Assembly: GCA_030704615.1 (NCBI GenBank)
Contig: CM060732.1
Span: 43,896,001-43,960,000, forward strand
Source of the DNA: Takakia lepidozioides
Taxonomy: Eukaryota > Plantae > Bryophyta
Reading direction: 5' to 3'
DNA: 64,000 nucleotides
Below the pieces are notes generated by a model that was not told the origin of the DNA, did not search any database, and saw only the letters and a program-made list of their open reading frames with translations. Positions 1-64,000 of this stretch are shown here, one piece after another (position 1 is the stretch's first letter; every line of letters starts with the position of its first letter). A program made the translations under genes and the position numbers.

Positions 1-409
1 TCGAGTCCTGGCTACCAAGCCCTCTGGGCACGTTGGTTCTCTACACTTCAAACCGTCCTACAAAAAAGCTACTCCCCCTGCAGAATTATACACATTTTCT
101 GGACCACTTCAAATTCGTTTTCAATACTGTGCTTCCACTCTTGTCTCACCATGACCTCACTTACTATCCGCTCTCAACTGCCCCACTGGGACATGCTGTA
201 TCTCTCCAGTTCAAAAGGCTTTACACAAAGGCTACACTCCCCTGGGGAGCCTGCACAAATATTTCCACTTCAAGATCATACTCAATTTTATGCGTCAACT
301 CTTCATGCATCATCTTGTCTAGCATTTGCTCCCAATCACTATCCACTCACATGTTACTCGTGTCCACTTCCTAAATTGTTCCTATCCACTTACGTCCAGC
401 CCCTGCACT

Positions 410-3400
410 CACTACAACAGATTGCGGCTTTTATGACTCCCATGGGTGCGCAGTCATGACAAATTTGTGGCAGAAATACCATTTGCAGTCGAAAATGCTT
501 TTGAAGTCATAATGCAGGTCTGGGGAAGGCGTATATGCGTCTGCATGGCTCTGGACTCAGGTCAAACATGTTTGACCACGAATATTGGCATGGCAGATAT
601 GACTACCAGTCACAGTCATGGCTACACTGGAATGACGTGTGCATATTGCAAGACAGACATATGACTTCATGACTCTCACTCTAATGCATTCTGCCAGATC
701 ATCACATGGATGAATCACTACATGACTACACGTGTCGACACATGCTTTTCTGGTGTGGTTTTTTTTTAATGTACGATGTGAAGAAGTTTGTCCATCCTGC
801 AAATGTGGGCTGTTGGCTCCTGTTAGTACCATGATTTGATATTCTCCCTAATGTTTACAAGGTTCTTGGGAAAGTCAGCTTGGTCTTAGCAGGCCGTGTT
901 TCAATGTCTGCCTGCTCAGCTGCACCGTGGTGCAGGTTCTCACTGACCAATCCGACATTACCTGACTACAGACACAAGCATCACACACAAGAGGTCCTTT
1001 TGTCGGTCAAATCCTCCATGGGTCATGACACAAGGTCAAGGACAGTGTGGTGAGGGCACCTTCTTCTTCGACCTATTTCAGCCTGTTTTGCCCTCTCATC
1101 AGACTCGGCCCTGAGATGCATATTGAATTTTGTAAGTTAGCTCATTGCTCGTCGATAAGTAGGGTTGGGGGTGTTTGCTGGAACAATTCTAGGCTGTCAT
1201 TGTCAGCTGCTAGCAGGAAGGCAAGGATGTATGCATGATTTTGTGCAGAGGCATAGATAGCTGAAGGAGCAGGGATAGAGTGTGGGCCCAGATTCGTCCA
1301 AGAGGGCCGGATTTCAAGCTCCCTTATTTCAGTGTCATCCATTCAGCCAGGGATTTCCTGGTGACATTGCCAAGGCTTTACTCGCAACACGATGCTTGTA
1401 AAGCTTCCTTAGCTTGAATGCTGATTATGCTTGAATTATTAGGTTTGTAAAGCCAGTTTTGAAATTTTCATGGTAATCAGCTCTCTTGAAAATCTGTAGG
1501 TTGCAAGCCATTTACAGCGGGCCGTGGGTGGACTGGAAGATAGCCATTGAAAGTCCTGGTGCAAGTTAATACCAGTGGAGAGCAGTGTAAGCTTCATATG
1601 CCTTTTTGGTGCTAGTTATCTTCATGTATGGTACTGTTGAACACCAACAATCTTTTGATGAGATTCTGTCTTGGTGCACGTGTCTGATAAAGAAAGACGG
1701 TAATGTTTGTTCTGAAACCTGAAGGTGTGAAATGATTCAACACAACAAGAGCATTACGCGTGTCACAGTACAAGCTGTAAGAAAGCAAGAGATACATAGT
1801 TATACAGTCAAACAGACAACTATCAGTTTCTGTGGAATCTCTTGCTAATGGCAGGATGGGTTGGGAATAGCCAAGTCAGGAGGTGAATGCTTGTAAAATT
1901 ACCACATGTCCTTCTGAACACTGCCCCTGCCCTGGTGGACATGTATGCCAAATGTGGGTGCATTGAGGATGCAAAGGGAGTGTTGAACACTGTGGCTGAA
2001 CGAGATGTGGTGTCGTGGAGTGCGATGCTTGCAGGGTATGCACAGCTGGGGTGCGGGATGGAGGCTCCAACCTTTGAGAAAATGATGGGGGAAGGGGTGA
2101 AGGCCGCGGACATAACGTTTGTGTGCGTTTGCAGTGCGTCTGGCAGCCCTGGAAAAGGGCAAAGAGATCCCTGGTGACATCATCAAATCTGCAATTGTAC
2201 CAGATGTCATCCTGAACATTGCTTTGGTGGCCATGTATGCTAAATGTGGGAGCATTGAGGATGCCAAGGGAGTGTTCAACACTATGGCTGAACTAGATGT
2301 GGTGTCGTGGAATGCGATGCTTGCAGGGTGTGCAGAGCAGAAGCGCGGGATGGGGCTTTGGACACCTGAAAGCAAATGATGAAGAAAGGGATGAAGGTAC
2401 CTTCTTCAACATATTTCACCCTGTTTTCTCTGCTAGTGTTTGCTTTGACAATTCTAGGCTGTCATTGTCAGCTGCTAGCAGCAAGGCGAGGATGTATGCA
2501 TGATTTGTGCAGAGGCATGGATAGCTGAAGGAGCAGGGATTTCGTGTGGGTCCAGATTCGTCCAAGAGGGCCAGATTTCAAGCACAAGATTACCTGTGAT
2601 TCCCTGTGGATCAATAGCTACAAGAAACCTGCATGGGTAGATGGTCAACTGGCAGCAGCGGCACAAGTGATAAAATCAGGCACTGCTAATGAAGGCATCT
2701 TCTTCAACACATTTCACCCTGTTTTTCCCTCTTATCAGAATCGGCCCTAAATTTACATGTTCAATTCTGCAAGTTAGCAGGTTGAGTGAATCTAGTTTGG
2801 AGTGACTTTGACATGATACTGCCAAGAAAGTGTCAAAAAATAGGTAACACAGATGAGGAGAAGCTGTGGAATGAATACTTATATGAGCCCAGTCACTGAT
2901 GGGTCAACCGGGGCAGAAAGGTGAATGCCTGCTACATTTCAGAGAGTAGCAGACGCAATTCAGCATAGGAACTAGTGTGCTACGCTGAGTTGGGTGTTCC
3001 CTAGAACAAATGTAGGCTGCCATTGTCAGCTGCTAGCAGCAAGGCAAGGATGAATGCTTGATTTGTGCAGAGGCATGGATAGTTGAAGGAGTACAGATAG
3101 AGTGTGGGTGACGCAGGGTGTTGGGCAATGGGCAAGACGTCTTTGTATAAACGTGAGTGACCTTCCTATCATCCTGGGTCTCATTTTTAGTGCATGTTTA
3201 TTTGTGAAGTATCTGACGACTTCACCAACACACACCAACCTTTTTGCTTTGGTTTGTTTACGACATGGGATAGAAGTTACCATAAACAACACTGACATTG
3301 GTTTTTCATATATGGTATTAGATAATTTTCTTAATTGTTTCTGCCTTGGCAGGTTGCTCAGTGACCTTCCCTGGACGCTTTTGATAATGATAAATAGATT

Positions 3401-4025
3401 GGTAAATAGAGATGGTGTACAATCTCTTGGTTTTGCTCAGCTTGTTGCAGTTATGTCTTGCCGCCTTGTTCTCTTTGTATTATATATTATATTTCATTGT
3501 TGTAATAGACATGTACATGACTGCTATCATAGTCATAATAATGACTACATCTATTTTCACTCTCCAATAGTACTACACCACGTGGCAGAAATACAAATAT
3601 GTAAAAAAATAGCAATACACCCAAAAAAACACCCATCATGACACATGTCAATCTGTTGAGGGACCACGTGTAAAAATTGCAACGCGCCACGTGTTGCAAC
3701 CAGATTAGCACGCCCGTAGTCATAGTTCGCAGTCATGGAGAGCTAACACTCTGCCACGTGTCATTTCCTGTATCGAGCATGTGCCACTCTTGCACAGCCG
3801 CTGACATGGACTACACTGTCCGTTCAGTCATTCAGTAAAGCCAGCGTGTATGACTACCCCCACAGCTGCTCAGGCGCCACGTCACAGCCAGCCTACAGAG
3901 TCATATCTGCCATGTCACAACTGACTAGGCTTTTACGTCTTCAGAGTCAGGAAGTTGTAAATGGCTTCCATAACTGCATTTGCAGTCATAACACATAGAC
4001 GTAAAAGCCGCAATCTGTTGTAGTG
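410..4025. mobile_element. Non-autonomous CACTA (EnSpm) element carrying PPR gene fragments (Pack-CACTA-like)
   Basis: 24-bp perfect TIRs CACTACAACAGATTGCGGCTTTTA at 410-433 and reverse complement ending at 4025. 3-bp TSD ACT at 407-409 and 4026-4028. CATGAC/GTCATG-rich subterminal regions. No transposase ORF seen. Confidence 0.92.
1887..2379 (+). pseudogene. PLS-class PPR gene fragments (two partial repeat units, frameshifted)
   Basis: Motifs ALVDMYAKCGCIEDAKGVLNTVAERDVVSWSAMLAGYAQLG and ALVAMYAKCGSIEDAKGVFNTMAELDVVSWNAMLAG in two overlapping frames; truncated at both ends and located inside the CACTA element. Confidence 0.85.
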
Positions 4026-4842
4026 ACTCTACTCGATTCTAGTGCACTCCCCTTCTGTCACACTGACCACCTACTACAACACGACGTCACATTCGACACA
4101 CCGGTACACACCTACCATCAGTCTAGATATCATCCCCTACAAGCTACCCCTTACCCTCATCCCACTGGCCACCATCCCATAAATGTATATCATATATCCA
4201 CTCCTCGCCACCGATTCCCAGAATACTACACCTTAGCATATACAAGATACAACGAATTATATCCACGTTATGACACACATATTATAACCAATCGAGCACT
4301 GCACCCAAAATTACAACTATCCCACCCCCAGGGGTATTACAAAAGACTGCCAACATCACTCACATTAACCCAGCACACTCCAAATACATACTCCCTCATT
4401 GGGCCCCACTGCCCACACACCATTATCTCCCAATGTTCCACTCATTGCGCCCCATGCCCTCTTATGACCCCCCGCATCTACATCCCAATGCTAACTCAAA
4501 ACTTGTACTGAACAATACATTTATCCACACCCCCCATTTTCCGGGGTTTACATGACATAATCCACCCAACGGGCCTCACAATAAACCAAACTAGTGACCT
4601 TTGGTATGCTCATGATCCATCAGTCATGGCTAACACCATCTGTTATCACATGCAGCCTCTTTATACCCCTCATAGCAACATCTCAGCCAAAAACAGCTAA
4701 ACCACATTGTTTGCTCCACCCTCCTATCACTCCTACCTACACCAGAAACCAGTGCACCCTCTCAATCCAACCTCCTCCCGTTCACTGCAGCTAGATAGAG
4801 AGCCCCGCACGCACCAAAGTCACACACAAAGTTGGAAGTTCA

Positions 4843-6035
4843 AAGTTGGAATTGTACCAAATGTCAACCTGAACACTGCCCTGGCAGCTCTAGAAAAGGG
4901 GAAAGAAGTGCATCACTACAGGAAAAGGGGGGGATTTTCGACGCTGCGGCTTCGTTAAATAGCCCTTTTCGGACGGGAAAAAAAACCAAATTTGTGACGT
5001 CCGGGCGTCGCAAGCCCGTTGCAAGAGCGTCGCCAAAAAATGTCGCAAATTTGCGACCAATGGAGGTCGCAAGTATGCGAAACCGCGATTTCCGGACGTC
5101 GAAAAAACAAAAAAAAACAAAAAAAAAAACAAAACCTACTCTGCAATGCAGAATTAGCACCGTCCGGGGGTCGCAAAATGCGACGCCCGGATGTCACAAT
5201 TTAAGGGGGTACATTTGAATTTAGGCGGGAAATTTTGAATTTGAATTTTGAATTTCAAAAACTTGTTGACCATTGACTCCGGTTCTGTCTAATGGCAATA
5301 TGTTCATTGTTCTACATATATCATGCAATGCATACTTGAACCTAAGACCTCCACGTTTTAACATTTCTAAGACATTACAAACTAACCAACACTTCTACGC
5401 TACATCTATGTATCACAAAAACAATCTAAATATATACATATACATATAAAGATTTCCTTCAAGTTCCTTCTAAGGGGGTCTCTCTTGTGACGCTGGGGAG
5501 TTGCAAGCTCCACATCCTTAGTGCCCAGCCCCAGCCCCAGCATCATGGCCGTTGTTATACCCCCTCACCGCCAGGCGCCCCAAGCGACGTCATTGTGTGG
5601 ACCTAAGCTGACCACAACACCATTGCGACCCCCTGTGGCGACGCCGTTGCGACCCCCTGACGTCGCAACGTTTCTTTTTCTTTTTCTTTTTAATTTCCGA
5701 CGCCAGGGCGTCGCAAGAAAAAAAAAATCCGTCGCAACAAGGTCCCTCTTTCCCTCTTCATGCCACCTTACGACGGCTGGGCGTCGTAATGGTGTCGTAG
5801 CGAAGGATTGCGACGCCGGGACGTCGCAAAAAAGCGCCGCGGGTTCAGCGCCACGCGGGGCGTGGGGGCGCGGCTGGCGTTGCACCCCCCCCCCCATTTG
5901 CTGTAGTGCATGATGACATCTTCAGAGCTGGAATTGTACCAGATGTCATTCTGAACAAGACCTTTGTGGACATTTTTGCAAAATGTGGGTGCATCGAGGA
6001 TGTAAAGGGAGTGTTCAACACTATGGTTGAACGAG
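4843..6035 (+). pseudogene. PPR gene fragment split by a CACTA insertion
   Basis: GIVPNVNLNTALAALEKGKEVH before 4914 continues as DDIFRAGIVPDVILNKTFVDIFAKCGCIEDVKGVFNTMVER after 5911 once the element and one CAT copy are removed. Confidence 0.8.
4914..5908. mobile_element. Short non-autonomous CACTA element (995 bp)
   Basis: Ends CACTACAGGAAAAGGGGGGG ... CCCCCCCATTTGCTGTAGTG. 3-bp TSD CAT at 4911-4913 and 5909-5911. Many GTCGCAA/TTGCGAC subterminal repeats in both orientations. Confidence 0.9.
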
Positions 6036-7837
6036 CTGGCCAAGTTTCAAGATTTTTGGAGGAAGTTAGCAACAATTCACTATTTTTGAGGTTTTCGGAC
6101 GACCGTGGCCAAGAGAAATTCATTTTGATGGGATTTTTGGGTCCACAAGAATTAGCACCGTCCCCAACCAGCTGGTTGGATGATATTTTCCACCTACTAA
6201 CCAAAAAGCGATTGATAGTCTTTTCCATCCAATGATTTTGGATTTCATGCATTTTTAAAAAAAAAAATTTATAGTATAAGTAGATTAGGAGGTGAGCTTG
6301 CTCACCACTTCACTTCACATTTTGTTTTTGCTTATAGTGCTTGTTAGTGAGTTGCTTAGAGAGCTAGCTTGAGAAGCTTGCTTAGCCTTAGCATCTTGCT
6401 TGCGAAGTCCTAGATTGCTTGTTGGCTTAAAGCTTAGCCTAGTTGTTTTAGGCAAGTTTGGAGGAAGCATCTTGAAGTGCTAGGGAGACTAGGGAGATCT
6501 TAGGACCTAGGGTGTAAAGGCCAAGAGCCATTTTATGTAAAAAAGAAGAACATCTTCCCCAAAAAACGGAGTGGTTCTGTCATTTGAGAGTGTGGTGAGC
6601 CCTTGGTGTGTGAAGAAGAGGTAGGAGCAACAAATCCCATAGGAGTGAGCAGCATCCTAAGGAAGGTGGGTAGGTCTGTTTGCGTCCCAAAACTAGACGC
6701 TTCGAGAAGCAGTTTCTCTGTCCAAACAGTTGGTTGTGACCCATGGAACTTGGATGACGAGGTTCCACTCTGAGTACCATCCTTCAATAGAGCAGGTCTG
6801 CAAGAACTGTGTCTCAAAGAAGTTGGAAAACAAACACAATGCATGGGTGTCACCAAGAAAACAAGGCATAGAAACGCAACAAGATAATCCTTGAGGCTAG
6901 CAACCTTCGTAAGATGGATAAGGGTCAGCAACGTCCAATCCTCCCGGGGGGGGAAGTCTTCTGCTTGGGCGAGATCAATCCACCTTTTAGAGTTGGTGTA
7001 GAAGCATCTTGTGTGGGTGCAGTGTACTCCAGCTTGGTGCGGGAATACTCACACGATAGAGCCGCCATCGCGGCTCTTAATAGATCAATAACAGGAAAGC
7101 GGCGCTGGGCAGGAAGAACTTCGTGTTGCTATAAGTCGAAAAGATCATAGCAAACAAAGGGAACTGTGTCTCAGCAAGACCTGAAAAGTGTGAGACAAAC
7201 TAGCCCAAAGTTGAATGAGATTAGATTGTTGAGCAACTCAAAAGGATCGCCTGTGGATACATATGCGGCTAAAGATGAGACAATCAGTAGCTAAGAGGAG
7301 AAATGTACGTGCCCTAATTTAGAGACGTGCTGAAAAATGCAATGACTTCACAAACAACTCTGTAAGTGAGAATTAAATGACTCCAATAGTCATGAAACGA
7401 GAATAAACAATGTATATTATCATTGACTGTGTGGCTCCTCCTGTTCAGTACTCACTATCTGCTGTAGCCAAGCCCGCCGCCACGACTTCCACTCAAGCTC
7501 TTTAAGCTGTTGTTCGCTACTAGCTTACTACAGCTTGACTTGGCCCTCTCTCTGCCTGTTCATTCTCTTAAGGCGTTTTTTCTCACTGTCTTATAGCCCC
7601 ATTTTATTTCGTCTCCCCCACTTAAGACACTTTTGTCTCCTGGCTTCAGCTATATGACTTTGTTTGCTTTTTATGCAGATGTTGTAATATGGCCACGTGT
7701 CCAGATAATGGACAAATCGTCTAATTGGATTCGCCACGTGTCCGTGTGAATACGGACACGTGTCTGTCGATTGCTAAATATGATCGACGGATTTGCTGTG
7801 TCTACGTCGCATACGATAGAAGTGGTATGTTGTGAAG

Positions 7838-7928
7838 TGGTTGGTTTACCATTGTGATACGTCAGACGTGGTTTGGCTTACCACTGTGACACGTCATAAA
7901 TGGTTAGTTTACCACTGTGACACGTCAG
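7838..7928. repeat. About 31-bp tandem repeat, 3 copies
   Basis: TGGTT(N)GTTTACCACTGTGACACGTCA-like unit repeated three times. Confidence 0.7.
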
Positions 7929-9120
7929 CGAACAGGTGGACTGGGAGGCAGTGATCGTAATCACTGTCCTTAACCACTTCGGACACGTCATGTCTTTTAC
8001 CATTGCTAAGTCAAGATCCACTGGTTCTACATCACTCTGGGGGCAGAGTGGTTGGGGGTCTTTTACTACTCAAAATGAGTGGTTACCGGAGTGGTTATTC
8101 CGCGTTTTTCTTCTAGTGCAGGAAGAAGAAGAGCAATGCCCATGGGAGCAGAAGGGTTAAATGGTTTTGAAGGGTCAGACCAGAGACAGATGCGAGCAGG
8201 AGAGGTAATGGATGAGGGAAGGGTGACCGATGGAATAGAGGACATGGTAAGGATTCCGGAAATGGCATCAGCCTGAAAGGCATAGCCGGTGACTGTAGTA
8301 GAAGAGGATTGAGTGAGGTAGAGTACACGTAGTGGGAAACGCTTCTCCACACCCATAGTCTGGGGTACCTACACGATATCAACTGGAAGCACGTCAAGGC
8401 GTCCACGAAAACCAAGCTCTCCTATCTTATGATAGCTCTGTCGCTCTATCAGTGATTTTCACATAGTTCTTCAGGTTCTCAAGTCATTATGTCGAATTCT
8501 TAGTTTCTCCGGGCTCCTCAACTAAGGATAAATAATAGTTTGGTTCTCCTCATAATCTTGACTAGCCTTTAGGTTGGAATTGTGTTTTGTTCAAGAGCTT
8601 GCTCTCGGGAACTCTTCCGGGATCACGCATTCCTTGCTTAGCTTTGCTACCCGTCACGCTTGCCGTGCGTTTGGGGCTTATGGCGGCCACGTGCCAACAA
8701 GGGTTTAAATTATTTTCCCTTCAATAATCCTAATAAAATTCAGTGCAGCCTGGCCACTGTCCCCTATTTAACTTTAAAAGAACCACTCCTATTGATTTTT
8801 GTTTACATAATAACTTTTTTGAACAAAAAATCTTGGGAGGCCCAAGTTACTTGAGGCCCCTTTTCTAAGTTTCGGCAATGAACATTTAACATGGTTATTT
8901 TTTAAAGAAAAATAGATAAAAGGATGGGCCTCTTTTCATTTAGGGGCCAGGGAGTCATTAGGGTGATATTGAATGCCGGACTGAAAGGCCAAGTACAAAG
9001 TAACCAGATTTGAACCCCCAATCACGTGGTGGGATGTCTACCTGAGATTTTAATAGTTTAAAAAGCATTCGCGTGAAAGGTAGTTAGCCTGGTTTTGGTG
9101 GATGGAGGAGAGAAAAAGAA

Positions 9121-9630
9121 GACTCTGTACTGAACAAAAGGATATTTTTAAGAGATCTTTAGAGGATTTGGGAATGTCTGAGCTCCACTACTGTGATTGT
9201 GAATGTCTCAGCTCCGCTAGTCTGACTATGTACCGAACAAAAGAATATTTTTATAGAATCTTTAGAGGATCTGGGAATGTCTCAGCTCCACTAGTATGAT
9301 TGTGTATTGAACAAAATAATATTTTTAAAGGATCTTTAGAGGATCCTCTGGGAATGTCTCAGCTCCACTATTGAGACTGTGTACTGAACAAAAGAATCTT
9401 TTAAAAGATCTGGGAGTATCTAAGCTCCACTAGTGTGACTGGGTACTGAACGAAAGAATATTTTTAAAGGATCTTTAGAGGATTTGGGAATGTCTGAGCT
9501 TCACTAGTGTGACTGTGTACTAAACAAAAGAATTTTTTTAAAGGATCTTTAGAGGATCTACGAATGTGTCAGCTCCACTAGTTTGACTAATTATTGAACA
9601 AAATCACGTTTCACAGAATTTTTAAAGGAT
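9121..9630. repeat. Minisatellite, about 74-bp unit, about 7 imperfect copies
   Basis: Unit GACTGTGTACTGAACAAAAGAATATTTTTAAAGGATCTTTAGAGGAT(T/C)TGGGAATGTCT(G/C)AGCTCCACTAGTGT with starts near 9121, 9224, 9298, 9375, 9437, 9511 and 9585. Confidence 0.85.
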
Positions 9631-9859
9631 TAAGAATCGTTTAGTGAGACATGATGTGTTGGAAATGAGCATTTGGCCTTCTAAGGGGTGCCGTTTGACC
9701 AAAAAATCATGTATTGGTAACTCATGTTTCAGTTCCACAAGTGTGATTGTTTACAGAATACAAGGATTTTTTTGGTTAAACATGATGTATTAGAAGTGGA
9801 CGTTTGGCCTTCTAAGAGCGCTGTTCAACCATTAATCATGTTCCACTACACCATCCGTT

Positions 9860-10330
9860 AATTGGAACTAAGACAAATTTATTGGAAGTGAGGCAAAGTT
9901 TATTAAAAGTGAGAGTGGTCATTTGGCTTTAAAACGAGGGATTTAATGGTCGTTAGACCATTAAATCATGCATCATTAAACCAAGTCTCATTAAATTGTG
10001 CTCCATAGTGAGCCACTGTTTGTTGGAAATGTGACAGATTATTGGAAGTGAGAGAAATTTATTGGAAACGAGGGAAGGTTTATTGGAAATAAAAGTGGCC
10101 ATTTGGCTTTCCAAGTGCACCATTAGACCATAAATTCATGCATCACTAAACCTAATCTCATCAAATTGTGCTCCATTAAAGAGGCACTTTTTATTGGAAG
10201 TGAGATAAAGTTGACTAGAAATGAAGCAAAGTTGAATGGAAGTGAAACAAAGTGGATTGGAACTGAAGCAAAGTTTGCTGGAAAGGAGGCAACGTTTATT
10301 GGAAATGGAAGTGGTCATTTGGTATCCCAT
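9860..10330. repeat. Degenerate short-period repeat block (TTATTGGAAGTGAG-type units)
   Basis: Recurrent TTTATTGGAA(G/A)TGAG motifs, with AGTGG(T/C)CATTTGG repeated near 9914, 10094 and 10311. Confidence 0.55.
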
Positions 10331-11365
10331 ACTTGCATGCTCCAAGCTTGATTTTAACCAAAACTAATCTATCTATGGCATATTTAGCATTTTTTTTGGG
10401 ACGGAGACTTTTGGCTGCAGAGTAGGTGCCCTAAAAATAGAGTATGCAAAGAAAAAAAAAAAAGGATGTGCTCTCTACGACGAAGCTCGATCCAAGCATA
10501 GCCTCCACTCCACGACAGTCCACTTTCCCGATACTCCACACGCTCCTTGAACATCACGGTCAAGGAGATGGCAAGCCAACATGGCAAAGATGTCTGCACT
10601 TGTTAGCTTAAAGGACCTGTTTCAGGCCCATTAGCTTTTAGACCAAACTACTCTATCTCAGTTAGTGAGATGCACTAACTATTCGGCGTGCTAGTTAATA
10701 TAACTGTAAGTGGGGCACCTAAACCCAATAGTTAGTTTAAATGACACTAACTATTGGGTGCCTAACTGCAGGTGGGGCAGGCCCTTATACATGATCATGA
10801 ACTTAACCCTTAATCAACGACGCGACCTGATTCGACCTGATTCGGGTCGCATCATTTTGCAGGGGAGGGCGTATCTCCGTCGGATGACATCCGATGGAGA
10901 TGCGGCCTGAACAAATTCTGTAGCCCATTCAGTTCTCTACATGCTGCAGCAAATTTTTTAGGAATTCAATAAATTTCCTGCATGCTAGAATTTATGGCGT
11001 GTCAAGGTTTCGCCATTTTGTGTGGTGCAGGGAGTGGCCACGCCCGGGGCACGGAACCCGGGATTTGCACAGCTGGCAGGTCAAACCATTGTTTCCCGCA
11101 CGTTTCCGGCACCAGAAGCCCTGCTTTGCCGTTGGTCGGAAAATCCACTCTTTTCCCTATCCATGTATGAACCTTCCTCCAAATCCCAATTTTTTTTTGT
11201 AGAGGCCTTTGCTGTGGAGTGCTGCATAGAATGACAGTTGGAATCTCCTGGCAAGTCCCTATTTCAGGGCATTTGGAAGCCCTCAGCTGGCCGGAGCAAC
11301 TTGGAATGAATTTTACCCCCCTGCTTCAAATACAAAGCAACCCCCCTCTAATTTTGGGTTCAGGC

Positions 11366-11746
11366 CGGTGTTGTACTGGTATCAGGTTTAGGACATACCA
11401 GTTGGGTATCTATAATGGTGGAAATGTTTTTCTTATATACTGGTATGAATATGAGTACTATGACCATAAATATCATGTGGTATAAAGTATCAATAGGGTA
11501 TCATTCCAAGTAAATAAACAAAACAATAAAATATATATTAATTATATTATATTAGCTATTAAATAAATATAAATACGTATAAATACATAGCATATATATA
11601 ATAATGTAATATAGTATTGATACCAATATAAATGAGGAAGATGGCTGGGTATTGAAAAATCAATAACAGTCGGGTAGGTTCTGCAATACCAGATTTATAT
11701 CCAGTATTTATACCCAGGTGAAACCCTCTATACCAGTACAACACTG
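11366..11746. mobile_element. hAT-type MITE (381 bp)
   Basis: TIRs C(G/A)GTGTTGTACTGGTAT at 11366-11382 and 11730-11746. Perfect 8-bp TSD GTTCAGGC at 11358-11365 and 11747-11754. AT-rich interior. Confidence 0.9.
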
Positions 11747-13352
11747 GTTCAGGCCCATCTTTCCAGGGAGTACTCCCTCACTGGCCCAAATTCAGAATCT
11801 GGAACCATTCACTCAGGAAAAATCTGAAAAATGCCAATTTGGCGTGGTCAAACCCATTTTTGTCACTAGTTTTTTTGCATTTTCACAATTTAAGCCTTTT
11901 TATTTTGTTATAATCTCCCAAATACAACGGTCAAAAGTCCTGTAATTTTTCCACGTCATTCATGATGTCAGTAGGGATGCACGTGTACGGTTCATCCACG
12001 TGGATGTCAGTGGTTAGGTAGTTACAGCGATTTTAGAGAGGGTATTTACCTTAGAGAGGGTATTTACCTGTTTTGTCAAAAAGTCCAGAAAGTTAGCTCG
12101 TCCTTTAGGGGTTAACCCATAAATGACTCTAGTATGTGCAAACAAGGAAAGAAATGAAGATGACCTTACCCGAGTGTCACTATCTCGCAGAGCTCCACTC
12201 TCCCCCCTCACGTCATGTCATGTGCAGCAGACTTGCACGGAGTCAGAAAGCGATGGTGGAATGAGTATATTCCTGCACTGACCTGCCACTTCAGTTTTTA
12301 TACGATTTCTTTTCCAGTTCCCCTACAAGATTGGATTTGCTTCATGAGAGTGTTCAACTAACAATTAGCATACTCGAAACAGATTTGAGGAAGAGGCCAG
12401 CAGGAGAAAGGGAAGTAGAAGAACCAGACTTGATCCAACAGATGAAGGAGTTTTGAACAATCGGATGCTGTTACAGCACGCATCGATGGACATGTGGGTT
12501 CCTGTTGACTGACAATCATTCCTAGTCATGCCTTCTGGTCTAGATGCAATAAAATGATCAAAGCTCAAATGCCTGGCGAACAGTATTGAGAAGACTAAGA
12601 GTACACGCAAGTGTTCCTAACCGCACCACATCCTTTTGAGGATCGGGAACCTCATTACGCAAGACATTATTCACTGTTTGCCAAATCCAAGATCCTTGCT
12701 TGTTGATAGCGAGGCACACGCTACAGATATTCGAAGGAATGATTTCAGCTACTCTTACTTCCGCAATCTCATTCCAGCTTTGGTGATTCCAAGAATAGCT
12801 TTGAACCAGATCATCCCTGCAGGACTTAAGGTGACGGGTTAGGCCAAATGGTCCAGCTAAACGCTCTTTTGAGTTTAGCGGCCAAGGCAGTCGACCAAGC
12901 CTGCTCACGCACGGCTCTAGCTGACATTCTAACCTCATTCTAGATGCTGTGCATGTTTTCTTATCACTCGGATAAATACGCCAAGATTGCTGCTTCTACC
13001 AAGAATTTACAAGAACCGTCTTCTGGTGGTTGTCACGCATTTGAATATGGATTAGAAGTAAACATGTACACAGAAGTGCAGTCAATTTGAAGCACGTTGA
13101 GCCAAAAGGAAGAGTTCATCGATCTAAGCCTGACGCGCTGATCGCATACAGTTTCCACAGACTACAAGTCTCCAGCTAGTCTATATACAGAACCACAGTG
13201 AGAACTAGGCTACACTTGAGCTGCCCAGGTACTCAACCTACACCAATCGAGCTTCCATCCGCGAGAAATCAGTACTTCCATGTGATATGTTCAACCTACA
13301 ATGGAAGAACTTAGCCTATCTACACACTCGTGCAAACTTGCAAAGCCTTCCT

Positions 13353-13670
13353 TCAACCGGTGCCGCTGATACCCATATCAATGGGCTCGTCCTCACTGGT
13401 GCCCCCTGGAGCGGCTGCCTCAGCCTGGGCAGCAGCAGCTGCACCAAAGACTGGGCCTCCCATCCCGGTGGCCGCATTTGGATCGGGGGCTTTCTCACTT
13501 GTGAAATTCACTGGTACGCCCTGCGCATCCTTAGTCGAATGCAATTTGAATGCCTCCTCCTCGGCGCCTGGCACCATCTCGTACGTTGTGTCAGTGTAAG
13601 ACCCTGGAGGCAAAGCTCCTTGTGCTCCAGACATTGTTGTTGCTTGCGTTGCCTTCGCAGATGTATGCAC
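13353..13670 (-). CDS. Possible terminal exon of a small Ala/Gly/acidic-rich hypothetical protein
   Basis: 105-codon open frame with protein-like composition, ending GMGGPVFGAAAAAQAEAAAPGGTSEDEPIDMGISGTG*. No ATG start or upstream exon identified and family not recognised. Confidence 0.35.
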   Translation of the reverse strand: MHTSAKATQATTMSGAQGALPPGSYTDTTYEMVPGAEEEAFKLHSTKDAQGVPVNFTSEKAPDPNAATGMGGPVFGAAAAAQAEAAAPGGTSEDEPIDMGISGTG

Positions 13671-15174
13671 TTAACCAGTAAGTTACAGGACAGGAATGGG
13701 AAACAGCTTATTAGGCAGACACGACAGACAGACAGAGGCAGGGAAATGGAAACGAAATGAATCTAGCAACGACAGAGTTGATAGAAATGACGGCCTTATA
13801 GTTTGCCGACAACGGAAGATCTTAGTGAACACGCGTACAGAATGTGATGTGGCATGCAAATTTGAGGTTAACACGTGGTCTTTGGATCTTAAGCGAGTCA
13901 TACTGCAGTGGCCAAGCGTCACCTCCATGCTGTCTCAGCTGCGCCAACCGAACTTCAAAATCTACTGCCTCTCCGAGTGTAGCCCAAAAACCGATCTTCT
14001 AGCAACAATCCTTTCCAACACCCAGTGCGACTGTGGAGAACCTCACTGCAAAACCGCCGGGGCTGTATCCCGAAGAGAGAGCTACTACAACAGTGAAGTG
14101 TCCATTGACTTGCCACCGACGCACTGAAGCCAGTCTGAAGCTCAAAAAAGACTCTAAGCAGTCAATAAGAAAGGTCCCGCATGCTGCCCATAGAAGACGT
14201 GGTCGGAAGAGTGGGAGCAATGATGAATCAGCCACCAAGTTTTTCACATTCAAGTGTATTGTAACTTGACTGGCGGACAACTAGGCTTGCTGCAAACCTC
14301 CCAGAGCAACCTCAAAGGAGAGCTGTACATATCTTGATTGAAAGGAAAGAAAAGGAAAGGAAAGGAGACAGCTTTGGCAGGAGACTTCCTTTGTTTGAAA
14401 TAGATAACCATAGTATTCTTCAAACTATCTCATTCTCCTACTGGGGCTTAACCAACAGACGCATCACAAACATATAACCATAAATCAGGTGGATCAGTGA
14501 GGAAGCATGACTCTTCTGAACATTCACTATATTAGGGAATGTAATCCTTTGCAATATGCGGTAGCCCATACAATTGGAGGTGGTCTCCTGCACAATCTCA
14601 TCAAAGTGTCCCAAAAAGTATCGAATCTTGCCTGTCCCTAGAACACACAGGCTTTCTCAAGGTTGATCTGCTTTCACATTTGACCACGACAAATAAAACC
14701 TCTCCCTGGATGAGCTTTAGATTGGTCCGACGGCCAACCCTTACATCAAATTCATGGGGTGACGGTCTCATGGCCGTCAAATCCATGCAGTACAGTAGCT
14801 TGCAAGACAAACGGTGAAGCTTGAAGCCAAAGGATGTAATCCTTGAGATTATGCCCTTCAACTCCACGAAGTCATGTGACATAATGTAAGGTGTTCCTCC
14901 TCATCTGTTCGTCAACCTGCGTAAGCCCAGAGATGTTAGACCTTTGGGAGATCCAAGGCACAAGACTCAGTTGACTGCGAATTTCTGTCGGAGGGATTTG
15001 TTACCATGTCGATGAAAGGCACACATGGTGTGTGCATCTCAGCAGATATGGATGTTGCCATAACTGGATATACACACATACATGTCCAAAATGTAGCAAA
15101 CCAAACAAAACACCAACCATACCCTGTCATAAGCTAGCATGTGAACCATACCATGGCAAGTCTGTCTGTTACCA

Positions 15175-15233
15175 CTCAAACTGGGCGCGGGGTCAATGGC
15201 CACAAGGCTACGGCAAACAACGTCTTATGAGTA
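15175..15233 (+). mobile_element. Isolated 3' end of the same LINE family
   Basis: CTCAAACTGGGCGCGGGGTCAATGGCCACAAGGCTACGGCAAACAACGTCTTATGAGTA matches 20906-20964. Confidence 0.85.
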
Positions 15234-15745
15234 GATTCTGTTACATGCTCTGGGCCATGATAAAAATCACATCAAAGGTGGCATGGTCAATAACCTTGTT
15301 AACCCTGAACTCCACCTCAGTACTAAGCACAATCTGTGCCTCTTCAGAAGGCAGACATGCCAATTGGTCCCACAGTTGAACCCCTGGATGGCGATGGAAG
15401 AGCTCATGACTCTCTTTTAGTCAGCTTGAGAAGGTTCTGTTTCAACCCTGTTATGTGACCACCTATCAGCACAAAACACCTGCCAACCCAGAGTAAGAAA
15501 CTGCATGTTTCATGACTTCTAGCGAATGAGAGCAGAGAACACTTGAGACTTATCAAGGATGCAACTGCAATCTTAGGAATACCTTTCTAAAATCGTCTTC
15601 AGCTGCAATTTCCAACTGCTGTAACTTTTAGAAAGAAGTGGCAAAAAACACTTTAGGGTTTTCTCTGGCATATGGTTGACACCCACTCACAAGGTATGTC
15701 CATGACAGGCGAATAAGAAACATTTGATTTTTTGTCTGAGGAACT

Positions 15746-18700
15746 TTAGAGTCTTCTTTTGACAACAGTAGGTAGAATCTTTTGAAGAATATTGAAGCTG
15801 TCTCCCCCTTTTGCCACATCAACCGACTCTGCTGTCGGCATCTCAAACAGTTCCTTTTCCAAGATAGAATATGCATCTGCAAAGGCCTGTCAACACACAA
15901 AAGGTCCGAGCCAATTTCATTATAACCGACAGCTGAAGTATCAATGCTTGATATATCCTGGAGTCACGTTCCAAGATTCAGATGAGAAGTATCTGTTTTG
16001 CTTTTTGTTGTTAAAACGCTTCATTTGTGTGGAAATGGTGCTGCATTTCCATCTTACAGCATTCTGGCTTCAATGTTGCAATATGGACAGTACAATGCAG
16101 TTTAGAGGTCTCACACTTCTTTAGGTCACATCCTGGTTGCTAGTCAGTAAGAGTAAATGGAAATCCAGAAAATGTTTTCTACTGTGCTGAATGGATAAAA
16201 TCAACCTCTAGCATGTAACAAGCTCATAGCCATACACAACTTACAGAGTAACGAATCTTCAAAACTAAGGTTCTCTTGACATATCTATAGACAATCTAAT
16301 TATTCTACATAGTTAGCAGCTAGCCACTAAAGAGGTGGGGCAGGGTTTAAGGGACACCTTAACAATCTGCTGTATGCGGAAGCAGGTGCTGCCAACGTTG
16401 TTCTCAAAATCGAAGGGATCCTCTATATAGAGTGGATCAATGCTGCAATGATGTACCACCCCAGGAAAGTATGCCTAATTGAGGAAAGCGCAGAAGACCC
16501 CCTTTCAATAAAAAGTACTCAAGGTGCAATTTGGTGAATTGGAGATAGATGTAAATGGAAGGAGACAGTGACATAGATAATTCAGGGAAGATCAATACAA
16601 AGATTCCAGCTAGCACACATAGGACTCTTTAACAGTCCACAAGACACCTCATCCACGTGGGAAGGAACGTACTCATGGGTACTGCATACCATCCCGCAGA
16701 CAGAAAACAAAAATAAGGGGACCACAGACAATATCAAACACAGTGTGCCTAAGTGTATAAAAAGTGTACCTGAGGCTCCGATCTCGGCTCACATACCTCC
16801 CACCGGCTCGAATGCAAACACACATACGCCGAGGATCAAACACACACCTTCAAGATTACAGCTCAGTTGTCACTGCTTGTTAGTCTGTTTTCTTGAGATA
16901 TGTAGAGGTTTATAAGAAATGGTAGACACTCATCTCTGATGTCAAACTTTGCCTCAGACAGGTTCAACCTGGAATTTTACCGCGCAAATTAACACAATAA
17001 GCTTCTAACAAAGTATGTGTTCACTATGGAGAGGAGAACAAAAGAAATGAAATGGTACTTTATAACGTCCACGGAAAGCTCAAAGAGCTTATGGGACAAG
17101 AAAGAGCCAAAGAGCCAAAGAGCTTATCAAACAAGAAGGGGCCACGAGCAGCCAAAGCTGAAAGAAACCTTATAAGGGACACATAGGCCCAGCGTACAAC
17201 AAACAAAGAACAACTTCAGACAGAAAAGAAAGAACCAATATTATTTCCACAGGAAGCCTGGAGGGCCAGAGAGAGGGTAATTTCCTTACCCTAAGAAGAG
17301 AGGGTTTACGTGCATGTCCTTTTGCTTCTGTGAAGATGGTCACCTCAGACCACTCTGACCTGGTTAAGTTGCTCTCAGCGTGTTTCTATGATTGCGGATA
17401 TTCTGTGGGCTTACATTGGTTTACAATTTATTTTCAGGGGTGTTATCAGCTTTCCTGGTTGAGAAAAAATAGAGAGGAAAGAAATCTACCAATACACAGC
17501 AGGGGGGTGACAGAAAATTTTACCCAAAGAAGTGCAGAAAGTCCATAAAGAGGCTCCCCAAACTCTGCACCAATAGACATGTGTGCCAATATCATATAAC
17601 AGCACGATTGTCAACAACCAAGTAAGTTATTTCAAGTGGTCACACTGCTGTCGTTTGATTGTAACCAACCCAGGAAGATGACCTCTATAGGTAGACCATG
17701 TGGCCACTATGATGAGACAAGCTGTGTGCTACTTGGCTGTATATAAGTGAGCATTTAGCAGCTACAAGATAGAGAGACTTTTACTTGTCCCATCTACTGC
17801 AAAAAGCTACCTGGCTTGGAGAATGCCGGCCAACGTGTTGAAGAAAACGAGTGATCAGCAACACCTAGAAAATGTAGCACAGAAACCACTCAGAAAAAGC
17901 GCACTACCACCTATGTTTTAGCTGCAGACACATTCTAAGAGAAACAGTTGAAAGTCTTTTTATATTGATGATCGTGTCTCTCTGTCCTCTAGGAAGCCTA
18001 TTGCCATTGGGTGGACTTGATACGGGAGTACATTAATGTCTCTGTGACTAAATGCCGGCCTTGTGACCTCGTGTCCTTGTTTGTTTCGACCTGAAGCGCT
18101 TTGCTCCAGGTAAGGTAGTGCATTGGATTTAGTTGGAAAGCTTGGGGCCTTTCCCTCTTTAGAATATGCCTACACGGGCCATTCCCTGCAACTCCCTGGA
18201 GTGTGATCTCTGAATGGTAACAAGCGAACCCCTACCGCTTGGGGGCAGCCCCTCCGCCCAAATTGGGCAGTCGTATGCTCTGTATAGCATACTCGGCACT
18301 TGGGCTCGGGTTGGTTCCTGTGCTTAAACTTATAGCCTGCGAGATCAATCAAAATTTTAGCTCCTATCAACATCAACACTCCCCAGGGTGATTCCTGGGA
18401 ATTGGTTACTTATGCCAAATCTAGGGCTTCATGTGTAGTTTTTGGGGTGAATCCCAGGATGGACGATGTGTCCTTTAAAACTACATGCTCTAGCTTAGGC
18501 TTGGATTTCATGGCTAATGGTTCCATCTCGAGACTTGATAACAGGGGTACGTTGAAGGTTGCAATGACCAAAAGTGCTTCTAATAGAGTCCCACATCAAT
18601 TCAATCTCAAAGAAGTTCGTCCCTTGACTGGCTGGAGAGCGGTCTTAGACATTGGTGATTCAACAGGGCGCTCTAGGAAGACAACCAAGGGCAAGGACTT

Positions 18701-21700
18701 CAACTTGAGAGTTTCTAATCGGTTTGATGCTCTGTATGAGGTTGAATCCAAACAGCCAGAAGGACAAGATGCCCCTAAGTGTACAGAACCTGAACGTCCT
18801 GAATCTGAAGGATTTGGTACTCTGAATGGTTTACCAATCCTCAAGGTTTACACAAGACGAACAAATTCTATACACGGGGTAATTGTCCCCAAGCCGTCAG
18901 ATGGACAATCTGTCCCTAAGTGTGCAGAGCCTGGACGTCGTGTAACTGAAGGATTTGGTACTCTAAATGGTTTACCAATCCTCAAAGTCTACACAAGACG
19001 AGCAAAATCTACACACGGGGTAATTGTCCCCAAGCAGTCTGACGGACAATATACCCCTAAGTGTGCGGAGCCTGTGCGTCGTGTAACTGAAGGATTTGGT
19101 ACCCTGAATGGTTTACCAATTCTCAAAGTTTACACAAGACGAGCAAAATCTACACATGGGGTAACTGTCCCCCCTTTGCAGAACGGTTGGCCGTCCAGGA
19201 GCAATCACAAGCTACCTAGACGACAAACAATTCACATGCAAAGGGCTGGCTTGTGGCTGGCCACTTTCAACTTCTCAGGGCTTACTAACCAAAGGAAACA
19301 ACTCGAAGTGGGACAAGTCCTTCGGACTAATGATATTCATATCTGTGCTGGGCAAGAAACATGGGAAACGTCGGATAAACTGGTTGGAGATGTCAATGGT
19401 TATAAATGGGCAGGTAGGATGTGTACTCTCAAGGCAGCCTCTGCCAAACGCGGTCAAAAAGGGGTTGGTTTCTTCGTCCGTGATTTCTTGTTTGATAATT
19501 GTGAAATTATCAACAAGGGTTTGAGGTACAAGCATAGTATCTGGCTAAAACTGAATCTGAAGGGCGGCATGAGTACGAAGGACCTCTATGTGGGTTGTGT
19601 TTACATGCCCACAGAGGGGACCCTTAGTGCTGACGCAGACAAAGCCTTCGAAGATGTAAAGCTGGACTGTGCTTCGTTCCTTGCCAAAGGTCAGGTAGTG
19701 CTATTGGGTGACTTCAATGCCCGGGTGGGCAAAGGGCTCCATCAGGACGATATCATTGGGCCTTTTGGTGAGGACGAGCTGAATTCTAATGGCAGACGGT
19801 TAATTAACTGTCTGGAAGAGCTTCAGCTTTTGACCTTGAATAACAGGACAAGAGGTGACCAAGTGCAGTGGACTCGTGAGAAATCCCAAACTGGGGAACG
19901 TTCCATTGTGGACTATATCATAATGGACAAAATTTGTTTCCCCAGTGTGCCAATGTGTTGATCGACAGAACTGATATTGGTACCTCTGACCACTTCCTGG
20001 TTTGGACTGAGATCAAAAGGTGTTTTCCCAACACCAAGAGATCTGTGAAACGTTCGATTCGGAAGTGGCGCATAGAAAAATTCCATAATGACAAGGCTGA
20101 GTACGTCCAGGCCTTGCAAGAGGCTCTCCCTCACTTTGTCCAATCGCTCCAAGAACTTCAGTCTCGCTCTGACAACGCAAGAAATGAAGTCGAAAGAGCA
20201 GTGGACTCTTGGGAGAGTTTCGTTTCCTCCGTGGCTGACAAGATCATTGGGAGGAAACTAATTGTCTGCGGTAGAGTTGTTAATTGGTGGACCAATGAGA
20301 TCAAACTCAAGATAGCTGAGAGACGAGCCCTGCTGGATAAATCTGACTTAGAGGCTGTAGTGTCGAAAGCCATGTCTGTTGCCATGAGATTGTCTGATGA
20401 AAATGAAGTTAGGCAGAAAACTTCCCTGAACTTGTTTCCAGTCAGTGACATGGGGGAGGACATCTTGGATGACCTCAAGGGTCTACCCACTCTCGGCACT
20501 AGACTGAAATTTAAACTCAGGGCAGGAAGCCTACCTTTGAACAGCAAACAGAAGCAGAGAGGAAAGGGAGAGTGCAATTGCCCGTTGTGTGGGCAATCTG
20601 AAGACAGTATTCATTTTCTGATACAGTGTCCGGGGTTCTCTCACCAAAGAGACGCTCTCTTCAACTCTATCAAGGGAATTGTGCCTGTATCCCTGTTTAC
20701 CAACTTTGAAAGTCTCGAGGCTGAGCCAAAAGCCCAGGCCCTCCTGAGGCCTAGTTTTGGGCAAATCACACACAGCAGATTGATGCTTGTGTGAAGGGAT
20801 TTCTAGAGGATATCTGGAAAACCCGGATTAATTCTTTATATGAAGGTAAGTCTTACTAAAAACGTCAGCCCCTGACAGAGGTAGGTTCTGTTCCTTTTGT
20901 TCCCGCTCAAACTGGGCGCGGGGTCAATGGCCACAAGGCTACGGCAAACAACGTCTTATGAGTACAATATATTGATGATCGTGGTGAACAATGCTCCGCC
21001 AGAAAATTGTCGTTTGAAAGAAGAAGGTTAGACTTTGGAATACACCAGGCCCTACATCCCCAAAGTTCTTTGTTTACAGAGAAAATGAAGATAAAAAGCA
21101 GTGGCTGACCTGGCAGTAGGAGCTAAGGCCACCTTTGTAAGGATGGTCGAGGCTGCGGTCGGCCAGGAACTGCTTGAGAACAAGAGCTAATGGCATGATA
21201 GGTGGAAACTGTCCGATCAGCTCCCGAACCTGCTCACATCATCACCAGCACTGTCTGTTACTTGATCCGAGCCAATCAACTTGACATCAGACACACATCA
21301 TAGTTGATGTTCTTTTTTGTTTTTGTTTACTTGGTTCCACGAGCCCTCTGGACCCTACATGGATGTAGTAAATCTCTTATTTTCTTGTTCCATCAAGGAT
21401 TCAAGTGTTACTGAGGATTTCAAGATCTTGTTGGGACTCCATCTGCTCCTGTAGGCCTCCCTTGGACATCATAAACTATTGGCCTCCCCACATCCGTCCA
21501 TCCACCTCCGTCCACACATAATGTCGAACAAAGAGAAATTGTTTTATGGCACAGACCTGCTTACTTACCAATTCAGAAGTGCGCAATCCAGTATTGACAG
21601 GAGCTTCAAAACTAATGTCAAGCCACACAATCTGACGATCTGCCTCGGATCCCCACGGGCCCTTCTCAACCTCTGTCACTTGGCAGATTCCTGAACCATT

Positions 21701-24700
21701 GCTCGATGGCGTGGCAAGCAACCCCTCTGTGTTTGTTCTCGCCATAGCAGGCAATTTCCCTTTATCTTTTGTGCCAGCAGTCATGCCTGAATGATTCTCA
21801 TGATCACTATCGCCTAATTCACATTGCTGTGGTAAAATGCGAACCACCAGCCTTATTATAGGTACCTGTCAGGACTTCCAAGTTACTTGCCAACCAGGAC
21901 ATCACTGCACATGTATATTCTACAACATAGGATAATTTATGCTTTAATAAGGACGAGGAAATAGTTCATTGACTCTTTCCCACTATCTTGGTAGGAATAA
22001 CCTGGGGGAGATTGGCACGTTGTCAGGCACTTTACACTATTAAAAGGCAAAAGCTGATTAGAATATCTTTAAATTTGGCTTTACACTAGGATTCTCAAAT
22101 GAGAACCTCTTCCTGGCACCCCCAGTCAGCATAAAAAGAGAGATCCGAGCCTCATGATGTCATCCCCATCACCACCGGCCTCACGCTCGGACTCATCCTC
22201 AGAACTCTCGGCCTCATCCTCACTCTCGCCCTCATGCTCGACATCGGCCACCGCATGGTCAATAGAGCTATCACTACTTTTATGATGAAGTGGCTTTTTG
22301 TTATTCGTCCCAAAGAGGCCCCTTTGGATCTTGATGCGATCAAGAAGCACTTGGAGTCCAAACTCTTGAAACTTGGGCTATCACTTGGTGACTGGGACTT
22401 AACACACACATGAGGTTGGGCTTTCATTGTTTTTGGAGTGGTGCATAAGGACTCTTGGAACCCAAAACGGCAAAGAATTGGGGGTTGTCAGTTGATTATT
22501 TCAGTGTAAACCGGCCTGCACCCTAAGAACTGCCTTGGTCCAGTATGATGCACACTATTACTCTCTAACTCCCTTTCTCTAAGCTGAGCGCGGGGTCAAT
22601 GGCCACAAGGCTACGGCAAACAACGTCTTATGAGTACATTCTCTAAACTGTACAAGGTTTGGGATATGTCTTACCATAGCATGTTCTATGACCTGTAAAG
22701 ATTCCACCCATTCCTGGGCTTCCAGATTACGTGCTGCATGCTGCATTCCACCCAGCGAAAAGTGTCCTTGTTAGAAGTCTTGTCATTATCTCTGTCCACA
22801 CACTTGAACACAACCTCAAGGGTCAGCAAACAGATCTCCAACCATCAGAGGCAGAAAAAGTTCATGGTCCTGCCATGTAAGCAAACCATACGCCATACAT
22901 CACGTACAATATAGCACCCGGAACCCCACTGAAGTTAGTAACAATGAATGAGAAATAAAATCAAAGTCTTGCCCCCTCTCCAAGCACCAGTCTTCCAAAG
23001 CATACACTAACTTGATGCCTCCACTGTTGATCTCAAGGAGCAGCATGCAGGTTAATGTTAAATTTGATCAATGTCTGCTGTACATAGACTTCCTACTCTC
23101 ATCAGAACAGAGTCTCAACTCTGACAGGGTGAGCACAAGACCATCTGTCTCAACTGTGCAGCCTAGTGTACCCCTACCTGCAGACATGTCTCCTTCACAC
23201 CATCGATACGGCCTTCCAGTATTCCGGCTTGCTTAATAGGCTCCCGTGCCTGTGAGTGTCCACAAAGAAGAACAAACAGACTTTAATACGGCCACAAACC
23301 ATAGACCATCTAGACCATCAGTTTTGTGTAGGGGATGCCAAACAATAGCACAATTTGGATTCACAATCGTCACACCGTAAAACATTATGTCTGTTCCTGA
23401 GCCACTCCATCTGTGCTTGAATGCCTAACTTCTACCTTCCTATTATTCCATTAAGTAATTGTGCAAAAATCTGGGCAGATCTACCTGAGGAGTGCAAACA
23501 GAGACTCAGGGTACCCATGGTTGTCACTGACCTTCCGCACAGGGGGCAAGCTAACAACAAGATCGACATCACTGGTGGGAAGAGCAAGGCCAGTAGCATT
23601 AGAGCCAAAAATCTTGGTTCGTGACCTTGGCCATAGCACTTGCAGCGAGTGTGCCACTTTCTTTACTGCCATGTTTATGAAAGGCATTCGCATTCTCTTC
23701 TCAGTTGCAGCCTGATAGCAACATCAATATATGAGATTGTAAGGGTGAGGTGAAAGAGTTAGTAAGATTCACACTGAGTAGACTAGCGTGTTAATCTCCT
23801 TTTATTCCTTCACATTTGAAAACCCTTTGAGCCTCCTGGGAATGTAAGAGATTTCCTCTCAGTCTCTTGTGTTGTTCAACATTCCCATGGGCCCTCCGAG
23901 TCTTTTCTTTCTTTCTTTTCTCTCTTATGGACAAGCCACATCATGACAGGTCATGTGGGCAGCCCAAGTGCAAACAATCCTTCAGCCACATGCAGTAAAT
24001 GTGGAGATTCTGCCTTCTTTCGATCTGCTGTTACATATCATCCACACCAAACAGGAAAGGGACAGACTGATCAGACAAGATAAAAAAGTTCCATGTGCAA
24101 TGCAGTTGGGGACCACAAACCCAGCTCACTCCAAAGAGTCAACTCCCCTCAGACGACTTTCTTGTCCAAGGGGACAAACCGTTCTACTAAGTTCTGCACG
24201 TGGACTCTCTCTCTCTCAAATCTGACTTGGCAGCTGAAGTGTCTAGTCCATCAAGGACATTGTTCCTGCACCTCTGCTCACAAACTTTGAAAATCTCAAG
24301 CTGATCCTAACGCCTTGGCCCTGTTGGTGTCTAATTGATGGGCAATTCGCACACAGCAGAAGATGTTTGTGTGAAGGGCTTTCTAGAGGATATCTGGAAA
24401 GACCGAACTAATTGTTTATATCAAGCTAACTCCCACCACTGAAGAGAGCCCCTCACAAAGGTATAGTCTGCTCCCTCTTGTTCCGCACAAACTGGGCGCG
24501 GGGTCTATGGCCAGAGGCTACGAAAAGCAATGTCTTATGGGTACATTCTCTCTTCTCTCTCAAACCCTGGTGGGTGTGAGCCCCAAAAAGGCTCCAGGAG
24601 GGTAGTTTCCCCGGGGGTCGATGGACATAAGGTTGTGGCAAGCCAATGTTTGGCATAAGTACATTCTCTCTCTGTCTCACACTCCCGGTTCTTATCCTCC

Positions 24701-40479: not shown

Positions 40480-42484
40480 CTCATTCCTTTCAAGCAACTC
40501 TTCTTTCATCCTCACTGTGGTGCTTCTCCTCTGTGTGTCTTTCGAGAGGATTTTAACACGAGGAATACACGACTGGCATGCACAGAACGTTGAGTCAATG
40601 CATGATGAGTGTTGGCGGAGACAGCAGCCTGTGTGAACAAGGGATGCATCACTCCGCCCAACTAAAAGGCATATAATAAGTATGTTCTTGATCAAAGGCT
40701 GAAATGCCCATATCTCTTCAACTCTTTATCTCTTCAACCCAACATGAGACATTCTTAGCTCCTTTTACGACATGCTGTTGTCGTCGCCATGTTCTCTCTC
40801 CATATGTCAATGGCTCTAGTTGTTTTTCGGCTTGGCTTGCAAACTGATGATGGGTAGAAGTAGAAAAAAAATGTGTATTTCTTGCATCCCGGACAGGAAG
40901 CCAGCCGTGGAAAGGGTTTGAAGCAATTGTAATAGCATAAACTGTTGAGAAACAAACCACTACACGGAGCTGCACACTAGAACCAGCTTGTGATATTACC
41001 ATACTTAGCCATGCCTACAAAGTTAGAGTCAGTATTAGGCTTTCTATGCCTACACACATATTCCACTTGTAGAGTGTTTTTGTCAACAAAAATGTCAATT
41101 TCAAAACATTGCAAGAAATGAGTGATTGCAAGTTACAGGCACTCCCTGGAGAAGCAAAACTCAGCTCCCAAAGTTCAATAATGTGTTCCATGAACATGTC
41201 CGAAGAGAGAGAAATTAGCTGACAGAACCAACACCATTGGAATCCCTGCAGATTGCTTTAGATAAAGCTAGATTGACTAAGAATATTGACAATTTAGCAC
41301 TGCTTTTCAAAGCAGGTATCTATGTGAGTGCACGAGACATGAGAGACTCCGGCAGAAGTCGACATAGATAAGAACGAATTCCCCTAGCAAGCTAGAGTAT
41401 TGTCCACAAACATGAAGTCAGACATCAACCTACAACTCAACCTTTAGATGAAGCAACTTGACATTTTCTAGATGTATATTTTAAGAAGTTAAAGGCTTGT
41501 GGACTTCTTTTTAAGCTGATATACAACAGTTGAAGTCATTCAATATTTCATCAACTTCAGAAGAATCCAGCTATTTTCCGTAGGGATCATGTAGGAAGTA
41601 AAGACCTCCGGAGGTCACTCATGACAGGAAGGAGACGTTTGCAGAAACAACTTAGCCACTTGATGAGGAAAGTATTGAATGCACCATTGACAAATCCAAG
41701 GGATTCTTATGGAACTTGGACAAATAAAAGGAAGCTTGTTACCAAATTTATGAGGGTTCAACCCTCAAGGCCATGCAAACTTTGCAGGGGTCTGCAAGAT
41801 GTGACCATTCGTGAGGTTTTAAACAAAAACCTGTAGGAACCTCTTCTTCAAACAGCACACAATTATAGTGCAATGCACGCAGGAGGGAGAGAGAGACATA
41901 CACCCACGCACACACAGAGCCATCATGTATATTTCCTAGAAAGACAATGACCCCACTCCCTGCACGTCCAGGCATAGCAAACATGCCCTCAATTTGATTT
42001 GTTGTCTAGCACTCATTTACTTCTAGCCTGCAGACAAAAGGATTTGGATTACTACTTTCACCTCAACTAGATGGCAAAGGACTTGGGTGCCAAGCCAAAA
42101 CTATGGAGGTCACCGAGGATTGGTCTCCCAAGTACCCCTTCAAGCCATAAATCCTTCCAATCCTTGAAGGGACTCCTGAGAATCAAGCACCAGCACTTCA
42201 CAAAGGGATCAAAACATTATTCTTGATAGAAGGCCTAATTCTGCCCCAATCTCATGCAGTGTCGCACAAACAATTCATAAATGAATCCACATGGACCGGG
42301 AGAAAAGTGTCAGACAAACAGTGGTCATTCCCGTTACTTCCCTTCCTGATGGATAACTCATTTGGCTCTCACCAATGGACCCCTGAAACTTCAGGATATC
42401 ACACCAAAGTCCACTTGGGCAGTTGCATCTTATTACCCATAGCACATCTGCAGCAGTATACAACCCACCACGGTTGAAAGTGGC

Positions 42485-44711
42485 CTACACTTTCAATTTT
42501 GCGACCTCTTTACTGGAATCTGAAGCAACCTCTCTTTCCAGCTTTTCTAGCTCTTCTCTGGTGCGTGTTTCTTCCATTTCCAACTTGCGTCGCTCATCTT
42601 CTTCTTCTTCTTTCTCATCCTGGTCTTCAAACTCTTTCTGTGCAGCCATGGCTTTCAAAATAGGATCCCTGAGCACTGAGATCAGACCCCCACCAACCCT
42701 GTACTCAGCTTCATCACCTATTAGATACAGACGCTGGTCAGCTGCACTTGGGATGTCCACTGCCAGCAACTTGAAATCATACTGCAAAGAAACAACAAGA
42801 ATAGTCATAAACTTGAGCATACTTCACGATCCTGCCATTCATATTTCCTCAACCTTCCCCAAGTGTGGCCACCACATGACAAAAATAAACCTCATTTTCA
42901 CACCCAAGTTCAAAGCTGTCATGTCTTTTATCCTTCACTGGCAAAGGAAGGACTGCTGCATACAGAAAGTCATTCATGAGTAGAATGATCACAATGACTT
43001 TCAGGATTAAGCACCTCAAGTATGAGTGTAGTGGCACAGGCCTCTTCAATTTACTGTTTGCTTTTGGCAAACAAATAGTCATAACTTCCCTTATTCAATC
43101 CAAAACCCACTTACTACTTGACCGATCAACAGCCCTACCTGGCCTTTTTTCTTCTTCACTTCAATGCTGACGAGTCCACGCCTCTCAGCTCCCATAATCG
43201 GAAATATGATGAAACATCGCTTGCCACCCAGTCTAGGCCTGAAATTCTTGAAACGCAAGCCCCCCCCAGACATGACGTATGCACGGACATCTGTTCCTGT
43301 CAGTGGAGCCCCCATCATCTCCAACACTGATGCTGAGGTGTTGAGCTTCCGCATAGCAATTCTGTAGACTGCATCTGGATTTATTGTTAACCTGGCCCTC
43401 AATACAACACCCTGGAGCAGACAGGCAAGGTTTTTAGCTGCAACCCACGTGGTAAATCCACCAAAGAACAACCAGGATCCTTAATGAAGAAACAGAATTT
43501 GGTCATTGGAGACACCAAATGTGAATGGGATATGGTTGATACTTCATAATTTCGGGTTTGTCATTAGCTAGTGTGAGAATGGATCAATAATTGGATCCCC
43601 TAGCATTGGTTCTTAAATGTGAAGGTCATTCAGGGGTTTCCAGCCATTGAAGAAACATCATTTTGTACCAACAATTGAAGAAGACATTTAAACAGCAGAC
43701 TCTTGAAACCACAATGTCAATGGAGACAGACGAGACAATCACTTGAAAGAGCTGCATATTTGACTTATAGGTGCCCTCCTGCACAGTTCAGGAAAATGTG
43801 GCTAGTGTGCCTCGTGATTTCCCCACAAAATCCTCAAAACTCACCGCAATGGTCACCATTGCTGCTGCAAGCGCGAGGAAGCCAAACTGTGCCATGCCCT
43901 CTGAAAGCCCCACAAAAGTGTGGGCAATGCCAAACATAATTCTCCACAAAAAGAGACACACGCCTAATCCCACTGCTCCAACCACAACCAAATAATTCCT
44001 CTTCCAAAAGGCGTCCAACTGCAGCCCTACAGCCCCTCTGTAACGGGAAACAGACTTCTTTGCGGAGTCAAGGGGCTTCAGAATTCCCGATAGAAGCTCA
44101 TTGCTGCGGCCCTGAGCAGGTACTCCAGGTTTAACCCCAGCTTTAGGTCCCACATCGGTTTTCAGTTTTGGTAGAACTGCCTCCTTAAACTTCTCAGTTG
44201 AAGCCTTCAATCTTTCGGTCAATGTCGCTAGATTCCGCCGCACTAAACACGGTCCTCTTCCCTGCAAAACGGAACTACCCTGTTGGTTCAAGAGCGTGAT
44301 CCGTGGCATGTGTCTGTATTTCCCATTGAGCTCATATCCTGATGACCATTTTGCAGCACTGTAAGACCTTCTGCTTGCGCTAAAGACTGCATTGCCTACT
44401 GCTCTTGCATCCGAACCAAATGCCAAATCCCTTGTACGAAGAGACAACTGCGGGGAATGCAATGCTATCGCCTTTGATTGGGGAACAAGAAGACTTTGAA
44501 AACCCTCCGACGGCTTGCAATAGGCCGTCGCAAATGAAATAAATCGATCCCGCAAGTTCAACACACTTGCATCTGATATCGCTTGAGAGCCGTGGGCTTG
44601 GAACTGATCGGCAATCACGCCCACCCTACTGGGACAGGATGTAGACAAACCGCCCCTGTTCCAGTGCCCAAGAGCTTCGGTCAGAATGGCAAAGCCCTTC
44701 CTTAATGCCAT
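42485..44711 (-). CDS. Mitochondrial Tim21-like protein (At2g40800/At3g56430-type), 3 exons, 478 aa
   Basis: Exons 44711-43845, 43411-43139 and 42781-42485 (1437 nt, in frame). Conserved GLQLDAFWKRNYL, INPDAVYRIAMRKLNTSA, RAYVMSGGG, KKKKGQYDFKLLAVDIP and GGGLISVLRDP. Two hydrophobic segments and a basic N-terminus resembling a presequence. Confidence 0.88.
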
Positions 44712-45940
44712 CTCTCTCCACAATTTTGGCACATGTCCTAATCTACAAACCCACTATCAAAATTTCCTGCCAAGTAATCTCGCCGGATTCAACAAGCATA
44801 AACATAAACCCCCCCGATCCTTCATCGTGATCATCGGCCAGCTCCACCTCTCCACAGCCAACCCCGTCTGCACGAAGCAAGAGAGACGAGGAGACGAGCA
44901 GCATCCTCCTTTGTACGCCGGTAGCTTCTTCTATCTGCAGGACAATCCCTTGGAAGACATGATTTCTAAGCACTTCTGTTTACTTTAAAGAAAAGAAAGT
45001 ATGTCACTCATAGTACTTACAATCACAGAGGGACTCTGTTCAATTAGGACTTCCCCCTCTTTAGCAAAGAAGGAATTATGGGTTATTAGACACCTTTTCT
45101 CAAGGGGGATTCTGCATTATCCTTAAACTTTCCAACACTTTCTTAGGAAAGTTGAGAATTCCCATGAAGTAATACAATTTTGTAAGGAAAGGTGAAGGGA
45201 AATTCTGCAAAAAGGATACATGGGATAGTCTTTGAAAATTGAGTAGGTTTCTTCCTAGATTACTAGAAATGAGGTAAGAACTTAATGCACACGTGCAACC
45301 TCTGACAGGGCAGTAAGCCGGTTCCCGGCATGTCAAAATATCCCCGCCAGAGTGACATGGAGATGAAGGAGTGTAAACATGGATTCTTAGTATTTAATAG
45401 TGAAACCAAGGTAAGAGGGGGTGGGGAGGATTTGACAAGGGCCCTTGCGGAGGAGCCCTGGCTGTCAAAACCCGGCGAAAGTACCGTCAGATGGCACGGC
45501 ACAGTGCATTGAGTTATTACCTTATTCCTGGTGTCCTCCATTAATTTTATAGAAATAAGGAAAAAATAACCTTGTGAATAAGCGTCATGAAGTCAAACAT
45601 GTTCTTATTTGATAACTATCCATTGCATTGTTTTTTCCAAGTGAGTTGTTTTGGGGTTTTTTTTTTAACAGTCTACAGACCCTTTTTTTGGTGTGTGTAG
45701 CAAACATGCGATGCATTTCACTGTGAATGTAACGCAAAAGTTTACATGATCTCATATTGCGACCTTCTAATCCCGGATTTATAATCTATGTAGTGGACTA
45801 CCTCCAAAAATTGTTTATTGAACGTGATTACATGTTTGACCTTTCGGCTCTTGTTTCAGAGTTCAAGTTTTTGTTTGGGTTGCCTACATTTTCTTGCTGA
45901 AGACAAGAGAAAAAAAACCATGAAATAAAATGGTACTTTG

Positions 45941-48020
45941 TGTCACTAACATAGCCCAGAGGAACTTACCAGGAGTGAATATCAGAAGTTATCAAGTTAC
46001 CATGTTATTGAAAGTTACCATGACTTACCATGACTTACCATGATCTACCATAATTTATCATTACTTACCAAGTTACTGGGAGTTTACCAAATTACCAAGA
46101 GTAACTTCGAAAATCGCTGAGGAAGCTTCCTTTGGGGGAAACTTCTCCATGTGTGTAGACTATCGCGGTCTCAACTCAGTCACAATTAAGAATCGTTATC
46201 CGTTGCCGCTGATTTCTGGGCTTATCGACCAGCTGGGATGAGCAAAGATTTTCACCAAAATTTGATTTGAGATGAGCTTATAACCTTGTACGGATAAAAG
46301 AATGAGACGAATGGAAAACAACTTTTTGAACAAGGTATGGATATTTTGAATACAATATTATGTCTTTCGGTCTTACAAATGCTCTAGCAATTTTTCAACA
46401 TATGATGAATGACGTCTTTCGAGAATTTTTAGATGACTTTGTAGTCATCTATTTGAACGACATTTTGATATTTTTACAGAATGAAAAAGAACATTGCCGC
46501 CATGTACGCCTTGTCCTTGATAAATTAAGAGAAAGAGGACTATTTGTCAATTGGAAAAATGTCTTTTTCATCATCTGAGGTCAAATTTCTGGGCTACATT
46601 ATTTCCGACAAAGGCGTCTTTATGGATCAGAAGAAAATACAAACCGTCATCGAGTAGATTAAACCAACCTCGGTCCGAGATGTACAATGTTTTCTAGGAT
46701 TTGTAATTTTTAATAAAATCTTTATCAATGACTACTCCAAAATTGCTGCACCATTGACACGACTCATAGGGAAGGACAAATTTGTATGGGACGAGAAGGC
46801 TGACCAGACATTTGAAAGGCTGAAGCAGACATTTACAACGGCTCCAATATTGGTATATGCAGACCTATCTAAACCATTCTTCTTGGAAGTAGATGCATCG
46901 GACTTTGCACTTGGCGCTATACTCTCTCAATACGGTACGGATGGCCGACTTCACCCTGTTGGTTTTCGTTCTTGCAAATTTCCGCTGCGAAGATCAATTA
47001 TGAAATCCATGACAAAGAACTTCTAGCAATTATCGATGTTTTTGAGGAGTGGCGTCATCTACTAGAGGGAGCTAAACATCAGATCACTGACTACACCGAT
47101 CACAAAAATCTCGAATATTTTATGAGTGCTCGTGTTTTTACCTAGCAGGTGCATGGATGAAGCTATAGTTCTATTCCGTTTGGTGCGGCGAAGAGGTATA
47201 TTTACTGTTCTGTTTTTTGCGACCTGTGGGATTTTTACACCTGGGACAGAGGATTCATAAATGATTTTGAGTGCTGGCTATCAGGATCTCAGAAGTACTG
47301 CTGGATCTACTATTTTAACACATGAGGAAAAAGGAAAACAGTGGGGGAGAGGAAGGGGGGGGGGGGGAAACAGTAGAAGAAAAACACAGATGGAAAGCTC
47401 GAAGCATGGTTCATTGATCTCAAATCGATTTCAAGGACGAGAACATGACTGAACACAAATAAGAGATCAGACTAGAGGTACAAGACTAGACAAGAAGTCA
47501 AGGTCGGCGTGGCCGAATGTATGGTGGATAAACATGAATCAAGATGATCTTTATAACAATGGACAAGAGTACAAAATACTGGAACTCGACTCGAATACTG
47601 GAATGCTGGAAATTGGACTGGGGTACTAGATACTGGAAATTTGACTAGAATACGGGAAGCTGGACTGGAGTACTAGGACTGGGAACAAGAGTAGCTTGAA
47701 CTTGTGTTGGCGAGACTGAAGAGTGTCCAGTCTCGCCTCCTATATATACTGGCTACTAAGAAGTTCCCTAAGAAGCTTCCCCTATAGAGGTTTCTTGATG
47801 AAGAAGTTTCCAAGGTTAAACAAAGGTTTCTTGATAGAGAAGCTTCTTTAAACAAATGAGGTATCTTGATGGAGAAGTTTCCTAAAAAAAAAGCTTCATG
47901 AACAGTTTTTCATGTTACTCTTGGTAATTTGGAAAACTCTCGGTAACTTGGTAACTAATGATAAATCACGGTAAGTCATGGTAAGTTCCGTTAATGATCA
48001 TTTGATTCATGTTTATCCAC
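45941..48020. mobile_element. Left part of an older, rearranged Ty3/Gypsy (Tcn1/Tf-like) remnant: LTR fragments in both orientations plus RT/RNase H piece
   Basis: 45941-46150 (TGTCAC..., TTACC repeats) is the reverse complement of 60191-60399. An inverted LTR-like copy lies at about 47430-47990. Confidence 0.75.
46149..47137 (+). pseudogene. Decayed Ty3/Gypsy RT-RNase H fragment
   Basis: [36 protein letters not shown] (degenerate YLDD), [27 protein letters not shown] and TDHKNLEYF, with many stops and frameshifts. Confidence 0.9.
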
Positions 48021-48368
48021 TGTCAAGTTAAATAAGCACAGTGTGAAAACAACTAGAATAAAATTAGTTATTTGTATTTAACACTTGGATTTAGGTCAAG
48101 TGTTAAATCAGGTGTCAAGTTTAGTTTGACACCTGGTCCGTCTTATCTTCACGAGAGCGGCAGTCGCGCGGCTCATCTTTCTCGAGTTGAGCCTGCGCGA
48201 CCGAGCTCCTGCATGTGTTTAGATTTGAGTGTGCTTATGTAGGGGTACAGGTTGTTGTGGGGTGGAGTCCCCATAGCTTGGGGTGCCCCTGGCTCGACTA
48301 CTATTTTCTAAGAGTGATGGTTTGGTTTTCATGTTTTGTGTCACAGTGTGTTCGTTGGATTTCTATCA
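48021..48368 (+). repeat. Terminal repeat segment A1 (348 bp)
   Basis: Matches 59495-59842; two substitutions seen by eye. Confidence 0.95.
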
Positions 48369-48381
48369 CTCGAGAAAGATG
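48369..48381 (+). other. Putative self-priming primer-binding site
   Basis: CTCGAGAAAGATG directly after ...TTCTATCA is the exact reverse complement of CATCTTTCTCGAG at 48174-48186. There is no TGG tRNA-type PBS. Confidence 0.8.
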
Positions 48382-48460
48382 CTCTCTTACCTGTGAGTGC
48401 AAGGTAGGAGTTGAGGGTTAGCACTTGCAAGATTACCTGCGTATAAGTAGTGATTAGTTT

Positions 48461-48610
48461 GAGAAGCATATCATTGAATGTGACCACAAGATTCAGCGTG
48501 CCCTGAAACGCCTGGAGGATGACGATGCCAGAGCCGCCATTGTTATTGCAGTCGCTGAAGCTACCAAGTCACTAGAGGCTTTGGGGTACACAAGGAGATA
48601 CTTAAAAATG
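48461..48610 (+). pseudogene. LUC7: Captured LUC7 (U1 snRNP protein) gene fragment
   Basis: Translates EKHIIECDHKIQRALKRLEDDDARAAIVIAVAEATKS, resembling the plant LUC7 segment LIVECDRKIxRALKRLxEEDAKAAIAISV as I recall it. Confidence 0.72.
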
Positions 48611-49230
48611 CAGCAGCAAATGCTAGTTGGCACCTATGCATGATCCTTGAAGCTGGATGATCGTTTCACCAGTAAGCTTATAGAGGAGCTCTTCTGGTCT
48701 TGTGTGTCATGTCTGAAGGCTTCATTGCATACCACTGATCCTCTTTCAAAGGAACAACCGCTTGACTGTCCAGGCTTTGCAGAATCAGAAGCTTGAAGTC
48801 ACAACGAACGATGATGATGATGTGGAACAGTGGGTGGAAGCTTGTCTTCCAAATTTTTGGCAGCAGATGACACTGCAGCGCGGAAAAGAATGCCTTGCTC
48901 GGAAGAAGGCTCTGATCCAACTAGTTGTGTGTATCTGTGACTTGGCAGAGGACTGGGCATAAATGACATTTGGTGGGTCTCAAAAGTGGGTCCACATCTG
49001 AACGTTGTCACTTGGGGCTGCAAGTTATCGTGATTCAGGGGTGACTCTAACTGAATCACCATTGACAAGGACAGTAGTGGCAAGTGCTGTTTAGGGAAGA
49101 CACCACTGTGGACGACTTGATTCATGTGATAGAAGGCTAAATACAGCAGTGGTGGGACTAGCCAACAACCGACAAGGCAATCCAGCATGCAGTACCTGGA
49201 CAGTTTCTTTTTTTTTCAAAATGGATTGCA

Positions 49231-49810
49231 GGGATATCAGCAGATGAGAAGGCAAGACTGCTACACTGTGTTGTTGTAGGTGGTGGTCCTACAGGGGTGG
49301 AACTCAGTGGTGAGCTCAGTGACTCATCAGGAGAGACGTCTACGGCTAGTTCGGCCATGTGAAAGATTTTATCCATGTCACACTTATTGAGGCAAAGGAG
49401 ATTTTTTTTCATCTTTCGATGTTCGACTCCGGGAGTACGCGACCAGGCACCTGATCAAGGGTTTGGAGGGATAAGCTGGAGGGTCTTAAATGCATAACTG
49501 TTTTCAGACTGGGGTAAAGCTGATGCAAGATGTAGTCAAGGATGTTCTGCCAGACAAATTAGTGCTTACGGATGGGACGGAGGTGCCATACGGGCTGCTG
49601 GTTTGATCAATGGGTGTTGGATCTTCTTCCTTTGTCCACTCCTTACCTGTGAAGAAGTGCCCTGGTGGAAGCTTGGCAGTTGATCCAGTTACTAATGGAA
49701 GCCCTACCGCAAACAAAGAGTGTTGCTGAGAGACAAGGAAAGTACCTGGGCAAATCTTTGAACAAGCTGGCACAAGCAGGTGGTGGTCAGGTTGGGGTCC
49801 TTTTGTAGAT
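49231..49810 (+). pseudogene. NDA: Captured type II NAD(P)H dehydrogenase (NDA-like) fragment
   Basis: [31 protein letters not shown] / IHVTLIEAKEI / SFDVRLREYATRHLIK / short GT..TTTTCAG interruption / [28 protein letters not shown] / VAERQGKYLG, with frameshifts and stops. Confidence 0.88.
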
Positions 49811-50654
49811 ATTCTGTGGGCCTTTAATGAGCAAGTGATCCAACCATACTCTAAGCTCAGGCGTTGAGCAGCCTTACAGTGAATCTATAGGGTCCCGTGG
49901 GAACAATTTCTGCAGCTACACAGGGTGTGTAGTTGGCCTAAGAACAGCTTAGAAATGCTTCAGTGCAAGCCCTGGAAATTGTGGGCGTCAATGCCCGTTG
50001 CAGGAAAACATGAGAGATGCGAATTAGACCAAGTTGATGGAACTTCAAGCTGGTCTTGGCTTTGGATTCCATGCAAAGACGGCCACATCACAGCAGGCGC
50101 CTGTCCATAAGCCATGAAGGTGCTGCGCAGTGCATCTGCTCTGAAATCGCCCCAATTCCTGGTTTGTAGTCTCTAGGTCTCGAGGAGGCAGGCCCACGCG
50201 CAGAGAAAAGCAAATCGTGATACCCCACCCAACTGAGGTCGAGTGTTGGAATTAACGAGCTCTTGGTGCCTGGAGAATCCTGGAGGGGAACGACCTCGGG
50301 AACTCGTAGATAACCTGGGAACAGTTGTAATGGCAAAAGCGTTTTGGTGTTAAAAAAAAAAAAAAACCTTTTTGATCTAATTTAAATGTTTAAAGAGCCT
50401 GGTTGGTCATATCTTTGTCAAATGAGCTCCGTTTGACTCAGTTTTTGAGGGGATATCTGCAGAAAGGGGTTTCTGTTTTTGGGACTCTGCTAAAAATCTA
50501 TGGAATTTTTAGAGTGTGAGTGTGCCATGAAAGATCCACAATCCTGTCTCTAGAACCTGTGCTGGTCTATATTAGAGACAAATCTGTGGATGTACTCCTT
50601 GTATGGCTGGGGAAATGAGGACGTCGTTGAAGGGCAGGTCTCTTCTCTTAGCCT

Positions 50655-51356
50655 GTGCACCAAAGGGACAAGATTTATGTTTCCCAAGGAACTCAGACTG
50701 ATTTGAGTGGAGAACAGTTGGACGAGTTGATTGCATACTGGGAGTCAGGCATTAGCAGTAGACAACAGACTGCTGTAGTTGGCATTGAGGGCCTCAATAT
50801 CGCCTTGGACAGTCAGAACTCTGTTGGAGCCAGCAGTTCTGCAGCTGTAGGTGAAATACCAAAGTGGGTGAAAGCTAGGCTTGGAACACAGCCAAAGACA
50901 GCCCCGGGGACCAAGGTGTTCAGTCACAAGGCCGTGGTGTACTGGAGCAGAGGAGCAGGAGCTACACAAGTTTGTGCAATAGACAGTGTTGCAGTCGGAC
51001 ACGCTCTGCACAAGGCAACCACGAGCGGGGGTTCATTAGCGAGGACAAGTTTGTTCTGTTTGAAGGCGATGCAGTCATTCGCAATGAAGACACCCGCAAC
51101 CGTCTCAAAGCTTTCGAGTTGAGAGACTATCAGACCCTACCTTTGTTTTCTTTAGTGTTCAGTGAGCGGGAGATAGGGGAGTATTGCTTTGTCTCTACCT
51201 GGCAGAAAGAGGAGGGGGTTGGTTAGAGCGAGCTACTGTAGCTTGGGACAAGGTTAGTGGCAGGTTTCTGGACATAGATATACCTCCTACACCTTACCAT
51301 CATGCAGAGCGAGGCACTTTGAGAAGTCTGGCAGTTGATAGCATAGATCAGGATTA
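50655..51356 (+). other. Extra ORF of unknown function upstream of gag (apparently frameshifted)
   Basis: ORFs 50655-51122 and 50972-51226 overlap and read as globular protein (DLSGEQLDELIAYWES; GNHERGFISEDKFVLFEGDAVIRN..FELRDYQ). Confidence 0.4.
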
Positions 51357-52071
51357 GATCTTGCTTGGGCGCTTCTATTCTTCCCCTCCATCTCTGTACT
51401 ATTTTCATTACCTTGTACTGTAGTTGCCAAAGCTCTTGGTGGAGGCCAGTCAGTCCGGGGTTTTGGGCTGGGATATTCTGCAGGATCAGCATTGCAGCTG
51501 GATTTTGGTGTGGGGGTGTTGATGTTTTGATTTCTTGTGTTTGGATCCCCCCCAACACCTGCATGCTTGACTGTGCGCCATGTTGGTTTTGTGTGGGCGC
51601 TTGCTTTCATAGGGATTAGGCCGGATTTGATCACCGGTCAATCCTAGAGTATGCTGTCGGTGGTGAGGCTGGAGTGATGACCAGCAAGACCACCAGTGTT
51701 TCTTCTATGGTGAGGCTGGGTTGATGACCAGCCAACCATAGGAGTTCTTGCGGTGGATGCAGGTGCAGGTGCCCTGAGCCATTGGATATGACCCTTAAAC
51801 TGCAACAGGTGCCCACCCGTGTCACTATTAGATTAGTACTAGAGCCTTATAGTGTCACGTGGAGGAGGTGCACATTGTGAGTGTCATTACGGAGTTACCC
51901 AAGGGTTTTGAGGGGAGTACGGCTACAGCAGTAACAGTGAGAGTGGGTTCACAAGACGAGGTATTCGGTTCAGACCACCTTCACCGCCACCTCAATTACT
52001 GTAGAGTCAGACACAGACTCGGAGCTTCATCAACAAGTGTGCACTTTCATTCGCCATTGTTGTGGGACGAC

Positions 52072-53400
52072 ATGGAGGAGATGTATGGAGCTACCAAGGG
52101 GCCTCGTAGGTACTCTGGAGCTGTGGGCACAATCGAGTTGGATGACTTTATCCAGGAGTTCGACAGCTGGTGTGATTTGCAGCAGATGCGCAATCCACAG
52201 CTATTCACCCCATTCATGGCGTGGAAGGGACTTCCAGCATTTGGAAGGCCCGCCTATGGACGATTACCACGAGTTCAGGCGAGGACATGAAGCAGAGATT
52301 GAGGAGTGGAGGATGTATTGGTCACCTGACTACGTCTCCATTACTCGAGGCACGACGCGACCAGTAGCTGCATCAGTACCAATAGCTCCCACTGCCAGCA
52401 CTAGTAGTGGAGCAAGTAGTGCTGGTACTTCTGCAGGTGGTACCAGTTCAAAAGGTGCTACTACTCCTCCTGCCACGACTACAACACATGTGCCTAGATT
52501 CAACCCGGTGGTGGAGTTCTTCCAGGATTTGCGGAGGAACTACCAAGGTGTACGGACAGAGAAGCTGCGAAGTTTGCAAGACTTCCAGCGCAAACCCAGT
52601 GAGAGCCTGCGAGAGGCGTACACTCGTATGAGGCGCTTGATAAGTGTGACCCAAGGGGTTACTGAAGCTCAGGCAATCCAGTTTTGGTATGGAATTCTGG
52701 ACAAGGAGCTCAAGAGAAGGGTGCGAGATGCAACCCTGTTACAAGCAGCCCAACCCACATTAGCAGATGTGTTTCTGCTGGCTGAGCGGATTGAGCTCAA
52801 CATGGTGGAGGAGCGAGTTGTTACAATTGGATTTGGCAAGGACATGCCTGTACGGGGCACAGCTGTCAGCCCACAGGCACAAGGGACTGCCCAACAGCGT
52901 GGTCAGGGGGGCAAGGTTGCCCAGCCCAAGTTCCATGGAGCTTACAGGGGACCTCAGTGCAGAGGCCCGTGGCATCTTTTGCAGGCCAACAGCAAACCAG
53001 GGGTGATATGTTGGACATGTGGAGGACCCCATGTCAAGAGAGATTGCCCAGAGAGTGGCAGAAGGCCGGCACAAGCACAGCCTGCACAGTTGCAGTGTGG
53101 GCATTGTGGCAAGTATGGGCATGGAGATGCCCAGTGTTATGACTTGCATCCTGAGTTGCGCCCAGGCCAGTTCCAAGGGAACAATGGTGGCCGGGGGCGA
53201 GGTGGACCAGCCCAGAGAGGACGAGGTGGTCGGGCACGAGGTGCAGGCCAAGGGCAAGCTCAACATGGCCAAGGACGCGGGGTCAGGGCGTTGATCAAGG
53301 CATGGCCAACCGGCTTCAGCAGCTAGAGCAGAGGCTCGCTGCCATGGCTATATCAGCCGGTACCGGCTCCCAGGCGGGATGGTCCACCTCCTGCTCCTGA
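52072..53400 (+). CDS. gag: Gag (capsid-like region, two zinc knuckles, RGG-rich tail), frameshifted
   Basis: LDDFIQEFDSWC; FQRKPSESLREAYTRMRRL (MHR-like); CWTCGGPHVKRDC and CGHCGKYGHGDAQC. Confidence 0.88.
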
Positions 53401-53899
53401 GGAGGAGATATGGGAGGCATGGGATTTATGTGCGGAGCAGCACTACCACTAGAGCAGGTGGAGTCTGCTGCAGCCGTGACTCGAGGAGCAGCACGAGTTC
53501 CTGAGCCCACGAGGTGCAGAGGTGGAATTGGATCCACAGCGTGGGGAGGCAAGCCGTCAGGCAAGGCTTCCTCAGTCATTCACATTGGCGGAGACTGTGT
53601 CGACGCCATCCATGGCACCTAGTTCTCGCCCGACTGTTACCGAGGCGGAGGTTACTATGCCATTGGGAGAGCTACACGTGCAGCACTGACACCTGCCAAG
53701 GCTAGTGCGGCCGGTGTGTTATTGGGGGCAGCCACCTCTGTGTGTCAGCCCCACTGTTCTCGGCAACCATGATTGCGACGCCGGGGTGAGACCAGCTGCA
53801 GTGTTCAGACTAGCAGCAACACTCTGTGAGAGTGGGGAGGTCACTTCATCTTCTGCGGAGTTAGTGGAAGGTGTAGTGGCAGAGGGATCCTCGGATTTG

Positions 53900-54480
53900 A
53901 GGGTCAAGACTGCCACGGCTGCGCCATGGCAAGCTGCAGCTGCCAGGTTGACGGAGCTGCCAGCTAGGCCAGCCTTTGAGCGCGCCATGGTGACACCTGG
54001 AGTTGTCTTGTTAGACAACCAGGGAGGCATTTTCACTTTGAGTGGACCGGCAGGCAAGAAGTACCGGCCACTGCGGGTCTTGTTGGACTCAGGAGCTCAG
54101 CCACTGATGTTGGGCAGAGCTGCTATTGCAGGTTTGGGCCTCATGGAGGCGGATATGGAGCCTTGTCCTTTCCAGATACAGACATCTCTGGGAGGATCAG
54201 AGCAGGCTCGCGGCATGACACGGCATCAGTTGGCTATTAGACTGCAGCCGGATCATCCTGTAGATGGCTCAGTGATGCGAGCCAAGGCCATTGTGACAGA
54301 CGCGGTCTCTTACGATGTCCTCGTTGGTGGGGCAGTGTTATACCCCATGGGCTTCACCCTGGATTTCTGGGAGGAGTCAGCATCCTACAGGCCTGGATGG
54401 CAGTCAGGGGATGGTCGCCGTGCACAGCTCCCTGTGACATTCATTGGGGTATTGCAGCTGCCCAGCGGGGCAAGATGCCA
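53900..54480 (+). CDS. Aspartic protease domain of pol
   Basis: RVLLDSGAQPLML active-site motif and YDVLVGGAVL. Confidence 0.85.
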
Positions 54481-54797
54481 ACACTAGCCGCCTTCACAGC
54501 TGCAGTTAGTTGGCCTGGAGAGTTGCTGGAAGGCAATGCCCATGCAGAGGATGTGCCACCTCCAGCAGAGCAGGATGACATGCATGGTACGGCGGAGTTG
54601 CCTGCCATGGTTGCTCACACTCCGTTGTGGGGTACGAGCAAGGATTTGCAGCAAGGCTGCTGATGGACGGGTGCAACAAGCTTGGGTAGAAGCTTTTGTA
54701 CCGTCAAGAGGAGGAGAGTGCGGTGATTGCACCAGGGCCACCTCAGTTGTCGCCATTGGACACCACACCTCTTGTGTGGCAGCGGCCGGATGAAGGC

Positions 54798-55735
54798 ATT
54801 TGCCTTCTGGACTTGTTTGGCGGGATCAGCACCGGATTGGCTGCTGTGCTACAGGCAGGTGTGCGGGTAAGGCGTTACCTGTATGTGGAGAGGGATGAGA
54901 CTGCACGACGCGTCTCACTGCGCCATGTGGCTCAGTTGGTACAGCAGTACCCTGACTTGTTGCCTGTGTCTGCAGTTCGTGGATACCACAAGCCTTGCCA
55001 GCAGACATTTCCTTGTGGGGGCGCAGGATTTGGAGCAGGTTGGCTCCATTGTTCTGGTAGTGGCAGGTTGGCCCTGCCAAGGGCATTCATCAGCCGGGCA
55101 TGGCAATGGATTGCGAGACTCGAGGACGGGGTTTTGGGAGATGGTGCGGTTTTGCGCTGCTTGCAGCTTCATCAAGCTGTATCTCCAACATACATCTTGG
55201 AGAATGTACCACTGATGGGTGATTCTCGGGCCAGGGTGATGGCCAGTTGTGCCATCAAGTCGGTCGTGGCTTGGGTCAGCAGTGTTGCTGATGCAGCTGC
55301 AGGGGTCACGGGCTCATCGTCCACGACTATGGTGGACTAACTTGATGCCACCGCACTGCTCAAGCGTGCATGTTGTGATGGGTGCAGCGGCCAGCACACC
55401 TCACCGTGGATGGCATTTTGGACACAGGAGGCAGTCTCAATGTGTGAGACACGATGACCGTTCGCCTTTGGCAGTGGTCAACAGGGTGGGTTAACCACGA
55501 GCAGCATTACCTACACTGCTCAGCTCCCAGGATCCCATGCTTTTCGGGATGGTGGACCTGGCCTCTTGTGGGATGCTCAGTTGCAGCAGTTAGTGGACTA
55601 ATGCCGCACGAGCGAGAGCGGGCTATGGGGTTTTCCACTGGGACCACGGCGGTGCCTTCTCTTTCTGAGGCATCACGTCGTCAGTGTTGGGGCAAGCAAT
55701 GGATCTCAATTGCTTGACTGGATTGTCAGCTTGGC
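54798..55735 (+). CDS. DNMT3-like C5 cytosine methyltransferase domain of pol (frameshifted as assembled)
   Basis: Motif I LLDLFGGISTG (54804), II YLYVERD, IV VAGWPCQGHS (PC at 55072-55077), VI YILENV (E at 55200), VIII AHRPRLWWTNL (55312-55344), IX ERERAMGF (55610) and X RRQ-LGQAMD (about 55676-55704), in canonical order. Confidence 0.9.
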
Positions 55736-56179
55736 TATGAGCAACGTAGAGTGCGGAGTGCACTTCCCTTGACAGTCTCTCTGCCTACCGAGACGGTATA
55801 GGCAGCGAGTGGGGGCGAGCCGGTGAGGACCACGAGGTGTAGACATCCATGGCACATGTGGGAGGTGCTCGAGGTTCAGAGGGAGTTGGCAGCGAAGGCA
55901 GCTGTGATGGATGGGGTTGGGGATTTCTTCTCGAGATGAGGAGGTTCTCAATGATGAGATGATGGGGCAGGATGAGGCCTTGTCATTGACTGAGCAGGAA
56001 GGGGGTACTGCTCAAGAGGTTGCAGCATAGCAACCACGGGACGCGTCCTCTACCTCTAAGCCCACTGGACTTAAGGTTGCAGTTACGGAGGACAATTGGG
56101 AGCCTGACATTGGACCCATTGTCACCGGAGGAGAGAGACGAGTATACGGCGGTTCCTGAGGGCTTATAGGAATTGCTGT

Positions 56180-57520
56180 GCCTTCAGTTTGAAGGACTTG
56201 GGAGCACTGAAGGGTCAAGAGATCCGTATTGAGTTGGCCACTGACACCCAATCTTTCGGAGACCCTATAGATACAGTGACATGGAGAGGTCTTTGATTCA
56301 GATGAGGACTCAAGATCTCTGGGAGGCAGGTTTGGTGGAGCTCTCTGGTGGAGAGTATGCTTCAGCCACAGTGATGCCAGCTAAGAAGGATGTCTATGGC
56401 AATTGGACGGAGAGACGTATGTGCGGTGATTACCGGCCTGTAAATCGTCAGACCAAGTCCGATAGGTATGCCATGCCAACACCAGAGGAGATCTTGATCT
56501 TTGTGCCATTGGGCATTCCAAGGTCTTTAACACGTTGGATTTACGATCCGGATATCACCAGTTGCCGATCAAGGAGGCGGATAAGCAAAAACGGCATTCT
56601 GGGGGATCAATGAGCACGGGAAGGATTGCCTATACCAGTGGCGGTTCTTACCATTTGGGCTTAAAAACGCTCCCGCTGAGTTTCAAAGAGTCATGGACAG
56701 GATTCTAGCAGGGGTGGAGTTTGCTCGGTGCTACATAGATGACATCATCATCTTTAGTGCTACGGTGGAGGAGCATGAGAGACACCTTCAGGGGGTATTT
56801 GAGCGCTTGAGGACGCACGGATTGAAGTTACATCCGGGCAAGTGCAAGTTTTTCCACAACCAGATTGAGTATCTGGGTCACATGATATATCCTGGAGGAT
56901 TGGGGGTACAGCAGACTAAGGTAGAGTCCATTGCACAGGTTCCACGCCCACGGATGTGAGCCGAGTTCGAGCTTTCATGGGGTTAGCAAACTATTACAGA
57001 CGGTTTGTTAAGGGATTTAGTGCCATTGCAAAGGCTCTAACCAAGCTGACCAAGGTGGACCAGGAGTGGCAGTGGGAAGATGAGCAAGAACAAGCTTTTC
57101 AAGAGCTCAAGGCGAGGTTGACCTCGGCGCCCATCTTGAGACGACCTATCAGGGGGCGTCCTTTTCAGCTGCATACAGATTGGAGCATGCTGGGGCTTGG
57201 AGCGGTGCTCACACAGGTGGATGATGAGGGAAGAGAGTTCGTAGTGGCTTATGCTAGCCGCTCGAACAATGCTGCAGAGTCTAAGTATAGCTCATATGAG
57301 GGAGAATGCTTAGCTGCAGTGTGGGCCGTGGCACACTTCAGGTGCTATCTATACGGCAATCTCTTCACCCTTGTCACGGATCACCAACCACTCAAGTGGT
57401 TGATGGAGTCAGACAAGCTTACGGGGAAGCTTGCACGGTGGGCACTCATCCTTCAAGAGTATGACTTTCGGGTTTTGGTCAATCGCAATGCAGATGGGTT
57501 GAGTCGCAATCCATGCACGA
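56180..57520 (+). CDS. Reverse transcriptase and RNase H domains of pol (frameshifted)
   Basis: RMCGDYRPVN..DRYAMP, LPFGLKNAPAEFQRVMD, CYIDDIIIF (YIDD at 56732-56743), IEYLGHMI, LHTDWSMLGLGAVL, YSSYEGECLA and VTDHQPLKWL. Confidence 0.95.
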
Positions 57521-57899
57521 GCCAGCAGGATGACACTGGAGCTCGGTGGCATGGTGAGACGGACGAGGAGATGGTGCCGGATGGCATGCATCTGCATTTC
57601 TGTGTATCTTGGCAGCGGAAGGCCAGGTTGGACCTGCAACAGGGATGACTGTGGATCAAGTGTCTGAGGACCCTGAGGCCAGCAATGAGCAAGGTGGCGC
57701 CAAAGATATACATGAGGATTCAGCTGTGTTGGACTATCTTCGCACTGGAGACACGGCAGCCACTGTGACTGCCAAGGAGAGGGATCGGATCCTACAACGA
57801 GCCAAGAGGTTCAAGTGGGAGGGGACACACCTGCTCCGAGTGTGGGAGGATGGTCGAGTGAGGATTGTGCCTCACCCAACACAGCGGGCACGGTTAGTG

Positions 57900-58950
57900 C
57901 GGCATGCCACGAGGAGTTGGGGCATTTTGGGGTGCGACGCACCCATAGCCTACTGCAGGGGCAGTATTGGTGGCGTGGTATGCACACAGAGGTGCAACAA
58001 TTTGTGGCTAGGTGCATGGTGTGTGACAGGGTGCGTGCTTCATTCAACGCCCCTACTCCACAATTGCACCCTCTTCCGATCATGGGATTGGGCTACAGGT
58101 GGAGTCTTGACTTCGCAGGGCCGTTGCCACTGACCATGCGCCACAACAAGTACGTGTTGGTGATGGTGGAGCACTTCTCCAATTGGATTGAATTGGTTCC
58201 ATTGCCTGATAAGGCTAGTGAGGGAGCTGCGTATGCATTCTTGGATTGTGTGCTTAGCCGATTCGGTGCTCCAGCTGAGGTACTCACGGACCAAGGGAGA
58301 GAGTTCTTGGGGAGTTTCAGGCTTTGTGTGACAAGGCCTTGATAGACCACCGCACCACTTCTCGGGATCATCCTGAGGCCGATGGCTTAGCAGAGAGAGT
58401 TGTTCAGACAGTAAAGAGGGGTTTGCGCAAGTATGGCTTGCAGAAGGGACACCTAGGAGATTGGGACCTTCAGTTACCCTGGTTAGCCATGGGCTACAGG
58501 TTCAGCAAGCAAGCATCACTTGCCTCCTTCTCACCATACTTTCTTCTCTTTGGCCGAGAGCCGGATTTGCCTACATCCATTCGCAGAGAAGCTGCTACAG
58601 TTCTTAACCTTGACGATCTGGACGTATGGGCACGTGCATGTGAGCAGCGTGCAGAGTTGTTCAAGAGAGTCATGCCCATGGCTTTCGAGAACCTTGCCAT
58701 TGCACAACACCGTGATACGTTGAGGTATGCTACCATACGTGGTGGGGGCTATCGTCCTGGGGTTCGGAGATTCAACCCTGGTGACTATGTCTATCTGCAG
58801 CAGACTGCTCCTACGACCCTGGATGTGACTGCAGGACGTGTTATTTTGAGGGTACGAGAGGTCTTGCCCTCAGGCGTCTTGGTCTTGGAGGGTCGGGATG
58901 GCATAACTTGGAAGGACCATGTGCGTAATTGTGCGCCATGTCACCTTCCG
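57900..58950 (+). CDS. DDE integrase (HHCC zinc finger plus rve core)
   Basis: HEELGHFG..CMVC; WSLDFAGP; VLTDQGREF; HPEADGLAERVVQTVK; FSPYFLLFGREP. Confidence 0.95.
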
Positions 58951-59004
58951 AATGTCGATGGCAGGATTGACCCAAACCTGGCAGTGGTATCTGCAGGTTT
59001 GAGG

Positions 59005-59148
59005 TGCATGTTGTGTGGGTCTGCTAAAGGGGCAGCCACCATGCTGGTGTGTGATCGATGCTCTATAGGTTGGCATATGGGGTGCTTGACTCCACCTCTT
59101 GAGATGGTTCCAGATGGGGATTGGTTATGTCCACAATGCATTGGATAG
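59005..59148 (+). CDS. C-terminal PHD finger fused to integrase
   Basis: CMLCGSAKGAATMLVCDRCSIGWHMGCLTPPLEMVPDGDWLCPQC is a C4HC3 pattern with the conserved W; in frame with the integrase C-terminal half; stop at 59148. Confidence 0.92.
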   Translation, partial: CMLCGSAKGAATMLVCDRCSIGWHMGCLTPPLEMVPDGDWLCPQCIG

Positions 59149-59396
59149 TGGGAGTGGATACAACCATGGGAGGCTAACAAGCAACGCAAGGCCCAGCTAT
59201 AGGAGACCTTGAATACACGAAGTCCTGGCTCAAGTTCACAGATTGCAAGACGGCGACTAACGATGGGGCTACTCTTGTACCCGGCCTCTTGGTCTATAGA
59301 GTTTGAGTGCGATAGGGACAGTGATACAGGACTTAGTACGGCTATGGCTATTACGTCTTGTAGCTATCTGGAGGTAGAGGGACCTATCCACCAGCT

Positions 59397-59406
59397 AGGG
59401 GGGCGA
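59397..59406 (+). other. Polypurine tract
   Basis: AGGGGGGCGA lies one nucleotide before TGTGGTAAAC (start of B1). Confidence 0.7.
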
Positions 59407-59407
59407 T

Positions 59408-59928
59408 TGTGGTAAACTACTTTATTGTGCATATATGTGTGGTGTGGTTTGGACAGCGATGTAGTTGTGTAGCGATATGTATGCGCACGACAGCTGTCAA
59501 GTTAAATAAGCACAGTGTGAAAACAACTAGAATAAAACTAGTTATTTGTATTTAACACTTGGATTTAGGTCAAGTGTTAAATCAGGTGTCAAGTTTAGTT
59601 TGACACCTGGTCCGTCTTATCTTCACAAGAGCGGCAGTCGCGCGGCTCATCTTTCTCGAGTTGAGCCTGCGCGACCGAGCTCCTGCATGTGTTTAGATTT
59701 GAGTGTGCTTATGTAGGGGTACAGGTTGTTGTGGGGTGGAGTCCCCATAGCTTGGGGTGCCCCTGGCTCGACTACTATTTTCTAAGAGTGATGGTTTGGT
59801 TTTCATGTTTTGTGTCACAGTGTGTTCGTTGGATTTCTATCATTGTGGTAAACTACTTTATTGTGCATATATGTGTGGTGTGGTTTGGACAGCGATGTAG
59901 TTGTGTAGCGATATGTATGCGCATGACA
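59408..59928 (+). repeat. 3' repeat block B1 (59408-59492), GC, A2 (59495-59842), T, B2 (59844-59928)
   Basis: B1 and B2 are 85-bp copies differing by one C/T near the end (GCACGACA vs GCATGACA); A2 matches A1. Confidence 0.95.
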
Positions 59929-59932
59929 CCAC

Positions 59933-60399
59933 CATGCAGTCGGCCACGCCGACCTTGACTTCATGTCTAGCTTGTACCTCTAGTCTGATCTCTTGTTTAT
60001 ATTCACTCATGTTCTCGTCCTTGACAGTTTGGCGAGACTAAAGAGTATCCAGTCTCGTCTCCTATATATACTGGCTACTAAGAAGTTCCCTAAGAAACTT
60101 CTCCTATAGAGGTTTCTTGATGAAGAAGTTTCCAAGATTAAACAAATGTTTCCTCATGGAGAAGCTTCCTTAAACAAAAGAGGTATCTTGATGGAGAAGT
60201 TTCCTCCAAAGGAAGCTTTCTGAGCAGTTTCCAAGTTACTCTTGGTAATTTGGTAAACTTCCGGTAACTTGGTAACTAATGGTAAATCATGGTAGATTAT
60301 GATAAATTATGGTAAGTCATGGTAACTTCCGATAACATGGTAACTTGATAACTTCTGGTATTTACTCCTGATAAATTCCTCTATGCTATATCCGTGACA
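59933..60399. mobile_element. Right part of the older Ty3/Gypsy LTR remnant
   Basis: 59933-60024 is the reverse complement of about 47431-47523. 60028-60330 matches 47707-47990. Ends GTGACA at 60399. Confidence 0.78.
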
Positions 60400-63300
60400 G
60401 TTGCAAATCCAAGTGATGCCAACTTAATGTTATTTCTCTAAATGTTAACAAGCCTTAACCTCTTATATTCGCAAATGTCATCTTTCAGTGTTGGCCTCAT
60501 CTCAAAAGATTTTCGAACGTTGGCTCGTCGCTTGAGATCAGTTGTTCCATGTTTTTTCTATACATAAACGCATGAAGAGAATTGTAACAATGTAAATTGG
60601 ATCCTGTAACCAAATAATCCTGCAACCAAGTAATGGATTTTTGTTCAGCTGGGAATAAAACTAGACCTGATACAAAGTGCCCTCACAGTCCAATTACATG
60701 TTTGGTGGTGGAGGTTGGATTAATAAAATTGTAACATAACTTGTGGTTGTAGTTGCATGCTTCAATTGGTGATGGTTTCTCGTTGCTGCTCGAGAGAGAG
60801 CGAGCGAGGCTCTTGTGTTTTGTAAGTAGTTTTGTATGTCTTGTGTCTACTGAGGTGTACGTATAGAGCTGTGGGAATCAGTAAGTCCTGACAACGAGCT
60901 GTTGTGCAGATTCGCCCGGATAGAACGGGTGTTATTTGCTATGCATTTTTGAGGTTTTCAGTGTTGAAGTTAGATATTCTGCATATGCTGTATAATGGAA
61001 GGGGAAGGCGAGGAGGAGATGCGGGGCATCTTACCGAGTAGGCCACAACTGGAACTTTGTCAACTAGATGGATAACACTTGTGTATGATAAATTTGAGAT
61101 TTTATGTTGAATTCCAAAACAATTAGCGCGCATAAAAAGAAAAGAGCAGGAAAAGGGTGAGGGATGACTTGAGGGGATGCATCTACAAGTATTGTCAAGG
61201 TTTGAGAGATTACCATAGAACCAACTTATGAGATCTTCCCTCAAGTCTTAACCCAATAGGAGACAATGATCTTCCTTGTTGACTAGATTATGCACAAGTC
61301 AAGAAAGATAAATTTCTGAGTTCATTGCAATCAAGGATTTCTTGTAGGTGTGAACATGAGGTCATTGACAAATGGAATCTAACAAGAGGTTCACTGACAA
61401 TCAAGGGAGTATAGGATCAGGTGGCTTAGTTTGGACGTCACGTCACTGCAGTTTTTCAGTGAGTGATCTTCATATTATCCGTAGTTCATTGAGCAAATAA
61501 ATTTATCTTCATCCCAAATGAGATTAAATGTTGCTAACCATCTACCATATCTACATGTTGGTATGATCATTTTGCAAGTTAGATGATTTTTCAAGGAGAC
61601 TTTTGAGAACTTGCACTTTGGGCTGTCACATTCCCAGTTTGTCCACAATCGGACTCTTAAACACTAAATTTGCACTTACTCATTTCCAAATATATATTAT
61701 CGTTGAAGAATAAGAGACATGGATGAATTTATCGACAATTTCATTCATTTGTTAGTTTGCTACAAACTTTTATATACCTCCAAACATACCCAAAATTTCA
61801 AAAGTCCATGGTGTTTAAAAATTGTCATATTTGGATAGAACTCTTCAATGACAATATAAAGATTGTCATTATCTGTATAGATCATACATACATCTTGATG
61901 TTGCCACTAGAAGCAATGACAGTCCAGATTTGTTCCAGCAGACAACCCAACCCAATTTAGCACACTAGTTCATATGCCGAATTGCATCTGCTTCTCTTCG
62001 TAATCTAATATACTTTCACTTTTTTGCCTTGATTGCCCCATCATTGACTGGGGTGGGAACATTCCAAAGTTTCTTATTGTTTCTATTATTTGTTTTGGAT
62101 ATTTCCACAATGGCAGCAACATGTCACCATAGGTCCGGTCCACCCAATGAGCTAGCTTGGAGAATGGAACGTGAAAAGTTAGGGAGGATTCTGGTAAGAT
62201 GGATAAACATGTTGAAATGTGTTGACTTCATTAGAGTGTTTGTTTTTGTCAATTGTGACGCTGCCAAATTGCTGCTTCCAGTTGACCAACTACCTATGCA
62301 GGACATTTCGTGGGCGAAACTTAATGATCTAAGATAATCATGGAAAAGACCCAGGAAGAGAGAAGAAAAAAAAAGAAAAAAGAAAAAAGAAAAACCAAGT
62401 TTCGCTGGTGAAACTTCAATATTCCTAGCCCTAGTTGTGCCCAAAGAAGAACCAAAAAGTTTCGCTGACGAAACTTCAATGATTTTGGCTCACAAACAAA
62501 CACCAAAAAAAACACCTCAGCATTCGCCGCGAAACTTCAAGAGTTTTGCCAGAATCTCAAAAATAGATAGCTTGTGCTCACAGCATACTTTTGCAACAGT
62601 TTTGCAATCCGTTGGCGTAAGCACAATTCCTTTTGACGTAGAATCTTTAAAAATTATTCAAATAATATGCTGAATATTCGCTTTTGCTCGCGTGAGTGGC
62701 GTGAGTGGCGTGAGCCGTGAGTGGCCAACTGATTGCATGAATGGTCCGCACACAAAGCAGAAACACTTGCACACATTCCTTATGGTGGTCAGTTGTGGTC
62801 CTCGACCTCGGTGGTTCGCATGTTTCTGCTGGACTTGAGGTAAACTCGCTTTTGGCCAGACAATTGAGTCCTTCTTCTTGGGATCAGTTAGCATTTGTCC
62901 AATTCAGCACATGGAGAAAAGAGCATGCCCCTCTGAATCACGACAGCTGAGACGAGGCTGCTGCTAATCAATGCAGGGTGACATTACAAGCCTTGACATT
63001 ACGAATCTCCATCTCAACCCCTCTCCCCGGGGAGGACTTGCTGCCCTTTGCCAGGTGAGTTCCTCCAGCAGAGTAGGGTGGGGATTGCTGGTGAATCTCT
63101 GGGTGGGCTTGGCCAGGTAGATACTACTGCAACGAAAGTGATTGGCATCATTTGGTCCTGTAGTGATTTGTGTGGAAGCTTTTACCAAAGGTGGGTCATA
63201 GTAAAGGACTTGGAAGATGATTTAAGGATGCAAGAGAAACAATGGTGGTGAGAAAGACAAGTATGTAATGTTGGCGGCTTTTACAGAATTGAGCATTCGG

Positions 63301-64000
63301 AGAACAATCGAGAGGTGCCCCGGTGTCTCCTTATAGTGGTCACCTTAGTAGATTTAGCATTGTAAAGCTGATCTACAACTCCTGGTTCTGGTTCTGGTTC
63401 ATATTTAGGTTGTTTGGTGGGTGCGATGGCCATCGGCTTCCCTGCCATTTACATAATGTGATGTCAGAACCTCCAAGATTTTGCAACTTACTGCAAGGAA
63501 GGAATCTCTTCTTTTTTCTGTGTGCTGTGTGCACTATTTCTACCAGCTCAACTGTGCTCAGTGTCCCTGTTCACACAGCTGACCCGAGCATTGGTAACCT
63601 CTCTTTCTCTCAGTTTCATTGACACACATGAGCCTTGTGCTGACCATTAAATAGGAAACATTCATCATTAGGTGAGGTCCTTAGGACCTCAGAAGATAGC
63701 TCAGGATGCTGTTCATTTTGTAGATTTAACTGCAAGAGACATGAGCAATAACGCACCAATGACAGAAGTACGAGGTGTGTGCAAGCCATGGACATCCCTT
63801 TGCAGATATATCTCTGCCAGATACTCAAAAACTGCAGGCATCCCCAGCCCGAATTGCAAAATCCATCAGCTGAAAAAACCTATGTGGTATGAGTCAGCTA
63901 TGCTTCTTCTCAGAAGCTTTGGTTACATGAGAAAGGGCTGTCCAGCATTTCTTCGGCAACACTTTGACAAGCTGACAGGAAGAGAGATTGGCTTGGGATC

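Follow-up and report, generated by a model that had tools for sequence, protein, structure and literature searches.

Organization of the element

An element of 11,908 bp (11.9 kb) with TGTCA...TGACA ends was found at positions 48021-59928 of the window, that is, of the whole stretch of 64,000 nucleotides of Takakia lepidozioides DNA that was analyzed (Table 1). Pfam searches revealed the order Gag-PR-RT-RH-IN with a DDE-type integrase, which is that of Ty3/Gypsy elements, and the element's TG...CA ends, short target site duplication (TSD), primer-binding site (PBS), and polypurine tract (PPT) are those of LTR retrotransposons. However, two whole LTRs, one per end, were not found, and the arrangement A...B-GC-A-B was present instead. 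The element is a Gypsy element by its proteins and atypical by its repeats. No tyrosine recombinase family was detected by Pfam among the frames scanned, which contain the rve and H2C2 integrase domains instead; membership in DIRS/Ngaro was rejected on these grounds. A cytosine methyltransferase domain (DNMT) occupies the interval between the protease and the reverse transcriptase, and the motif positions confirmed this placement, which had been predicted from the sequence of the window.

Table 1. Features of the element in the window.
Feature	Position	Strand	Evidence
Left TSD copy, CCAC	48017..48020	.	Identical to 59929-59932
Repeat A1, 348 bp, TGTCA...TATCA, 3′ part of functional LTR	48021..48368	+	Comparison with A2
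Predicted self-primer (RNA 5′ end)	48174..48186	+	Exact 13-nt complement of 48369-48381
Primer-binding site, directly 3′ of A1	48369..48381	+	Complement of 48174-48186
Leader, 3.7 kb	48382..52071	+	Inside TSD
Gag with zinc knuckle (CCHC at 53096)	52072..53330	+	tblastn of P0013 from residue 1; Retrotrans_gag E 0.004 (weak)
Aspartic protease (LDSG at 54083)	54060..54400	+	Pfam E 0.01, below cut-off; tblastn
DNMT3-like C5 cytosine methyltransferase domain, motifs I-X	54798..55735	+	Motif order, homologue search, frameshift-aware alignment, PDB/Foldseek ranking of relative
Motif I, LLDLFGGISTG	54804	+	
Motif II, LYVERD	54879	+	
Motif IV, GWPCQ	55072	+	
Motif VI, ENV	55200	+	
Motif VIII, HRPRLWWTNL	55315	+	
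Motif IX, ERERAMGF	55610	+	
Motif X, GQAMD	55690	+	
In-frame TAG then CAA CCA, likely readthrough site between Gag-PR-DNMT and RT-RH-IN-PHD	56028..56036	+	Junction comparison
Reverse transcriptase (YIDD at 56732)	56250..56950	+	RVT_1 E 1e-24
RNase H	57073..57462	+	RT_RNaseH E 5e-37
DDE integrase, H2C2 zinc finger and core	57890..58900	+	Integrase_H2C2 E 1e-15, rve E 4e-11
PHD finger, integrase C-terminus	59005..59139	+	PHD E 1e-10
PPT-like G-rich stretch directly before B1	59397..59406	+	Identical position in relatives
Repeat B1, 86 bp, 5′ part of functional LTR	59407..59492	+	Comparison with B2
Palindrome GACA-GC-TGTC at B1/A2 joint	59489..59498	.	Two middle bases missing from element's ends
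Repeat A2	59495..59842	+	Comparison with A1
Repeat B2, ...TGACA, right end of element	59843..59928	+	Comparison with B1
Right TSD copy, CCAC	59929..59932	.	Identical to 48017-48020

The leader is approximately 2.5 kb longer than those of the relatives, in which about 1.5 kb lie between the start of A and gag. It contains a decayed fragment of a pyridine nucleotide-disulphide oxidoreductase at about 49160-49700, with a GGGPTGVE dinucleotide-binding motif and a Pyr_redox_2 match (E 6e-4) below the cut-off. This fragment, presumably resembling type II NADH dehydrogenase, is possibly a transduced host sequence.

The DNMT3-like domain and its conservation

In the translation of 54300-56300, the motifs of the DNMT domain were found in the canonical, unpermuted order, and every C5-methyltransferase motif named in the original prediction, the catalytic PCQ and ENV included, was located between the DSG of the protease and the YIDD of the reverse transcriptase. 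The motifs of the window copy are distributed over three reading frames. A frameshift-aware alignment, in which an X was placed at each break, gave 240 identities in 333 positions (72%) with the related protein P0003 and 237 in 332 with P0002; it contained one in-frame stop, at 55492, and 11-12 frame breaks, in all but one of which a base is missing. The catalytic PC, ENV, and RxR residues are all present. Because of the frame breaks, the single open frame 54690-55337 gave no Pfam match on its own, DNA_methylase included, though the PF00145 search that had been proposed as a check succeeded with 19 of the 24 longer homologues scanned, several of which carry Gag upstream. When the first 65 residues of the window domain were used alone as the query, 74 proteins were found (best E 2e-27), which indicates that the likeness is not due to chance. 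It is almost certain that the domain is DNMT3-like and that the window element belongs to this family.

PDB sequence searches with the intact relative P0002 gave DNMT3A as the best match (E 6e-12), followed by DNMT3B/C and then by DRM and bacterial methyltransferases. The predicted structure of the same relative had a pLDDT of 94.5, and its top Foldseek matches were all DNMT3A/B/C (E 1e-18); an earlier AlphaFold model built from a 12-row alignment (pLDDT 46) was set aside. The DNMT3 affinity originally claimed thus holds in both sequence and fold for this relative. A DRM or CMT identity was rejected; DNMT3A ranks ahead of DRM among the PDB sequence matches, and the motifs are not permuted, unlike those of DRM. 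The domain shares the catalytic motifs and fold of the host DNMT3 enzymes (human DNMT3A/B; plant DNMT3; DRM2), which are its best PDB matches, but its identity to host DNMT3 is approximately 22%, and it is located in Gag-PR with neither introns nor reader domains.

The catalytic residues are strongly conserved among the 103 aligned relatives: the Cys was present in 102 of 102 non-gap rows, the Glu of motif VI in 102 of 103, and the two Arg residues of motif VIII in 99 and 101 of 102, respectively. In motif IV, EC takes the place of PC in 46 of 102 relatives. A G-patch was present in two DNMT relatives. Nei-Gojobori dN/dS values were calculated for hand-picked sets of 8 and 6 sequences that included the window, with synonymous sites near saturation between subfamilies. 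The values for DNMT between subfamilies were 0.07-0.25 (several pairs saturated) and those for RT-RH, where computable, were 0.045-0.08. Among close moss-type copies, the values were 0.41-0.91, as expected from decay after insertion. The DNMT domain is under purifying selection between subfamilies and its catalytic motifs are kept, so that the neutral evolution with lost motifs that would have spoken against the prediction was not seen.

Distribution and phylogeny

The domain is not confined to the window copy. Among the 74 homologues, 25 come from named plants (Marchantia 20, Calypogeia 4, and Sphagnum 1), and a metagenome scan gave 77 loci with a related element, some of which are one insertion in different samples. 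These loci are termed moss-type from their likeness to the named bryophyte matches, a term that says nothing of their host. Other copies of the family therefore carry the domain as well, contrary to the one-off insertion considered with the original prediction. The contigs of three DNA runs covered all 30 bins of 53600-56800 (PR-DNMT-RT) with thousands of variants, which fits a high-copy family, although depth is no copy number. Run X5, which is RNA only by guess, gave no cover over 54991-55632.

A search of 1.84 billion representatives yielded 269 clusters at E 1e-30 or better. In the 149 further representatives listed, DNMT was located after the protease or before RT in 15 and after RNase H or before the integrase in 74, and the other 60 were fragments. 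A quick tree of DNMT (102 rows, midpoint root, without host DNMT3 sequences) separated these two positions into two clades of 28 and 74 rows (SH-aLRT 99). The window was placed in a 12-row bryophyte-type group (support 100) inside the 28-row clade, together with the PR-DNMT protein GAQ93235.1 of Klebsormidium nitens and with Closterium proteins. In an RT-RH tree of 35 rows, the 9 rows with DNMT before RT grouped together (support 100). Of the phylogeny that the prediction had called for, the grouping with algal retrotransposon DNMTs (the 28-row clade, SH-aLRT 99) was obtained.

The position of the K. nitens and Closterium proteins in these trees fits vertical descent in streptophytes, and the lineage likely goes back to a streptophyte ancestor that it has in common with the Klebsormidium and Closterium elements. 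Because at least 74 further representatives place the domain after RNase H, the capture of DNMT appears ancient and broadly distributed among green plants, and not specific to K. nitens. Among 20 DNMT-after-RH or unplaced proteins and others that were looked up, one came from Scenedesmus. Its chlorophyte-type PHD Gypsy element (pol KAF8056149.1) resembles the window element in having a related DNMT3-like domain and an integrase-PHD, but its DNMT is located between RH and the integrase in one ORF and belongs to the separate clade of the DNMT tree.

A conserved stop codon between DNMT and RT

In the window, the N-terminus of Pol continues in the frame of the TAG at 56028 after CAA CCA. Thirty-six distinct junctions were compared, namely those of 39 of the 77 loci and the window minus four exact duplicates. 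With a search pattern that fixed part of the flanking context and left the codon free, 34 of the 36 had an in-frame stop followed by CAA-CC(A/C); the codon was TAG in 26, TAA in 8, and TAC in 2, the two TAC junctions likely being one insertion. One metagenome locus (L015) is open from motif I to a TAG CAACCA located 113 codons past motif X, after which 766 open codons contain RT and integrase. Four long related proteins, namely P0013 (the naturally open Marchantia Mp_4g09160), P0008, P0015, and P0003, terminate 76-98 residues past motif X. In the partial Marchantia gene model P0024, DNMT is joined to RT and the linker is skipped, which may represent a predicted intron across the stop. In Closterium and further relatives, DNMT and RT are in one frame.

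CAR YYA after UAG is the readthrough signal of TMV, and 6-32% readthrough was reported in plant reporters (PMC2754532). Only the window and L015 among the 36 junctions matched CAR-YYA fully, and 33 read CAACCC. The full readthrough context occurs at 8 of the 1525 TAG triplets of the window. RNA folding 3′ of the stop gave no shared structure in three sequences.

Since a conserved in-frame stop separates DNMT from RT-RH-IN, the DNMT of the bryophyte lineage closes the Gag-PR frame and would likely be produced at the Gag level. This stop predicts many enzyme copies per particle. The original prediction that the enzyme is made as part of pol needs correction in this respect: the domain shares a frame with PR, but not one open frame with RT, given the TAG or TAA in 34 of the 36 junctions. 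As judged from the junctions, Pol is quite probably produced by stop-codon readthrough; splicing or reinitiation could be alternative sources.

Split repeats, priming, and the predicted integration route

The repeats are arranged in the order A1 ... PPT-B1-GC-A2-B2. These split repeats, the self-primer, and the PHD finger had no place in the original prediction. A1 and A2 differ by 2 substitutions in 348 bp without indels, and B1 and B2 by 1 substitution in 86 bp. An inverted paralogue of the empty site (47471-47560) has CCAC once. The self-primer and the PBS pair over 13 of 13 nt in the window, and a different complementary pair was found at the same place in the moss-type loci, in which 16 of 16 left ends showed 8-22 nt of complementarity with at most one mismatch (the weakest being L048 and L009). 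No tRNA PBS was found, the only tRNA gene of the window, a tRNA-Trp gene at 40373-40444 (+), lying elsewhere. From the positions of the PPT and the PBS, the functional LTR is therefore B-GC-A.

A directly abuts host DNA and is never preceded by B at 17 of 17 distinct left ends, which comprise the window and 16 moss-type insertions taken from 19 loci (L001, with no gag following, was excluded). Right ends of the form B-NN-A(-B) after the PPT were observed in the window, L004, L027, L046, L056, and L065, and right ends consisting of PPT-B only in L008, L013, L029, L036, L054, and L074 (6 of 12 complete right ends). The PPT-B-only insertion of L029 is complete with a 4-bp duplication; either 1-LTR-circle products or B1-B2 recombination explains such ends. 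L050/L053 have a B-A fusion with a deletion, and L016 ends at a contig end. The 4-bp duplication was exact in 4 of 5 complete insertions, and the fifth had 1 mismatch. In two truncated insertions (L023/L024 and L035/L067), the exact first base of B is joined to non-PPT sequence, which is natural if the start of B is a physical end of the cDNA.

The inserted arrangement A...B-GC-A-B has the form expected if the ends of the cDNA were joined and the product were opened within its left LTR, at the palindrome GACA-GC-TGTC. On the basis of these repeat structures, and as the permuted LTR itself suggests, integration would probably, with moderate confidence, use the palindrome inside the left LTR. 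Insertions of the form A-B-A...B, which would also be expected from a symmetric 2-LTR circle, were not seen among the 17; our guess for the choice of the left palindrome is that it becomes double-stranded first during strand displacement. Because the LTR is permuted, LTR finders would miss such elements.

Two additional right-end structures were observed. In L023 (13289-13570), a partial A is followed by 15 nt beginning with the PBS sequence and then by B, which looks like an end-to-end joint with residual primer sequence. At 15756-17324, L036 carries another integrase-PHD element, which is more distant (48% identity) and also ends in B-NN-A-B, with a GACA-GT-TGTC joint; split repeats may therefore extend beyond the DNMT family.

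Relation to known elements

The algal and dinoflagellate cases mentioned in the original prediction are those of de Mendoza et al. (2018, PMC5890265), who described KnitGypsy-Dnmt3 of Klebsormidium nitens and elements of Symbiodinium. KnitGypsy-Dnmt3 is a Gypsy element with an unpermuted DNMT3-like domain, DIRS-like repeats, and purifying selection. In these respects it resembles the window element, and GAQ93235.1, which is assumed to be the published element, belongs to the same DNMT clade. On the other hand, its authors state that DNMT is in one ORF with RT and RNase H, whereas a conserved stop lies between them in the window element; the window element is found in a land plant in many copies, whereas KnitGypsy-Dnmt3 is from an alga; and the available text of PMC5890265 makes no mention of a self-primer, palindrome, TSD, or PHD. 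The window element is a variant of the KnitGypsy-Dnmt3 lineage and not the same element. SymbioDIRS-Dnmt3 and SymbioLINE-Dnmt likewise carry a C5-methyltransferase on a retrotransposon, but are of other retrotransposon classes, in contrast to the window element with its DDE integrase and 4-bp TSD.

A PBS complementary to a site in the upstream LTR, the predicted 5′ end of the RNA, is shared with Tj1/Tf1 (PMC4600332) and with the moss Tcn1 clade, for which a Tf1-type self-primer has been predicted (PMC6317226). Tj1 of S. japonicus self-primes and depends on a stop codon that terminates Gag (PMC4600332); its stop precedes PR and its LTRs are ordinary, whereas the window element has a split LTR and a stop located after PR-DNMT. 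The foamy-virus integrase can cut the palindromic 2-LTR joint into processed ends (PMC1180852), which resembles the proposed use of an internal palindrome, but the palindrome of the virus is the LTR-LTR joint, while that of the window element is inside the LTR and yields a permuted insertion.

In agreement with the original prediction, which knew of no characterised land-plant case, our literature search, with most subscription papers and Repbase outside its reach, found neither a land-plant DNMT retrotransposon nor an account of split-repeat Gypsy integration. PMC12344493 mentions retrotransposon DNMT3s in streptophytes, citing de Mendoza et al. The range of DNMT-bearing retrotransposons, previously one alga, is extended by the present results to land plants, the model liverwort Marchantia included. 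The question why a transposon keeps a silencing enzyme becomes testable in Marchantia, for which methylation mutants, methylomes, and near-intact Gag-PR-DNMT frames exist. In addition, retro-DNMT3 gene models are numerous and confound the DNMT inventories of bryophyte genomes.

Proposed life cycle and alternative explanations

The steps of the proposed cycle are as follows. The RNA would begin inside A1. Most ribosomes would halt at the TAG to give Gag-PR-DNMT, and a minority would read on into Pol; the protease would release DNMT within the particle. RT would self-prime, the 13 nt at the 5′ end of the RNA serving as primer, and produce a B-GC-A...B-GC-A cDNA, which DNMT would methylate. The cDNA ends would then join head to tail, and the integrase would attach at the internal palindrome of the left LTR with loss of the two middle bases, giving A...B-GC-A-B with a 4-bp duplication.

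Taken together, an 11.9-kb Gypsy element in which a DNMT packaged at the Gag level likely methylates its own cDNA, with Pol likely made by readthrough, is the reading that we consider reasonably probable. The single step of methylation of the element's own cDNA is given slightly better than even chances. The CG and CHG depletion of the element showed no clear difference from that of its flanks. More tentatively, and with less than even confidence, it is possible that a Gypsy clade alive in mosses and liverworts uses a DNMT3 at capsid stoichiometry to pre-methylate its cDNA and integrates through the left-LTR internal palindrome of end-joined cDNA. If true, the retrotransposon would be self-methylating and would integrate by a route that differs from that of standard LTR elements.

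Methylation of cDNA in the particle is not the only conceivable function of the enzyme. Its main substrate might be the target site or host chromatin, methylated at the time of integration or later with the integrase PHD finger as guide, and this is the least improbable of the alternatives, although unlikely. Host DNMT3s use chromatin-reading domains, which counts for a PHD-guided enzyme, as does the occurrence of DNMT and integrase-PHD together in 45 of the 149 further representatives listed, with DNMT next to the integrase in 74. However, the stop between DNMT and integrase-PHD in the window lineage leaves most DNMT molecules without a PHD, and PHD fingers are also present in Gypsy elements of Chlamydomonas (PMC9940879, PMC2774666, and PMC11982613), one of which has no DNMT listed.

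We consider it somewhat more unlikely that a non-catalytic or RNA-directed function, such as nucleic-acid binding, RNA methylation, or a decoy against host silencing, accounts for the retention of the domain. The K. nitens domain showed no DNA methylation in yeast, a result that the authors regard as inconclusive, and the same authors raise RNA methylation for LINE DNMTs (PMC5890265). The frequent EC in motif IV is also in its favor. Against it, the catalytic Cys, Glu, and both Arg residues are near invariant, the fold matches the DNA-acting DNMT3, and the related SymbioDIRS-Dnmt3 enzymes of Symbiodinium methylate CG de novo in yeast (PMC5890265).

Another reading with the same architecture, to which we assign little probability, has Pol arising from splicing or from reinitiation and attributes the split repeats to a DIRS/PAT-like template route that uses B2 in the RNA instead of to end joining. 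DIRS-type split repeats show the repeat order found here, most moss-type junctions deviate from CAR-YYA at its final base, and the A-B-A...B insertions were not seen. On the other hand, Pol continues in the reading frame of the stop, after which the codon CAA is fixed, the conserved self-primer and PPT are those of ordinary LTR reverse transcription, and two insertions have truncated internal ends to which the start of B is joined exactly. Finally, the broken window copy and the host-like fragment in the leader might speak for a host DNMT3 pseudogene captured only once, or for a chimeric assembly. This explanation has a negligible probability and was ruled out by the same position of DNMT in mosses, liverworts, and algae, by public DNA-run contigs that cover the PR-DNMT-RT stretch, and by the low dN/dS.

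State of the window copy and its surroundings

By its repeats the window copy is young, with 3 differences in 434 bp, and yet it reads as broken. Its DNMT and RT-RH segments contain 14 frame breaks versus 1 stop, whereas in decayed loci each segment has 0-3 breaks and as many as 4 stops. In all 12 indel rows listed, out of 53 among the DNA-run variants, it is the window that lacks the bases; of the 11 rows that concern a single base, 9 shorten a run of identical bases. By our own estimate, most of the frame breaks are fairly probably long-read assembly errors. The absence of indels between the repeat copies counts against assembly error, and it is also compatible with the movement of a decayed copy in trans.

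The element is inserted in an older repeat (flanks 45941-48020 and 59929-60399), which contains an RT/RNase H relic at about 46130-47030. The flanks share a direct repeat (47707-47987 / 60029-60308, 88.6%) and inverted matches (47431-47527 / 59929-60024 and 45941-46150 / 60191-60399). A host gene exon was found at 43788-44753 (−), the best named matches of which are from Sphagnum, Diphasiastrum, and Physcomitrium (45-54%); in angiosperms, its relatives bear the name import inner membrane translocase subunit. These matches, together with the bryophyte names among the DNMT relatives, point to a non-seed land plant as host, likely a moss or liverwort. A 330-bp imperfect palindrome is present at 38923-39252.
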